From the NCBI GenBank assembly GCA_964486045.1, contig CAZALK010000001.1, positions 264,142-328,141 of the forward strand: DNA of 64,000 bases, written 5' to 3'. Source of the DNA: an uncultured archaeon. Lineage in GTDB: Archaea > Asgardarchaeota > Lokiarchaeia > Sigyniarchaeales > SOKP01. The position numbers and the translations under genes are program-made. The notes under the pieces were generated by a model. It was given only the letters and a program-made list of their open reading frames with translations, had not been told where the DNA came from and did no database searches. Positions within the stretch are counted from its first letter, which is position 1. The number at the start of each line of letters is the position of its first letter. This document shows, piece by piece, positions 1-64,000 of the stretch.

Positions 1-1
1 G

Positions 2-1219
2 AAAACAGAAACCGAATCCGTTGTTTTAGGTGATTCAAAATTAGGATCAGCAGGTAAAAAGCTTCTTAGTTTATTGCCTACACATAAAAGTATAACAAAG
101 AATCGATTTATTAAAGTCTTTGAACTTGAAGCACTAGTAGACATTGATGAATGGCTATTAAGTCTTCCAAAAGAACTAGGTGTTTTTCTTAATGTTAAAG
201 ATAACGTCATAATGTTTGAAAAGAAAGCTTCAAGTAAGGTAAAATTAAGAATAGCAGAACATTTTGATGATTGGATTTCAAACTTAATGAATAAACTGAC
301 AAAAGTAGATGAATCCGCTGTTAATAAAGAAATAAAAAGAATTCCAAGTATTTTAGGAGCTGGGTATCATAATTTTTTTAAAATAGATATCAAAAAGGAA
401 AATAGAAAATCTCTAATTCTTCATATAATTGGTCATAACCAATTTACTTCAAAATCTAAATACGGAGATAGGACTTACACTACTTTTAGAGTAAATGAAG
501 AAGTTAAACGGAGTGTTACAGATTTCCAACCAGATATAATAGAAAAAGCAAAAAAATCTACTGTAAAGAGGGAGATCTCTCATAGAAATGGAACCCGACA
601 CTACTATGTAAGCCCCGGAGGTAGAAACATTAGTCGTTTAATAAAAACTTCAGAAAAAGATTTTGAAACTAGCTTAAAAAACCTCTTGATTGAAGTTATT
701 CCTGTAAAAAATATCTCATATTCAATTATTGCCCCATCAAAAAAACAAAATATCTTAAACGTGTCTTCACCTCGAAAAATTTGTGTTAAGTGTGGTAAAA
801 TATTTACTCCTGTAATGTGAGATGGGTGGGAGATTAAATATTTATCACTAGAAAATGTTTATATCTGTGAGGAATGTAATCCTAAACTTAAAAAAATTGT
901 CCAGGGAGAAAATATTGAAAGATCTAATAAGGAGTTAAACATTAAAGAAACACGATCAAAAAAATCAAAGTTCAGAATCTTTTCTATATTAAATATAATA
1001 CTACTTCTGGCTGTTGGATTGTCTTTACTATCCCTTTTATTCCCTATTATTATTTTTAGCATATTAGAAGTTTATTTAGTAATAAAATGGAAGTTAAAAT
1101 CTAACCAACTTAAAAATTTGAAATGGGAAGAATCTGTTAGAAGAAGAGCGGTTCTGAATAGTGTTAAACAATACGAAGGTGAATTATTAAAAAAGAAATT
1201 TATACCTGAAATCTGCTAA
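2..1219 (+). pseudogene. Hypothetical zinc-finger/membrane protein, open from the window edge, interrupted by an in-frame TGA at 818-820
   Basis: ORFs 74..820 and 1019..1219 share a frame. Reading through the TGA gives CVKC-GKIFTPVM*DGWEIKYLSLENVYI-CEEC (one zinc finger split by the stop), then a hydrophobic segment. More in-frame stops follow 1219. Confidence 0.55.
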
Positions 1220-1388
1220 AATCCCAAGAAAAGCAAAAAAAATATATATTGAGACCAGCAAACAAACATCAAGGAAGTAGATAAGATATTACAAGAATTG
1301 AATAAAGAGAAATAGAACCTAGAGAAAAAAAGAAATAGATTGTTACAAAGAATGAGTATAATAAAAATTACAATTAAAGGTTATAATA

Positions 1389-3047
1389 ATGTGTGAGAAC
1401 AAATTTAGTGATTATCTGTTTAGAATTCCTGCAAATGAATTATTCAATAAACTCTTAAACTTACCGGAAATTTTAATTTATGGAATTCATAGGGATGGAA
1501 AACCAGAAATTTTGTACTCAAATGAAAAGGAATTTACTATTAAATGGCCTATAAGTGGTGTCGGAACCAACTCAACTAAATTTAAGCTAATTGAAAAGGA
1601 ATTGAATGCAATAATTATTTATGATTTTGAATATGATTATACAGAACCAGAGGTTATTAATCAAAATGGGAGATTAACTTTAATTTTCGAGGAGATTGCT
1701 CCTGAAAAAGTAATATTAAAAGTTTTAGTTCATGTTTTTGAACCCAGTGAATCTTTTAAAAAATATTTGAGTGGGAAGCTCAGATCAGATTTACTTTTTG
1801 GTTTAGACATGAATCATCAACTAGAAGTTTTACCAGTCAATTATTATTATACTTTTTCTAATAATGTGAGAGAGGTATTTGATTTATTATTGGATTTACC
1901 AAGTCTCTTGTTTAATTATTTTGAAAAGACTGAAGATTCAAACGAAAACGAATATACGGTTAAAATTAAAGGATATGGTGATAGTGATAATTATAGTTTT
2001 TTCAAATTTAAAATAATTGAAAAAGAATTAGATAAAAAAATTACCTATGATTATGATTTTAGAGAATCAAAAATCATTGGGACTAATCATAAGGGAAGAT
2101 TATCTGTAATATTTGACGAAATTAGCCCTGTTAAAGTAAACTTAAAAGTATATAGCTATCACGATTGGCTCGGGGAATCATTAAATAAAAAGTTAAAGAG
2201 ACAAGATATTAGAAAACTATTTGTGAGGATTAGGGGGAAAATAAGAGCAGTTCATGATGGTAGTCTTGGTCTCCGTCGTGGTCTTACCCTAATTCTAGAT
2301 GGGCTTAATATTACTGATATAAAGAATGAAGTAAAAGGACTTGAAAATCATACTGATTTAACTGACTTGCATCTTTTGTTTAATAACATTAAACAAATCT
2401 CTGGTCTTGACAATCTAGTAAATTTAACAAATCTTTATCTGAGAGATAATAAGATTGAGTGGATAAGCGGATTAGATAACCTTCCCAACCTGGAATTACT
2501 TGATTTAAGTGAAAACAACATACATGAGATTGAAGGTCTAGAAAACCTAACAAATCTACGATTTTTGTATCTTAATGATAATAAAATCTCTAAAATAAGA
2601 GGAATGGAAAATCTTGAAAAACTTCAACATTTTGAAATTAAAAATAATCTAATTCCAGAGGATATTATAACGGAATTAGGAGGATATGAAAAAACTAGAT
2701 ACGGTACTGTCCTTGAACACGTACGTTTTCCGCAAAGATTTGTGAGATATTGCAGAAAATCAAATATTATAACTGAACCTGAAAAAAGATTTGAAATAAA
2801 AGAAAATATACTAATAGCTAAGTTAAAGGAATTTGCAGAAGTCGCTCGAAAAATTCGGCTTAGTATGCTTAGAAATGCCTTAGATTTAGATAAGAGAACG
2901 TTTGATAACAAAATATTCAAATGGGCAAAAGAATTTAACTTTAAAATTGATGGAGATTTTATAATTATTGAGGGAGATATTACAGAATTCATTAATTCCT
3001 TAGATAATAAATTCAAGGATTGGGAAAAAGGGAGTAAAAAAATTTAA
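1389..3047 (+). CDS. LRR protein: two N-terminal repeated domains, SDS22-like LRRs, divergent C-terminal winged helix and tail
   Basis: Duplicated FKxIEKEL...GRLxxIFxEIxPxKVxLKV block; LxLxxNxIxxIxGLxNL repeats; tail FINSLDNKFKDWEK. Confidence 0.8.
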   Translation: MCENKFSDYLFRIPANELFNKLLNLPEILIYGIHRDGKPEILYSNEKEFTIKWPISGVGTNSTKFKLIEKELNAIIIYDFEYDYTEPEVINQNGRLTLIFEEIAPEKVILKVLVHVFEPSESFKKYLSGKLRSDLLFGLDMNHQLEVLPVNYYYTFSNNVREVFDLLLDLPSLLFNYFEKTEDSNENEYTVKIKGYGDSDNYSFFKFKIIEKELDKKITYDYDFRESKIIGTNHKGRLSVIFDEISPVKVNLKVYSYHDWLGESLNKKLKRQDIRKLFVRIRGKIRAVHDGSLGLRRGLTLILDGLNITDIKNEVKGLENHTDLTDLHLLFNNIKQISGLDNLVNLTNLYLRDNKIEWISGLDNLPNLELLDLSENNIHEIEGLENLTNLRFLYLNDNKISKIRGMENLEKLQHFEIKNNLIPEDIITELGGYEKTRYGTVLEHVRFPQRFVRYCRKSNIITEPEKRFEIKENILIAKLKEFAEVARKIRLSMLRNALDLDKRTFDNKIFKWAKEFNFKIDGDFIIIEGDITEFINSLDNKFKDWEKGSKKI

Positions 3048-3285
3048 CATATTTTTTAATATTTTATATATAAAATTAAAGGGATACAAACTTAATTTAG
3101 AATAATTACTACTTAATTTAGATAATTTTACAGACCTTAAATTTCTCACAAAAAATTTGTTTAAAATTATTGGGGTGCGGACATTTAAAAATGTATCGTC
3201 ATAAAATGGGACATTTCATGGGGTCACTCTCCAGATGTGTCAACCTCACTCTCTCCTACCTTTTTTTTAAATTACAAATAAGGAG

Positions 3286-3519
3286 GTGGAAAAAATGAGT
3301 AGAATAAAAAAAACTTTGAATTACATTTCAACTTTCTTATTGTTTGTATTGTTTTTTATGATTATAGTATATATTAGTATGACTATAACAAATTTTAGCG
3401 ATTTAGGAATAGAGGTCCCATTTGGAACGATTTTATTCTTTATGATTTTAATTTGTATATTTGTTTTAATTTTTATTATCGCTCTCAATGTTTCGCAATC
3501 AGAAGAAATTGTAAAATAA
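3286..3519 (+). CDS. Small two-TM membrane protein
   Basis: Two hydrophobic stretches; AGGAGG ribosome-binding-like motif at the start. Confidence 0.55.
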   Translation: MEKMSRIKKTLNYISTFLLFVLFFMIIVYISMTITNFSDLGIEVPFGTILFFMILICIFVLIFIIALNVSQSEEIVK

Positions 3520-4022
3520 GTTTGTAACCCAAGAATTATTTAAAAACTTTTGTAAAAACTTTTGAACATATCCACCAGGATATGGTTCTCCACAGTGGGA
3601 CCAGACCAAGATTTATTATAGTAATCACACCTGAAAATACCAAGCAAAATAAGGAATGTTATCGCTAGAAATCCTAAAATAGGGATAAATAAATTATACT
3701 TTGGATTTAACAACACTGTCAAGCTAAGAAATCCGATATAAATTGAAGTACCAACAAAACTAGTAATATGAGATCTTAGATCTCATGGTCGCAAAACAAA
3801 TATCCGAAGAGATTTTAAGTACAAAAGGGGATTAAACCAGGATCCAAATGATTCAAAAATGCATCTTGAAGAGACTCCTTTTAAATCCTATAAATTTATG
3901 ATTTTATCTGATATCACGTTTTTTATTACAAAATCAACTTTCTCTTTTTCTTTAAATAATCCCGACATTTTTTGTAGTAATACCCTAATTACTAAAATAA
4001 AGTACAAAATAATGACTGATAA

Positions 4023-4165
4023 AATATTCCCCTGAAAAGGAAACTTCCCAAACATTCTTGATCGACTCCTGGATAATTGAAAAAAATAGGGTTGCTGTAT
4101 AATAAATAATATCTTTTTTTATTTCCTATAACTTTTTTAGACCTTAGACATCAAACTGAAATTAA
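4023..4165 (+). repeat. Diverged copy of the 3' end and downstream DNA of ORF 5030..5329
   Basis: Encodes YSPEKETSQTFLIDSWIIEKNRVAV*, matching 5250-5329; similarity continues into the AT-rich 3' region. Confidence 0.85.
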
Positions 4166-4176
4166 AGTTACAAAAT

Positions 4177-4866
4177 TTACCATGGTAGTTCTTCAATAAC
4201 CTCAACTTCACCTTCAAATAATACCTCGTCTTGTTTAGATTCTGGACCCTTTATTCCTGCCCAATATAAACTTGCGTTAGAACGATATTTGTTTATTGAA
4301 AATGTATCATTAGTTAAAAACTGACTACTTCCTCTAAAACTTTTGCCAGATAACCTCAATCTAAATATCTTTCCTTGAAGTCTTGTTTTCCAAAACGTTA
4401 ATGATTCCTCATCAGGTATAACCCATATACACTTAAGTCTCGATGGGTAATTTCGGAATATTACATTTTCATTTCGAACTTGTTCAAATACTAATTCTCT
4501 CATCAACATAGTATATTCTCTCAAAGCGAGATGCGCATTTTCCAATAATCTATAAGGTTCCTCATATAAAGGTGGATCTATATCATCTATTCTTTCCATT
4601 TCCCCTTTTCTTACCTTAAGTATATGATCAATTAATCCATATATAGGATGGGATTCTCTTTGACCCTGATATACTATTCTAATATCATAATATATATTAA
4701 AAAATTCATTATAATCATTTCCTATCAATTTTTTTTGACCAACACTCCATTGGTGCGGCGAATCACTTCTTTGAATGTGAAAGTACTCTTTATTTTGAAG
4801 ATTTTTCATGGTGTCATTCGGAGTGATTTTAATCGTGTTATCTTTTGGATTAATCGTAATTTTCAT
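4177..4866 (-). CDS. DUF2441-like protein (ADP-ribosyltransferase-like fold)
   Basis: RELVFEQVR...YPSRLKCIW motif, N-terminal YFH, C-terminal YW...EVLFEG. Confidence 0.65.
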   Translation of the reverse strand: MKITINPKDNTIKITPNDTMKNLQNKEYFHIQRSDSPHQWSVGQKKLIGNDYNEFFNIYYDIRIVYQGQRESHPIYGLIDHILKVRKGEMERIDDIDPPLYEEPYRLLENAHLALREYTMLMRELVFEQVRNENVIFRNYPSRLKCIWVIPDEESLTFWKTRLQGKIFRLRLSGKSFRGSSQFLTNDTFSINKYRSNASLYWAGIKGPESKQDEVLFEGEVEVIEELPW

Positions 4867-5029
4867 AATGTTAATAATCTCTTAAAATTAATTAAACAAA
4901 CAGATTATTAAAAACTGTGATTTTATTTTTAGTAAATTTCATCAATTTGTATGGCTTTTTCAGAAAATTTGGGCATTTGACAAAGATTTTCAACTAGGGT
5001 ATGTTCAAACAGAGTTTAAAGAATTCTGT

Positions 5030-5329
5030 TTGTTTAAAGCAAATAATATAATAAGAGAGGAAAAGATTATATCTCAAAATCAAGAAATAAAAGAAGAAGA
5101 GTCTGAGTTAATAGTGGTAGAAGAGATAAGTGGTGGAGATGATCTTACAAAAGTGCAAGGAATAATTGCTGGAGAAACGGAAAAAGCCGTGCTTCTTAAA
5201 TTAAAAAGTGGGGCGGAAAATTGGTTTCCTAAATCGACGATTAAATCTCAATATTCTCCTGAAAAAGAAACCTCACAGACGTTCCTCATCGACTCCTGGA
5301 TTATTGAAAAAAATAAAATTGCTGTATAA
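5030..5329 (+). CDS. Small beta-barrel protein (ETEKAVLL...WFPKS), possibly the C-terminal remnant of a longer gene
   Basis: ORF track; partial copies at 4023 and 23036. Confidence 0.5.
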   Translation: MFKANNIIREEKIISQNQEIKEEESELIVVEEISGGDDLTKVQGIIAGETEKAVLLKLKSGAENWFPKSTIKSQYSPEKETSQTFLIDSWIIEKNKIAV

Positions 5330-5575
5330 TTAATAATTTATTTTTTAATTCCTATTTTCTTTTTTAACCCTTAAGAAAAGAAACCAAAATTATTCTTGAT
5401 AAAAGAAATCTAATCACGAGGTTACTTTAAAATTTCTGGTAATATCACCAGATTATATAAGTACTAAGCATTAATATATTTATATGGATTAAATATATAT
5501 CTCACTTTATAGAAGGGAACATTATATAAAGCTAAATAATTTTTTTAACTATTCCGTTATGAAAATCATAAAAGA

Positions 5576-5680
5576 AGCTCTAAAGCAGTTGCTTTTGATC
5601 AACAGGCAAATATTGAAGAAATTGATAAATTAATGGCATCTTATAAAGAATGGGAAGAGAAAAGGATAAGTAAGAAATAG
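5576..5680 (+). pseudogene. Orphan C-terminal tail of the shared winged-helix/PCI-like module
   Basis: Translates SSKAVAFDQQANIEEIDKLMASYKEWEEKRISKK*; in-frame stop at 5546-5548 and no start codon. Confidence 0.85.
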
Positions 5681-5826
5681 TTATTGATTAATCAGATGGT
5701 TATCAGTTATTAACGCGATTTTTCACATATTTAATACAGGAAAAAGCTTAAACTGTATTTTTAGCTTAGATGGAAATATACATTTCTAACTCAAGAAATC
5801 CTTTACTTTTAAGCTCCTTAATCAAT

Positions 5827-7203
5827 CTATTTTTTTTTAAATTTTCCTTCTTCCCAGTCTTCATATGTTTTCATCAATTTATCAATTTCATCAATTCTAA
5901 TTTCTTGATCAAAAGCAATAGACTTACTACTTTCAAAATATTTTGCGTAAATTTCATTATTTTCAATCATTTCTTTTACAGTTGATTCTATTATATCATC
6001 TTCTTCTCGACATTCTTCCGCAATTTCTTTAATTTTAATTCTAACAAATTTAGTCCCAAGTTGTATTACAGTGTTTTTAATTTTTCCAATTTTTGTTAGA
6101 TTGATCAATTCTTTTATTCTCTGAGTTTGATCATTTTTTTTGTTAGAGTTCTTAATCTTATTTACGAAATCTAAGGCTTCTTCAAAATTATTTAAAGATT
6201 CTTTGAAATTCATATTTTTTTTAAGTTCATTACCTCTTATCATTTTTTCATTTATTATTTCAAGATAAACAGTATCAATATGATTGTTGATCTCTTGCTC
6301 TTTAAGCTTCCTTTTATCTTCCAATTTTATGTTTATGGCTTTTAATAAGGCATCATTAAGAATAGCTATAGTCTTATTCAAATCATTTTCTCTTCTTTTC
6401 ATATCTGCCTGTTTTATTAAATTATTTATTTCTATAAGGTATATTTGATCAAAAATTCCATTAGTTTCATTAATCGAATTATTTTTTACTTCTGAATTAG
6501 AAATTTTTTTTACCAGTTCTAAAGCGAGATTTAACTTCTTATAAGCTTCATTAAGGTTTTTACTCTCTTTTAATTTCTTTGCATTTTCATTTAATAATTG
6601 AATCTCTGATCGATATGCATTATCAAGTTTATTTATGATCATATTTTCAATTCGGGTAGGTTTATTAAATTCACTTTGATGTAGTTTGCCTCTTCTTTCT
6701 AATGCTAATTCTTGTTTGATATTTTTTAATCTTAATTCTTCTTCTAAATTTTTAGACTTTATTTTATTTGTAACTAGATTGATAATTCGGCGAAAGTTGA
6801 GACCACATCTAAAGCAATTCGGTTCAAATTTATGACGTATTAATCCGCATCGAGGACATTTTTTTATTTCACTTAATTTTATCTTTTTAAATTGGATATC
6901 AGGATATGTAAGTACAAATAATTTATTAACTAGCTTGAAAGCAGATTCATATACAGATATAGGAGACTTATTTTTATCGCCTTCTTCTATTAACGAATTT
7001 ATTTTATTGGTGTAAATTATATTATGCTTTTGTTCACTTGTTTTTAGCTTAGATTTAATCTTTTCTCTAAAGTCCATATCTTGCCCATTGAATCCAGAAA
7101 ACTCAATATTTAATGCTTCTTTAAACAGTTTACATGCGTCTTCATAGTTTTTCTTGCCAAATTTTACTAATCCTTGCTCATACAAATCCTTAAGTCTAAT
7201 CAT
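5827..7203 (-). CDS. TPR-like helical-repeat protein with zinc ribbon and C-terminal PCI-like winged helix
   Basis: CPRC...CFRC; helical repeats; C-terminus LGTKFVRIKIKEIAEEC...EIYAKYF...EIDKLMKTYEDWEE. Confidence 0.85.
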   Translation of the reverse strand: MIRLKDLYEQGLVKFGKKNYEDACKLFKEALNIEFSGFNGQDMDFREKIKSKLKTSEQKHNIIYTNKINSLIEEGDKNKSPISVYESAFKLVNKLFVLTYPDIQFKKIKLSEIKKCPRCGLIRHKFEPNCFRCGLNFRRIINLVTNKIKSKNLEEELRLKNIKQELALERRGKLHQSEFNKPTRIENMIINKLDNAYRSEIQLLNENAKKLKESKNLNEAYKKLNLALELVKKISNSEVKNNSINETNGIFDQIYLIEINNLIKQADMKRRENDLNKTIAILNDALLKAINIKLEDKRKLKEQEINNHIDTVYLEIINEKMIRGNELKKNMNFKESLNNFEEALDFVNKIKNSNKKNDQTQRIKELINLTKIGKIKNTVIQLGTKFVRIKIKEIAEECREEDDIIESTVKEMIENNEIYAKYFESSKSIAFDQEIRIDEIDKLMKTYEDWEEGKFKKK

Positions 7204-7257
7204 TCGGGTTCTTTTCTCCTGGAATAAATCAATTACCTTTATCCTCTCTAATTATTT

Positions 7258-7346
7258 TTAATATATATTTTGAGAAGTAAACTTAGAATCAAGTTGAGTT
7301 GAATAATTCTTTAAGAGACAAGATTCCACTTCGTTTTTTAAGTATT
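7258..7346 (-). repeat. 89-bp copy of the 3' end of the Rab-like gene at 23623-23711
   Basis: About 5 mismatches over 89 bp by eye; encodes LKKRSGILSLKELFNST*. Confidence 0.9.
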
Positions 7347-7590
7347 CTATTAGATATTAATAGGTAAGGTGAAATAATCATTGAGACTATTAGAATCCAA
7401 AGATATAATTTAAAAAACTTATAGCTTGTTGGATTTTTCTTAGATAATAAAATTTTAATTTTAAACACTTCTTTCCTAAAACCTGATTTTTAGTATCGAT
7501 TTCCAAGTAATAAATTAAATCTTATCTTATATAAAAATTGCTTTCCTAACATAGTGTTCATTAAAATATTAAACTTTTACAAAAACAAAG

Positions 7591-7618
7591 AATGTTCCCA
7601 TATGGAAACATTTATATA
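7591..7618 (+). promoter_or_regulatory. 22-bp palindrome (putative operator) abutting a TATA box upstream of the UFM cluster
   Basis: AATGTTCCCAT/ATGGAAACATT pairs at 10 of 11 positions (7591-7612); TTTATATA at 7611-7618; ATG at 7664. Confidence 0.6.
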
Positions 7619-7663
7619 TTTAAACAACCTTTTTAAATATATATCAATAGATGAATTTTATCC

Positions 7664-9058
7664 ATGCCAAATTCAAAGAAAAAAGATAATCCAACTCGAG
7701 AACTGCCGATAAGCCTACAAGGTATCGAAACTATTTTACTATTTTTAAATGAAAAGGATAAAACAACGTCGAGTATCCGAAATATTAGCGAACAGACCAG
7801 ACTTTCCATGAGAGTCGTAAAAAATATACTTTTACAATTGGAAAAATTCAATCAAGTAGAGAGAGTCACAGTAAAAAATAACATCCTTCCAAAATGGGGG
7901 ATTACAAAATTTGGAAAGAAAGTTATAAAAGAAGCGAAGGGTATAGAAAAGAATATTAAATTTTTGAGTAGAGAAGATGAATTGTTATATAGAATTTCTG
8001 TCTATGAAAGCATTGATGACTTAAAAGAAGAAAGCAGGCAAAAACAAGAATCTATTATTTCTGAATTAGGGGCCTTACAAGTTGAATTAAGTAAAATCTT
8101 TGGTCCAATCCTTAACATAAATAATCCGATTTTTGAAGATTTGGTGAGTTTTTTTATTAAGCGAGTCAAATTTCTTAACCAACGAGTATCAAATTTACTT
8201 AAAGACCCAATTGCCAGTTATTCATTAAAAAAGATAGGTGAAAAACAGAAAAAAGTTTCAAAAGAAAAAGAAAAACTTTTATTCACAGAAATTTATTTCT
8301 TCAATTCAGTAATATTAAACGAAATAAAGCGGATATCTGATTTCATGATTAATTTATCGCACTTTATTGAGAATGAAGCGATTTCTAATGCTTATTCAGT
8401 AGCAATCGATCTGAGGGAAGAGATTAGATTATTAACAAGTTTTATTTATCAAAGAGAATCTTTAACTGTAAATTCTCATAAACTCCCAACTGAAGATTTA
8501 AAGCAGTTATCTAAAAATAAATTTAGCGTAGAAATTTTAGATAATATAATTGAAATTCCTATGGATGACCCACAGCGAATGAAGGGAATAGAAGATGCTG
8601 TTTTAGAATTCTTGGCTTCGCTAAATAAAGGTGAGAAACTATTAAAAGACCATAGCCATGAAATTTCTGAAAATATTCCTTTATATGCTTTATATCAATT
8701 AATTTTGGATGAAAAACCAAATTTGAATTTTACCATAGATAAATTGGAACGTGTAATAAATTCTCTTGCTGATAGTGGATACATACCAGGAATAAAGATT
8801 ATCCAAGAAGATGAAGACCATTATCTTAAAGTTGTTCAATTGAGAGCACATGATATTTCAGAGGATGAATCAAATCTCATTTCTTTTGCGCTTAAACTTC
8901 AAAAATTCACAATAGCTGATATGATAGGAGCAAGTGGTTGGACCATGGCAAAAATTACTAAAATTTTAAATACACTTACCGAGCTTGGAATCATCAAATA
9001 TTCGAAATCTTTTTTACACGGTGAACAATGGTATATAGTTTCTGAGCATAATGATTAA
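7664..9058 (+). CDS. N-terminal winged-HTH, helical middle, C-terminal tandem winged helices resembling ESCRT-II Vps22/Vps36 (EAP30)
   Basis: SIRNISEQTRLSMRVVKNILLQLE HTH; C-terminus FTIADMIGASGWTMAKITKILNTLTELGIIKY...GEQWY resembles the SNF8/Vps22 second winged helix. Confidence 0.7.
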   Translation: MPNSKKKDNPTRELPISLQGIETILLFLNEKDKTTSSIRNISEQTRLSMRVVKNILLQLEKFNQVERVTVKNNILPKWGITKFGKKVIKEAKGIEKNIKFLSREDELLYRISVYESIDDLKEESRQKQESIISELGALQVELSKIFGPILNINNPIFEDLVSFFIKRVKFLNQRVSNLLKDPIASYSLKKIGEKQKKVSKEKEKLLFTEIYFFNSVILNEIKRISDFMINLSHFIENEAISNAYSVAIDLREEIRLLTSFIYQRESLTVNSHKLPTEDLKQLSKNKFSVEILDNIIEIPMDDPQRMKGIEDAVLEFLASLNKGEKLLKDHSHEISENIPLYALYQLILDEKPNLNFTIDKLERVINSLADSGYIPGIKIIQEDEDHYLKVVQLRAHDISEDESNLISFALKLQKFTIADMIGASGWTMAKITKILNTLTELGIIKYSKSFLHGEQWYIVSEHND

Positions 9059-9111
9059 TTTAAGAATATATAAAATAATTGAATAAAAAAATTAATTTAA
9101 AATTAAAATAA

Positions 9112-9975
9112 GTGAGGATAAACATGTTTAGAGAAATAAAACATAAAAAGTTCAAAGATTCTGACCCTCAAATTATAGCATGGCAGAGAGGAGATAGGGG
9201 AGCTTTCGATACCCCGTTAATGTATATCTTTCCTCAAAGGGGAGATAACATTAAGGAAAAGAAATTTTTTGCTGTAAAAGACTATGAAAAAGCAATTTTT
9301 TACAATAAAGGAGCGTTAGTTGCTGTTCTTGGAGGGGGTATATACGAACTTGATAAGAATGCAAGAATTAAAGGGACTGAAATAGTTTGGATTGATACAT
9401 CCTTTACTGAAATTCCATGGGGTATTCCACAATCGGAGGGTATTCCTACTAAAGATGGATATATTATTGGATTATATGGAGATTTAAAATTAAAAATTAG
9501 TGACCCAAAAATATTCTATAACGATGTCGTAGCAGGTACGAAGATATGGACTATTCAAAATCTTAAAGAGTGGATTGTTGGTCTTATACATACATCTTTA
9601 CGAGATATATTCAAGACTTGTACTGCGAAAAGTATAATTTTAGAAGATCGTGAGCGTGTAATTAACTTAATAACATCTAAAGTTACTGAAGAATTTTTAA
9701 GATATGGTTTAGAACTTGAAACATTTAATGTAATTGGTATAAAAGCTCCTGAAGATGCTGAAAAATTATTAATGGATGATAGAGAAAAAATTCAATATAT
9801 TACTAAACAGAAAAAGGATCTCAAGAATCGCATTGAAGATCTAAAGAATAAATTAAAAGAACAACAGGATCTTTTAATAAATGATAAAATTACTCAAGAA
9901 GATTACGAGAAAAAGAAAAAGCAAATTCAAATTTTTATCGACGAAGTTCAAGAGGAATTAAAAACAATTAGTTAA
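9112..9975 (+). CDS. SPFH (band 7) domain protein with coiled coil and SHOCT-like tail
   Basis: VKDYEKAIFYNKG..LGGGIYEL; IPWG; EEFLRYGLELETFNVIGI; ITQEDYEKKKKQI. Confidence 0.8.
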   Translation: MRINMFREIKHKKFKDSDPQIIAWQRGDRGAFDTPLMYIFPQRGDNIKEKKFFAVKDYEKAIFYNKGALVAVLGGGIYELDKNARIKGTEIVWIDTSFTEIPWGIPQSEGIPTKDGYIIGLYGDLKLKISDPKIFYNDVVAGTKIWTIQNLKEWIVGLIHTSLRDIFKTCTAKSIILEDRERVINLITSKVTEEFLRYGLELETFNVIGIKAPEDAEKLLMDDREKIQYITKQKKDLKNRIEDLKNKLKEQQDLLINDKITQEDYEKKKKQIQIFIDEVQEELKTIS

Positions 9976-10060
9976 AACAAATTATATTATCCTAATTTCA
10001 GGGAAATCTCGAAAAATGAAGAATAATTAATTAAAAAAATTAGACAAAGAAAAAATTTAA

Positions 10061-11407
10061 ATGACAAGAAAAGTAGACGTTCGGACTTATTTGAATTATT
10101 TATTGCAATATTTAAACGTAGAAGATTTAAAACAAGTATGTCGATATTTTAAAATTAATGATGTTCTTAACTTTAAAAAATCTGAATTGATTGATTTCAT
10201 AACTGAATCCTTAACCGAAGAAGAAATTGGAAACCTTTTAGAGCAGAAGGAGTTAGAAATAATTTCAGATGGTATCGAAGTTGCGATAAACAAGATTCAG
10301 GAAGAAGACCCGGAATCAATAATTGAAATCAACATTACAGATCCTGATAAACATAAAATTGAAATCCTTTTCAGGGGTATAAGTTGGGAAACAAATTCCT
10401 TTTTGTCAATAACAGGTGATAATATTAATAATCCTGAAAGAGGTTGTGATTGTAGATCAAGTTTAAACAAGGGCTTTTGTAATCATTTCTGGATAGGATT
10501 CATTTTTTCCCTGAAACAGGATTATTTTAAGCTTTCTGATTGGAGTCTCACACCTCTACCTGAGGATTTTGAAGAAAAAATTAAGTCAATAAAGATTACT
10601 TATTATCCTCAGTACATTGTTGATGATGAACCATCACTTAGACAAATAAGTTTAATTGACGAAGGTTATAATGGTTTTCAATTAAATAAAGGCGCGAGTG
10701 TTACCATTTATGAGGGTGAAATTACAGAAATTGTTGAAAAACAATCTGTAGAAAGAGCCCAATTCCATGATTTATATTCCGATGAATATTTAGAGAGATT
10801 AAGGAAAGAAGGACTTACTTATTATATGGTTTTATTGAAAAACCTAAAAATTGGACCACGAGTATCAAGAAAAAATGATTTTCTAGACGAAATAAAAGAT
10901 AAGAATATCCTCAAACTAAAAACCGGCAAAAGGACAATTAAGGATAATAAGTTAGAAATAAAAGATAAAATTAGTGCAAAATTTAAAATTTCTAGAGATT
11001 ATTTCTGGGGTTTTGTGGCGAGTATGTCGGGGAGGAAGATCGAAAAACTAGATCAAAATCAAATTAGTCCTTATTATCTTATAAATGAGGAAAAAATAAG
11101 AAAAGAGGAATTTAGGAAAAAAAGAGAAGAACAAGATATTCTTGAAACAATTCAAGAATTTGCAGATGAATTTACTAGAATTCACATAAATGAATTAGTA
11201 AATAAATTAAAAATGAGTGAAAAAAAAGTTATAGAAATAATAGAGAAATTAATTAAAAATAATATAATTCCAGCAACATATGATCCCAATACGCAAGGCA
11301 TTGAGTTTAATCCTATGGGGGAAATAATCGACGAATTATCTACTACAATCGAAGGATGGGGTAAAGGAGACCCGGAACAGGTTAATTCTTCTTCTAAAAA
11401 GAAATAA
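10061..11407 (+). CDS. SAP/HeH-like domain + SWIM zinc finger + OB-like region + C-terminal PCI-like winged helix
   Basis: LNVEDLKQVCRYFKI...KKSELIDFI; CDC-x8-CNH; FTRIHINELVNKLKMSEKKVIEIIEKLIKNNIIPATYD...EIIDELSTTIEGWG. Confidence 0.7.
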   Translation: MTRKVDVRTYLNYLLQYLNVEDLKQVCRYFKINDVLNFKKSELIDFITESLTEEEIGNLLEQKELEIISDGIEVAINKIQEEDPESIIEINITDPDKHKIEILFRGISWETNSFLSITGDNINNPERGCDCRSSLNKGFCNHFWIGFIFSLKQDYFKLSDWSLTPLPEDFEEKIKSIKITYYPQYIVDDEPSLRQISLIDEGYNGFQLNKGASVTIYEGEITEIVEKQSVERAQFHDLYSDEYLERLRKEGLTYYMVLLKNLKIGPRVSRKNDFLDEIKDKNILKLKTGKRTIKDNKLEIKDKISAKFKISRDYFWGFVASMSGRKIEKLDQNQISPYYLINEEKIRKEEFRKKREEQDILETIQEFADEFTRIHINELVNKLKMSEKKVIEIIEKLIKNNIIPATYDPNTQGIEFNPMGEIIDELSTTIEGWGKGDPEQVNSSSKKK

Positions 11408-11452
11408 AAAAATATGATGGGTTAGATAATTTAAAGGTAGAAATTAAGAAGA

Positions 11453-12535
11453 ATGAATACTTACAAATTAATTCCACAGCTTAGAGATGGCTTAATTATT
11501 CAAGCGAAAAAAGAATGGTTATCAGATTTTAAGATTGAGGATACTGTTTTCTTAATTTCTGATTTAGTTACTAAAAAATATTCTGTAATATCAAAAATAG
11601 AAGCAATTGAATATGCTGAAGAACCTATAATCTTCATAGATAATAGGAATTTAGGCAATTTTGGGGAGGGAGACGAGGTCTTTATTTTAAAATACAACCC
11701 TGCTGAAGCTTTAGAGGTTCACATAAATGTTTCGAACGAACATGCTATAATTACTCAAGGTGATTGGACTTCTAATATCAAACCATCGCTAATTAACAAA
11801 CTTATAGATTACGGACAAGAAGTCGCATTCTTAATTCCATGGGAAGGTGGAGCACCTATTGTTGCCACGGGAATCATAAACTCGACACTCCCAAATCCAC
11901 CTGTATATATTGGAGATAGAACAAAAATTTTTATATGGAAGGGCTCAAACGAAGAACTCTCGAAAATTAAGAGAGAAAAATTGTTGATCCAAGAGGATCG
12001 CGTTGATATTTTAGAAAGACAAATCAAACAGAAAACGATCAACTTAATAAAAGAAATAAAACAGAACAATTATCCAAATAAAGGTCTAAAATACAAGTTT
12101 AAAGCAACAAATCCAAGACAATTATTTAAATCGATTCTCAATGTTTTTAAAGGGTTAGATTCTATAGAAGATCCTATAGAAGAATCGTTTGAAGAAAAGG
12201 AACAAGATTATCTTGCATCAGCTGTATTTTTGACTAAGCAAAAGTCAGATTCAGTCCAATTAATAGATATACAAATAATAGCTTCCGGGAATTCAGGAAC
12301 ACTAATAATATGGGTTACAGGAGAAAATGAGTTAATAATTTCTGAAACTTTGGAAAAATATGATTCAAGAATTTATCAATTACAGCAAGGTTTAGAACAG
12401 AAAGTTGAAGTTTTAAGTGCTCAATGCCCAGAGTGCGGGGGAAACCTGCCTATAAAAAATATAGATATAAATGGAATCGTTGAATGTCTTTATTGTAATA
12501 GAATTTCAAAAATTCCAAAAGTGTTAAGGTACTAA
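11453..12535 (+). CDS. Cdc48/p97 N-domain-like protein with no AAA module and a C-terminal zinc ribbon
   Basis: FIDNRNLGNFGEGDEVFILKYNPAEALEVHI and INSTLPNPPVYIGDRTKIFI resemble CDC48_N/CDC48_2; CPECG...CLYC; no Walker A. Confidence 0.6.
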   Translation: MNTYKLIPQLRDGLIIQAKKEWLSDFKIEDTVFLISDLVTKKYSVISKIEAIEYAEEPIIFIDNRNLGNFGEGDEVFILKYNPAEALEVHINVSNEHAIITQGDWTSNIKPSLINKLIDYGQEVAFLIPWEGGAPIVATGIINSTLPNPPVYIGDRTKIFIWKGSNEELSKIKREKLLIQEDRVDILERQIKQKTINLIKEIKQNNYPNKGLKYKFKATNPRQLFKSILNVFKGLDSIEDPIEESFEEKEQDYLASAVFLTKQKSDSVQLIDIQIIASGNSGTLIIWVTGENELIISETLEKYDSRIYQLQQGLEQKVEVLSAQCPECGGNLPIKNIDINGIVECLYCNRISKIPKVLRY

Positions 12536-12661
12536 AGCTTCATGAAAAATGTATCGAATAAAAATGGCTCAAAATAAATATTTTTTTCAGTTAAAATAAT
12601 TGTGATATGAATAATTTATGGTCTTCTTAATTTTCCTTATATAATTCAAGAGTATTTTAAA

Positions 12662-13549
12662 ATGCCAAGTAGAAGAGCAGATAAAACGCTAGTCTTCAAA
12701 GTCGTTGGATATGGTCCATCCACGAGTGAAAATATTGAAGTATTTAAATGGATTCATGGGAAAAAAGGTAGTGATATAATACAAATACCTATGAGTCAAA
12801 TTATTCTACAATCTTTTGACCGCTCCTTTGCAAGAGTCTCTAACGTAATCTTTCAATTTATTAATGCTACAGGAAAGCAAAGACACCGGATCAAACCTGA
12901 AAATTTACTAAAAGGTTCTGATGTTATCATATTTATATGGGATAGTCTCATCGACCAATGGGAAGAAAATGTCGAAAGTTTAAAGGAATTATTGAGTTTT
13001 TTAGGAGAAAAATTAATACCCACAGATACTTATGAGCCAGCAGATGTAGTCATGGTAGTTCTAGCAACAAAGCGCGACCTAGAGGATATTGTAGAAATTC
13101 CAAAGATCCGAAAAGTATTGGATATTGCTCATTTAAATCACACATTGATTTATGAGACAATCGTCGATCAAGGAATTAATATAAAAAGAGCCGTTGTTTA
13201 TGCATCTCGACTAGCAGTATTGAATCAATATAGAAAATTAAGTCATGAGATAGAGCAAGTTGAAAATGCAAAGCTAGAAAAGATTAATAAAATCAAAAAG
13301 TTGGTATTAGAATTAGGAATAAAATTTACACGATTAGAAATTAAGGAAATTGGTGAAAAAAGTAGTATTGATAATGAAGATACCATAATTGAAGTAGTTA
13401 AAGATATGATTAAAAATAAAGAAATTTATGCAGAATATTTTTCAAGTTCAAAGGCGATTGCTTTCGACCAACAAGCAAATATAGAAGAGATCGATAAGTT
13501 AATGGCGACCTATAAAGAATGGGAAGAGAAAGAAGTTGGAAAAAAATAG
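12662..13549 (+). CDS. Degenerate MglA/Arf-like small GTPase fused to the PCI-like module
   Basis: FKVVGYGPSTSENIE (P-loop GKT lost); VLATKRDL (G4); shared C-terminal module. Confidence 0.75.
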   Translation: MPSRRADKTLVFKVVGYGPSTSENIEVFKWIHGKKGSDIIQIPMSQIILQSFDRSFARVSNVIFQFINATGKQRHRIKPENLLKGSDVIIFIWDSLIDQWEENVESLKELLSFLGEKLIPTDTYEPADVVMVVLATKRDLEDIVEIPKIRKVLDIAHLNHTLIYETIVDQGINIKRAVVYASRLAVLNQYRKLSHEIEQVENAKLEKINKIKKLVLELGIKFTRLEIKEIGEKSSIDNEDTIIEVVKDMIKNKEIYAEYFSSSKAIAFDQQANIEEIDKLMATYKEWEEKEVGKK

Positions 13550-14412
13550 ATACCTTTAAGATACAAAATTTAGGATTGAGAAATGTGGTTCAAAATAGAT
13601 ATACAAGATTAAAAGCAATAAAAGAGTTTGGTTATGATATTACTTGGGATGATCTTAGAAAATATCATATTGGAATTGTCGGTATTGGAGGTCTTGGTTG
13701 TGTTTCAGCTGAAATGGCAGTAAGATGTGGTATAGGGAAATTATCATTATTCGATTTCGACACCGTAGAAATTGTTAATTTAAACCGACATATGTTTAAA
13801 GAAGAACATATAGGGCAACCAAAAGTTGAAGTTGCTTTGAAGATCTTGAAAGAAATAAATCCTGATGTAGAAATAAGAAGTTTTAATAAAGATATTATGG
13901 ATCCTGACTTCGAATCTAAATTTGAATCTGAAATTAAACAGATGGATATCATTTTAAATGGATTAGATAATATTCCCGCAAGAGAATATTTAAATGCCAA
14001 GTGTGTCCTATTCAAAATTCCATTCATAGACGCAGGAGCATCTAGAAGCGGTTTATCTGGTTATATTCATCCCATCATTCCATATAAGACAGCTTGTGCT
14101 AAATGTATAAGTAGTATAGCTATAGATATCCCGGATGAAAGAGGAGAACCATGTGTAGCGTCTTTACCATCAACAATGGCAATCTTGGCAAGCGTTCAAA
14201 TTCAAGAAATGTTAAAATATCTTCTAAAGTTTGGAGAAATGATTGATTATCTCATGTATGACATGATAACGGGGAAGTTTTTGAGCTACAAAACTTTGAG
14301 AGACGATAATTGTCCTATTTGCCGTACAAAATCTCAAAATAATAAAAAATTAGTGAAGCCTAAAATTTCACGAGGAGAAATAGATGATTTAATTGATAAA
14401 CTCAAAGGATAA
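13519..14412 (+). CDS. UBA5: UBA5-like E1 activating enzyme (ThiF/MoeB family); true start probably TTG 13576 or GTG 13585
   Basis: NRYTRLKAIKEFG, GIGGLG, AEMAVRCGIGKLSLFDFDTVEIVNLNR, CAKC/CPIC zinc ligands, catalytic CVASLPSTM (UBA5 CAASLPTTM), LKYLLKFG. Confidence 0.88.
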   Translation: MGRERSWKKIDTFKIQNLGLRNVVQNRYTRLKAIKEFGYDITWDDLRKYHIGIVGIGGLGCVSAEMAVRCGIGKLSLFDFDTVEIVNLNRHMFKEEHIGQPKVEVALKILKEINPDVEIRSFNKDIMDPDFESKFESEIKQMDIILNGLDNIPAREYLNAKCVLFKIPFIDAGASRSGLSGYIHPIIPYKTACAKCISSIAIDIPDERGEPCVASLPSTMAILASVQIQEMLKYLLKFGEMIDYLMYDMITGKFLSYKTLRDDNCPICRTKSQNNKKLVKPKISRGEIDDLIDKLKG

Positions 14413-14465
14413 ACGGTGAAAGTCTAAATAAAAAAAAACATTACAAATTAAAATTCACACCCTCT

Positions 14466-16001
14466 GTGGAAAAAATTGCGACTATAACCAGAAAGAATGA
14501 AAGAGAAATGGAAAAAATAAAATCTGATCAAAAGAAGGTTTTGAAGGAAATATTAGGGGAAAGATGGAAAAGTATTCCTCAAGTGAATGAAATTGAATTT
14601 CACCAATTCGGAGTTCAAATTAAGGATGGTGACATCATTGGTTTAGGATTACAGTACAAAAATTTAACGACTCTCCCGGAGTCGATAAGCAACATCTCCT
14701 CGCTCAAAACTCTAAAATTAGACTTTAATCAGTTAACGACCCTCCCGGATTCGATAGGAAACTTAAAAACACTTAAACAATTAAGTTTAGATGACAATCA
14801 GTTAACAACTCTCCCTGAGTCAATATCAAACCTAACATCACTCCAAGAATTATCTTTACTTAGTAATCAGTTAACGACCCTCCCGGCGTCGATAGGCAAC
14901 CTCTCCTCTCTCAAAATTCTATATTTAATTAATAATCAGTTAACGACTCTCCCGGAGTCAATAGGTAACCTAACATCGCTCCAATCACTATATTTGCGTG
15001 ATAATCAGTTAACGACTCTCCCGGAGTCAATAGGTAACCTAACATCGCTCCAAACACTTGGTTTGGATTTCAATCAGTTAACAACTCTCCCGGAATCAAT
15101 AGTCAACCTTCCTTCTCTCGAAGAACTATGGTTAGATGATAATCAGTTAACAACTCTCCCGGAGTCAATAGGCAAATTGAAATCGCTAAAATGGTTGGAT
15201 TTATATGATAATCAGTTAACGACTCTCCCGGAGTCCATAACAAAACTCTCCTCACTTAAAAAATTTAACTTAGGTGTTAATAAGTTAACGACTCTCCCAG
15301 AGTCAATAGTCAACCTTCCTTCTCTAAAAGAACTATGGCTAGATGATAATCAGTTAACGACTCTCCCGGAGTCAATAGATAACTTAAAATCACTTAAAAG
15401 ATTGGACTTAGAAGGTAATCCGTTAAATCAGGAATTCAAAAAAATTATTAAAATGGCTAATGGAGATATTCAACTTATTTTAAGAAAAATAAGAGAGATT
15501 TTTGAAAAAGAAAGGTTAATAGTAGAAAAAAAAGAAATGGAAAAAAGGTATAAAAGAGAGAGACCAATTATTGAAAAGTTAATTGAAGAAAAGAAATTTT
15601 CAGACGCTGTTTTGAAATTAAAAGATATTAAAAATACTGCCAAAAGATATAATTTAAGCGAAATAAATAGATGGACTATTAAAAAATTAGATTTATGTAA
15701 TCAATTGGAAAGAGAAAAGTTAAAAATAGAGAAGATTGATAGAGTTAAAAAAGCAGTATTTGACTTAGGAATAAAATTTGCCCGATTGCAAATTGCAGAA
15801 ATTTCGGAAGTATGCGATATTGATGATGTACAATTAATTGTAGACATTGTAAAAGATATGATTGATAATAAAGAAATTTATGCTCAATATTTTTCGAGCA
15901 CTAAATCTGTTGCGTTTGATCAACAAGCAAATATTGATGAGATCGATAAACTAATGAGCACCTATAAAGATTGGGAAGATAAAAAGATCGGAAAGAAATA
16001 A
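14466..16001 (+). CDS. LRR protein with C-terminal PCI-like module
   Basis: About 11 x 23-aa LxLxxNQLTTLPESIGNL repeats; shared C-terminal module. Confidence 0.9.
   Translation: MEKIATITRKNEREMEKIKSDQKKVLKEILGERWKSIPQVNEIEFHQFGVQIKDGDIIGLGLQYKNLTTLPESISNISSLKTLKLDFNQLTTLPDSIGNLKTLKQLSLDDNQLTTLPESISNLTSLQELSLLSNQLTTLPASIGNLSSLKILYLINNQLTTLPESIGNLTSLQSLYLRDNQLTTLPESIGNLTSLQTLGLDFNQLTTLPESIVNLPSLEELWLDDNQLTTLPESIGKLKSLKWLDLYDNQLTTLPESITKLSSLKKFNLGVNKLTTLPESIVNLPSLKELWLDDNQLTTLPESIDNLKSLKRLDLEGNPLNQEFKKIIKMANGDIQLILRKIREIFEKERLIVEKKEMEKRYKRERPIIEKLIEEKKFSDAVLKLKDIKNTAKRYNLSEINRWTIKKLDLCNQLEREKLKIEKIDRVKKAVFDLGIKFARLQIAEISEVCDIDDVQLIVDIVKDMIDNKEIYAQYFSSTKSVAFDQQANIDEIDKLMSTYKDWEDKKIGKK
14660..15420 (+). 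repeat. 69-bp coding tandem repeats (LRR units)
   Basis: Recurrent aatcagttaacgactctcccggagtcaatagg. Confidence 0.9.
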
Positions 16002-16091
16002 ATATTTAATAAGCAAATAAAATATTAAAAGGAACTCAAAAAATGAAGGGTGGGGTAGCATTTTGATAGAAATATTAGAGAGTAATGGAAA

Positions 16092-16841
16092 ATGAAAGTA
16101 TGGTATATATATCTAATAGGTATTACATATTTCATATTACTTGCATTTATAGTATTAACTTTTTTTGAAATCATTACATGGAACATAAATAGAAATATAC
16201 AGATGAGTTTTCCTGATCTTGGTGCACCCTCAATTATTGAATTAATTAATTATCCGATAATTTTAGAATTTTTTGGGATTTGTTTACTTATTGTTTCAGT
16301 TTTGTTTCTATTTAAACTGAGATTTATAAAATCTTTTCTTTTTGGGGTAATAGGTTATTACTCCGCTATCATTCCTTTTTCCATTATTAATCAAATCTTA
16401 CTGGAAAAAAGAGATTTATTTGGTAGTGGTGAATTTCAAGTATCATATGACGAGTATAATTCGTATAATTCGAATGGTGTGCAAATTTTAAATATTGTGT
16501 TGTTAGTAAATATATTTTTGTTAACTATTTTTTGCTTAAACCTAATATTCTTAAAATTTTTTAAAAACCTAAAGAAAAAAATGAAAATTAAAAGAACCAT
16601 ACTAGATTTAGGAACACAATACACTCGATTACAAATCAGGGAGATAGCACAAACATGTAAATATGATAGAAGCACCATTATTTTTGTTGTGAAAGAAATG
16701 ATTGTCAACAGAGAAATTTATGGGCAATATTTTAGAAGTTCAGGATTTGTAGTATTTAATCAAAAAGTCAATATTGAAGAAATTGATAAATTGATGGCAA
16801 CTTATAAAGAATGGGAAGAGAAGGAAGATGGAAAGAAATAA
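16092..16841 (+). CDS. Multi-pass membrane protein with C-terminal PCI-like module
   Basis: About 4 hydrophobic helices, then ILDLGTQYTRLQIREIA...EIDKLMATYKEWEE. Confidence 0.85.
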   Translation: MKVWYIYLIGITYFILLAFIVLTFFEIITWNINRNIQMSFPDLGAPSIIELINYPIILEFFGICLLIVSVLFLFKLRFIKSFLFGVIGYYSAIIPFSIINQILLEKRDLFGSGEFQVSYDEYNSYNSNGVQILNIVLLVNIFLLTIFCLNLIFLKFFKNLKKKMKIKRTILDLGTQYTRLQIREIAQTCKYDRSTIIFVVKEMIVNREIYGQYFRSSGFVVFNQKVNIEEIDKLMATYKEWEEKEDGKK

Positions 16842-16897
16842 TATTTTCATATAAATAAAATCCTAATAGAACCTAAAAAACGGAAAGGTGAAAATCT

Positions 16898-18109
16898 ATA
16901 GAAATTTTCCATATATCTGAAACATTCATTAAGATAATAAAAAACCAAGCTTTATCCAGTGAAAATGAGATATATGGGTGGTTAATCGGGTATCAAAAAG
17001 ATAAAATCCCTAAAGTTTTAACGATTATTGAATGCAAGCGATTCGAACAACAAACCCCTATAAGTGCTGTTCCATATGCCCAAGAATTTCAAGAAATAAG
17101 TTCTATTATGCCCCAAGGGATTGGTCCTATTGGTATATATCATTCTCATCCTTTTTCAAGTGAAATTTTTCATAGTCATACTGACGACGCAACTCTCTTA
17201 AGCTTAAGTAATCAATTTCCTCATTGCATATCTATTGTTACAAACGGAGAAGAAATAAATTTTTACCAAATGGGCAAAAAAAGTAAAACTGAAGAAATTC
17301 AAGCTGAATTTATTGATCCTGACATTCTAAAGTTCTTATTAATTTATTTTGATGAAGATTTACTTCTAATAATAAATAATTATATTCTTAATAGTAGAGT
17401 ATCTGAAAATTCATTAAAAATAATGATTTTAAACAAACTTAGAGACTTATTGGAAGAAATCTGGATTGATTTTGAATTTCTCTATAATAATTCCAAAATC
17501 TCTAAGAATGATTCAATTAATCCATATCTAGTAGATAAATTAACAGTTGAGCCCATTCACTTAATTTTACCAGAAAAATTTAAGGATGGAAATAAAATAA
17601 AATTAATAATTGATAGCATTAATGAATCCGACGAATCTAAAATTGAAAATAATCAGACTTGTTTTAACTTAAATATTAAAGCAAAAATTCCAATTTACAT
17701 GACTGATGAAAATGTTACTTTTCAAAAGATAAATCAAGCAATTAAAACAGAATTAATAAGTAATAACATACTTCAAAAGATTTATAATTGTGTTATCGAT
17801 TATGATAAGAAATTAATTATTACTCCAGATGATTACTATCTTAATTTTTTCGGATTTTATATAAGATTTTTATTTTTTAATATACATGAGTTAAATAAAA
17901 ATGAATTATCCCAAAAAACTTACGAAGTATTGTTAAAATTAATTTCCTTATTTGAAAATGTTAAAAATATAAAATCAAATGACAAAATCAGAAATCAGAT
18001 TTTCATGTTTATTAAAGACCTCAAAAAATTTTCTAAAAAATTTAGATGGCAAAATCAAGTCAAAAATAGGATAGAAAATTTAAAAAAAAATATAAAACAA
18101 CATTTTTAA
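16898..18109 (+). CDS. JAB/MPN+ metalloprotease (putative deconjugase) with C-terminal extension; extends about 70 codons upstream of the called ATG at 17108
   Basis: Frame is open from 16892: IEIFHISETFIKIIKNQALSSENEIYGWLIG (catalytic Glu) ... GIYHSHPFSSEIFHSHTD (JAMM motif). Start is ATA 16898 behind an AGGTGA SD, or GTG 16888 with a 1-nt slip. Confidence 0.85.
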   Translation: MEIFHISETFIKIIKNQALSSENEIYGWLIGYQKDKIPKVLTIIECKRFEQQTPISAVPYAQEFQEISSIMPQGIGPIGIYHSHPFSSEIFHSHTDDATLLSLSNQFPHCISIVTNGEEINFYQMGKKSKTEEIQAEFIDPDILKFLLIYFDEDLLLIINNYILNSRVSENSLKIMILNKLRDLLEEIWIDFEFLYNNSKISKNDSINPYLVDKLTVEPIHLILPEKFKDGNKIKLIIDSINESDESKIENNQTCFNLNIKAKIPIYMTDENVTFQKINQAIKTELISNNILQKIYNCVIDYDKKLIITPDDYYLNFFGFYIRFLFFNIHELNKNELSQKTYEVLLKLISLFENVKNIKSNDKIRNQIFMFIKDLKKFSKKFRWQNQVKNRIENLKKNIKQHF

Positions 18110-18147
18110 TATTTATTTAAGGCAAAACTACAAAGGTTATAGATAAA

Positions 18148-18414
18148 ATGACATTAGAATTAAATACCATATATTTTGTTAACAAATTTGGCTCAGAAAA
18201 AAAGCAAATCCCTTTTCCAATTGCTCCAAATATAAAATTGATGGATGTTATACCAGAAATTTCAAAAAAATTTGGAATATCGTCACAGAATATATGTATA
18301 GCTAATATGGGTGGACAAGTTTTAACTTCTACAGATTTACTGAGCTCTGTTCGAGAATTAGTAGAAAAATTTGGAAACACATTTGATATTATAGATCGAG
18401 GTATTGTTGGTTGA
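18148..18414 (+). CDS. UFM1: UFM1-like ubiquitin-fold modifier
   Basis: 88 aa with a beta-grasp pattern; ends KFGNTFDIIDRGIVG (mature UFM1 KHGSELRIIPRDRVG), single Gly after Val; stop overlaps the E2 start. Confidence 0.82.
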   Translation: MTLELNTIYFVNKFGSEKKQIPFPIAPNIKLMDVIPEISKKFGISSQNICIANMGGQVLTSTDLLSSVRELVEKFGNTFDIIDRGIVG

Positions 18415-18953
18415 GTATTACTAATAACCGCTGGCAGAGATCAATTCTTGACGAGATTATCCAAGAATTTCCGGAAAAATGGAGTTCTATTGGCCCAAAA
18501 CACCCTGCTTGGAAGGATCGTGTTAAATTAGAGATCGAAAAAATTATGCAATACATCAATTTTCTAAGATCTACAAAAAATAGACCTTGGTTTAAATTAT
18601 ATCCTGAAAAAAATCCTCGCTATAATTATTTAGTATGGACAGGAAATTTACTCGTTCCCGAATATCCAGAAATTAATTTTGTTATTAAAGTACTCTTAAC
18701 TTCTGAATATCCAAGAGTATGCCCCCGATGTTTTGCTGAAGAAAAAATTGTGGAGTATTGTGGAAAAATCTTTTTGAAAAATATCTGGGAACAAGAAGGT
18801 AAGAAATATGTAATGATATGCCATGAACACATGTCAAATACTCACGCATGGAAAGAGAATCTTGGAATTGCTCACTTTTTTATACGACAAGTCTGGGTGT
18901 GGTGGGCTGCCCAACAAAATGTGATTATTAAAGAATATGATAAGAAAAAGTAA
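18411..18953 (+). CDS. UFC1: UFC1-like E2 conjugating enzyme
   Basis: GPKHPAWKDRVKLEIEKIMQYI / PWFKL / WTG / YPRVCP / ICHEH / LGIAHF..W align with UFC1 [23 protein letters not shown] / DWFRL / WFG / YPTTAP / ICLTDH / FGLAHL..W. Confidence 0.9.
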   Translation: MSITNNRWQRSILDEIIQEFPEKWSSIGPKHPAWKDRVKLEIEKIMQYINFLRSTKNRPWFKLYPEKNPRYNYLVWTGNLLVPEYPEINFVIKVLLTSEYPRVCPRCFAEEKIVEYCGKIFLKNIWEQEGKKYVMICHEHMSNTHAWKENLGIAHFFIRQVWVWWAAQQNVIIKEYDKKK

Positions 18954-19001
18954 AAATGTTTAGCATTTAATAAAGCTACTATAATATCTAAAAGAAGAAG
19001 A

Positions 19002-27567: not shown

Positions 27568-30500
27568 ATGAGCTTCAAATCGAATGGTCCGAACCCACAT
27601 CCCAGCCACAAGCCTAAAGCTAAACCCAAACCCCCAAAACCCACCCCTGAAAAAGATTCTAAATCATCCAACCAAAAACTGAACCAAAAGCCTAACCATA
27701 AACCTAATCAAAATACTAAACCACAACCAGGGAAAATTCAACGAACTAAAAAGCAAAAACCAAAACCCAAACCAAATGAAAAAAGTAAAAATAGCATTAA
27801 CCCACCTCCACCAGATATGAATAAGGATGCCAAAAATACCATTACTAACCTCACCTCTCAACCAAATAAAGAACCCATCAAACCCCCTACTAAATCTCCC
27901 CTCGAACCGACTAAGGAATCCAAAAATAGAATTGTACGCCCTGTTTTCAAGCCAAATCAGAATCAAAACTCTAAAAATAGAATCACACGCCCTACTTTCA
28001 AACCGAATCAGAATGAAGGATCTAAAAATATCATTTCACGACTTGCATTCGATCCAAATAAAGTATCCACTAATAAAAATAGAATTGTGAGACCGAAATT
28101 TGACCTAAATGATGAAATTAAAAATAAAATTACTAAGCATACATTTAAGCCAAATGAACAACCTAAAAACAGAATTACTCGGTATAGACTTGACTCAAAT
28201 ACATATGAACGACCTAAAAACAGAATAATTCGATATAAACTTGACCCAAATAAAACTCAACAACCCTTAAATAAAATTACACGGCATACGTTCAACCCGA
28301 ATGAAATTAAGAATGAAATTAAAAATAAAATTACTAGGCACACATTTAATCCAAATGAAGATGCGTCGGATGAGACTCCAGATGAAGACTCTTTTAATCC
28401 AAATGAAAAAACTCCTGAAGAAACCTCAAAGGAAGAAATATTGAGTCCAAATGAAGATGCGTCGGATGAGACTCCAGATGAAGACTCTTTTAATCCAAAT
28501 GAAAAAACTCCTGAAGAAACCTCAAAGGAAGAAATATTGAGTCCAAATGGCGAAGAATCAGATTCTGATTCAGAGCCAAACCTTGACAGAAGTTTCAATC
28601 CGAGTCGTTCAGGGCTTGGAACTGTACTAGTACCAAAAGAGCTCAAAGTGGAATTAGAAATAAAAAATGAGGAAAATACCGATCCAGAACTGGATCCTGA
28701 ATTAAAATCCGAGGCAGAAGCAGAATTAGTGATAGAATTAGAACCAAATGAAGAATATCCTATAGAACCAGAGTTCCCACCTGAAGCTCTTGAAATTATG
28801 AGTGAACTTGAAGAAAGCGGTTTTCCTGTAGAAAATCATCTAAATGATGAAATGGAATATGAATATGGCTTAAACCAAGATACGGAATTTGAACAAAAAA
28901 ACTATGATATTGAGAGTGAGTTAGATCTTGAACTAGAACATCAAATTGAACAAGAATCGGATCATGATACAGATAAATTGGAGTCTTCAACTGTTATAGA
29001 TGAGGAGCAAGAATATCTTCCTGAAGCAAAAATAAGCTTTACACCAAATCAAAAAAATTCAGAACTAGAGCATGAACTAGAACCTGATATAGAACCTAAT
29101 TTAGTTCACAAACAAGTTAAAAAGAAAAAGCGAATAAAATCCAAAGAGCTTGAATTAGAAAAGAAGGAAGTGTTAAAGGAAAGATACCACCAAGAAACAG
29201 GTAAAAGACCATTTTATGCTGAAAAAGAGACTAAAGGCTTTTTGCAATGGTTAGAAAAAAAAAGGAAATTAGAACAAAAGAAACAAATCCAAAAAGAAAT
29301 TAAAAACTCAAAAGAAGACTGGGAGGATCTTTTAGAAAAATGGATTCAACAGGAAAAACAAGAATTAGAGCCAGAATTTTATAGACAACAGCAAGAAGAA
29401 AAGACAAATCAAAAAATGGAACAAACCCAGGAAAAAAAATTGAGTCAAGATCCTTCGCAAAAGAGCCAAAAAGAAATTTCACAAACACCCAAAATAAATA
29501 ATATTAAAAAAATGGAATCAATTAGGGAACAGGATGAGGAAGAAAACGTACAAGAATTTTCCCAGAAAAGAATCTTAGAAATTAAGCATGAAATTGCTCG
29601 AGAAAAAGAACAACCCCAAGAGCAAAGCCAAGAGATCGAACAAGAGATTATTCAAGAAGCTCATCAGATTTTAAAAGAGAGTGGAATTAAAGAAAGATAT
29701 AAAAAAGAGACAGGAAAAAGACCGATATATGCGGGAAAAGAAACTAAAGGATTTATTGAGTGGAAGAAGTGTTTAAAACAACCAAAAGAAGAGCAGGAAG
29801 AAAAAAATAAATTATTACATAAGGATAAAAAAGAAACTAAAGAACAATCAAAAGAAATTCGAGAATCTAAGGAAGAATGGGCACAATATTTAGCAAATAG
29901 CATTAAAGAATCAGGGTTACAAGAAGAAGAAAAGGAAAAGCTTAATAATTTCCTTGAAAAATTTGAGACTCTCAGAGAATTGCTTGAAAAATTAAAAACT
30001 AAAGAAATTTCAGAAGAGGAATTTGAAAAGGAACTAAATAAATTTGAGGACATACTAATTGAGAAAAGATTTATTGCTAGACCATTATTTATGAATTTTG
30101 ATTGGTTTCGCAGGTATTATAACGAAACGATCAGGAAATCTGGGAAAAGAGTAGCTAAGTTTTATATGCCAAAAAAAACCAGAGAATTTATATCCTATAT
30201 TTCTGGAAGAATAGAACAGCTAGAAAAGATAGGAAATCTCCATGAGAGTGCAGAAAAATTTGAAGAATTCCTAGAAAAATCTTTCCAAGTAAGAGAGAAA
30301 TGGGCACTTCTACTGATTAATTTTATTCATGAGGTTCCCAATAAGGAGATCTCTAAAGAAGCTAAAAAGGAGTTAGAAACTGTAATAAAAAGATATTGTG
30401 AAATTAGAGCCATCCTGCTTAACAAAAACATTTTAAAAGAAGATAAAGAAAAACTCATACAAGAATGTATTGAAAAATGTAATCCGAGATTTTTTGAACT

Positions 30501-32697
30501 GTTTGAAATTTTGAAAAGATTTCTTGGAATATATGACAATTATAGTAGAAATTGGATGGAACAAAGTTTAATCTTGGAAGGAAAAAAGACCATCAGGCAA
30601 TTATCTCAAAAACTAGAGAATATCGAGAAAGAGAGTATATTACATCAAATTTTAAATGAAGAAAGGACATCTATTCAAAATTTAAAGGAGATTTTAAAGG
30701 AGAATTTATACAGAAATATAACTTTGAGTTTAAATGAAAAATCAACTATAATAAAAATCATTCGAAAAGATAAGCTAAGTGAAGATAAAACCAAGTTTAT
30801 ATCTGTTTTAAGCAAACTTCCAACAAAAGATTTAATTTCTTTATTAGGAGAGGATTTTAAAAAGCAGGCACACAAAAAAATGTCTCAAAAAAAAAAAAAA
30901 AAAATTATTTGTCCGAATTGTTGTAGTGCTAATAAGATTGTAGATTTAGGAGAAATAATAAAATGCCTTAATTGTAAAAAAAAATTTAAAAAGGTCGATA
31001 TTGAAAATTATTCAGGTGGACCTATTTTGAGTGTTGAAGAAAAAAAATTACAAAAGCAAAATATGGATAATGACAAAATACCTGAGAACCAGTTTGACAT
31101 AAAGGAATTAAGTAAACGTCACTTTATCGAGTTCTTAGAGAATCCATTATTCGGCAGAGTTAATAATTTTGATGTTTCATCTTATCAAACTGAAATTCAA
31201 GAAGAGGATGATATTTTAGAGGATGCTACTGCTGATAGAGATAACATTTCTCATTCTATGGATGTTCAACCAATTTTTAGTACAAAAAAACAGGTAAATT
31301 TGGTCTTAGTTATTAATAATGATCATTGGAAAATCTTAATTGATAAAATAATACATATTTATAATGAATTGGAAGATGAAAAATGGTCAGTATCTATTAC
31401 TCAATCTAAAATTAATATTATAATAAATAAGTTATTTAATATATTAACGAATAATTATAATGGGTTTTCAAACTATGTTGATTTTAACGCAAATTCTAAA
31501 AGGGTTGTTTCTCAATTGATTAAAATGACTCCATTAATTTTAAACCACACAAGCATGAAACTTGGAGATATATATAGATTTAGTGGGCATCCTTCTGCTA
31601 AAAATCTTCCAGATTATTTACGGGAACTTGTAAAACTTTTTTTTGAAACAGACGCATTATATAGAGCAAAATTCAATCTTAAAACAAGAGAAGATTTTTT
31701 TGAGGAGTATAAATTATTGGCAGAAGAAAAAGGCTGGATATTGCTTTCAGAGGAATATATTAATAATAAAATAGGATTAGATTTTAAATGTCTTAAATGT
31801 AATCATGAATGGCATGTACGACCTAATTCTTTAAAAGACACACCATCTCAGAAAGGCCGAGATTGTCCTAAATGTAATAACAGATTAACTTATACAATAG
31901 CAGATATGCAGAAAATTGCTTCAGAACGAGGAGGTTGGTGTCTATCTGAAAATTATGTTAACAATAAAACTCGTTTAAAATGGAAGTGTGGAAAATGTTA
32001 TCATGAATGGTGGGCAACTCCACATAGTATTATGATTAGTGATTCATGGTGTCCTCAATGTGCTGAGGGTTTATATGAACGAATGTGCCGAGTTATGTTT
32101 GAGGAGATTTTTCATAAGGAATTTAAAAAATCTTATCCTTCTTGGTTAATATCAGAACGGGGGTTTCAAATGCATTTAGATGGTGATAATGAGGAATTAG
32201 GTTTATCTTTTGAATATCAGGGAGAACAGCATTATAGGTTTATTAAATTCATACATAAAATAATTGAAAAGTTTCAAGCTCAGCAGAATTTAGATATATG
32301 GAAACAAAACAAATGTACTGAAAATGGCAGAATACTTATTAAAATTGGCTTTGAAATAATAAATGGAAAATTACATAAAATACGGTTCAATGAAATGGAG
32401 GATTACATTCGTAAAAAATGCATTGAACAGGGTATTATACCACCAAATAGAATTTTAAAAATTGATTGGAGAACCCTTGATATCTCACCTCCAGATAAAA
32501 TTCAAGAAATGGTTGAAATAGCTAAATCTAGAAATGGTTTCTGTTTATCTAAAAGATATTTTGGAGTTCATGTAAAATTACATTGGAAGTGTGGAAAATG
32601 TGACTATGATTGGTGGGCAACTCCTAAAAATATTAAAAACGGGCATTGGTGTAAAATTTGTGGCATTCAAAAAATGATTAAAAATCGTAAAAAATAA
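27568..32697 (+). CDS. 1709-aa protein: Pro/Lys-rich repeats, acidic region, helical region, zinc ribbons and C-terminal PD-(D/E)xK-like nuclease
   Basis: KNRIxR repeats; CxxCxHEW..CPxC ribbons; HLDGDNEELGLSFEYQGEQHY. Confidence 0.75.
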   Translation: MSFKSNGPNPHPSHKPKAKPKPPKPTPEKDSKSSNQKLNQKPNHKPNQNTKPQPGKIQRTKKQKPKPKPNEKSKNSINPPPPDMNKDAKNTITNLTSQPNKEPIKPPTKSPLEPTKESKNRIVRPVFKPNQNQNSKNRITRPTFKPNQNEGSKNIISRLAFDPNKVSTNKNRIVRPKFDLNDEIKNKITKHTFKPNEQPKNRITRYRLDSNTYERPKNRIIRYKLDPNKTQQPLNKITRHTFNPNEIKNEIKNKITRHTFNPNEDASDETPDEDSFNPNEKTPEETSKEEILSPNEDASDETPDEDSFNPNEKTPEETSKEEILSPNGEESDSDSEPNLDRSFNPSRSGLGTVLVPKELKVELEIKNEENTDPELDPELKSEAEAELVIELEPNEEYPIEPEFPPEALEIMSELEESGFPVENHLNDEMEYEYGLNQDTEFEQKNYDIESELDLELEHQIEQESDHDTDKLESSTVIDEEQEYLPEAKISFTPNQKNSELEHELEPDIEPNLVHKQVKKKKRIKSKELELEKKEVLKERYHQETGKRPFYAEKETKGFLQWLEKKRKLEQKKQIQKEIKNSKEDWEDLLEKWIQQEKQELEPEFYRQQQEEKTNQKMEQTQEKKLSQDPSQKSQKEISQTPKINNIKKMESIREQDEEENVQEFSQKRILEIKHEIAREKEQPQEQSQEIEQEIIQEAHQILKESGIKERYKKETGKRPIYAGKETKGFIEWKKCLKQPKEEQEEKNKLLHKDKKETKEQSKEIRESKEEWAQYLANSIKESGLQEEEKEKLNNFLEKFETLRELLEKLKTKEISEEEFEKELNKFEDILIEKRFIARPLFMNFDWFRRYYNETIRKSGKRVAKFYMPKKTREFISYISGRIEQLEKIGNLHESAEKFEEFLEKSFQVREKWALLLINFIHEVPNKEISKEAKKELETVIKRYCEIRAILLNKNILKEDKEKLIQECIEKCNPRFFELFEILKRFLGIYDNYSRNWMEQSLILEGKKTIRQLSQKLENIEKESILHQILNEERTSIQNLKEILKENLYRNITLSLNEKSTIIKIIRKDKLSEDKTKFISVLSKLPTKDLISLLGEDFKKQAHKKMSQKKKKKIICPNCCSANKIVDLGEIIKCLNCKKKFKKVDIENYSGGPILSVEEKKLQKQNMDNDKIPENQFDIKELSKRHFIEFLENPLFGRVNNFDVSSYQTEIQEEDDILEDATADRDNISHSMDVQPIFSTKKQVNLVLVINNDHWKILIDKIIHIYNELEDEKWSVSITQSKINIIINKLFNILTNNYNGFSNYVDFNANSKRVVSQLIKMTPLILNHTSMKLGDIYRFSGHPSAKNLPDYLRELVKLFFETDALYRAKFNLKTREDFFEEYKLLAEEKGWILLSEEYINNKIGLDFKCLKCNHEWHVRPNSLKDTPSQKGRDCPKCNNRLTYTIADMQKIASERGGWCLSENYVNNKTRLKWKCGKCYHEWWATPHSIMISDSWCPQCAEGLYERMCRVMFEEIFHKEFKKSYPSWLISERGFQMHLDGDNEELGLSFEYQGEQHYRFIKFIHKIIEKFQAQQNLDIWKQNKCTENGRILIKIGFEIINGKLHKIRFNEMEDYIRKKCIEQGIIPPNRILKIDWRTLDISPPDKIQEMVEIAKSRNGFCLSKRYFGVHVKLHWKCGKCDYDWWATPKNIKNGHWCKICGIQKMIKNRKK
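28350..28549 (+). repeat. Perfect 96-bp coding tandem duplication
   Basis: PNEDASDETPDEDSFNPNEKTPEETSKEEILS x2, identical DNA. Confidence 0.95.
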
Positions 32698-33033
32698 TTT
32701 CCTTTAATCTAGTCATATAAATTTAAATTGAATATAAAAACATATCTTACTTAACAATAAAATTTACCAATAGATTGTTTTGTAACTGCATTTTTTATGC
32801 AAGTGAATTTATACACTACTAATATCTCTACTTAATGATCACAAAACTAATTTTTTAAATTGTGTTGTTATTATAATATTTATATTTATAACGGAATATA
32901 TGAATTAAGATAACCAAAATCTGAAATCTATTGCTTTATATTATTAAGCTTTTTAGTTTGAGAAACTAGTATGGTAAAAAATTAAAAAAGAAGGTTGAGA
33001 TAGAATTAGTATATCAAACCTTTTCATTATTGA

Positions 33034-34482
33034 ATGGTTCTTATGGAAAAAGATCTGCTTAGCAAATTTCTTGAATTAATGTCTTCCAGAATTACAGATT
33101 CTGATCTTGAGTTAACCAAATTGGGTAATTCGTTGGGATTAGACTTAGTGTCTTTCGCAAAATTAAGAGAATCACAACAAGATGGATTTGTAGACGATAT
33201 AAGAGAAAGAGCGTTAAAAAAAATGGAAAAAAATAGGGTCAATTTTCTAGAAAATAATGACTTATTCTACTCTGGAAGTATCGATTTCATGGTATCTGAT
33301 GAACCAGAAGGAAAGAAATTTTTCCTATTAGAAACTAATGGTGGATCTCACAGAGGTATTTCAATTATAACCAAAAAACAACAGTCCCTATTGTATAATG
33401 GGTATCTAGAAGCCATATACCAAGTAGTTAAAAAAAATGAAAGAAAAGACAATAGAGTCTTAATAGTGCTTGGTGTACCTATAAAGGATGCCCTAATTCA
33501 CGAAAAAGTAATTATGGTAGAATATTTCAGAAAAAAATTAAAATCAGAAGGACATAAGGTTAAAATATTCAATAAAGATAACTATAATATTAATTTTAAG
33601 GCTGAAATCATTTTTTTAATAGCAGATTATAGACAACTATCCACTTCTCTCTCTTATTCTGAAAAATGGGTAAAATATAGAGGTGAAAATGTAAGTCTTT
33701 TAATTGGTGATGGGATAGCAAGACGTTTAGATGATGAAAAATTTACTAAGCAAGTAAAAGAAGATATTCTCAAAATTAAAACTAAAATTGTAAATCCTAT
33801 TTATAAGATCACTGATGATAAGTCGTTAACCTACCTCGCGAGTTTCATAAGTAAAGACATATTAAAAAAGTATAACCTCAAATACCTCTTATTTACAAAA
33901 GCTTTTGACGAGAAAGACTTAATTAAAAAATTAAAGTATCTTATAAAAAAGTATAAGCGATCTTTTATTATTAAACCTAGTGGGGGATCTGGGGGTGCGG
34001 GAGTAATTCCTGTGTCTAAAGATGAAAATCCAGCTAATTATAGAGAGATTATCGAGGAAAGTAAGAAAGAATTCTTCGATAAATTCATGAAAAATCGCAA
34101 TCCATATCCTTATACTATACAAGAAAAAGCTAATTTCTCTTTAATAAACTGGAGAGGAGGAAAGCACACTTTTGATGTAAGGATCTACTTAGCTCAAAAT
34201 AAAGGCAAAGTTGTGCCAATAGGAGGGTTAGCAAGAATAGCACGTGGAAATTTTTCTAAGGGGATAGATAAGCAAGAGTTTGTTGTTAACTTATCAGGAT
34301 ATAATGGTCAAATTGAAGTTGAACGCGGGATTGGTTTTTCAAATAAAAACTGTAAACTTTTAAACTTAATTGGGGAAGATTTTGTTAACATGTTTTGTAT
34401 TGGTTGTGTGATTTTTACAAAAATAGTACAATATCATAAAAAAATCATAAATTTCACAGAGTGGGACAAAGTTATTGAATAA
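33034..34482 (+). CDS. Circularly permuted ATP-grasp peptide ligase
   Basis: N-terminal DF...FFLLETNG; IIKPSGGSGGAGV; YTIQE; FDVRIY; VVNLS. Confidence 0.75.
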   Translation: MVLMEKDLLSKFLELMSSRITDSDLELTKLGNSLGLDLVSFAKLRESQQDGFVDDIRERALKKMEKNRVNFLENNDLFYSGSIDFMVSDEPEGKKFFLLETNGGSHRGISIITKKQQSLLYNGYLEAIYQVVKKNERKDNRVLIVLGVPIKDALIHEKVIMVEYFRKKLKSEGHKVKIFNKDNYNINFKAEIIFLIADYRQLSTSLSYSEKWVKYRGENVSLLIGDGIARRLDDEKFTKQVKEDILKIKTKIVNPIYKITDDKSLTYLASFISKDILKKYNLKYLLFTKAFDEKDLIKKLKYLIKKYKRSFIIKPSGGSGGAGVIPVSKDENPANYREIIEESKKEFFDKFMKNRNPYPYTIQEKANFSLINWRGGKHTFDVRIYLAQNKGKVVPIGGLARIARGNFSKGIDKQEFVVNLSGYNGQIEVERGIGFSNKNCKLLNLIGEDFVNMFCIGCVIFTKIVQYHKKIINFTEWDKVIE

Positions 34483-35652
34483 GTGATGATAAACAAAAAA
34501 TATTTAAAAAAATTATTGGATTTAAGTAAAAGGAATATTTTATTTGATAAAATCCTAAAAAAATTAAGAAATTATGCAGATTTAGAAAATATATATTATC
34601 ATGAGTTCAATACCTCTGAAGGAAGAATACCTATTCTAACACTTGCAAAGTCATTGAAACCTGCAGAGATCAGGTATATCAAAATATTTGTAGGTGCTCA
34701 ACATAATGAATTTAATGGCTTGTTTGGGATTATAGAATTTCTCAACTTGATTGAAAAATCCATTATCTCTCTTAATGAAATCTTGGCATCTAATCAAGCT
34801 TTAATTTTGGCCCCTTTAATGAATCCATATGGGTTCTTGCATCCCAGAAAAGATAATAAATCGGGATACTATCTTAAGAATGGAACAAATTTAAATCGGT
34901 TTTGGAGAAAGACTTTCGCTCCGGAGTACAAGAGTGATGAAGAAGGTTTTAATAACCATAGAATTCCGGAACATACTAAAATATTTAAAAAAATACTTGA
35001 TAAATTCTGGAAGAAAGAGGATATTCAAATATATATAATGGATTTTCATGAAACTTCTCTTCTTGAAAGGTTTTCAGAAGAATTAAATAATACCCTGAGA
35101 ACAGATCTAAATACTTTTAAATTCTCTCATTGGCTTAAGGAACGAATGATTTATAATATTATTAAATTATATAATATAAATATTACCCAAACACCCCTTT
35201 TCGGTAAAAGTAATCCAAATGCAGATCATTCTCATATAAATTTGCCAAAAAACCAGCTTGAATTGGTTTGTGACAAGCTCCAAGATCATATCTCTAACAA
35301 TAATGGAAAAATGCAATTCTATTTTTGTTATAGCAATGAAAGTAAGCAATTCTGTAAACGACTTGCCCGAAATATTTATAATAAATTGAAAGAAATATTG
35401 TGGGAAACATGTTATCCTGCATTTAATCATAGTTTTATCAATCATGGTTGTTTTGTCAACATGAATGACGCCATCACGAGAAAAGGAGTTTATTCTATGG
35501 AATTAGAGACTCAAAAACATATTTTTAATATATTTGATGAAATTGAAAAATCAAAAACAGAAATGGATTATTTTGATAAAAAAGTTAAAAAAATGAATAT
35601 GGCCATAAAATTAGTAGTTGAGTCCATTAAGGAGATGTTAATTAGCTTCTGA
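34483..35652 (+). CDS. M14-family zinc carboxypeptidase (AstE/AspA-like)
   Basis: GAQHNE, MNPYG, NLNR, DFHE, C-terminal ELET. Confidence 0.8.
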   Translation: MMINKKYLKKLLDLSKRNILFDKILKKLRNYADLENIYYHEFNTSEGRIPILTLAKSLKPAEIRYIKIFVGAQHNEFNGLFGIIEFLNLIEKSIISLNEILASNQALILAPLMNPYGFLHPRKDNKSGYYLKNGTNLNRFWRKTFAPEYKSDEEGFNNHRIPEHTKIFKKILDKFWKKEDIQIYIMDFHETSLLERFSEELNNTLRTDLNTFKFSHWLKERMIYNIIKLYNINITQTPLFGKSNPNADHSHINLPKNQLELVCDKLQDHISNNNGKMQFYFCYSNESKQFCKRLARNIYNKLKEILWETCYPAFNHSFINHGCFVNMNDAITRKGVYSMELETQKHIFNIFDEIEKSKTEMDYFDKKVKKMNMAIKLVVESIKEMLISF

Positions 35653-35718
35653 TTTTTCCCTCTTTTTAGGCTATTAAATATTTAAACTGAATATAATTCC
35701 TTCAAACATTGTCTGCCA

Positions 35719-36717
35719 CTAAGAATTTAAGAAAGAGAGTGTTGCCCCTACTAGTGCACATTCGTTTTTTTTGTGAGAATGTCCACCTTTTTTTAAAATT
35801 AACAAATTTTCAGTTGGGGATTCTAAAACCTTCGCGTTTTCCTTAAAATTTATAAATTTTATGACCCTATCATTTTTGCTATGTATCAACATAACTCTTT
35901 TTGAAAATTTCTCCCATTTTTCAGGGGAAAAATTGCTTTTTGTATTTTCAATAATCAAATAAGGAGAAAGTTTTTCATTTTCTTCGGAAGTTGGAAATAG
36001 TCTTACACCCTTCATTAAATAGCTTATTATAACTATTAGATTGAATTTCGGAAGATTTTGTTTATAATGAGACATTGATGAGATAGCTATAATTTTCTCT
36101 ATATCAATATTCTGAAACCCGGCACATAATATAGTCAATGCTCCTATACTGAATCCTATGCTGTTTAGTGTAAAATTTGAATATTCTTTATTAGATTTTA
36201 TCCATTTGACTACAGAATTAAAATCTTCAACCCGTTTAAGAAAATCGCCTCGTTTTCCTAACTTTTTCGATTCACCCGTCCCTCTAGCGTCATAAACTAA
36301 AATGACATAACCTTGGAAAGCTAAAGGATAATAGTAATATTGAAGAGTTTCTTTTGTGTCTGAAAAACCATGGCAAATTACTATTATAGAATTCCTAGAT
36401 TTAACTCGCTCTAGATTCTTATTCTTTATTAATATAGCTGACAAAAACCCATCAGGAGTTCTAATTTTTGTATCTATTTCATCTAATGACTTAAGAGAAA
36501 GGCCCAACCAGCGATCATACCAAAGATCTCTAATTGACCAATAAATTTCAAAAGGAGTGTATATTATCAAAAATGTTGTTAACGATAACAGGAAACATCT
36601 AGTAAATGCTACTGATTCACATGGATTTCCTAGCCAAATGTTCACTCGAAATATGAACCAACTAAATATACCATCAAAAATTATTAAAATAAGACGTTTT
36701 ATATTGTTTGATATCAT
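35719..36717 (-). CDS. Membrane-anchored alpha/beta hydrolase
   Basis: N-terminal hydrophobic helices; HGF, YDARGTGES, GFSIG, D and GGH. Confidence 0.88.
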   Translation of the reverse strand: MISNNIKRLILIIFDGIFSWFIFRVNIWLGNPCESVAFTRCFLLSLTTFLIIYTPFEIYWSIRDLWYDRWLGLSLKSLDEIDTKIRTPDGFLSAILIKNKNLERVKSRNSIIVICHGFSDTKETLQYYYYPLAFQGYVILVYDARGTGESKKLGKRGDFLKRVEDFNSVVKWIKSNKEYSNFTLNSIGFSIGALTILCAGFQNIDIEKIIAISSMSHYKQNLPKFNLIVIISYLMKGVRLFPTSEENEKLSPYLIIENTKSNFSPEKWEKFSKRVMLIHSKNDRVIKFINFKENAKVLESPTENLLILKKGGHSHKKNECALVGATLSFLNS

Positions 36718-36855
36718 GTTTTTTCATTATAGTAATGTTCGATTAATAGAAAAAGAAGATTAAAATATTGCAAGTTAATCTACTTTGACTTATGAAATAA
36801 GGTTCTATGACATAAGAAATAATCATCTGCTCATCTAGTTTTGATAAAGTTTCGT

Positions 36856-37185
36856 TTATAGTTTTGCCTTATTTGGAGGACATCCAAAATCAACTCTTAC
36901 TTTACAATCTCGTTTAGTAGAACTGCCTTTACACGGTGCGCATTTAACTTTTCTCATTAGAGTTTCTATTTCATCTATTTCATAACCTAATGATTCCTCC
37001 TCCGTTTCATCCACCAACATGTCATCTTTAATCTTATCAAGATCATAATCAACATCGTCTTCCAAATTATCTTTCCAATCTTCTAAATCTAAAATCTCGT
37101 CACCATCTTCATCTACTTTTCCTTTTGGGATTTCGAGATCTTCTTCTTCGACTGGAGTGCTCTTTTTTTTAGCCATGGTTTTCAC
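36856..37185 (-). CDS. Small acidic protein with Cys-rich C-terminus
   Basis: D/E-rich; CAPC...C...C. Confidence 0.6.
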   Translation of the reverse strand: MKTMAKKKSTPVEEEDLEIPKGKVDEDGDEILDLEDWKDNLEDDVDYDLDKIKDDMLVDETEEESLGYEIDEIETLMRKVKCAPCKGSSTKRDCKVRVDFGCPPNKAKL

Positions 37186-37344
37186 CTATATCAGACTTTC
37201 TTTTTTATTATTGAAACTTTTTAAAATATAATCTTTGCTAAAATTTAATTTTAATACTATTTATCTATTAAAATCTAAAAAACTTTAGATTACCTTTAAT
37301 AAAGATGGTATGAATATCATGATTTATCATGGTTTAACGTATTG

Positions 37345-39435
37345 CTAAAAATCAAAACTCATGATTTCATCTATTTGATTTAGAAGCTCCTTATTTTCCA
37401 AGATTCTATCTAAAAAATTCTTAATTTCAATTAAAGTTAGATCTAACTCTTCAGCTGTGTAAATATTGTAGTTTTTAATCTGGTATCGAGGTAGAAGATA
37501 CTTTATTTGGAAATTTTTCATCTCATCTTCAAAATACAAAAATTCCCTTACTATTTTGAAATCTTTGTTAAACTCTAAGTAAAGCTTATCTAAATATAAA
37601 AGGTTAACTAAGGAGTTGGTGATTTTTTTACATGTAGAAATGAAATGTGGAACTGTCTTTTGAAACTCATCTTTTATCAAATTTAAATTTAGGGTTGTAA
37701 AAGCAGACTCAGATTGAATATCATATTGTAGTTGGCATAAAAGGTGTAAAATTTTACCAAAGTATGACAATATTAAAGGAAGTGTTTGTGGTATTGGTAG
37801 TCTTCGAATAAAGCTTCCATTAAATCTCAAATAGCCTCCAGACATATGAAGCGTACTGAATAGAGTTTTAAATATGAGATCCATTAATTTTGAGTTCATT
37901 ATTGCTAAGAGCCCAAAAAGTTTTTCCTGGTTAAACGATGGAATCGATACAAAATATAAGCCTGTTACATTCGTATATATCCCAGGATCATAATTCCATG
38001 TTAATTCTTTAGCTACTTCTCTAAAGACCAGTTTTTGAGTTGAACATACCTCCCAAATGTGTTCAAATTCAATGTTGTATCTAAAATAAGAAATCGGAAT
38101 GATTTTCTTAGCTATTTTAATAAGTTTGTCAAATTTTATATGATATTTTCCAACATTCCCCGTCCCTATTAACAATAGATCTTTTTTTGAATGTGGAGTA
38201 TTGCTAATGTTATTAAGGTGTTTGGACCAGTTAATAAATCCATACGGTCGATATAATATTTTTAGATCGCTTATCGAGTCAGATAACGTTTTAAAGTTAT
38301 TGTATAAATAATTTATTAAATGTATTTGGCCAGAGATTGGAAAAACAAATGAGGGGATTTTCATTATCAATTGCTGAGGTAATAATTGTGATTCTGTATT
38401 GCGATTCTCAATCAATTCATTCAATTTTTGGAATTTTTTTATCACAACCATATTACTTGCCTTAGGCAAGGATTTTTTAAAAGTTATAATTATAGGATAA
38501 ACCGCAGTTCTGCCAAAGATTGGAAGCGAGGAAATATTAGTTATTTCTTTAAGTTCTGTGTGGTTAATAAGCAATTGTCGGATTCGAATTCCATAATCAG
38601 CTGCTAAGAATTTATTTGTTGTTAACATCGATAAAAAACCATCTTTTTCCTTTAATAGCTCTAACGATTTCTCAATAAACAGAACTGAAATATCAAATAA
38701 ACGATAAGCAGAACTAAATCTCTTAGTTAACTTTTTCTTATATTCGGTATTTTTGATTTTCTTATTTTCAACGTAAGGAGGATTTCCTACTATAATATCA
38801 AACATTGCAGAATCATATTTTAAAAGAAAGTCTAAATTGAATAAATTCAGTTTAATGTCATATGAATGGATAATTTTTTCAATTTCTTCAAGGTGTAAAT
38901 TGTCCATATTCAGATCAGGAAGTTCCAGAATCATTTCATTATTAGTAAAAAGCCAAGAAATTAATCGTAACTTTGTAATAATATAAGCAGATTTCTCTAT
39001 TTCGATACCATAAAGATTTTCTTTTATTATATGTCTTTTAATTTCATAATTATCCAATCCAGAATTCAGAATTCTATAAAATTTAAAAAGCATTTCAGCA
39101 GTAGAAATTAAAAATCTCCCAGATCCACAAGCCGGATCTAAAATTTTAATGGTTTGGAGCTTTTTAATCAATTTTTTTTTTAAATTATTATTTTTATCCA
39201 AATAATGCTGAAAATTTACGAAAGAGGTTTCTAATGTGAAGTTATTAGGTAAGTTATATAGTTCTTTGAAATATAATTGAAAAACCCTTAAGACTATGTA
39301 GTCTACAAGAGGTTTTGGAGTATAAATTACCCCCAAGCTCTTACTATTAGTTTTTTCATTGACTTTATCATTTTCAAAGTCAGTAATAACTTTGTTTATA
39401 TTACTTAAAAAATCTTGAACTAACAACTTTTTCAC
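37345..39435 (-). CDS. N6-adenine DNA methyltransferase (Eco57I/TaqI-like), solitary
   Basis: GVIYTP, ILDPACGSGRF, FDIIVGNPPY, TaqI_C-like LMNS...RRLPIP. Confidence 0.9.
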   Translation of the reverse strand: MKKLLVQDFLSNINKVITDFENDKVNEKTNSKSLGVIYTPKPLVDYIVLRVFQLYFKELYNLPNNFTLETSFVNFQHYLDKNNNLKKKLIKKLQTIKILDPACGSGRFLISTAEMLFKFYRILNSGLDNYEIKRHIIKENLYGIEIEKSAYIITKLRLISWLFTNNEMILELPDLNMDNLHLEEIEKIIHSYDIKLNLFNLDFLLKYDSAMFDIIVGNPPYVENKKIKNTEYKKKLTKRFSSAYRLFDISVLFIEKSLELLKEKDGFLSMLTTNKFLAADYGIRIRQLLINHTELKEITNISSLPIFGRTAVYPIIITFKKSLPKASNMVVIKKFQKLNELIENRNTESQLLPQQLIMKIPSFVFPISGQIHLINYLYNNFKTLSDSISDLKILYRPYGFINWSKHLNNISNTPHSKKDLLLIGTGNVGKYHIKFDKLIKIAKKIIPISYFRYNIEFEHIWEVCSTQKLVFREVAKELTWNYDPGIYTNVTGLYFVSIPSFNQEKLFGLLAIMNSKLMDLIFKTLFSTLHMSGGYLRFNGSFIRRLPIPQTLPLILSYFGKILHLLCQLQYDIQSESAFTTLNLNLIKDEFQKTVPHFISTCKKITNSLVNLLYLDKLYLEFNKDFKIVREFLYFEDEMKNFQIKYLLPRYQIKNYNIYTAEELDLTLIEIKNFLDRILENKELLNQIDEIMSFDF

Positions 39436-39592
39436 TTGTAATTAAAGTACCAAGTATACTTTTTAGAATTTTCTACGAATTTTGTTTTAAAGTTAGTTTT
39501 CCTTATTTATAAAAATGATAGAAATAAAAATTAAAAGAATATAGCAATAACTAGGAAAATTTTTTAAATTTAATTATTTTTTATTCAAGATT

Positions 39593-40498
39593 TTGATAGA
39601 AAAAACATTTTTGAAGGATCTTATTGATAACCCAGGTACATTATCGGATTTGAGATTTGAAGAAATAAGTAAAATTCTTGAAAATGTCAAAAGAATCTTT
39701 GAAAATGAAAATTTGCTTTTAGAATTCAACGTGAAAAATTCAAAGAGAAATATTTATGTAATTGGGGATATTCATGGAAATTTAGAAACGTTATTAGGAA
39801 TATGTGAATTATTAGATAAAAATCAGCCAAATCTAGGTATATTTTTGGGAGATATTGTTGATCGAGGCTCTAAACAATTAGAATGTTTGCTATTCATTTT
39901 AGTTTTAAAAATCCTAAATCCCCACAAATATTATCTGTTAAGGGGAAATCATGAAACTGTGGAAATGAATAAGTATTATGGGTTTTATCAAGAGTTTATA
40001 GAGAAATTTAAGGATCCCCTTAAATTTGAGGAAATTATAGCAGTTTATAATTCACTTCCAATTTGCGCAATAATTAACAACACTATTCTATGCTTACATG
40101 GTGGAATTCCTCAAGATGAGGAAATTTTGCAAAAAATAAAAGGAGTAAAAACTAAAAAAATTAGTACTATCTTCGAATCAATTTCGCACAGCTTGATTCA
40201 AATTATGTGGAATGATCCTAAAGAGAAGTTACAAGGATTTACTGAAAGTTTTAGGGGAGCAGGCATTAAATTTTTTGGTGAAGATGTGTTTGATAGTTTT
40301 ATGAGCAAGAATAATCTAAAATTACTTATTAGAGCTCATGAATGCTTTCCTGAAGGATTTAGATGGTTTTTTCATAATCACCTTTTGTCAATATTTTCTT
40401 CTGCAAATTATCGAGGGAGTTTTTCACCTAATCCTGCTTCCTTTGCAGTAATTAGTAATAATGAAATTAAATCAAAAATTATGAAATTGGATTTATGA
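39593..40498 (+). CDS. PPP-family Ser/Thr protein phosphatase (PP1/PP2A-like)
   Basis: GDIHG, GDIVDRG, RGNHE, HGG, WNDP, RAHE, FSSANY. Confidence 0.95.
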   Translation: MIEKTFLKDLIDNPGTLSDLRFEEISKILENVKRIFENENLLLEFNVKNSKRNIYVIGDIHGNLETLLGICELLDKNQPNLGIFLGDIVDRGSKQLECLLFILVLKILNPHKYYLLRGNHETVEMNKYYGFYQEFIEKFKDPLKFEEIIAVYNSLPICAIINNTILCLHGGIPQDEEILQKIKGVKTKKISTIFESISHSLIQIMWNDPKEKLQGFTESFRGAGIKFFGEDVFDSFMSKNNLKLLIRAHECFPEGFRWFFHNHLLSIFSSANYRGSFSPNPASFAVISNNEIKSKIMKLDL

Positions 40499-40522
40499 AT
40501 TTAATCTTAAGCAATTTAAGGA

Positions 40523-40786
40523 TCATGAAATTTGAGAAGCATCTGGTTTTATGAAGAGAAGATTGTTACCCCGAATGAAAATTTCGTTGTATTTAGCGAC
40601 GGGTGTCCCTTCCATTAATTCAGTACAATTTTCTAAGATTAAATTCATGTACGCATCGATCTCCTTTAACAGTCCTCTATATTCAGTTCCATCTTTTAAT
40701 CTGAGCAAGATAATGGAATTCTGAGCATTTTGCAGTATTGTAAGTGGATTCTTCGACCTTTGTTGATTATTATTCCTATTTGACAT
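40523..40786 (-). CDS. lsm: Sm/Lsm protein
   Basis: LKDG.EYRGLLKEIDAYMNLIL; IFIRGNN. Confidence 0.95.
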   Translation of the reverse strand: MSNRNNNQQRSKNPLTILQNAQNSIILLRLKDGTEYRGLLKEIDAYMNLILENCTELMEGTPVAKYNEIFIRGNNLLFIKPDASQIS

Positions 40787-40900
40787 ATTAAGACCTTTTT
40801 AAAAAAAATTAATAATATTTAATGAAAAGATAATTTAAAGATAGATTTTTTTCAATTAAAACCTTTTTATAGATTTGAAAAATAGTAAGTTAAAAATTCT

Positions 40901-41527
40901 ATGGTTTTTAAAGTGGAGAAAATTTTTAAGTTTCTGAACAAAAAAAAAGAGATAATTGATAATTATGATGCATCCGCAGATTTTTATGATAAAAGATATG
41001 GTGCGATCCAAAAAGAAAAATATGACATTGTTCTAAATAACTATGACCTAAATGAGAAAACAATTATCGACATTGGTTGCGGCACTGGACTTTTTATTGA
41101 GCATATATTAAACTCTGGGGATCTCGATCGAGTTTTAGAATGTTATTACATAGCAGTGGATATTTCATGGAATATGTTGTTACAATTTAAATTAAAACTG
41201 TTTGATTTGAAAAATAAAACCAAAATCTTGTTGATGTTAGCTGATATAGATAACTTACCATTTCGAGACAACTCTTTTAATTTAGTTTTTTCATTGACCT
41301 CTTTCCAAAATTTACCAAATATTTTAAGCGGAATTCAGGAATCACTTAGAGTGAGTTCAAATAAGAGTGATTTTAAATTTTCAATCTTAAGAAAAAAATT
41401 AGACCTAAACCTAATATTAGAGTTGCTTACTCCATTTGTAAAAAACCTTGAAGTAATAAATAAAGATTATGTAGAAGATATTATTATCCAAGGATCAGTA
41501 AAAAAAGAATCTCCCAATGGTTATTAA
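40901..41527 (+). CDS. Class I SAM-dependent methyltransferase
   Basis: IDIGCGTG, VDIS..ML, LPFRDNSF. Confidence 0.9.
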   Translation: MVFKVEKIFKFLNKKKEIIDNYDASADFYDKRYGAIQKEKYDIVLNNYDLNEKTIIDIGCGTGLFIEHILNSGDLDRVLECYYIAVDISWNMLLQFKLKLFDLKNKTKILLMLADIDNLPFRDNSFNLVFSLTSFQNLPNILSGIQESLRVSSNKSDFKFSILRKKLDLNLILELLTPFVKNLEVINKDYVEDIIIQGSVKKESPNGY

Positions 41528-42402
41528 TTCTTATAAAAATCTCTTAGGATTTCTTCCACATCGCTTTCGATATTAAATTTCCTTCTAAAATACTCACAAA
41601 TGTTTATAATATCTCTCTCTAAAACCGAAAATGAATTGGGATGATCTCGAGAGATCCATTGTAACCAGTCGATGATTAAAATATTACCTCTTTCATCTAA
41701 AACAATGTTAAATTCTCCCAAATCTCCATGAATCATACCGCCCTTTTGAAAGATTGTTTTTATCTGTTTTATAATTCGATTAAAAATTTTTTGAGGCTTT
41801 CTAATGCTTTTATAATAAACCAATTCTTTTCCTCTTAAATAGGACATAATGATTACATGTCGATTAAATCCAATGGGTTTTGGAGTGTCTAGTTTCAAAA
41901 CATAAATTTTTTCTAGCGCTTCAAATTCTCTTTTTGCAGCAAGTCTATTTACATAAAGCCAAGAAAAATGACTTCTATCCCCTAAAATGTCCCTGTATTT
42001 TTTAATACTTCTGAAACTTGTTCGTCCCATCCTATAGAACTTCAATGCCATAACATTTTCATCATCGTCCATACCACTGTATACATCTGATTCCTTTCCC
42101 TTCCCAATTAGGGGACCAAGCTGACTAATTACATTTCTTTTCACTAATGTGTGTAGTGCAAGTAAATCATAAGCTTTAGAGTTGAGTACATAAGCAATTT
42201 CATTTTTTGAAGCATCTCTTATTATCAAATCAAGTTTATGAACTTTATTTAAACGATATAATGTTTCTTTCATCTCGTATCTTGAGTAAAATTTAATATT
42301 TTTAACAGTTACATATTTAGATCTTTTCATTCCAATCTCTATTGCCATTAAAATTCTAAAATCCTCTTTTTCCAAAGTCGGCAATAAATGGGCTATCTCC
42401 AT
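41524..42402 (-). CDS. rio2: RIO2 kinase
   Basis: N-terminal wHTH, GKGKESDVY, GRTSF, HGDLGEFN, IDWLQ. Confidence 0.95.
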   Translation of the reverse strand: MEIAHLLPTLEKEDFRILMAIEIGMKRSKYVTVKNIKFYSRYEMKETLYRLNKVHKLDLIIRDASKNEIAYVLNSKAYDLLALHTLVKRNVISQLGPLIGKGKESDVYSGMDDDENVMALKFYRMGRTSFRSIKKYRDILGDRSHFSWLYVNRLAAKREFEALEKIYVLKLDTPKPIGFNRHVIIMSYLRGKELVYYKSIRKPQKIFNRIIKQIKTIFQKGGMIHGDLGEFNIVLDERGNILIIDWLQWISRDHPNSFSVLERDIINICEYFRRKFNIESDVEEILRDFYKN

Positions 42403-42412
42403 AATTAACCAT

Positions 42413-43195
42413 CTAGAATATATAATTTCGATAGGTTTTCAGAAAAGATATGCATTTATATATATTTGGGATTTCAAAGATTAAAACGGAAATGGTATTA
42501 AGCAATATAAAGAAAAGTAGATCGTTTTTTAAAATAAGGAAGTTAGTTAATGTTGAACCATCTTGGAATTTAAAAAGAAATATATCAAAATTTAAATAGA
42601 TAAATATTCCAGCACAAATAATTAAGCCAGTGAATGAAAAAATAATAACTTGGTTTTCCATCTCAATTATTCCAATAGTTAAATTAATTAAAAAGAAAAA
42701 AATGGTTATTAACATCAAAATTTTAGATATATATATCCATAATTTGAAAATATTATTATTAACCTGATGACTTAAGTTAGACATTGGCCAAAACAATGAA
42801 CTGCTCAAATTAAATAATGATGCAAATGGTAAAATAATTACTCCTAATAAGGAAATGAAAAAAACACGTATTGTTGTAAATCTACTAAATATAAGTGTGT
42901 TCTTTTCTTCTCTTTTCGTTAATTCCAACATAGACTCAAGTTTTTTTTGAATTTCAGTGGGAAAATTTTTTTTAGCTAATATAAACTGAAGGTTTAGTTC
43001 AGGGAAATTACGTAATAGTTCTTTTAATTGTGTATAACTTTTCTTGTATCTTTTTTTTGTGATCTTTGACCCACTCCATAAATAAATCATTTCTTTTTCT
43101 TCATCTAAAATAGCACATATATCGTGGGATAGAAGATTATGTTCTTCTTCCTTCCATTGAGATTTGGAATCATTAAAAATGAAAGCTCTCAGCAT
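42413..43195 (-). CDS. Gelsolin-like domain fused to about 4 TM helices
   Basis: LLSHDICAILDEEKEMIYLWSGSK matches the gelsolin LxxxDxxILD...IYxWxG pattern; hydrophobic C-terminal half. Confidence 0.6.
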   Translation of the reverse strand: MLRAFIFNDSKSQWKEEEHNLLSHDICAILDEEKEMIYLWSGSKITKKRYKKSYTQLKELLRNFPELNLQFILAKKNFPTEIQKKLESMLELTKREEKNTLIFSRFTTIRVFFISLLGVIILPFASLFNLSSSLFWPMSNLSHQVNNNIFKLWIYISKILMLITIFFFLINLTIGIIEMENQVIIFSFTGLIICAGIFIYLNFDIFLFKFQDGSTLTNFLILKNDLLFFILLNTISVLIFEIPNIYKCISFLKTYRNYIF

Positions 43196-43294
43196 TTATC
43201 ATCTAATTATCTTAACAACACGAGGTTTTTATTTTTTTCTATCTCAACCCAATAGAAAAACTAATGGAAAGCTGGTAATTTGATATATTTTAAC

Positions 43295-44209
43295 TCAAAT
43301 TCTTTGAACTGGTTGATTTTCGAGCCTGTTGTGTATTTCTTTCCAAGTATCAATAACAAAGTCCTCATAGGCTTTTATTATTTCCAGATTAATTGACTTA
43401 AATCTCTTTTGTACATTCAAATATTCAGTGATTGGTTTTCGTTTTGATGCATCTAAATGTTTCTTATTAGGCTTAGATAATTCAAATTTACCTTTAATTA
43501 CTTCATAAAGAGGCCAAAAACCTGTTTCAGTTGCCAGTCTTCCGATTAAGATCGTATTCTTCGGTTCATACCCCCAACCAGGTGGACAAGGCGATAAAAT
43601 ATGGATATACTTAGTTCCTTTTATTTCTTTAGCTCTTTTGAATTTCTCGTATAAATCGAGAGGGTATGAGGCATTTGCCGTTGCAACATACGGGATATTA
43701 TGCGCTTCCATTATCTTCGGCATATTCTTTTTGGTTACTAACTTTCCCTTAGGAGTTGTTGTAGTTTTTACACCTAAAGGTGTTGATCCACTTCTTTGTA
43801 CTCCTGTATTCATGTAAGCTTCATTATCGTAACAAGCATAAATAAAATTAGTACCTCTTTCTGCTGCCCCACTTAAAGCTTGGATTCCTATATCTGTTGT
43901 ACCCCCATCTCCCGCAAAAGCAAGAACACTAATCTCGTCAGATAATCCTTTATCCTCAAGGGATGCTACAATTCCGGATGCTGCCGCACCTGTAGTTGCA
44001 AAGGGAGTATGATAAACAGAAATTTTAGTGGTACAAAAACCTTGCATTCCATGAAGTACAGTTAAACAAGATGCGGGTACTGTTATGATTGTATTAGGGC
44101 CCACTGCTTTAAGTGCAATCCTATATATTAAAGCCATCCCACATCCCGCACATGCACGAGTCCCTGGATAAATAAATTCCTCTTCAGGGATATCCATAAC
44201 ATTTACCAT
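43295..44209 (-). CDS. porB: Pyruvate/2-oxoacid:ferredoxin oxidoreductase beta subunit
   Basis: ACAGCG, GDGG, DNEAYMNTGVQRS, SPCPPGW. Confidence 0.95.
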   Translation of the reverse strand: MVNVMDIPEEEFIYPGTRACAGCGMALIYRIALKAVGPNTIITVPASCLTVLHGMQGFCTTKISVYHTPFATTGAAASGIVASLEDKGLSDEISVLAFAGDGGTTDIGIQALSGAAERGTNFIYACYDNEAYMNTGVQRSGSTPLGVKTTTTPKGKLVTKKNMPKIMEAHNIPYVATANASYPLDLYEKFKRAKEIKGTKYIHILSPCPPGWGYEPKNTILIGRLATETGFWPLYEVIKGKFELSKPNKKHLDASKRKPITEYLNVQKRFKSINLEIIKAYEDFVIDTWKEIHNRLENQPVQRI

Positions 44210-44215
44210 GATTTT

Positions 44216-45463
44216 TCACCCACTTTTAAAGTATGTTGATTCATCGTAATCACCTAATTTATTCAAGTCTAAACCCAAAAAATCAGTTTTGTTAGTAAAG
44301 AATCCTTCCTTAAATTCGTCTAACGCTTTATGAATACCAGTAATAATATGCTCAGTTTTTACATCTCTGCCCCCTAAACCAACAATAAAACCTTTTATAT
44401 TTGGTCTATTTTTTAATCCATAAAGCGCAGCTTTTAACTCATAAGATAATACACCTTCATATCCATATCCAATATCTCTATCAAATACAATAATATTTTC
44501 TTTATCTTTGAAAAATTCCCTTAAATCTTCGTGTGGAAAAGGTCTAAATAGTTTAAGACTAACTATTCCAACCTCCAATCCTTCTGCTCTCAACTTTTTT
44601 AAAGCAACTCTAGCTTGAGATGCAACTGATCCCATCGCAAAGATCACAGTGTCAGCATCCTCAGTTTTAACTGATTTATATATCCCATTTCCGTATGATC
44701 TTCCGAAACTTTTAGCAAATATAGTATGGACTTCTTTAATTATATCATAAGAGTTTTCTAAAGATTTTTGAAGAGAATATCTGTATTCATAATAACCTGG
44801 AGCTGTTCCTTCTGCTCGTTCAATAACTTGAGGTGTTGTAACTGGATCAATTCCTTTTACTTGTGACATATCGGATAGGTTAATATGATGTGTAAGGGGG
44901 GGTAAAAATTCATCGATTTTTTCTTGTTTTTCTAATTTTACTGGCATCGCGGTGTGAGAAAGCACATAACCATCAAATGCACAAACTACAGGTAGATTTA
45001 CCCTTGAATCTTCGGCAATTTTGAAAGCTTGAATGTTAGTATCATAGATTTCTTGATTATTTTCGCAAAACAGTTGAATCCATCCAACATCTCTAATTGT
45101 TATAAAATCTTGATGATCTGTCCAAACTGACCAAGGAGCGCCTAAGCTTCTAGTTGCTAAGTTTAGGACAATTGGTAATCTATTCCCAGAAGCCCACGGT
45201 AACATTTCATACATTAATTCTAAACCATGAGCCGAAGTTGCTGTCGCTACTCTTGATCCTGTAGCAGAGGCAGCACATAACACAGCCATGGCACTATGTT
45301 CAGATTCAACTTTTACAAATTTTGCTTTTAGCTTATCATCTGCGATAAATTCTGCAATTTTTTCTACGATTGGGCTTTGTGGTGTAATCGGGTATGCTGA
45401 AACAACACCTACTTTTGCTTGTCTAAATGCGTGTGCTGCGGCGTGATTTCCTGTTAAAATCAT
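44216..45463 (-). CDS. porA: Pyruvate/2-oxoacid:ferredoxin oxidoreductase alpha subunit
   Basis: TGNHAAA, AYPITPQ, ESEHSA. Confidence 0.95.
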   Translation of the reverse strand: MILTGNHAAAHAFRQAKVGVVSAYPITPQSPIVEKIAEFIADDKLKAKFVKVESEHSAMAVLCAASATGSRVATATSAHGLELMYEMLPWASGNRLPIVLNLATRSLGAPWSVWTDHQDFITIRDVGWIQLFCENNQEIYDTNIQAFKIAEDSRVNLPVVCAFDGYVLSHTAMPVKLEKQEKIDEFLPPLTHHINLSDMSQVKGIDPVTTPQVIERAEGTAPGYYEYRYSLQKSLENSYDIIKEVHTIFAKSFGRSYGNGIYKSVKTEDADTVIFAMGSVASQARVALKKLRAEGLEVGIVSLKLFRPFPHEDLREFFKDKENIIVFDRDIGYGYEGVLSYELKAALYGLKNRPNIKGFIVGLGGRDVKTEHIITGIHKALDEFKEGFFTNKTDFLGLDLNKLGDYDESTYFKSG

Positions 45464-45504
45464 GATATCAGCATCTGGTGTTGATCTTTCGCTTTCATTA
45501 ATTG

Positions 45505-45804
45505 TCAGTCATTTTTCACCTCTTCCATTGATATAGCTTTAACTGGACATTCCTTCATACATATTCCACATCCTTTACAATAATTGAAATCAATTGTAGG
45601 GGGGATAGTTCTAGTGACAACTGCTTCTGGGCAATATAACCAGCAATTAAAGCAATTATTTTTTCCGGATTTGACAGGGATACACTTGTTTAAATCTATT
45701 ATTGGTTTTTTAGAACTCCAAGTTCCTGTTTGACCTGCCTCCCCAATTACTGGTTTCTGAACAGATCCTAAAATTTTTTGGTAATCTTTTTTTGAGTTTG
45801 TCAT
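45505..45804 (-). CDS. porD: Oxidoreductase delta (ferredoxin) subunit
   Basis: TGTW..KKP; CWLYCPE; YCKGCGICMKECP. Confidence 0.93.
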   Translation of the reverse strand: MTNSKKDYQKILGSVQKPVIGEAGQTGTWSSKKPIIDLNKCIPVKSGKNNCFNCWLYCPEAVVTRTIPPTIDFNYCKGCGICMKECPVKAISMEEVKND

Positions 45805-45997
45805 TTATTCATCAAATATTAGATTCTTGTATAAAATCTAAAGCATAGAAATTATTAATTCTTACCATTATAAAAATAATAGTTTAAAGAGTAATCTCTT
45901 TCATTTAGCAAGGAGAAAAGGCGGAATGAGAAAATTGCTTGATAATCTTTTCGTTTAAATAAGAAAAAAATAGTTGATACTTCATTATTCAATTCAT

Positions 45998-46213
45998 ATT
46001 GGTTTGACTCGAGAGGAAATTGATAGGCTCTTAACAAGGTTCTGAAAAATAGAAAGATATGGAGAAGGCTTGGAATATATATATATTCAATGTTCTGGTC
46101 TTGGATTATATATTTCAAAGGAAATTATAGATTTGCATGATGGACATATTTGGGCAGAATCAGCAAGAAGAGATAAAGGGTTTTTATTTACAATAAAATT
46201 ACCGATTTATTGA
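45998..46213 (+). pseudogene. Histidine kinase HATPase C-terminal remnant
   Basis: IGLTREEIDRLLTRF*KIERYGEGLEYIYIQCSGLGLYISKEIIDLHDGHIWAESARRDKGFFITIKLP; stop at 46043-46045. Confidence 0.85.
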
Positions 46214-46234
46214 TTGATTATAGGAGAGATTGGA

Positions 46235-46831
46235 TTACAATATTCTTGCTAAATTATATCCTTTTTCTATTAATCTAAAATTTAATTTTCCTATTTTTTC
46301 ACCCAATCGTTTTGAAACGACTGTTTTTAAATAATTTAATGCTAATTCTGGCAAAGCTTTTGATAGTAATCCTAAGATTGGGGTATTAATAACTGGATTT
46401 CCATCGATAGTTAAATTTTCCTCGAGTGCTAATTTACTAATTTCTGCAACAATTATTTTTGTCTTTTCACTCAGTTTGTATCTATTAACAAAAAATTCCG
46501 GTTCTCTTTCAGAGTTAATGATAAATATACCCTCTCGTTTAAGAGAAGAAGCTATTTCCTGATTCAATACCGATTCGTCAAATATAATTAAAATGTCAGG
46601 ATTCTCTATTTGTGCTCTATCCCAGATCATATTTACTCGAGAAAGTTTTGTATATGCTTGAACGGGAGCACCTCTCCTCTCAGCACCAAATGAAGGGTAT
46701 GCATGTACATCAACAAAACTACCACTTAAAAATGCAGCTTCTGCAATAAGTTCTGCACAAGTAACTACTCCCATTCCGCCTCTACCTAAGAGAGTGATAT
46801 TGATTACCTCATTTCCATTAATACTCATCAT
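46235..46831 (-). CDS. porG: Oxidoreductase gamma subunit
   Basis: GRGGMGVVT, PSFGAERRGAPV. Confidence 0.95.
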   Translation of the reverse strand: MMSINGNEVINITLLGRGGMGVVTCAELIAEAAFLSGSFVDVHAYPSFGAERRGAPVQAYTKLSRVNMIWDRAQIENPDILIIFDESVLNQEIASSLKREGIFIINSEREPEFFVNRYKLSEKTKIIVAEISKLALEENLTIDGNPVINTPILGLLSKALPELALNYLKTVVSKRLGEKIGKLNFRLIEKGYNLARIL

Positions 46832-47185
46832 TGAGAATAGATTCTAATTATTTTTTTCTTATATTTATGATAAGAGTGCTATCGATTAAAAATTAGTTCA
46901 TAATAAGAGGGTAGTTAATAAGAAAGAAAAAAAGTTTTTCTCTTAAAAGCTATATTTTTGCTAGGATGATGTATAACTATATTATACAAAAGAAAATATT
47001 TTTAAAGTGATTTAATAGAAATCTATAACGTCAAAGAGATTTTCTTATCATGTATTAGTGATTTTAATACTACTCAAGGAACATAATCCTAGAATAATTA
47101 AAAGTAATAATAATAAGAAAGTTATGATATTATAAATTATTAAAATTCTAATATCTTTATATCTCAGAATTGAAGTGATAATATC

Positions 47186-48034
47186 ATGAAAAATCAAACA
47201 GGCTACTTCGAAGGAAGAGAATTGACAAAACTATTCTATCAATATTGGCTCCCTGATACAGGTGAAACTAAAGCTTATATAATTGGAGTTCATGGATGGG
47301 GGACTCATTCTGATAGACTGAGACTCCCAGCCGAATATTTGACAGAAAAAGGATATGCTGTTTATGCTTTTGATTTAAGAGGTCATTATCGGAATAAAGG
47401 GGATATTCCGGGACACATTGAAAGCATAGATCACATCCAAAAAGATATTGTCCTCTTTATGGATTTAGTCCGTAATATTGCTAAAATCAAGAAAGTATTC
47501 TTAATGGGTCATTCTTTTGGTGGATTGATGAGTTTAATTTATGCAATTAATCACCCCACATTATCAGGTGCATTAATATCTTCTCCATTATTAGGAATGT
47601 TCATGAAATTGTCAATGGGTAAGAAAGTTATTAAATCAATTTCAAAAAATATCGTTAAACTGGCACCTAATAAGATTTTAAATAACATAATTGATCAAAA
47701 TCAGTTAACAAGTGATTTAAAAATATTGAGAAAACATATTGCCGATAAAAATAAAATTGATGTAATATCGGCTAAATCAGCTACCGACATTGATAAATAT
47801 ACAAGATGGTCAATGGATAATGCTTCAAAGTTACTTTGTCCTGTTCTGATAATGCAAGCGGGAAATGATAAAATAGTTGATAAGGTAAAACCAAAACAAT
47901 TTTTTGAGAAAGTTAAGAGTAAAGATAAAACCTACAGAGAATATGATGGATTTCTTCACGAGTTGTGGAATGAAAAAGGAAGGTTTCAAGTATATCAAGA
48001 CATGTATATTTGGTTAGAAAAACATCTAAAGTAG
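47186..48034 (+). CDS. Lysophospholipase/monoacylglycerol lipase-like alpha/beta hydrolase
   Basis: HG, FDLRGH, GHSFGG, D, HELWNE. Confidence 0.92.
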   Translation: MKNQTGYFEGRELTKLFYQYWLPDTGETKAYIIGVHGWGTHSDRLRLPAEYLTEKGYAVYAFDLRGHYRNKGDIPGHIESIDHIQKDIVLFMDLVRNIAKIKKVFLMGHSFGGLMSLIYAINHPTLSGALISSPLLGMFMKLSMGKKVIKSISKNIVKLAPNKILNNIIDQNQLTSDLKILRKHIADKNKIDVISAKSATDIDKYTRWSMDNASKLLCPVLIMQAGNDKIVDKVKPKQFFEKVKSKDKTYREYDGFLHELWNEKGRFQVYQDMYIWLEKHLK

Positions 48035-48233
48035 ATTCCGATTTTTGTCTTAAGAATTGTTGAATTTGAGTCTCGTAATGTTTTATCCGTTTTATCTGAT
48101 ACCGCAAATAATTATCTGGTCTCTTATTTTTTATATTGAAAAGTAGATATTAAAATCCTAATAATTAGAATTTATTTCAAACAAAAATTAAATTATTAAA
48201 GTAGAATTTTCTATAGATTTAGTTGGATATTCC

Positions 48234-51134
48234 ATGGTTCTAGATGATATTGATCCTAAAAAATTAACACCTATGATGAAACACTGGTGGTCAATTAAGC
48301 AAAAGTATCCAGACCATTTGCTTGCTTATCGGATGGGGGATTTTTTTGAATTCTTTTATGATGATGCTGAAAGAATATCAAAATTAATTGGATTAACTTT
48401 AACAAAAAGAAAGATTGGTAATGATTCATATCCCTTGGCAGGCGTCCCACATCACGCAGTAACAAATCATTTTACTAACTTAATTAATCAAGGGCAGACA
48501 ATAGTTATTGTTGATCAATTAGAAGACCCTGCAACGGTTAAAGGAAGAATAGTTAAACGCGGAGTTACAAGAATATTATCACCTGGAACAGTTATAGATG
48601 GAAACATGCTTAAGTCGAATGATAATAATTATATTGCTTCATTAGTTAAAGAAAAAAGTGGATATGGCATTGCTTTTGCCGATATATCCACGGGAGAGTT
48701 CTTAACTACAGAATTTTCTTCTAAAGATATAGATCCTTTAGAAAAACTATTGAGTATCTTTTCTCAATACGACCCGGTTGAATTAATTATTCCTTCAGAA
48801 CTTAAAAAAGATGAAAGGCTTTTTCTTCACATTACTGACTTAACTAAGACGATAATAAAAACTTATGATGATTATGTCTTTAATATTGAGGAATCGTACA
48901 CTTTAATTACTCGTCATTTTAAAATTTCTAATTTAGAAGGATTTGGATTAGAAGGTTTCAGACTAGCAATACAATCAGCTGGAGGACTTCTTGCTTTCCT
49001 TAAAGAAACTCAGAGAGACATAATTCCTAATATTTTTAAAATAAATATGTTGCATGAATCAAAGAATTTACATTTAGACTATATTACTCAACGAAACTTG
49101 GAGTTAATAACTTCTTTATGGGAGAAAGGCAAGGACTCAACTTTATTTTCTGTTTTTAATCAAACTCATACACCAATGGGTGCGAGGTTATTAAAGAAGA
49201 TTATTCTACAACCTCTTTTAAACAGGGAAGAAATCAATCGACGGTTAAATATTGTCCAAAAATTCAAAGATGATATCTTTTTGAGGTCGGATTTACGAGA
49301 AGAATTAAGTTATATTGGGGATCTTGAAAGATTCATCAATCGCGTTAATTACACGACTCGAACAAATGCTCGAGATTTAATTAATATAAAAAACTCTCTA
49401 GGAAATTTACCTAAAATACGCACTTTACTTGAAAAAGCAGAAATTCCTGAAATCTCACAGCTATTAGCAATTATTAATGACTTTAAAGAAACTAGGAGTT
49501 TAATTGAAGCGACTATTAAAGAGGATTCACCAATAACGGTCAAAGAAGGAAATATAATTAAAAATGGCTACAACGAAAAACTTGACGAATTAAGAGACAT
49601 TTTCAATAATGGAATGACTTATATTCTAAGATATGAAGAAGAGCAAAAAAAGAGGTGGAAATTAACTTCAGGATTAAAAGTAGGGCATAATAATATTATG
49701 GGGTATTATATTCAAATAACAAATAAAACCCTATATTTAATATCAAAAATTCCTGAAGACTACCACGAAAGAGCCACTTTAAAAAATGCAAAACGATTTA
49801 CTACTGAAAAATTGAAAGAATTAGAAGAAAAAATAATTGCTGCTGAAGAAAAAATTAATGAAATCGAATATGAAATCTTTTGTAATATACGTGATACAGT
49901 TGTTAAAGAAACCAGAGGAATTTTAGAAACTACCCAGAATATTGCTATTATCGATGTATTAACATGTTTTGCTGAAATCGCTGAGAAATATGATTATTGC
50001 CGTCCAAAAATAACGGAAGATAATAAAATCATAATTAAGGAAGGAAGACATCCCGTAGTTGACCGTCTTGACATTTCTGACAAATTTATTCCGAATGATA
50101 GTTATTTAGATACTGAAAGTGAACACCTTTTAATCATAACCGGACCAAACATGGCAGGAAAAAGCACTTATCTTCGTCAAGTTGCACTAATATGTATTAT
50201 TGCCCAGATAGGAAGTTTTGTTCCAGCTAAGTCAGCAACTATAGGAATCATCGATCATATCTTTACAAGGATAGGGGCTTCAGATGATCTTGCTAGAAAA
50301 CTAAGCACATTCATGATTGAAATGACAGAAACGGCAAAAATTCTTAATTATGCTACTCCCAAAAGTCTTATTATTATCGATGAGCTTGGTAGGGGAACTT
50401 CCACTAGCGATGGGCAGAGTATTGCAATGGCTACACTTGAAAAACTGCATGAATTAAAGATCAAAACTCTTTTTAGCACTCATTATCATCAATTAACAGA
50501 AATAAACTTACCAGGAGTAAAAAATTATCATTTAGACATCATAGAAAACAGTGATGGAAGCATTAATTTCGTTAGAAAGCTAAAACCAGGTAGCACAGAT
50601 AAATCATATGGCATCCATGTAGCAAAATTAGCAGGGATTCCTGATGATGTAATAATCAGAGCTTTTGAAATTCTAGAACAAATAGAGCAAAATGATCCCT
50701 TTAGTACAATTGTTAGGGAAAATGGGAATAAAATATCATCTGAAAGGCATTATGATAAGGTTTTAAATGGAAAAAAAATAGAACTTGAAAGATTAAATAG
50801 TAAACTAAAATCTGTAAAAGAGAAATTGGATAACTATAGTAACGATCTAGTAAGAGAGAAAAGAGAGATTGAAAAAAAAAATGCTGAGATCAAGGATTTG
50901 GATACTAAAATAAAAGAACTTATAACTAAAGCTTCTCAAACTCAGATTTTGAGAAAGAAAAAGTATGTGCAAACAAGCTTATTTGAATCTTCACCAATGA
51001 AAAAAGAAGCAATCAATGAGAGAATAGATAATCTAGTTAATTATTTCAAAAAATTTGATATTGATACGTTAGCTCCAAATGATATGAAGGAAAAATTGCA
51101 AGAACTTAAAAAGAAGATAGAAAGTAATACTTAA
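48234..51134 (+). CDS. mutS: DNA mismatch repair protein MutS
   Basis: TPMM, RMGDFFEFF, TGPNMAGKST, STFMIEM, DELGRGTS, SYGIHVAKLAG. Confidence 0.98.
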   Translation: MVLDDIDPKKLTPMMKHWWSIKQKYPDHLLAYRMGDFFEFFYDDAERISKLIGLTLTKRKIGNDSYPLAGVPHHAVTNHFTNLINQGQTIVIVDQLEDPATVKGRIVKRGVTRILSPGTVIDGNMLKSNDNNYIASLVKEKSGYGIAFADISTGEFLTTEFSSKDIDPLEKLLSIFSQYDPVELIIPSELKKDERLFLHITDLTKTIIKTYDDYVFNIEESYTLITRHFKISNLEGFGLEGFRLAIQSAGGLLAFLKETQRDIIPNIFKINMLHESKNLHLDYITQRNLELITSLWEKGKDSTLFSVFNQTHTPMGARLLKKIILQPLLNREEINRRLNIVQKFKDDIFLRSDLREELSYIGDLERFINRVNYTTRTNARDLINIKNSLGNLPKIRTLLEKAEIPEISQLLAIINDFKETRSLIEATIKEDSPITVKEGNIIKNGYNEKLDELRDIFNNGMTYILRYEEEQKKRWKLTSGLKVGHNNIMGYYIQITNKTLYLISKIPEDYHERATLKNAKRFTTEKLKELEEKIIAAEEKINEIEYEIFCNIRDTVVKETRGILETTQNIAIIDVLTCFAEIAEKYDYCRPKITEDNKIIIKEGRHPVVDRLDISDKFIPNDSYLDTESEHLLIITGPNMAGKSTYLRQVALICIIAQIGSFVPAKSATIGIIDHIFTRIGASDDLARKLSTFMIEMTETAKILNYATPKSLIIIDELGRGTSTSDGQSIAMATLEKLHELKIKTLFSTHYHQLTEINLPGVKNYHLDIIENSDGSINFVRKLKPGSTDKSYGIHVAKLAGIPDDVIIRAFEILEQIEQNDPFSTIVRENGNKISSERHYDKVLNGKKIELERLNSKLKSVKEKLDNYSNDLVREKREIEKKNAEIKDLDTKIKELITKASQTQILRKKKYVQTSLFESSPMKKEAINERIDNLVNYFKKFDIDTLAPNDMKEKLQELKKKIESNT

Positions 51135-52051
51135 GTTAAAACGACTTTTAGATTAGGAATAATAAACACTATTGTAGTTAGATATATATAATATACCGTT
51201 ATTATTGATACTAGAATAACACGGTATAAATTCTTCCTGTCTATATTCTTAATATTTTCCATGAATATTATCAACAACAATCCAATAAACATTAAATGGG
51301 AAGGCTGTAAAGCTTTCCAAATAATCGAATCAATGATTAAGACTCCATGGATTTCAGCATCACTATACCCCCAATTTGTAATCATTTGAAGGAAGTATTC
51401 AGGAAAAATAACATACGGAATGCATATAATAGCAAAAGGAATTAGAAAATAGATAAGATCTTTCAACTTAATTTTTCTTGCTACTAATAAAACTGGAATA
51501 AAGACTACCACAGTTATTTTAAAGGTTGCAAGAGAAAAGAGAATACCTGCTATCCATTTTTTGTCTTTTTCCAGATATATAAATGAATAAAACAATAAGA
51601 AAGCAATTAGAAAATTAACATTATTGTAATAAGCATCGATGCTATAGCCCACTATACCCAAAATATAAAAAATTAGTAAATCTTTTTTATTTTTAAACAC
51701 CTTAGGTGATTCCCTTATAATTAAAATTGTTAACACTAATCTTACCACATCCCAAACATACACACCTATTAAACCATCAGTGGGAATAATTTTTATTGGG
51801 AAAAATAAGAAATACCAGAAATAAAGATAATAAGGAGGCCAATCTGATATTGGCACATCATTATAAAAATTGGTTAAACCGTTGTTCATACCCTCTAACA
51901 ATATTTTAAAATCGATATCTTTTGTTTCCTTTATCCATGGTGAGATATCAAAAAAATATAAGAATATCCTCAAAATAATAAAAAAAATCGTTATTATTGC
52001 TAAAAGATAAATGATAAATTTCTGAATCGAATTTCCTCTTTCATTACTCAT
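51131..52051 (-). CDS. GT87/DUF2029-like membrane glycosyltransferase
   Basis: Multi-TM; DF, PPYYLY, NVN, AGILFSLATFK. Confidence 0.7.
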   Translation of the reverse strand: MSNERGNSIQKFIIYLLAIITIFFIILRIFLYFFDISPWIKETKDIDFKILLEGMNNGLTNFYNDVPISDWPPYYLYFWYFLFFPIKIIPTDGLIGVYVWDVVRLVLTILIIRESPKVFKNKKDLLIFYILGIVGYSIDAYYNNVNFLIAFLLFYSFIYLEKDKKWIAGILFSLATFKITVVVFIPVLLVARKIKLKDLIYFLIPFAIICIPYVIFPEYFLQMITNWGYSDAEIHGVLIIDSIIWKALQPSHLMFIGLLLIIFMENIKNIDRKNLYRVILVSIITVYYIYLTTIVFIIPNLKVVLT

Positions 52052-52273
52052 AGCAATTTAGCAACTTCAGATGTTTGGTTCTATTAAAATTACTTTGATA
52101 TATTAAAGCAGATTTAAAAGCCTTACTTATAGGGAATTATTAGAATATATCTTAACTTAGATTTATTTAAACCTTAATAGAGTAGTATTTTAAATTTGAT
52201 GGTAATGGGAATTATATTAACTTAATTGAATTTATAATTTATAGGAATTAAATGTAAAAAGATTGGTAGTAAA

Positions 52274-54136
52274 TTGACCGAGAGGAAAATTAGAAGGATA
52301 CTAGATGCTGAAAAAATAGCTGCTGGAGAAGTAGTTGAAAGACCTGCTAACATTGTAAAAGAACTTATTGAAAATAGTATAGATGCAGGAGCAAAAGAAA
52401 TTAGAATAGTCATTAAAAAAGCTGGTAAATTTTTGATACACGTAATTGATGATGGTGTTGGAATTTCTCCTGAGGATATAGAATTTGCTTTTGAAAGGCA
52501 TACAAGTAGCAAAATTAGGAGTATAGAAGATCTTGAGACACTTTCCACTTTAGGATTCAGAGGTGAAGCGCTTGCTAGTATTGCTGCCGTAAGTCAAGTG
52601 GAAATTATTTCAAGATCAAAAAAGAATGAGAGAGGAGTACACTTAACTATAGAGGGAGGAAAAGTAAAAGGGAAAAGTGAAATCTCTAGCCAAATTGGAA
52701 CAGATATTAAAGTAAAAAATCTTTTCTACAATATCCCTGCCAGACAGAAATTCCTTAAAAAAGATTCAACAGAACTTAGTCATATTACAGATTTTATACA
52801 AAGATACTCATTAGCATTTCCAGAGATTCATTTCATATATCGTCATAATGATTTAGATATTTTGACTTGCCCTGCGAACAACAATTTAAAAACAACAGTA
52901 TTTCATATATATGGGAAGAACATTGCGAAATATATGGAGCCTATTAATTACGTGGGAGAAGATTCCTTTATTAAAATAAAAGGTTTAATAGGGCATCCAC
53001 AAATTTCTAAAAAAAATAGGAGCTATTCAAGCCTGTTTATTAATAAACGTTACGTTGTTAGTGATCTTTTGTTTAGAGCTATTAAAGAAGCATATAAAGG
53101 AACATTGATGATAAATAAATACCCATTTTTTGTTATATTTCTAGATTTAGACCCCTCCGTTGTTGATTTTAATGTCCACCCAAAAAAACTCCATGTTAGA
53201 TTCGAAAAGGAAGATGTTCTATATAATAGAGTATACAACATTATCAGAAGTTTTGTTGAAAGTAATTTTATTAAAAAAGAGGCTAAATATATTTCCACTG
53301 AGCTAAATCCTTATATTCAAACCAATGAAAAAGAAATATCTGAGAAGATATTTACCATTAATGAAACTCGTGATGTTGAAGAAGAATTAAGTAAACCGGT
53401 GAGATTAATAAAAGAAGAAATAGATAAGACTGAAGAAAGCGTCCAATTAAATTTAATGGATCAGGTTATCGAAAAGAAAGGAAAATATGAATCTTATTTA
53501 AGAGGTAAATATATTATTGCAAAGAATTTTCCAAAGCTTCGTTTAATTTCTTCTACAGGTCAATTAAGCAATAAAATTTACATCGTTTTAGAAGGGATCA
53601 ATGATAATAAAGAAGAAGGATTATTTATTTTAGATCAACATGCCGCAGCAGAACGGATAACAAAAGAAAAACTCCTAAATGATTATGAATCAGTAAAAGG
53701 AAGTAAACAAAAATTAATCCATCCACTTAATATTGATGTTTCTCCTAGTGATAGGGTATTCTTAGAAGATAACTTAAAAGAAGTTAGAAAAATTGGATTT
53801 AGGCTTGAGAACTTCGGTGGAAATACATTTATTTTGAGAGAGATTCCTACAATCATGAATAAACTCCCTGACGTTAACATAATTAAGGAAATTATCAGTG
53901 ATATTACTGAAATCGGAAAAGACAGAAGTTTTGAAGAGGTAAAGGAGGAAATTATTAATTATTTAGCATGCCATAAAAGCATTCGAGGAGGAGATGATTT
54001 ATCACTAACCGATATAAGAAAATTATTAATGGATTTAGCTGAGTGTAAGGATTCTTATCATTGCGCTCACGGAAGACCAACTTTAAGATTTATTTCTTAT
54101 AAAGAATTAGATAAACTTTTTAAAAGAACTGGTTAA
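52274..54136 (+). CDS. mutL: DNA mismatch repair protein MutL
   Basis: IAAGEVVERP, GFRGEAL, DQHAAAE, ACH, HCAHGRP. Confidence 0.98.
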   Translation: MTERKIRRILDAEKIAAGEVVERPANIVKELIENSIDAGAKEIRIVIKKAGKFLIHVIDDGVGISPEDIEFAFERHTSSKIRSIEDLETLSTLGFRGEALASIAAVSQVEIISRSKKNERGVHLTIEGGKVKGKSEISSQIGTDIKVKNLFYNIPARQKFLKKDSTELSHITDFIQRYSLAFPEIHFIYRHNDLDILTCPANNNLKTTVFHIYGKNIAKYMEPINYVGEDSFIKIKGLIGHPQISKKNRSYSSLFINKRYVVSDLLFRAIKEAYKGTLMINKYPFFVIFLDLDPSVVDFNVHPKKLHVRFEKEDVLYNRVYNIIRSFVESNFIKKEAKYISTELNPYIQTNEKEISEKIFTINETRDVEEELSKPVRLIKEEIDKTEESVQLNLMDQVIEKKGKYESYLRGKYIIAKNFPKLRLISSTGQLSNKIYIVLEGINDNKEEGLFILDQHAAAERITKEKLLNDYESVKGSKQKLIHPLNIDVSPSDRVFLEDNLKEVRKIGFRLENFGGNTFILREIPTIMNKLPDVNIIKEIISDITEIGKDRSFEEVKEEIINYLACHKSIRGGDDLSLTDIRKLLMDLAECKDSYHCAHGRPTLRFISYKELDKLFKRTG

Positions 54137-54163
54137 AGTTCATTTTTTAATTTTAGAAACAAT

Positions 54164-54430
54164 TTATGCTTTTGAGAAAGCTATAGCTTCAATTCCTTGG
54201 ATTCCCTCGACTTTACTAAATAATTCTTCAAGTCTATCCGTACCACCCCATTCTTCAGGATATCTTACACGAACTCTCGCTTTTTCTAAACCAAATGCAA
54301 CAGGTAATATTTCATAACGCTCAATAGCACACGTATCAGGTAATACTTTTGTTAAATTCCCAACAAATTCTTCAAAATCAACGTCTGTATCTTCTGGAAC
54401 GACATCGATTAATGCTATAAATTCTTTCAT
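54164..54430 (-). CDS. ef1b: Elongation factor 1-beta
   Basis: VVPEDTDVD, PVAFGL, GGTD. Confidence 0.92.
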   Translation of the reverse strand: MKEFIALIDVVPEDTDVDFEEFVGNLTKVLPDTCAIERYEILPVAFGLEKARVRVRYPEEWGGTDRLEELFSKVEGIQGIEAIAFSKA

Positions 54431-54455
54431 TTAGGTTACTTCTCTTAATAATTCT

Positions 54456-54632
54456 TTAAGGACCTTCAAAATCACATTTTAAACAGCGAAAAGAATTTCC
54501 TGATTCTCTACAACGCTCACATCTCCAAATTGTGACATCTCCACATTGAGGACAAGGAAAGTGTACAGCTGATTCATACGGTGTAATCGGCCTTCCGCAG
54601 CCAAAACAGATATTTTTTTTATAAGAGCTCAT
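54456..54632 (-). CDS. HVO_2753/DUF1610-like zinc-finger protein (58 aa, below the ORF-track cutoff)
   Basis: MSSYKKNICFGCG...FPCPQCG...RCERCR...CLKCDFEGP; usual archaeal position directly upstream of EF-1beta. Confidence 0.92.
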   Translation of the reverse strand: MSSYKKNICFGCGRPITPYESAVHFPCPQCGDVTIWRCERCRESGNSFRCLKCDFEGP

Positions 54633-54862
54633 GAAGTAATCAAAGATAACTTATATAGACCTTGGATTTTAAAATATGTATTAACTTTAATTATTTTTGG
54701 TTTATAATACTAGAATAGACTAAGAAAGTTTTTTATGGTTCTAAATTTAAAAATAATTTAAATCGTATAATGAAAATATAAATCAAACTTTAAATTAATA
54801 AACACTCTAGTTTGCATATAAACTAAATACTTTAATTAAATTTGGGTTAAGAGCGAATTTCG

Positions 54863-55393
54863 ATGCCAGAAAATAAAGTAAAGAAATATTTCTCACTAAT
54901 AGAAGCGTGGGCTTGGTGTGATATTTGTGATGAGATGATCGCCTTAAAATTAGATAAAAATGAGATTATTAATGGATTAAAGACGAGTATTTATACAAAA
55001 GAATACAAACATGCTAATCCTTCTCCCGATCTGGATGATACAGACGACATTTCTGGACAAGAACATACCATTTATATCTATATTAATGAAAATTATGATA
55101 TCACAGGAGTGAAATCATTTTTTGGAGAATCCCCTACCACTGACGAAATTGGTGCCGAAACCATAGAAGCAGGAGGTGAAGTGAGAATTCCTGTTATTGT
55201 AAAAGATGTATCACCGATGGCGGTTCAATTGGGGATGTTGACTAAAGAGCAATTTAAAGTTCTTAAAATTTGTGATGGTATGAACACAGTTGAACAAGTT
55301 GCTTCAATTGCTCAAAAAAGTTTAGATGAGATTGAAAAAATGATGGATCAGCTCCGAAAAAAAGGATTAGTTAAAGTAATTAAAAGAACTTAG
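54863..55393 (+). CDS. Hypothetical protein with N-terminal CxxC domain and C-terminal winged HTH
   Basis: WCDIC; CDGMNTVEQVASIAQKSLDEIEKMMDQLRKKGLV. Confidence 0.7.
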   Translation: MPENKVKKYFSLIEAWAWCDICDEMIALKLDKNEIINGLKTSIYTKEYKHANPSPDLDDTDDISGQEHTIYIYINENYDITGVKSFFGESPTTDEIGAETIEAGGEVRIPVIVKDVSPMAVQLGMLTKEQFKVLKICDGMNTVEQVASIAQKSLDEIEKMMDQLRKKGLVKVIKRT

Positions 55394-55432
55394 TATTAAG
55401 TTCTTCTCTGTTTTTAAATTTAAATGCACTTT

Positions 55433-56569
55433 CTATCTAGTAATCAATAAATCTTCTAGTTCCTGTTTCATCTTCTTGATTTTTGGTTTCTCAAAATGTT
55501 TTCTTGCAGGATTTAAGATATCAATGATTCTGTTGGAAACACTGTTTTTTAAGTCGAGTGGATGAATTTTTTTGTTTAGATAAGCCTCTTCCAATTCTTG
55601 ATAAGCAAAAAACTCTAAATCTCCCCCAAATTTTGCTTTTCGTTCAATTAGGAAATGAGAGTCCTTTTCTCGAAAAATAATGTATTTTACCCAGTCAAGA
55701 ATTGGATTAAACGATATATTTCCTTCTGGACAGAATGCGGAAGTGATTTTTTCTTTTATTTCTTTTGGACTATCATGAATGAAAACAGCAGAGTTAGGTA
55801 ATGATTTACTCATTTTCATTTGAGACCAAAGCTCTTTTAATTGATCATCATCTTTTATTGGCCAAATTGGTGGTTTTTGCAAGCCTAAGATCAAATGATT
55901 GTGAATACAAATTGGTTTAATTTTCGTACCCTTTGAGTTTGTAAGGTTATTTTTTTTCATTTTTAAGGCAATATCTCGAGCAATCACATGAGCTTTCCTT
56001 TGATCATAACCAGCATGAGCAATGTTTACATTTTGGATAAAAATGTCAGCAACTTGCATAGCAGGATACAATAATTTTGCAAAATCAATATTTTCGCCTT
56101 GTTTTCTTCCCATGATTGTAATACTTCTTTGCATTCTACTTAAAGTAGTACTTTTACACACGTCGATGAGAGTTTCCCAGTATTCATCGTTATTATGATA
56201 TAGTTCTGATCCCAGAGTAAATTTAACATTATTTGGATCTGCTCCAACACAAGATAAGCCTGCTTTAAGTCCTTCTTTAAAATATCCAAAAGCTATTTCT
56301 CGTATTTTGTCCATATCTCCCCCTAATTTGTCATTAATCCAACTATGCCAATCCGCAAGAAATATTGAACAATGGATGCCAGCATCAATAAAATCTTTAA
56401 TTTTTGCCATACAAATTAGTCCAGTGCCTAGATGTATTTTACCGGAGATTTCAAAGCCTATATAATGATTTAAAGGAACTCCAGTTTCTAGAAGATGGAG
56501 CAAATTACCTTCAGTTAATATTTCCTCGGTTCCTCGTTTTATTAAATTAATTTTATCATGGATATCCAT
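55433..56569 (-). CDS. tyrS: Tyrosyl-tRNA synthetase (archaeal type)
   Basis: YIGFEISGKIHLG, YPAMQVADI, GYDQRK, KMSKS. Confidence 0.97.
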   Translation of the reverse strand: MDIHDKINLIKRGTEEILTEGNLLHLLETGVPLNHYIGFEISGKIHLGTGLICMAKIKDFIDAGIHCSIFLADWHSWINDKLGGDMDKIREIAFGYFKEGLKAGLSCVGADPNNVKFTLGSELYHNNDEYWETLIDVCKSTTLSRMQRSITIMGRKQGENIDFAKLLYPAMQVADIFIQNVNIAHAGYDQRKAHVIARDIALKMKKNNLTNSKGTKIKPICIHNHLILGLQKPPIWPIKDDDQLKELWSQMKMSKSLPNSAVFIHDSPKEIKEKITSAFCPEGNISFNPILDWVKYIIFREKDSHFLIERKAKFGGDLEFFAYQELEEAYLNKKIHPLDLKNSVSNRIIDILNPARKHFEKPKIKKMKQELEDLLITR

Positions 56570-56679
56570 GTGAAAACATAATAAAAAAAGGATTAATAAT
56601 TTTGTTAAAAAATGATTTAAAGTAGGAAAGTCTGGAGATTTACATTAAATCTTACTCTCAAATTAATAAATTAAAAACA

Positions 56680-57066
56680 TTAATCAACGAGTTTAAGTCT
56701 CATTGATGACCAATCCTTATTAATTGAAATCAATCCAACTGTTTTCAAACCTATTGTTTGAGCAAATTCTCTTAAATTATCTCTATTTATATCTGTTTTA
56801 ATTTTAGACGTTCCTTTCAAGTATGAAACCCACAATTTTCCTTCAGTATTTAACTTTTCTTTCAGTTTTGGTAAAAATTCTTCAAGCTCCTTGCGATTTT
56901 TAACAAAAATTTGAATAAAATCTACTTTTTTTTCCGATTCTGAAAGGATTGAGACTTCTTTTGGTAAATCACCAAGGATTGAATTGTAATTCTCGGGTGG
57001 GTTTATTAAAAGAATTTTATCCTTTCCTTTAATAAAGAGTTTTTGAGCAATAGTTTTTTGCGATAT
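56680..57066 (-). CDS. DUF3052-like protein (128 aa), missed by the ORF track; apparent ATA start
   Basis: (I)SQKTIAQKLFIK...INPPENY...DFIQIFV...GKLWVSYLKGTSKIKTDINRD...DWSSMRL; no ATG/GTG/TTG between the upstream in-frame stop (57145-57147) and the conserved N-terminus. Confidence 0.8.
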   Translation of the reverse strand: MSQKTIAQKLFIKGKDKILLINPPENYNSILGDLPKEVSILSESEKKVDFIQIFVKNRKELEEFLPKLKEKLNTEGKLWVSYLKGTSKIKTDINRDNLREFAQTIGLKTVGLISINKDWSSMRLKLVD

Positions 57067-57144
57067 AATAATCCCTTTTTCAATAATAGTTTTGATTAGA
57101 AGATAAAAGTTAAGGGGATTATTAAATCTATTAGCTATGAAATA

Positions 57145-57832
57145 TTAATGCTCTAAAGCAGCAAATATCTCCTTACCCTTTTCAATACCCAAATTAAGGG
57201 CTTTAATGTTCAAATCTGGGTCTCTCAACCATTCTTTGATAACTTCTTCATAATGATGGATTTCAATAAAAGGTAATTTTCCAGTTATTATTGCGAAACC
57301 TAACATGATGAGATTAACTTGTTTATTGGAATTAAAATTGTTTAATGATAATTGAGTAGCTTTCATAAAAAAAACTTGATCGCTATAACCATTTAAAATT
57401 TCCTTTATTTTTTCTAAGGGGGGATATTTTTCCAAATCCGCTGTAACTAATATGTTTGGGATATCTCGTTCATTTATCACAAAACTTGTCTTTTTTGATG
57501 CAAAGATTCCTCGTCTTAAAGTTTCGACGGGTTCAAAGCATATATATAGATCACCATCACCATAACTGATAAGGGGAGAATGCAGATTTTTTCTTTCATC
57601 ATTATAAATTTTTTGTTGATATCGTGTATGACTCATAATAGCTCCTTCTCGCTGAGCAAGTCCGTGCATCAAACGCTTAAACTCGAATTGAGTTGTAAGA
57701 TTCGCTTCCAAAGACTCGCTCAACATCAGCTTTTTGAGCTGCAAATTCTATCAATCTTTTTAGAGTTATTACACCCTGACCAGCAGTACCAGCTATAACA
57801 ATATTAATAATGTCTGTTTCCTCAAATTTCAC
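57145..57832 (-). CDS. iorB: Indolepyruvate:ferredoxin oxidoreductase beta subunit, two exons (57832-57701 + 57669-57145), 218 aa if spliced
   Basis: GTG start behind a GAGGTG SD; IAGTAGQGVIT...VFGSE joined to MHGLAQREGA by removing 31 nt. Confidence 0.88.
57670..57700 (-). other. Candidate 31-nt bulge-helix-bulge intron in iorB mRNA
   Basis: Central helix AGCG/CGUU; 3-nt bulges AAU and UGA; inner stems CUUA/UAAG and AACUC/GAGUU; cuts AA|U and UG|A restore GAA-AUG. Confidence 0.75.
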
Positions 57833-59765
57833 GAAAAGGCACCTCTTGTCCGAAGACATTTATAATTGACTTTCTAATTGCCCTATTTGGGCATATTTCG
57901 TAACAAACCCCACATTTTATACAACGATCTTGATCTATTTGCATTTCTTCAATTCCTTCGGTGTTAACTCTCCTTATTGCAGGGCAACTCAGAATCCTAC
58001 TGCATTCATGACACATTGAACAGCCTCCAATATAATAAGAGATGTCTTGAACTCTTTCACCATCATCTTGAAGAGATTTAATTTGAGACATTCTCCACCT
58101 ATGAGCTTGCAATCCGCATTCTCTCTTTATGATGATAACTTTTAACCCTTTAGTTTTAAGTGCTTCTTCTATAGTCTTGGTTAGTTTTTTAGGGTGATAT
58201 GAATCTTCAACTTTAAGCCAAGGTACTCCAATAGCTCTACAAATTTTTTCAATTGAAAATCCTCGATTTATTAAGTATCGAAGAACATCATCTTGATGCC
58301 CCGTCATCGCTGTCCATGAGTTTTCAAATATAACAAGTAATAAATTTGAGTTGTACCCTACTGCTTCAGCCAACGGTGCCATCCCAGTATGGAAGAAAGT
58401 AGAATCACCGATAAATGCTATAACCTTTTGATCTGTTTTTGTTGACATTCCAATAGCTGCGCTTATGCCTCCAGACATGCATATCACTAAATCCGAACAT
58501 TGCTGGGGAGGAAAAAATGACATTACATAACAACCTATATCACCACAGATTACAGTATTTGCTAAGTTATTTGTAGCCTTTAAAATTGAGTATAATGTAG
58601 CTCTTTCTGGGCAACCTGCGCAAAAAGTTGGGAATCGACTCGGGATAATCTCCTTATATGAATTGAAATACTCAACAGCCTTAGTCATTTGCTCATTTGG
58701 CTTTTTACCAAATATTTGTGCCAAGCAAGAAGCAACTAAACCTGTAGAAAATTCATTATGTTTAGGAAAAAACTTTTGTCCTAAAATTTCAACATTAATT
58801 CTCTGATTATGAGCAATTTCAGCGATTTTAACTTCCAAGAATGGCTCTAATTCTTCAATTATGATTACTTTTTCTAAATTTTGGATATAATCAGAGATCT
58901 GCTTATAATTCAATGGATAAATCATTCCAAGCTTTAATACTGGAACACTATTTAATTCTAATTGATTAAGCGCTTCCATCGTATATCCAAATGGCATTCC
59001 ACTTGTTATAACTCCTATTTTGTTATCACCAATAATGATCTTATTAAATCCTAAGTTTGGTGAATCCACTCGAAGTTTTTCTATCCGTTCATACAATCTA
59101 ATATGATTATTGATTGCATGAGGGGGTAGTGAGTTGAATTTAGGAATATCTCTAATAAATTCACCGCTTTTTTTACCAGGTACTAACGGTCCTAACTCAA
59201 CAAAACCTCGTGAATGAGCACTTCTTGTTGAAGTACGAATATTTATGATTAAATCAAATTTTTCTGAAAGTTCAAAAGCAATTTTAACCCAATCTTTACA
59301 TTCTTGAGGTGTATGAGGTTCTATAGTAGGAATATGAAGCATCCACGCATAAAATCGTTCATTCTGTTCTTGATGTGAACCCAAAGAACCAGGATCAGAG
59401 CCAACTGAAACTACCATGCCTCCAGGATTCGGTCCATTTAATGCAATTACACTCAATGCATCACTTGCAACATTCAAACCTACATGTTTCATAGGATTAA
59501 AAGTTCTACATCCTGTCCAAGCTGCTCCTGCACAAGAAGAAGTTGCAACAGCCTCGTTAACAGCCCAATGATGGACTAAAAAATCACTATACTCAGGAAA
59601 ATCTCTAATTACTTGATGGAAATATTCCCCAATATCGCTTGTTGGAGTCCCAGGATATTGAGAAACGTATGAAACTCCCGCTTCTAGGCATCCTCTAACA
59701 AGTGCTTCATTACCAAGCAATAAAACCTTACCTTTAGCTCTCGTGAAGCGAGTATCTTTTATCAT
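57822..59765 (-). CDS. iorA: Indolepyruvate:ferredoxin oxidoreductase alpha subunit
   Basis: LLGNEA, YPGTP, MKHVGLNVA, FCAGCP, GDIGCY, GDSTFFHTG, AMTGHQ, C-terminal ferredoxin. Confidence 0.96.
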   Translation of the reverse strand: MIKDTRFTRAKGKVLLLGNEALVRGCLEAGVSYVSQYPGTPTSDIGEYFHQVIRDFPEYSDFLVHHWAVNEAVATSSCAGAAWTGCRTFNPMKHVGLNVASDALSVIALNGPNPGGMVVSVGSDPGSLGSHQEQNERFYAWMLHIPTIEPHTPQECKDWVKIAFELSEKFDLIINIRTSTRSAHSRGFVELGPLVPGKKSGEFIRDIPKFNSLPPHAINNHIRLYERIEKLRVDSPNLGFNKIIIGDNKIGVITSGMPFGYTMEALNQLELNSVPVLKLGMIYPLNYKQISDYIQNLEKVIIIEELEPFLEVKIAEIAHNQRINVEILGQKFFPKHNEFSTGLVASCLAQIFGKKPNEQMTKAVEYFNSYKEIIPSRFPTFCAGCPERATLYSILKATNNLANTVICGDIGCYVMSFFPPQQCSDLVICMSGGISAAIGMSTKTDQKVIAFIGDSTFFHTGMAPLAEAVGYNSNLLLVIFENSWTAMTGHQDDVLRYLINRGFSIEKICRAIGVPWLKVEDSYHPKKLTKTIEEALKTKGLKVIIIKRECGLQAHRWRMSQIKSLQDDGERVQDISYYIGGCSMCHECSRILSCPAIRRVNTEGIEEMQIDQDRCIKCGVCYEICPNRAIRKSIINVFGQEVPFREI

Positions 59766-59883
59766 GAAAATTTCTCCTTATTTATTTTCAGATTAAACTA
59801 TAATTCAAAATTAAATACTAAATATATCTTATTGGTATTGAAGACGGTTAAAGAAAATTAAAAAGAGTTATAGAATCTCGTAT

Positions 59884-60426
59884 CTAACCATTTTTTTCTA
59901 TAATTTCCTTCGCAATATATTCGAAAATATCCTCTACATTATCTCCTGTTTTAGAAGAACATTCAAAATATCCTTTCAACCCAAAAGTTCTAGATAATTC
60001 CTCTGCTTCTTCAGAGGGTATAGATCTTTTTTCTTCAAGATCAATTTTACTTCCTACCATAATAATAGGTATCTTAACCTCATCTTCAGATATAAAATAT
60101 TCGAAAATTGACAACCAATCTCTAATTTGACCAAGGCTAGAATAACGGGTTGTATCATACATAAATATACCACCATCAGCCCCTTTTGCAAAAGCGGGTA
60201 GAAGAACTCGAAAACGATCTTCTCCCGCAAAATCCCATATTCGAAGCGTTATTTTTCTGCCGTCTAAGTCAATATTTTTAACACTAAAATCAGCCCCTAT
60301 TGTCATTTTAATATCTTTCTGGAAAACTCCTGTAGAAAATCTCCTGATCAATGTAGTTTTACCTACTCCACCATCACCAAAGATGCAAATCTTGAAAGCA
60401 ACTTTTTGTACTATCCTTATCACCAA
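59884..60426 (-). CDS. Rab-like small GTPase with intact motifs
   Basis: GDGGVGKTT, TIGADF, WDFAGE, GSKID, ECSSK. Confidence 0.95.
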   Translation of the reverse strand: MVIRIVQKVAFKICIFGDGGVGKTTLIRRFSTGVFQKDIKMTIGADFSVKNIDLDGRKITLRIWDFAGEDRFRVLLPAFAKGADGGIFMYDTTRYSSLGQIRDWLSIFEYFISEDEVKIPIIMVGSKIDLEEKRSIPSEEAEELSRTFGLKGYFECSSKTGDNVEDIFEYIAKEIIEKNG

Positions 60427-60495
60427 ATTTTCAATTTAAAAAATTATTACTGCCTTCTAATGGTTTTTTATAAGCGAAAACAAATTCAAATGCAA

Positions 60496-60927
60496 TTATT
60501 TGATTATATCAGTAATAAAACAGGTTTCAATAATTTTTATCCCTATTATCTGAGATATCTTTTCTTCAATAAGAGGATTAAATTTATCTATCGATGGGAT
60601 ATCTACTTTCATTAACAATCCACAATCACCAGATAAACGCCAAATATTCTTTATTTCTTCGATGGTTCTCAATTCCTTTAAAATTCGTTTTATTTCTTTA
60701 AAATCCGGAACAGCTTTTATTGTGGCACTGATAGATCGTTTTGTATCTATATCATACTCTATCGTAAAACGCATGATAAAACCTTCATCAACAAGTCTCT
60801 TGACACGCCTTCTTATAGTTGCTTCAGTTTTCTCAACCTTCTGGCTGATTTCATTGAAGGATATTCTACTGTTGTTTTTCAATTCCTCTATAATTTTAAG
60901 ATCAATAATATCTAATTTTTTTGGCAA
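60496..60927 (-). CDS. Lrp/AsnC family transcriptional regulator
   Basis: LDIIDLKIIEELKNNSRISF...TIRRRVKRL; RAM domain. Confidence 0.92.
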   Translation of the reverse strand: MPKKLDIIDLKIIEELKNNSRISFNEISQKVEKTEATIRRRVKRLVDEGFIMRFTIEYDIDTKRSISATIKAVPDFKEIKRILKELRTIEEIKNIWRLSGDCGLLMKVDIPSIDKFNPLIEEKISQIIGIKIIETCFITDIIK

Positions 60928-61105
60928 GTTCTCACAAATCTAATAAATTTTAACCTAAACTATCTAAACTAGTTATAAATTGTGATAAGTTGTTTATTAA
61001 ATTATTTTTTTGCGTCAAAATGAGCAAGTTTCTTTTAATTTTTAAGTCTAAAATTTGTCGAAAATCATTAATTTTTTAAAAAATAAGTTAAAAACTTGAT
61101 TGAAA

Positions 61106-61390
61106 TCAAGATTCTAAATATTTCTTGAGATCAATCAACAGTGTCTTTTCTTTTTCATCCCGATGTTCAATTGTTACTTTTAAAAGTTCACCTTCGATTG
61201 ATGAGCTTAATAACTTTATTTCCCCCATGCTTTCAGTTTTTCTCCCTGATTTTTCTTCACTCTCGGTTTTGCACTTCAAACAAGTGGTAACATCATCATT
61301 TTTACAATTTTCACAACAATACCCGATTGGCATATAATCCACAATAGAACATCTAGTAAAAAAGTCGCAATTGCAATTTTTACACATCAA
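61106..61390 (-). CDS. Small Cys-rich protein
   Basis: CKNCNC...C...CCENC...CLKC. Confidence 0.55.
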   Translation of the reverse strand: MMCKNCNCDFFTRCSIVDYMPIGYCCENCKNDDVTTCLKCKTESEEKSGRKTESMGEIKLLSSSIEGELLKVTIEHRDEKEKTLLIDLKKYLES

Positions 61391-61767
61391 TAATACAAGT
61401 GGAATTGATGGTATTTAAGCCTAATCATTAATTCTAAACATAGGACGATTTTGGTTGACAGATTTAATTGCTAGTATATCCAATCAATTCAAAGGGAAAA
61501 ATTCAGTTTTAGGAATTTCTGATAAATTTTTTAACACTTCTAAAATTTGCATAACCATCGAAGGAAACGAAACAAAATAATATTTTTGATATTTTTGTCA
61601 AAATGAGTATAATTAATTTTAAGTTTCGAAACAAGGTAATGAAACATATCGCTTCTCTTAGCTACTGTGACCAATGTAGCACTTGTGGATGGTAGCTAGA
61701 TAAATATTACATTAAAAAATTTTTACAAAAAGAAGGAAGTTAGGACAGAAAAAAGATTTGAGAAGTT

Positions 61768-62889
61768 ATGACAGAAGTTAACCCAAAGAAAACGATTCTG
61801 AAGGATGTTAAAGTCTTCAAAGATCTTGAAGATGAGATAATTAAGACTAATCTATGCTGTGCATGTGGTGCGTGTGTAGCCCATTGTAGTTCACAAGAGT
61901 TCGATGTTATTAAAATGGTAGGTTATACACCTCAATTCATATCAGATGCAAATGTAGATAATTGCAAAGAATGCGCTCTATGTTATTATATTTGCCCTCA
62001 AACCGATCCATTGATGAACCTGTTAAACGAGAAATATCATGTCAAGGATGAAATTGGATATATTCAAGAGGTTGTTGCTGCTAAAACAACAGATGAAAAA
62101 ATAAAAGAAATGGGTCAAGATGGAGGTTTAGTAACAACTCTCTTGATGTATTTATTCGATCAAAATAAAATTGATGCTGCGATAGTGTCTGAATTTGATG
62201 AGAATTTTCAACCGATTCCAAAAATCATACACACTAAAGAAGATCTATTGAAATCCTCAGGGACTCGATATTCAATATCATCAAACATTCTTCCTCTGGC
62301 AGATTTTTATAGTATCGCAGAAGAAATAATTGAAAAACAACATCAAATTTATGATGTAAATCAAATTCGTATGGCTTTTGTTGGAACGCCTTGCCAATGT
62401 AGGGCGATTAGAAAAATGCAACTATTAAACATCAGCCCTACTCATGTCATTAAATATGTATTTGGCTTATTCTGCATGGAAAATTTTGACTACGAGAAAT
62501 TGTTCCAGCTCGTAAAAAAGGAGACTAATGAGGACCCTACGAATATAGCCAAAATGAATATTAAGAAGAATTTTTTCATAACAAATAAAGAAAATAAAGT
62601 GTATGAAGTCGAACTCAAAAAATTTGATGAAGCTATAAGGAATCATTGCCTTGAATGTGATGAGTTCACAAGCCGGTTTGCGGACATCAGTTTCGGTGGT
62701 TCCGGGGCTGTTCAGAAAAATTCGATGGTAATAATACGCACAAAAAAAGGCGAAGAGCTTATTCGAGATGTAACGATTGCGAAGTATATTACTAAGTTTT
62801 CTCCTAAGAAGTCCACCATAGATAAATGGAGAGAGAATAAAATAAATTTGTTGAGGAGAATGACAACCAATAAAATAAATAAATCTTAA
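61768..62889 (+). CDS. FrhB/FdhB family (coenzyme F420 hydrogenase/dehydrogenase beta subunit)
   Basis: N-terminal ferredoxin, GQDGGLVT, VGTPCQ, GLFCMENF, ADISFG. Confidence 0.93.
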   Translation: MTEVNPKKTILKDVKVFKDLEDEIIKTNLCCACGACVAHCSSQEFDVIKMVGYTPQFISDANVDNCKECALCYYICPQTDPLMNLLNEKYHVKDEIGYIQEVVAAKTTDEKIKEMGQDGGLVTTLLMYLFDQNKIDAAIVSEFDENFQPIPKIIHTKEDLLKSSGTRYSISSNILPLADFYSIAEEIIEKQHQIYDVNQIRMAFVGTPCQCRAIRKMQLLNISPTHVIKYVFGLFCMENFDYEKLFQLVKKETNEDPTNIAKMNIKKNFFITNKENKVYEVELKKFDEAIRNHCLECDEFTSRFADISFGGSGAVQKNSMVIIRTKKGEELIRDVTIAKYITKFSPKKSTIDKWRENKINLLRRMTTNKINKS

Positions 62890-62900
62890 AGGTGAAAAAA

Positions 62901-64000
62901 TTGGGAGAAGATTCAAAAGCGGTTTTGGTTATTGGGGCAGGAATTGCTGGCATTCAAGCAGCATTAGATTTGGGAGACATGGGAATAAAAGTGCATCTTA
63001 TTGAGAAAGAATCGTGCATTGGTGGAAGGATGGCCCAATTAGATAAAACATTCCCAACTCTTGATTGTTCAATTTGTATACTTGCTCCAAAACTATCAGA
63101 ATGTTCTAGACATTCAAATATTACGCTCCATACTCTTACTGAAGTTCAAAAGGTTGAGGGAACAGTCGGAAATTTTACAGTAGAAGTACTACAACATCCT
63201 AGATATGTAAAGGAAGACGTCTGTACTTCATGTAATGAATGTGCTGAAATTTGTCCAGTCAGAGGGATAACAAATTTCTTTGATGCAGATTTACTAACTC
63301 AATCAGCTGCGCAAATTGCCTTCCCTTCAGCGGTCCCATCAGCATATAGTATCGATTCGAGTAAATGTCTATATTTAAATTATGAAATTTGCGGTTTATG
63401 TTATCAACAGTGTGGAGCAGATGCTATCGATCTCGAGCAAAAAGAATCTATACTTACTTTAGATAATATCGGAGCAATTATTGTAGCAACAGGTTTGGAT
63501 TTAGATGAAGATATACATACATTAGACCTTTATGGTTATCAAAAATATGATAATGTAATCACAGCCATGGAGTTAGAGCGATTAATATGTGCCTCAGGAC
63601 CGCAAGAAGGTCATTTAAGCAGACTATCTGATGGGAAACATCCTCAGAAAATTGCTTTCCTGCAATGTATTGGATCAAGAGATTACACAGGAGAAGGACA
63701 ACCATACTGTTCTTCTGTGTGTTGCATGTATACTACAAAAGAGGCAATGATCGCGTTTGAACATAATAATGAGTTAGAGTCTTTTGTCTTTTACATTGAT
63801 ATGCGAGCTGGTGGTAAAGGATTTCAGAAGTTTCTTCGAAGGGGAGAAAAAGAATACAACATAAAATATTATAAAAGTAAAATTTCTCACCTTGAGGTTG
63901 ATGAGAATGATAATCCTATTATAACCTATGAAGATTTTGCGACCGGTGAAATTAAACAGTTAACAGTAGATCTAGCAGTCCTTGCTACTTGTATTATTCC
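62901..64000 (+). CDS. hdrA: Heterodisulfide reductase subunit A (runs off the window end)
   Basis: TTG start behind AGGTGA; VLVIGAGIAGIQAAL, GGRMAQLDKTFPTLDCSIC, QCIGSR, YCSSVCCMY. Confidence 0.95.
   Translation, partial: MGEDSKAVLVIGAGIAGIQAALDLGDMGIKVHLIEKESCIGGRMAQLDKTFPTLDCSICILAPKLSECSRHSNITLHTLTEVQKVEGTVGNFTVEVLQHPRYVKEDVCTSCNECAEICPVRGITNFFDADLLTQSAAQIAFPSAVPSAYSIDSSKCLYLNYEICGLCYQQCGADAIDLEQKESILTLDNIGAIIVATGLDLDEDIHTLDLYGYQKYDNVITAMELERLICASGPQEGHLSRLSDGKHPQKIAFLQCIGSRDYTGEGQPYCSSVCCMYTTKEAMIAFEHNNELESFVFYIDMRAGGKGFQKFLRRGEKEYNIKYYKSKISHLEVDENDNPIITYEDFATGEIKQLTVDLAVLATCII

What the first reader, a model, noticed from the sequence alone, without database searches (positions are those of the whole stretch)
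16898..18414. A JAMM metalloprotease, not a UFSP cysteine protease, sits next to a pre-matured UFM1
Seen: a JAB gene with the catalytic Glu and HSH..S..D lies directly upstream of the modifier. The modifier already ends in Gly, so it needs no maturation, and no C78/UFSP-like gene is visible in the window. Known: eukaryotic UFSP2 has an N-terminal MPN-like domain, and its partner ODR4 is also MPN-like. Inference: the JAB is the deconjugase and may be the active ancestor of those inactive MPN domains.
Basis: partly seen in the sequence, partly recalled or inferred. Interest (0 to 1): 0.72.

Follow-up and report, generated by a model that had tools for sequence, protein, structure and literature searches.

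The report
Archaeal metalloprotease on a UFSP2-like scaffold
In an Asgard archaeon, the protease of a UFM1-type protein-tagging gene set is a zinc (JAMM) enzyme whose predicted two-domain structure matches the non-catalytic part of the animal UFM1 protease UFSP2, which suggests that the eukaryotic enzyme kept an old metalloprotease scaffold and replaced its catalytic part.

Summary
Window 16898-18109 encodes a 403-aa protein with an intact JAMM site: Glu24, His82-x-His84, Ser93 and Asp96, invariant in 24 homologues. It lies 38 nt upstream of an 88-aa modifier that ends ...GIVG-stop. No C78/UFSP peptidase was found in this 99%-complete genome or in 400 genomes of the phylum.

The system is UFM1-type. 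The E1's best solved relatives are UBA5, and the E2 profile hits only UFC1.

E1-JAMM-modifier-E2 is a conserved cassette in about 30 Asgard loci, and the JAMM and E2 genes co-occur in 32 genomes.

In 11 of 25 relatives the modifier is fused in frame to the E2 or carries a short tail. A protease that cuts after the final Gly is therefore needed there, and the JAMM is the only protease in the cassette.

A complex model puts the modifier's tail in the zinc site, held by both domains (0.93 against 0.00 for controls).

No sequence-level link to UFSP2 or ODR4 was found, and no activity has been tested.

The gene starts at a conserved non-AUG codon (ATA), so database entries are truncated.

The scan noted this same stretch before, in overlapping windows of the same genome, not on other DNA.

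The parts
16886..16891 (+). AGGTGA Shine-Dalgarno-like signal, 6 nt upstream of the ATA start. Its TGA is an in-frame stop.
   Evidence: Sequence read. GGTGA (GGTGG in two loci) lies 5-6 nt before the inferred start codon, which in three loci is one or two codons past the aligned position, in 16 of 19 loci of the full-length family, window included; three with ATG lack it.
16898..18109 (+). JAMM-NTD protease gene, 403 aa, with a non-canonical ATA start. Gene callers start at ATG 17108 and lose Glu24.
   Evidence: 333-aa truncated entries are seen.
16898..17308 (+). JAMM/MPN+ catalytic domain, residues 1-137. Glu24 is at 16967-16969 and HSH...S..D at 17141-17185.
17324..18040 (+). UFSP2-NTD-like domain, residues 143-381. 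The conserved polar residues Asn179, Tyr267, Glu285 and Asn289 lie on the predicted modifier-binding face.
18148..18414 (+). 88-aa ubiquitin-like modifier ending ...GIVG-stop, encoded already mature. UFM1-like by context and tail.
   Evidence: Pfam Ufm1 matches only 2 of 24 members, at E 0.034.
18411..18953 (+). UFC1-like E2, 180 aa, with invariant Cys137. Its TTG start overlaps the modifier's stop.
   Evidence: The profile hits only UFC1 chains in the PDB, E 2.4e-6. Pfam UFC1 E 1.6e-4, below the cut-off.
13519..14412 (+). UBA5-like E1. In most relatives it sits directly upstream of the JAMM gene; here two adaptor genes (14466-16001 and 16092-16841) separate them.
   Evidence: Best PDB matches are UBA5, E 2.3e-47, against MoeB 2.3e-31. 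Synteny.

Best explanation
The gene encodes the dedicated zinc metalloprotease of an Asgard UFM1-type conjugation cassette (UBA5-like E1, JAMM, modifier, UFC1-like E2). It cuts the peptide or isopeptide bond after the modifier's terminal Val-Gly.

In relatives whose modifier is made as a modifier-E2 fusion or with a short tail, this cut is the maturation step. In this genome the modifier is encoded mature, so the enzyme's job is deconjugation, that is recycling from targets and probably from the E2.

The modifier is gripped by two domains. The JAMM domain takes the C-terminal tail into the Glu24/His82/His84/Asp96 zinc site. A second domain contacts the body of the modifier through a conserved polar face (Asn179, Tyr267, Glu285, Asn289). 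This second domain has the fold of the non-catalytic N-terminal domain of eukaryotic UFSP2.

The MPN + NTD two-domain scaffold is the one found in nematode UfSP and, split over two chains, in the mammalian ODR4-UFSP2 pair. There the MPN part is catalytically dead and an added C78 cysteine-protease domain does the cutting.

Shown here: motif, fold, synteny, co-occurrence, precursor forms in relatives. Inferred: activity, specificity, common descent with UFSP2/ODR4.
For: The catalytic motif is intact and invariant in 24 homologues.

The E1-JAMM-modifier-E2 order is kept in about 30 loci from several Asgard families. The JAMM was found in 36 of 400 phylum genomes and the E2 in 36 of 400, with 32 shared. 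Most mismatches are contig ends or pseudogene scraps, one is a paralogous fusion.

The modifier is fused in frame to the E2 in 8 loci and carries a 2-3 residue tail in 3 loci, out of 25. Fused genes are also called in public records. The JAMM is the only protease in the cassette.

No C78 peptidase was found in the own genome or in 400 phylum genomes.

The system is UFM1-type: the E1 is nearest UBA5 and the E2 profile hits only UFC1.

Complex model of JAMM + Zn + modifier: score 0.93 in three runs, best of 3 controls 0.00. That mark was reached by 58 of 80 solved complexes and 2 of 110 mismatched pairs. The runs agree in at least 96% of contacts and the partner's pLDDT is at least 87. Modifier residues 82-88 touch Glu24, His82, His84, Ser93 and Asp96.

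Predicted interface residues are more conserved than the rest: p 6.6e-5 in the JAMM domain and p 4.9e-4 in the C-terminal domain.
Against: No biochemical data exist.

I did not fold the modifier on its own, and it is not recognised as UFM1 by sequence. Its profile finds no UFM1 in the PDB, and Pfam Ufm1 reaches only E 0.034 for 2 of 24 members.

The link to UFSP2 is structural only. Identity is 7-11%. Pfam UfSP2_N and ODR4-like find nothing. A profile of the C-terminal domain finds only 42 clusters in 1.84 billion proteins, with the ~130-aa JAB domain confirmed in 8 of 10 that I checked and none eukaryote-like.

The complex pass may lean on solved JAMM-Ubl complexes (6fnn, 5lda, 8tyy). My own alignments and a zinc ion were used, so the calibration holds only roughly.

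The start codon is non-canonical, and translation of the Glu24-bearing N-terminus is inferred, not shown.
Confidence: 0.75

Rival explanations
1. It is an ordinary archaeal Rpn11/JAMM1-type Ubl protease with a lineage-specific C-terminal domain. The resemblance of that domain, and of the two-domain arrangement, to UFSP2/UfSP is fold-level convergence and says nothing about the origin of the eukaryotic enzyme.
Confidence: 0.2
2. The MPN+ protein is the catalytic subunit of a lid/CSN/eIF3-like assembly with the many PCI/winged-helix proteins of this locus, joined through its C-terminal helices. Its link to the modifier is secondary.
Against: In about 30 loci the constant neighbours are the E1, modifier and E2. 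PCI-tail genes lie within 1.5 kb in only three loci. The C-terminal domain matches the UFSP2 NTD rather than Rpn11/CSN5 tails. The two readings do not exclude each other, since Rpn11 and CSN5 are isopeptidases too.
Confidence: 0.1
3. The cassette is an anti-virus defence module of the bacterial Bil/Bub or CBASS Cap2-Cap3 kind, and the JAMM is its regulator that strips the modifier from host proteins.
Against: PADLOC gives only generic JAB (E 9e-4) and E1 domain hits, and no system model. The E1 and E2 are nearest UBA5 and UFC1, not Cap2 or Bil enzymes. No phage genes were seen nearby in the ORF list.
Confidence: 0.08
4. It is a sulfur-carrier type system (MoaD/ThiS/CysO with a Mec+-like JAMM), in which the JAMM releases a product from the carrier's C-terminus.
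For: The E1 also matches MoeB/ThiF models. JAMM enzymes serve such carriers in some bacteria (my own knowledge).
Against: A conserved E2 with an invariant Cys is part of the cassette. No rhodanese or biosynthetic genes are in the cassette. The E1 scores 16 orders of magnitude better against UBA5 than against MoeB.
Confidence: 0.03

Closest known systems
C. elegans UfSP (ODR-8; PDB 5EJJ, 5XDA), and the mammalian UFSP2 (PDB 3OQC) with its partner ODR4
   Different: The eukaryotic MPN parts lack the catalytic residues (stated for ODR4 in PMC10952357), and cleavage is done by a C-terminal C78 cysteine-protease domain. That domain is absent here and in 400 Asgard genomes. Here the JAMM site is intact. 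No sequence similarity is detectable. There is no membrane partner.
CsRpn11 of Caldiarchaeum subterraneum (PDB 6FJV, 6FNN; PMC6043591)
   Different: CsRpn11 is a single-domain enzyme of about 150-230 aa. Its system is ubiquitin-type, with a Gly-Gly tail, a canonical UBC E2 and a RING E3 (my own knowledge). It has no UFSP2-NTD-like domain.
PfJAMM1 / HvJAMM1 desampylases (PDB 5LD9, 5LDA)
   Different: SAMP systems have no E2 (my own knowledge). The enzyme is about 130 aa without an accessory domain. The NCBIfam desampylase model scores only 16.9 bits against a cut-off of 130.
Bacterial Bil/Bub JAB deubiquitinases and CBASS Cap3 (PDB 8TYY, 9EA5, 9ILD)
   Different: These are defence systems with other E1/E2 families. 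There is no PADLOC system match and no NTD-like domain.

Membership tests
JAMM/MPN+ metalloproteases (Prok-JAB PF14464) | MPN fold | tested here: met
JAMM/MPN+ metalloproteases (Prok-JAB PF14464) | Catalytic motif E...HxH-x7-S-x2-D | tested here: met
   Glu24, His82, His84, Ser93 and Asp96 are invariant in 24 sequences. The spacer is x8 rather than x7.
JAMM/MPN+ metalloproteases (Prok-JAB PF14464) | Zinc-dependent cleavage after the Ubl C-terminal Gly | not testable with these tools
   Only a complex model: score 0.93, best control 0.00, with the tail in the site.
UFSP / Peptidase C78 (PF07910) | Papain-like Cys-Asp-His catalytic domain | tested here: not met
   No PF07910 match in the protein, the genome or 400 phylum genomes. 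No invariant Cys or His in residues 138-403.
UFSP2 non-catalytic N-terminal domain (UfSP2_N PF20908) | Sequence match to the family profile | tested here: not met
   No hit at E<=1 in the genome. None of 27 C-terminal domains hits it at E<=10.
UFSP2 non-catalytic N-terminal domain (UfSP2_N PF20908) | Fold of mouse UfSP2 residues 1-239 / cUfSP 133-350 | tested here: met
MPN + NTD scaffold of nematode UfSP | Both domains in the same order and mutual arrangement | tested here: met
ODR4-like (PF14778) | Sequence match to the family profile. The family's membrane anchor was not examined. | tested here: not met
   No hit in the own genome, though the control genomes did not ring either. I made no fold comparison, because no ODR4 structure turned up among the PDB hits.
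UFM1-type conjugation system | UBA5-type E1 | tested here: met
   The top five PDB matches are UBA5, E 2.3e-47, against MoeB 2.3e-31.
UFM1-type conjugation system | UFC1-type E2 | tested here: met
   The profile hits 26 UFC1 sequences and no UBC E2, E 2.4e-6. A single-sequence Pfam UFC1 scan gives 21.8 bits, below the 25-bit cut-off.
UFM1-type conjugation system | Modifier of the UFM1 family | tested here: inconclusive
   No UFM1 hit with the profile in the PDB. Pfam Ufm1 matches 2 of 24 members at E 0.034. The atlas gives only ubiquitin-like leads. The tail ends in a single Gly preceded by Val. Ufm1 homologues in Asgard are reported in PMC12962969.

The most novel reading that the evidence does not exclude
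The Asgard JAMM-NTD enzyme represents the original deUFMylase. At the origin of eukaryotes a C78 cysteine-protease domain was added to this scaffold, the zinc site then decayed, and in most lineages the dead MPN part split off as ODR4. The puzzling MPN pseudoenzyme and the 'novel' N-terminal domain of UFSP2 would then be relics of an archaeal metalloprotease. By analogy with UFSP2's NTD, which recruits it to DDRGK1/UFBP1 (as cited in PMC10952357), the archaeal domain may also dock on the DDRGK1-like winged-helix adaptors encoded around it.
Probability: 0.4. Interest if true: 0.88.

Novelty: new variant of a known kind. Interest (0 to 1): 0.78.

Why it matters
Published surveys held UFM1, UFC1 and UFSP2 to be eukaryote-only (PMC10183829). 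Ufm1 homologues in Asgard archaea were reported in 2026, without gene context (PMC12962969).

This locus adds the missing removal and maturation enzyme, and it is of a different catalytic class from the eukaryotic one. At the same time it carries the same non-catalytic scaffold. That offers a concrete and testable origin for two unexplained features of the eukaryotic pathway, the MPN pseudoenzyme ODR4 and the UFSP2 N-terminal domain. It would be a clear case of a catalytic domain being replaced on a conserved recognition scaffold.

The work also supplies ready substrates for biochemistry, namely the natural modifier-E2 fusions. And it flags a systematic annotation error: a non-AUG start makes database entries lack the catalytic Glu.

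Tried and rejected
I took gene context from genome-search loci instead.
- Single-sequence PDB searches of the modifier and the E2 gave nothing. The modifier profile gave no UFM1.
- The ESM Atlas held no model of the modifier and gave only weak ubiquitin/Rad60-SLD leads.
- NCBIfam gave only a far sub-threshold desampylase hit.
- The profile of the C-terminal domain against 1.84 billion proteins found 42 clusters of at most 491 aa, with the domain after a ~130-aa N-terminal part or in fragments (JAB confirmed in 8 of 10 checked). There was no eukaryote-like protein, no C78 fusion and no E1 fusion.
- Pfam ODR4-like and UfSP2_N gave no hits.
- PADLOC matched no defence system model.
- No RNA holder was listed among the public runs. 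I did not lay reads, because only contigs were on offer and contigs cannot show starts.
- A fold search of the whole model within Foldseek's own ranking was swamped by JAMM chains, so I folded the C-terminal domain separately.
- I considered and set aside read-through of the in-frame TGA to give an E1-JAMM fusion. In this window no E1 lies upstream and a further stop lies five codons before. In at least one relative (L015) the E1 and JAMM hits lie in different frames (coordinates), and no long fused form is on record.
- I set aside GTG 16888 as the start because it is out of frame.

Full report
**Organism and locus.** The window has about 29% G+C. It lies in a 5.18-Mb genome of 45 contigs, 99% complete. 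Homologues of its proteins carry names such as Promethearchaeota, Lokiarchaeota, Hermodarchaeota and Odinarchaeota, so this is an Asgard archaeon of the Loki type.

On the + strand the region 10-22 kb holds these genes:
- a ThiF-type E1 (13519-14412);
- an LRR protein and a membrane protein, both ending in a PCI-like winged helix (14466-16001 and 16092-16841);
- the JAB gene (16898-18109);
- an 88-aa modifier (18148-18414);
- a 180-aa E2-like gene (18411-18953);
- further winged-helix proteins.

**The observation.** One open frame runs from 16892 to the stop at 18107-18109.
- Residues 10-123 match Prok-JAB at E 6.6e-8, above the cut-off.
- The nearest solved sequence is the Rpn11 homologue of Caldiarchaeum, E 0.003.
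- In an alignment of 24 homologues, Glu24, His82, Ser83, His84, Ser93 and Asp96 are invariant.
- The motif is HxH-x8-S-x2-D, one residue longer than the textbook spacer.
- The modifier ends ...RGIVG, followed at once by TGA. The TGA overlaps the TTG start of the E2.
- No Peptidase_C78 match exists at E<=1 in the genome or at E<=0.001 in 400 genomes of the phylum. No control genome could ring for this eukaryotic family, so the second result is weaker than it looks.

**The start codon.** The frame has no ATG, GTG or TTG between the stop at 16889-16891 and ATG 17108. A start at 17108 would delete Glu24. That is what the gene callers did: many database entries are 333 aa.

It aligns with Met1 of orthologues that do have ATG.

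Across the 19 loci of the full-length family (window included), the inferred start is ATA in seven, ATC in four, ATT in two, GTA in one and ATG in five (in L022, L024 and L027 it lies one or two codons downstream of the aligned position). In 16 of the 19 it lies 5-6 nt downstream of GGTGA (GGTGG in two); three of the five ATG loci lack that signal.

In this window AGGTGA-N6-ATA is kept even though the E1, which normally ends there, has been moved away by two inserted genes. I read this as Shine-Dalgarno-directed initiation at a near-cognate AUH codon, which would give weak translation of the protease. That is an inference; no expression data were available.

**The system is UFM1-type.**
- The E1's best solved relatives are UBA5, at E 2.3e-47, against 2.3e-31 for MoeB.
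- A profile of 23 E2 orthologues hits 26 UFC1 sequences and no canonical UBC E2, best E 2.4e-6. The single sequence covers the Pfam UFC1 model almost end to end, but at 21.8 bits, under the 25-bit cut-off.
- The modifier is not recognised as UFM1 by sequence. Its UFM1 assignment rests on its partners, on the single-Gly Val-Gly tail, and on the published report of Ufm1 homologues in nine Asgard clades (PMC12962969). That paper gives no gene context.

**Conservation of the cassette.** A profile of the protease found it in 36 of 400 phylum genomes and in 21 of 85 genera. The full-length form occurs only in the own family, in 18 of 134 genomes, and in 4 of 53 genomes of the own genus.

In most of the 30 fetched loci the order is E1, JAMM, modifier, E2; in several loci of other families (L030-L032, L034, L036) the same genes lie in other orders or on both strands, and some loci are cut by contig ends.

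The E2 profile also found 36 of 400 genomes, and 32 are the same genomes. The mismatches are:
- four JAMM loci cut by contig ends;
- one E2 locus cut before the JAMM (L042);
- two E2 pseudogene scraps;
- one paralogous E2 domain inside an 897-aa frame without a modifier (L041).

Within the family the modifier is 56-97% identical to the window's copy, the E2 57-91% and the E1 63-81%. The protease is only 37-63% identical.

**Precursor forms in relatives.** I could read the modifier's C-terminus in 25 loci.
- 14 stop right after Gly, as in the window.
- 8 continue in frame into the E2. One of these runs off its contig.
- 3 carry two or three extra residues.

Fused genes of 269-270 aa are also called in public records.

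In those genomes a cut after Val-Gly is needed before the E1 can activate the modifier, and the JAMM is the only protease of the cassette. This parallels CsRpn11, which matures its ubiquitin precursor and also deconjugates it (PMC6043591). So 'needs no maturation' is local to this genome. Here the enzyme's remaining task is deconjugation.

**Structure.** The full-length model has pLDDT 88.6 and pTM 0.86.
- Foldseek also returned C. elegans UfSP over 369-379 columns, E about 1e-6.
- I therefore folded residues 135-403 alone; that model has pLDDT 87.8.
- Its only Foldseek hits with E below 1 are mouse UfSP2 (3oqc, E 6.7e-4 and 2.4e-3, prob 0.99-1.00) and C. elegans UfSP (E 0.009-0.16). The next hit has E 1.4, and UfSP1, which lacks the N-terminal domain, is absent.
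- Against 48,161 representative chains, nothing else aligns the alpha/beta part. Higher-ranked rows cover only the terminal three-helix bundle.

According to the literature, ODR4 is an MPN pseudoenzyme and human UFSP2 is NTD + catalytic domain, with the NTD binding ODR4. The C. elegans enzyme has MPN, NTD and catalytic domain in one chain (PMC9638016, PMC10952357). The archaeal protein therefore has the architecture of nematode UfSP minus the cysteine-protease domain, and with a live zinc site.

**Limits of the scaffold claim.**
- Identity in the structural alignments is 7-11%.
- Pfam UfSP2_N and ODR4-like find nothing in the genome or in 27 C-terminal domains.
- A profile of the C-terminal domain, which included divergent Asgard families (alignment A5), finds only 42 clusters in 1.84 billion proteins. 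In the full-length ones the domain follows a ~130-aa N-terminal part (JAB confirmed in 8 of 10 checked), and none is longer than 491 aa.
- Common descent is therefore inferred from fold, domain order, arrangement and pathway context, not from sequence. I put it at about two in three.

**Predicted complex.** I folded the protease (alignment A1), a zinc ion and the modifier (alignment A2).
- The score was 0.93 in three runs, and the best of 3 controls scored 0.00. That mark was reached by 58 of 80 solved complexes and by 2 of 110 mismatched pairs.
- The runs agree in at least 96% of contacts, and the partner's pLDDT is at least 87.
- Modifier residues 82-88 touch Glu24, His82, His84, Ser93 and Asp96. 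Modifier residues 11-20 and 72-78 touch residues 172-186 and 267-297 of the second domain.
- JAMM-Ubl complexes have been solved, so part of this pass may reflect likeness to them. My own alignments and a riding zinc also depart from the calibration.
- As a separate check, predicted interface residues are more conserved than the rest in both domains (p 6.6e-5 and 4.9e-4). The invariant or near-invariant polar residues of the second domain, Asn179, Tyr267, Glu285 and Asn289, sit at the interface. The other top-conserved positions are mostly core-type residues. The sequences are related, so these p-values overstate.

**Rival readings.**
- A lid/CSN-like PCI-MPN assembly is possible as an add-on. 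But the constant neighbours of the gene are the E1, modifier and E2, not PCI proteins.
- A defence module fits the patchy spread, but it has no PADLOC support, and the E1 and E2 are nearest UBA5 and UFC1.
- A sulfur-carrier system does not fit a cassette with a conserved E2.
- The main open alternative is that the protease role is right but the UFSP2 resemblance is convergent.

**Literature.** Full-text searches of the library found no paper that links a JAMM enzyme or UFC1 with Asgard UFM1. One survey of Asgard ubiquitin gene clusters counted JAB-type deubiquitinases and UFL1-like E3s generically (PMC9192718).

**Verdict.** This is a real gene whose function can be inferred. It is a new variant of the known archaeal JAMM Ubl-proteases, and it is notable for serving a UFM1-type cascade and for carrying the UFSP2 scaffold.

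Noticed in passing
window 16886-16900; loci L012-L027: The JAMM gene starts at ATA, ATC or ATT (once GTA), 5-6 nt after a conserved GGTGA, in most members of the family. Gene callers therefore begin at an internal ATG, and database entries of 333 aa lack the catalytic Glu. This looks like a deliberately weak start for the protease.
   Followed up: partly
L013, L014, L016, L021, L027, L028, L030 (and L029); proteins P0171, P0179: The modifier and the UFC1-like E2 are encoded as one in-frame fusion in about a third of related loci. Three further loci (L023, L031, L036) have 2-3 residue tails after Val-Gly.
   Followed up: yes
window 14466-16841: Two genes, one for an LRR protein and one for a multi-pass membrane protein, both ending in the locus-wide PCI-like winged helix plus tail, are inserted between the E1 and the JAMM. 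These two are adjacent in nearly all relatives. The JAMM's ribosome-binding signal survived the insertion.
   Followed up: partly
L022:2995-3116: A 61-nt tandem duplication spans the modifier's end and the E2's start. It creates a 14-codon mini-ORF that repeats the modifier's tail. It may be a trace of switching between the fused and split forms, or an assembly artefact.
   Followed up: partly
L041:2334-5024 (-), genome G153: A UFC1-like E2 domain, 52% identical to the window's, sits in the C-terminal part of an open frame of at least 897 aa. The N-terminal part of that frame has a GAGIS motif reminiscent of SIR2-type domains. No modifier or JAMM lies nearby on the contig.
   Followed up: no
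genomes G260 (C2:54876-55049) and G276 (C9:110239-110421): These hold only C-terminal scraps of the E2 gene, with internal stop codons. The remnants suggest recent loss of the cassette, in line with its patchy spread.
   Followed up: no
L012 (genome G241): This genome holds two copies of the cassette. In one copy the JAMM frame carries an in-frame TAG, and a winged-helix adaptor gene lies between the JAMM and the modifier.
   Followed up: no
window 23654-25078 (-): Two small Ras/Rab-like GTPase genes lie just downstream of the cluster on the opposite strand. A pseudo-GTPase (Arf-like, E 2.7e-4) is fused to a winged helix at 12662-13549.
   Followed up: no

What the first reader, a model, noticed from the sequence alone, without database searches (positions are those of the whole stretch)
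57670..57700. Candidate tRNA-type (bulge-helix-bulge) intron in a metabolic mRNA (iorB)
Seen: the conserved SE-x-HG-x-AQR motif is split by exactly 31 nt, which shifts the frame and contains a stop. The mRNA reads GGA AGCG AA|U CUUA C AACUC AAUUC GAGUU UAAG CGUU UG|A UGCAC: a 4-bp central helix (AGCG/CGUU) with a 3-nt bulge on each strand and a paired intron stem. The outer helix is imperfect. Known: archaeal splicing endonuclease cuts after the second nucleotide of each bulge, and that rule gives exactly GAA-AUG (GSE-MHG). Short BHB mRNA introns are best known from crenarchaeal cbf5. Inference: a spliced intron rather than a pseudogenising frameshift. Both exons and the partner iorA are otherwise intact.
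Basis: partly seen in the sequence, partly recalled or inferred. Interest (0 to 1): 0.88.

Follow-up and report, generated by a model that had tools for sequence, protein, structure and literature searches.

The report
tRNA-type mini-intron splitting Asgard iorB
A 31-base insert that breaks an oxidoreductase gene (iorB) of a Loki-type Asgard archaeon has the exact shape, cut sites and evolutionary conservation of an intron removed by the tRNA-splicing enzyme, a way of splicing protein-coding messages that the papers I could search confirm only for one crenarchaeal gene (cbf5); RNA-level proof is still missing here.

Summary
On the minus strand, 31 nt (57700-57670) interrupt an IorB-like gene between GSE and MHG. 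Removing exactly these bases gives a protein that aligns without a gap to intron-less homologues.

The RNA folds as a full hBHBh' motif:
- a 4-bp central helix (AGCG/CGUU);
- 3-nt bulges AA|U and UG|A;
- a 9-bp inner hairpin;

Ten distinct alleles from different Promethearchaeia genomes carry a 30-31 nt insert at the same site, and so does the published Lokiarchaeum GC14_75. The insert sequences differ, but compensatory changes keep the fold: 91% of cells pair and 10 pairs changed on both sides. Both exons are under strong purifying selection.

The genome encodes alpha and beta EndA subunits and RtcB. In the same genome I verified inserts of the same type in single-copy uS10 and, by a structure-blind comparison with a relative, in four other genes.

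No RNA data could be obtained, so excision itself is inferred. This scan has reported the same class in other Asgard genomes. Verdict: very probably a spliced BHB mRNA intron, a new member of a known kind.

The parts
57822..59765 (-). iorA-like gene (647 aa), intact partner subunit directly upstream of iorB on the coding strand
   Evidence: ORF. Pfam POR_N, TPP_enzyme_C and Fer4. Best NCBIfam match is TIGR03336 IOR_alpha at 544 bits, below the 650.9-bit cut-off.
57701..57859 (-). iorB exon 1. The ATG is at 57859; the likely true start is GTG at 57832, where homologues begin. It encodes ...AGTAGQGVITLKRLIEFAAQKADVERVFGSE
   Evidence: residues 10-53 align to residues 1-44 of an intron-less homologue (84% identity, no gap). 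Among intron-bearing alleles pN is 0.077 and pS 0.58.
57670..57700 (-). 31-nt BHB intron. It shifts the frame by +1, and the exon-1 frame meets a TAA inside it.
   Evidence: A 30-31 nt insert lies at the same site in 9 other distinct alleles and in Lokiarchaeum GC14_75.
57145..57669 (-). iorB exon 2 (174 aa plus stop), starting MHGLAQREG
   Evidence: Pfam POR profile positions 29-173 of 173. NCBIfam IOR_beta positions 36-188 of 189. Aligns to residues 45-215 of an intron-less homologue.
57703..57706 (-). central helix, 5' strand (AGCG, exon 1)
   Evidence: Pairs with 57675-57672. The middle pair C-G changes to U-A in 8 of 10 alleles, on both sides at once.
57672..57675 (-). central helix, 3' strand (CGUU, intron)
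57700..57702 (-). bulge 1 (AA|U). The predicted 5' cut lies between 57701 and 57700.
   Evidence: The bulge is AA|N in all 10 alleles.
57669..57671 (-). bulge 2 (UG|A). The predicted 3' cut lies between 57670 and 57669.
57676..57699 (-). inner intron hairpin (4 bp, a bulged C, 5 bp, and a 5-nt loop)
   Evidence: In one search, 7 of its 9 pairs show changes on both sides across alleles and 93% of cells pair.
57707..57722 (-). outer exon-exon helix, 5' arm (exon 1)
   Evidence: 14 of 16 positions pair with 57668-57653. The U-A pair changes to C-G in 4 alleles.
57653..57668 (-). outer exon-exon helix, 3' arm (exon 2)
   Evidence: Intron-bearing alleles pair at 11-14 of 16 positions, intron-less alleles at 6-12.

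Best explanation
The 31 nt at 57700-57670 are a bulge-helix-bulge (tRNA-type) intron in the pre-mRNA of an IorB-like 2-oxoacid:ferredoxin oxidoreductase subunit of a Promethearchaeia (Loki-type Asgard) archaeon.

Proposed mechanism:
1. The transcript folds so that the end of exon 1 and the start of exon 2 pair with each other (outer helix).
2. Four exon-1 bases pair with four bases near the 3' end of the intron (central helix).
3. The rest of the intron forms a hairpin, which leaves two 3-nt bulges on opposite strands.
4. The heteromeric (alpha-beta) splicing endonuclease EndA cuts after the second base of each bulge.
5. RtcB joins the exons to give ...GGA AGC GAA|AUG CAC GGA..., which encodes ...VFGSE|MHGLAQR....
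6. The 31-nt intron is released, probably as a circle.

Shown here: the motif, its exact register, its conservation by compensatory change, intact and selected exons, and the presence of the enzymes. Inferred: cleavage and ligation in the cell.

The intron need not have a function of its own. It is most simply a tolerated element of a genome-wide population of such inserts.
For: - Geometry and register. H is 4/4, both bulges are 3 nt, the inner stem has 9 bp and the outer helix pairs at 14 of 16 positions. Only one register restores the protein, and it is the register the BHB rule predicts. Exon 1 matches residues 1-44 and exon 2 residues 45-215 of intron-less P0004, with no gap or overlap.
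- Cut rule. It was calibrated on this genome's canonical tRNA-Ser(GGA) intron, where it gives the 37/38 junction.
- Chance. The motif at one fixed pair of positions occurs at 1.1e-4, or 1.9e-7 with the long outer helix.
- Conservation. Ten distinct alleles carry a 30-31 nt insert at the same site. On the hBHBh' structure 91.1% of cells pair, against 18-47% when partners are slid. Ten pairs changed on both sides, and 0 of 500 shuffles reach the observed score. One compensation is a synonymous Ser codon change (AGC to AGU) matched by CG to CA in the intron.
- In-frame inserts. The three 30-nt inserts all carry stop codons, so the sequence is never readable straight through.
- Selection. Exon 1 has pN 0.077 against pS 0.58, and exon 2 has 0.15 against 0.72, among intron-bearing alleles.
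- Spread. About 33 of 120 database homologues are annotated as truncated proteins starting at M-HG. These include Lokiarchaeum GC14_75, whose contig has the 31-nt insert.
- Machinery. A catalytic EndA paralogue, a His-less paralogue and RtcB are present. Asgard (alpha-beta)2 EndA with the L1 loop is the broad-specificity type (PMC5829648).
- Same genome, uS10. The single-copy uS10 gene carries a 31-nt insert with a perfect hBHBh' motif. Its predicted product matches the continuous uS10 of same-genus genomes (29 loci fetched, 14 read), and its exon 2 has no start codon.
- Same genome, structure-blind test. A comparison with 400 kb of a relative found 30-nt stop-containing inserts in four more genes. 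Each fits the BHB geometry in one orthology-compatible register.
Against: - No RNA evidence exists for this locus.
- The central helix is weakened in 3 of 10 alleles: 3/4 pairs in L007 and 2/4 in L005 and L034.
- In the window's own sequence the minimum-energy fold is a different pairing of the central region, 2.3 kcal/mol better than the BHB conformer. The BHB conformer is the minimum in only 2 of 10 alleles, and RNAalifold leaves the central helix unpaired.
- Exon 2 begins with AUG in every intron-bearing allele, so separate translation of the C-terminal part cannot be formally excluded for this gene.
- The alleles are related, so the number of independent compensatory events is smaller than the number of cells counted. 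The protein tree within the genus is unresolved.
Confidence: 0.88

Rival explanations
1. Split gene. The insert is a spacer, and the two parts are made as separate polypeptides: a peptide of about 50 aa carrying the GTAGQG loop, and a 174-aa protein started at the AUG that opens exon 2, perhaps by termination-reinitiation. The two then assemble non-covalently.
For: Exon 2 starts with ATG in all 10 intron-bearing alleles. The exon-1 frame stops 0-8 codons into the insert, close to that ATG. Gene callers annotate the locus this way, for example as 51-aa and 171-aa ORFs in Lokiarchaeum GC14_75. Both parts are under purifying selection, which this model also predicts.
Against: Met at this position is also the commonest residue in intron-less alleles (GSEMHG), so the ATG is probably ancestral. 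No Shine-Dalgarno-like motif is conserved in the inserts. The model does not explain the compensatory maintenance of a 4-bp helix flanked by two 3-nt bulges, an outer helix that buries the AUG, or the fixed 30-31 nt length. Inserts of the same type in uS10, the EF-2-like gene, cdhA and a small GTPase are followed by exons without start codons. The break falls inside the most conserved motif of the family.
Confidence: 0.06
2. BHB processing site without rejoining. EndA cuts the transcript but the exons are not ligated, or are ligated only under some conditions. The element would then down-regulate or switch IOR expression rather than act as a constitutive intron.
For: EndA also cuts BHB motifs that are not classical introns, such as rRNA processing stems and the 5' UTR of Haloferax HVO_1309 (PMC7714728). 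Nothing here measures ligation.
Against: Exon 1 is kept under strong purifying selection in the correct frame, and the excision register exactly restores the protein. That is unnecessary if the exons are never joined. RtcB is present.
Confidence: 0.03
3. Pseudogene or assembly artefact. The insert simply inactivates iorB, or it is an error of this assembly.
For: Read literally, the gene is frameshifted and stopped.
Against: The insert recurs at the same site in at least 10 independent assemblies and in dozens of metagenomic contigs. Neither exon has any further lesion. Synonymous divergence is near saturation while pN stays at 0.08-0.15. iorA is intact.
Confidence: 0.02
4. Programmed ribosomal bypass (hop) over the 31 nt, as in phage T4 gene 60.
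For: A stop codon and a hairpin follow the last sense codon, as in gene 60.
Against: Bypass needs matching take-off and landing codons. The take-off codon is GAA in all alleles, but the triplet before the AUG is UUG, UUC, AUA, UCU, UUA or AAC and never GAA or GAG. The exon-exon helix and the bulge geometry have no role in a hop.
Confidence: 0.01

Closest known systems
BHB intron in the cbf5 (pseudouridine synthase) pre-mRNA of Crenarchaeota (Watanabe 2002; Yokobori 2009, PMC2738675)
   Same: A short intron inside a protein-coding sequence, bounded by a bulge-helix-bulge motif. The host has a hetero-oligomeric, broad-specificity splicing endonuclease. The intron is patchily present or absent among related species, so gain and loss occur. 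Genome annotation mistakes the gene for a frameshift or a truncated gene.
   Different: The gene is different (an IOR-family metabolic enzyme, not cbf5), and so is the phylum (Promethearchaeota/Asgard, not Thermoproteota). Splicing is not yet shown experimentally here. In this genome it is one of several such introns rather than a single case. As of 2020, cbf5 was described as the only coding-sequence example (PMC7714728).
Archaeal pre-tRNA BHB introns (canonical 37/38 and non-canonical positions), cut by EndA and joined by RtcB
   Same: The motif and the cut rule are identical. I checked this on the genome's own tRNA-Ser(GGA): anticodon stem, UUGG/CCAG central helix, bulges AG|C and AA|A. The size is within the tRNA-intron range.
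   Different: The exons are coding sequence. The outer helix is therefore built from codons (ERVFGSE and MHGLA) and has to co-evolve with the protein, and no tRNA body is present to help recognition.
BHB intron in the 5' UTR of Haloferax volcanii HVO_1309 mRNA (PMC7714728)
   Same: An mRNA substrate of the archaeal splicing endonuclease.
   Different: It lies in an untranslated region, so no reading frame depends on it. Its host is a euryarchaeon with a homodimeric (alpha'2) enzyme.
IRE1/RtcB unconventional splicing of XBP1/HAC1 mRNA in eukaryotes
   Same: A small frame-shifting intron (26 nt in XBP1) is removed from a cytoplasmic mRNA by a protein endonuclease and the tRNA ligase RtcB, without a spliceosome.
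   Different: The endonuclease is IRE1, not a tRNA splicing endonuclease. It recognises twin stem-loops, not a BHB, and the splicing is stress-regulated. No regulation is shown here.

Membership tests
Archaeal bulge-helix-bulge (EndA-type) intron | Two 3-nt bulges on opposite strands, each 3' of its strand of a 4-bp central helix | tested here: met
   Window: AGCG/CGUU with AA|U and UG|A. The central helix is 4/4 in 7 of 10 distinct alleles, 3/4 in one and 2/4 in two.
Archaeal bulge-helix-bulge (EndA-type) intron | Flanking helices: an outer exon-exon helix h and an inner intron helix h' (strict hBHBh' form) | tested here: met
   The outer helix pairs at 14 of 16 positions and the inner helix has 9 bp. 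Across alleles 90.7% and 93.3% of cells pair.
Archaeal bulge-helix-bulge (EndA-type) intron | Cutting after the second nucleotide of each bulge yields the functional mature RNA | tested here: met
   The junction GSE|MHG aligns without a gap to intron-less homologues. The rule reproduces the 37/38 junction of the genome's tRNA-Ser(GGA).
Archaeal bulge-helix-bulge (EndA-type) intron | The structure is maintained by compensatory substitutions among homologous introns | tested here: met
   Ten pairs changed on both sides, the covariation score is 0.365 against 0.18 in shuffles (0 of 500 reach it), and slid controls score 0.147 or less.
Archaeal bulge-helix-bulge (EndA-type) intron | The host encodes the splicing endonuclease and the RtcB ligase | tested here: met
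   Two EndA paralogues are present: a catalytic alpha and a His-less beta-like one. RtcB scores 557 bits.
Archaeal bulge-helix-bulge (EndA-type) intron | The intron is actually excised and the exons ligated in vivo (spliced RNA, free or circular intron) | not testable with these tools
   No RNA run was listed. The junction scan of metagenome contigs found only an intron-less genomic allele.
Archaeal bulge-helix-bulge (EndA-type) intron | Cleavage by purified EndA in vitro at the predicted bonds | not testable with these tools
   This needs a bench experiment.
Indolepyruvate:ferredoxin oxidoreductase beta subunit (IorB) | POR (gamma-type) domain, an adjacent IorA-like alpha subunit, and scores above the NCBIfam equivalog cut-offs | tested here: inconclusive
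   Pfam POR 50 bits, above its cut-off, for exon 2 alone. IOR_beta models are the best NCBIfam hits (73-74 bits) but fall far below their cut-offs (205-238), partly because exon 1 is missing from the query. The neighbour's best hit is IOR_alpha at 544 bits, against a 650.9 cut-off. I therefore call it IorB-like; substrate specificity is not established.
Programmed translational bypass (T4 gene 60 type) | Identical take-off and landing codons flanking the skipped segment | tested here: not met
   The take-off codon is GAA. The triplet before the resumption codon is never GAA or GAG in any of the 10 alleles.

The most novel reading that the evidence does not exclude
The iorB intron may be one visible member of a genome-wide, evolutionarily dynamic population of 30-32 nt endonuclease-spliced introns in protein-coding genes of Loki-type Asgard archaea. 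A 400-kb ortholog sample gave 5 introns in about 400 genes, which extrapolates to roughly 50 or more per genome. These introns are gained and lost on species time-scales: the uS10 intron appears only in this species among the same-genus genomes compared. They also force coding sequences to co-evolve with RNA structure. If so, the closest archaeal relatives of eukaryotes already run routine, spliceosome-independent mRNA splicing. That implies some separation in time between transcription, splicing and translation, and it allows splicing to act as a gate on expression.
Probability: 0.55. Interest if true: 0.88.

Novelty: new member of a known kind. Interest (0 to 1): 0.72.

Why it matters
- In the literature I could search, BHB splicing inside a coding sequence is confirmed only for crenarchaeal cbf5, and a 2020 paper (PMC7714728) still says so. 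No paper found links it to Asgard archaea.
- This case is in a metabolic enzyme of the lineage closest to eukaryotes. It is supported by many diverged alleles, and it is already present, but misannotated as a truncated IorB plus a 51-aa ORF, in the published Lokiarchaeum GC14_75 genome.
- It shows that gene callers systematically truncate or split such genes in Asgard genomes. It also gives a clean substrate for testing mRNA splicing by EndA and RtcB.
- With the uS10 and other cases in the same genome, it bears on how a prokaryote with coupled transcription and translation copes with introns. That question is directly relevant to models of eukaryogenesis.

Tried and rejected
- RNA evidence. 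The look-up of sequencing runs (kind rna) listed no RNA holder, so read laying could not be used.
- Spliced-junction scan. An exact-pattern scan of metagenome contigs gave one hit, an 8.8-kb genomic contig with an intron-less allele, not a transcript.
- Near-identical pairs. I looked in the protein database for a truncated and a full-length protein that might be genomic and cDNA forms of one allele. The closest pair is only 96.5% identical, and all members of ten truncated clusters are truncated.
- Census by structure plus ORF. Several stringencies, with and without requiring AA in bulge 1, showed no excess at L=30-32 over other lengths. Gene junctions and AT-rich background dominate, and gapless helix counting misses real introns: uS10 and, at one threshold, iorB itself. 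I therefore draw no conclusion from these scans. They did pick out the AIRS-like candidate.
- Sequence similarity. The iorB and uS10 introns have no similar copies elsewhere in the genome.
- Protein tree. The tree meant to count gains and losses is unresolved within the genus. A single origin is neither shown nor excluded.
- Other first-reader leads. Pfam searches of the genome for the split dodecin and histone genes found no dodecin and only four intact histones, so those leads remain unchecked.
- ARAGORN. Its intron calls are too imprecise for a general calibration; only tRNA-Ser(GGA) was clean.

Full report
**The observation**

The gene lies on the minus strand. Exon 1 (57859..57701) ends ...VFGSE, then come 31 nt (57700..57670), and exon 2 (57669..57145) starts MHGLAQREG. 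Read literally, exon 1 runs eight codons into the insert to a TAA, and exon 2 is in another frame.

Exon 2 matches Pfam POR profile positions 29-173 of 173 and NCBIfam IOR_beta positions 36-188 of 189, so the first part of the domain is missing from it. Exon 1 residues 10-53 align to residues 1-44 of an intron-less homologue (P0004, 215 aa). Exon 2 residues 1-171 align to its residues 45-215, with no gap and no overlap. Removing exactly these 31 nt therefore restores the family's architecture.

The upstream gene (57822..59765) is an intact IorA-like subunit. Both subunits score below NCBIfam's equivalog cut-offs, so "IorB-like" is the safe name.

**The fold**

- central helix AGCG (57706-57703) with CGUU (57675-57672);
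- bulges AA|U (57702-57700) and UG|A (57671-57669);
- an inner hairpin of 4 bp, a bulged C, 5 bp and a 5-nt loop.

The outer helix is much better than "imperfect". 14 of 16 positions of 57722-57707 pair with 57668-57653, nine of them consecutively. The topology is the correct one for EndA substrates, with each bulge 3' of its strand of the central helix.

I checked the cut rule on the genome's own tRNA-Ser(GGA). It has the anticodon stem CUGGC/GCCAG, central helix UUGG/CCAG and bulges AG|C and AA|A. Cutting after the second bulge base gives the canonical 37/38 junction.

Chance estimates come from all positions of this genome at L=31. The fraction with a 4/4 central helix, 4/4 inner pairs and at least 3/4 outer pairs is 1.1e-4. 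With the long outer helix as well it is 1.9e-7. Only one excision register restores the protein.

Thermodynamically, the BHB conformer is 2.3 kcal/mol above the minimum in the window's sequence. It is the minimum itself in 2 of 10 alleles, and 0.3-4.4 kcal/mol above the minimum in the other eight. RNAalifold predicts the outer and inner helices and leaves the central part open. This is usual for a motif that a protein reads.

**Comparative evidence**

The genome is a 5.18-Mb Promethearchaeia (Loki-type Asgard) assembly. I searched 61 relatives, then the whole genus (54 genomes), then the species-representative contigs. This gave 10 distinct alleles with a 30- or 31-nt insert at exactly the same site, and 31 alleles without one, many of them in the same genus. 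The intron-less alleles read GSEMHG or GSE-x-HG, with no gap.

The insert sequences are very different from one another. The three 30-nt inserts are in frame but carry stop codons.

On a 70-column alignment I counted pairs for the hBHBh' structure:
- 91.1% of cells form pairs, against 18-47% when the 3' partners are slid by 1-3 columns;
- 10 of 27 pairs changed on both sides;
- none of 500 shuffles reached the observed values.

Examples of compensation:
- In the central helix, a synonymous Ser codon change (AGC to AGU) is matched by CG to CA in the intron.
- In the outer helix, a Val-to-Ala codon change in exon 1 is matched by a synonymous GGA-to-GGG change in exon 2.

Intron-bearing alleles pair at 11-14 of 16 outer positions and intron-less alleles at 6-12. 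The coding sequence therefore seems adapted to the helix.

Caveats:
- The central helix has only 3/4 pairs in one allele and 2/4 in two.
- The alleles are related, so the number of independent events is lower than the cell counts suggest.
- The protein tree is unresolved within the genus.

**Not a pseudogene**

Among intron-bearing alleles, exon 1 has pN 0.077 against pS 0.58, and exon 2 has 0.15 against 0.72. Neither exon carries any other lesion.

In the 5.8-billion-protein collection, about 33 of the best 120 homologues are annotated as truncated proteins starting at M-HG. All members of ten such clusters are truncated as well. One is the IorB of Lokiarchaeum GC14_75. Its contig has the iorA gene, a 51-aa ORF, a 31-nt insert with the same AGCG/CGUU helix, and a 171-aa ORF.

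**Machinery and context**

The genome encodes two EndA paralogues. One has the catalytic Tyr, His and Lys context. The other lacks the His and matches the structural half of fused enzymes. This is the (alpha-beta)2 arrangement reported for Asgard and TACK archaea with the specificity-broadening L1 loop (PMC5829648). RtcB is present. ARAGORN finds only 31 tRNAs, 20 of them with intron calls, in line with heavily interrupted Asgard tRNA genes (bioRxiv 10.64898/2026.10.13.758758).

Earlier notes of this scan listed other candidates in the same genome. I tested them independently in two ways.

First, uS10:
- It is found once in the genome, and only its C-terminal 76 codons are open.
- Upstream lies a 31-nt insert with a perfect motif: UCUGUG/CACAGG, UGCA/UGCG, AA|A and AC|U.
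- The predicted product ...IESVCK|SQGIRKNGPIPLP matches the continuous uS10 of same-genus relatives. All 29 same-genus loci fetched have open frames of 102-119 aa, and the 14 I read at the junction are continuous. None of them has the insert.
- Exon 2 has no start codon.

An essential single-copy gene interrupted this way argues strongly that the organism splices such inserts from mRNA.

Second, a structure-blind comparison. I ran ORFs from 400 kb of a same-genus genome against this genome with tblastn, looking only for extra, stop-containing segments. Among about 400 orthologues this found:
- 30-nt inserts in an EF-2-like GTPase, a zinc-ribbon protein, cdhA and a small GTPase;
- a 32-nt extra segment, also in cdhA.

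For each of the four 30-nt inserts, one of the orthology-compatible registers shows a 3/4 or 4/4 central helix with 3-nt bulges and a strong inner stem.

A crude BHB-plus-ORF scan also picked a 30-nt insert with an in-frame TGA and a perfect motif in an AIRS-like gene.

**What is missing**

No RNA run was listed. The junction scan of metagenome contigs found only an intron-less genomic allele. Excision and ligation are therefore inferred.

The main surviving rival for this gene is separate translation of exon 2 from its AUG. Several points argue against it:
- Met is also the commonest residue at that position in intron-less alleles.
- No Shine-Dalgarno-like motif is conserved in the inserts.
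- The model leaves the BHB geometry, the outer helix that buries the AUG, and the fixed length unexplained.
- The other introns of the genome precede exons without start codons.

Ribosomal bypass fails the matching-codon test. A pseudogene or an artefact is excluded by conservation and selection.

**Comparison with what is known**

The mechanism is that of archaeal tRNA introns, and the closest precedent is the cbf5 pre-mRNA intron of Crenarchaeota (PMC2738675). In 2009 no other gene had been confirmed. In 2020 cbf5 was still called the only coding example, besides a 5'-UTR intron in Haloferax (PMC7714728). My searches found no paper on Asgard mRNA BHB introns.

This scan has reported the same class in other Asgard genomes, some with RNA support according to those notes. 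I did not test those claims. I file this finding as a new member of a known kind, with high confidence in the structure and its conservation, and with splicing inferred.

Noticed in passing
G000:C9, locus L059 1479-1509 (+): The single-copy ribosomal protein uS10 gene is interrupted by a 31-nt insert with a perfect hBHBh' motif (UCUGUG/CACAGG, UGCA/UGCG, AA|A, AC|U). The predicted product matches the continuous uS10 of same-genus genomes: 29 loci have open frames of 102-119 aa and the 14 read at the junction are continuous. None carries the insert, so it looks like a recent gain in this species.
   Followed up: yes
G000:C13:92018-92047 (+): A 30-nt insert with three in-frame stops splits the G1 motif (ITAH|IDHGKTT) of an EF-2-like GTPase. 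The central helix GCGC/GCGU is 4/4 and the inner stem 7/8, but there is no outer helix (relaxed form). The insert is absent from the orthologue in relative G006.
   Followed up: partly
G000:C22:24748-24777 (-) and about 24549-24580 (-): cdhA (CODH/ACS alpha) carries a 30-nt insert with a stop codon (central helix 3/4, outer 6/8, inner 8/8). About 200 nt downstream it has a second extra segment of about 32 nt relative to G006. I did not resolve the register of the second one.
   Followed up: partly
G000:C1:29542-29571 (+) and G000:C21:17229-17258 (+): There are 30-nt stop-containing inserts just before the P-loop of a small Ras-like GTPase (GAUC/GAUC helix) and in a zinc-ribbon protein (GCAU/GUGU helix, inner stem 8/8). 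Both are absent from G006. In the 400-kb sample this makes 5 such inserts in about 400 orthologues.
   Followed up: partly
G000:C5:195271-195300, locus L098 972-1001 (+): An AIR-synthase-related (PurM/HypE-like) gene has two same-frame ORFs separated by a TGA inside a 30-nt segment with a perfect hBHBh' motif (GUUUUC/GAGAGC, ACGU/GCGU, AA|A, AU|C). Exon 2 starts at AIRS profile position 43. I did not check it against relatives, and a selenocysteine reading is not formally excluded.
   Followed up: partly
locus L092 1338-2016 (Lokiarchaeum GC14_75, JYIM01000104.1): The published GC14_75 assembly annotates this gene as a 51-aa hypothetical ORF plus a 171-aa IorB. The 31-nt intron lies at L092 1471-1501. 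About a quarter of database homologues are truncated in the same way, so annotation pipelines systematically miss these introns.
   Followed up: yes
window 57707-57722 and homologous codons in relatives: Intron-bearing alleles encode R-V/A-F-G-S-E where most intron-less alleles encode R-N-F-G-S-E. The Val or Ala codons supply pairs of the exon-exon helix. A few intron-less alleles (L012, L052, L054, L093) keep Val or Ala and may be recent intron losses.
   Followed up: partly
window 59884-60426 (-): A Ras/Rab-like small GTPase (GDGGVGKTT...) lies next to the ior operon. This is typical of Asgard genomes, and I used it only as a first hint to the lineage.
   Followed up: no
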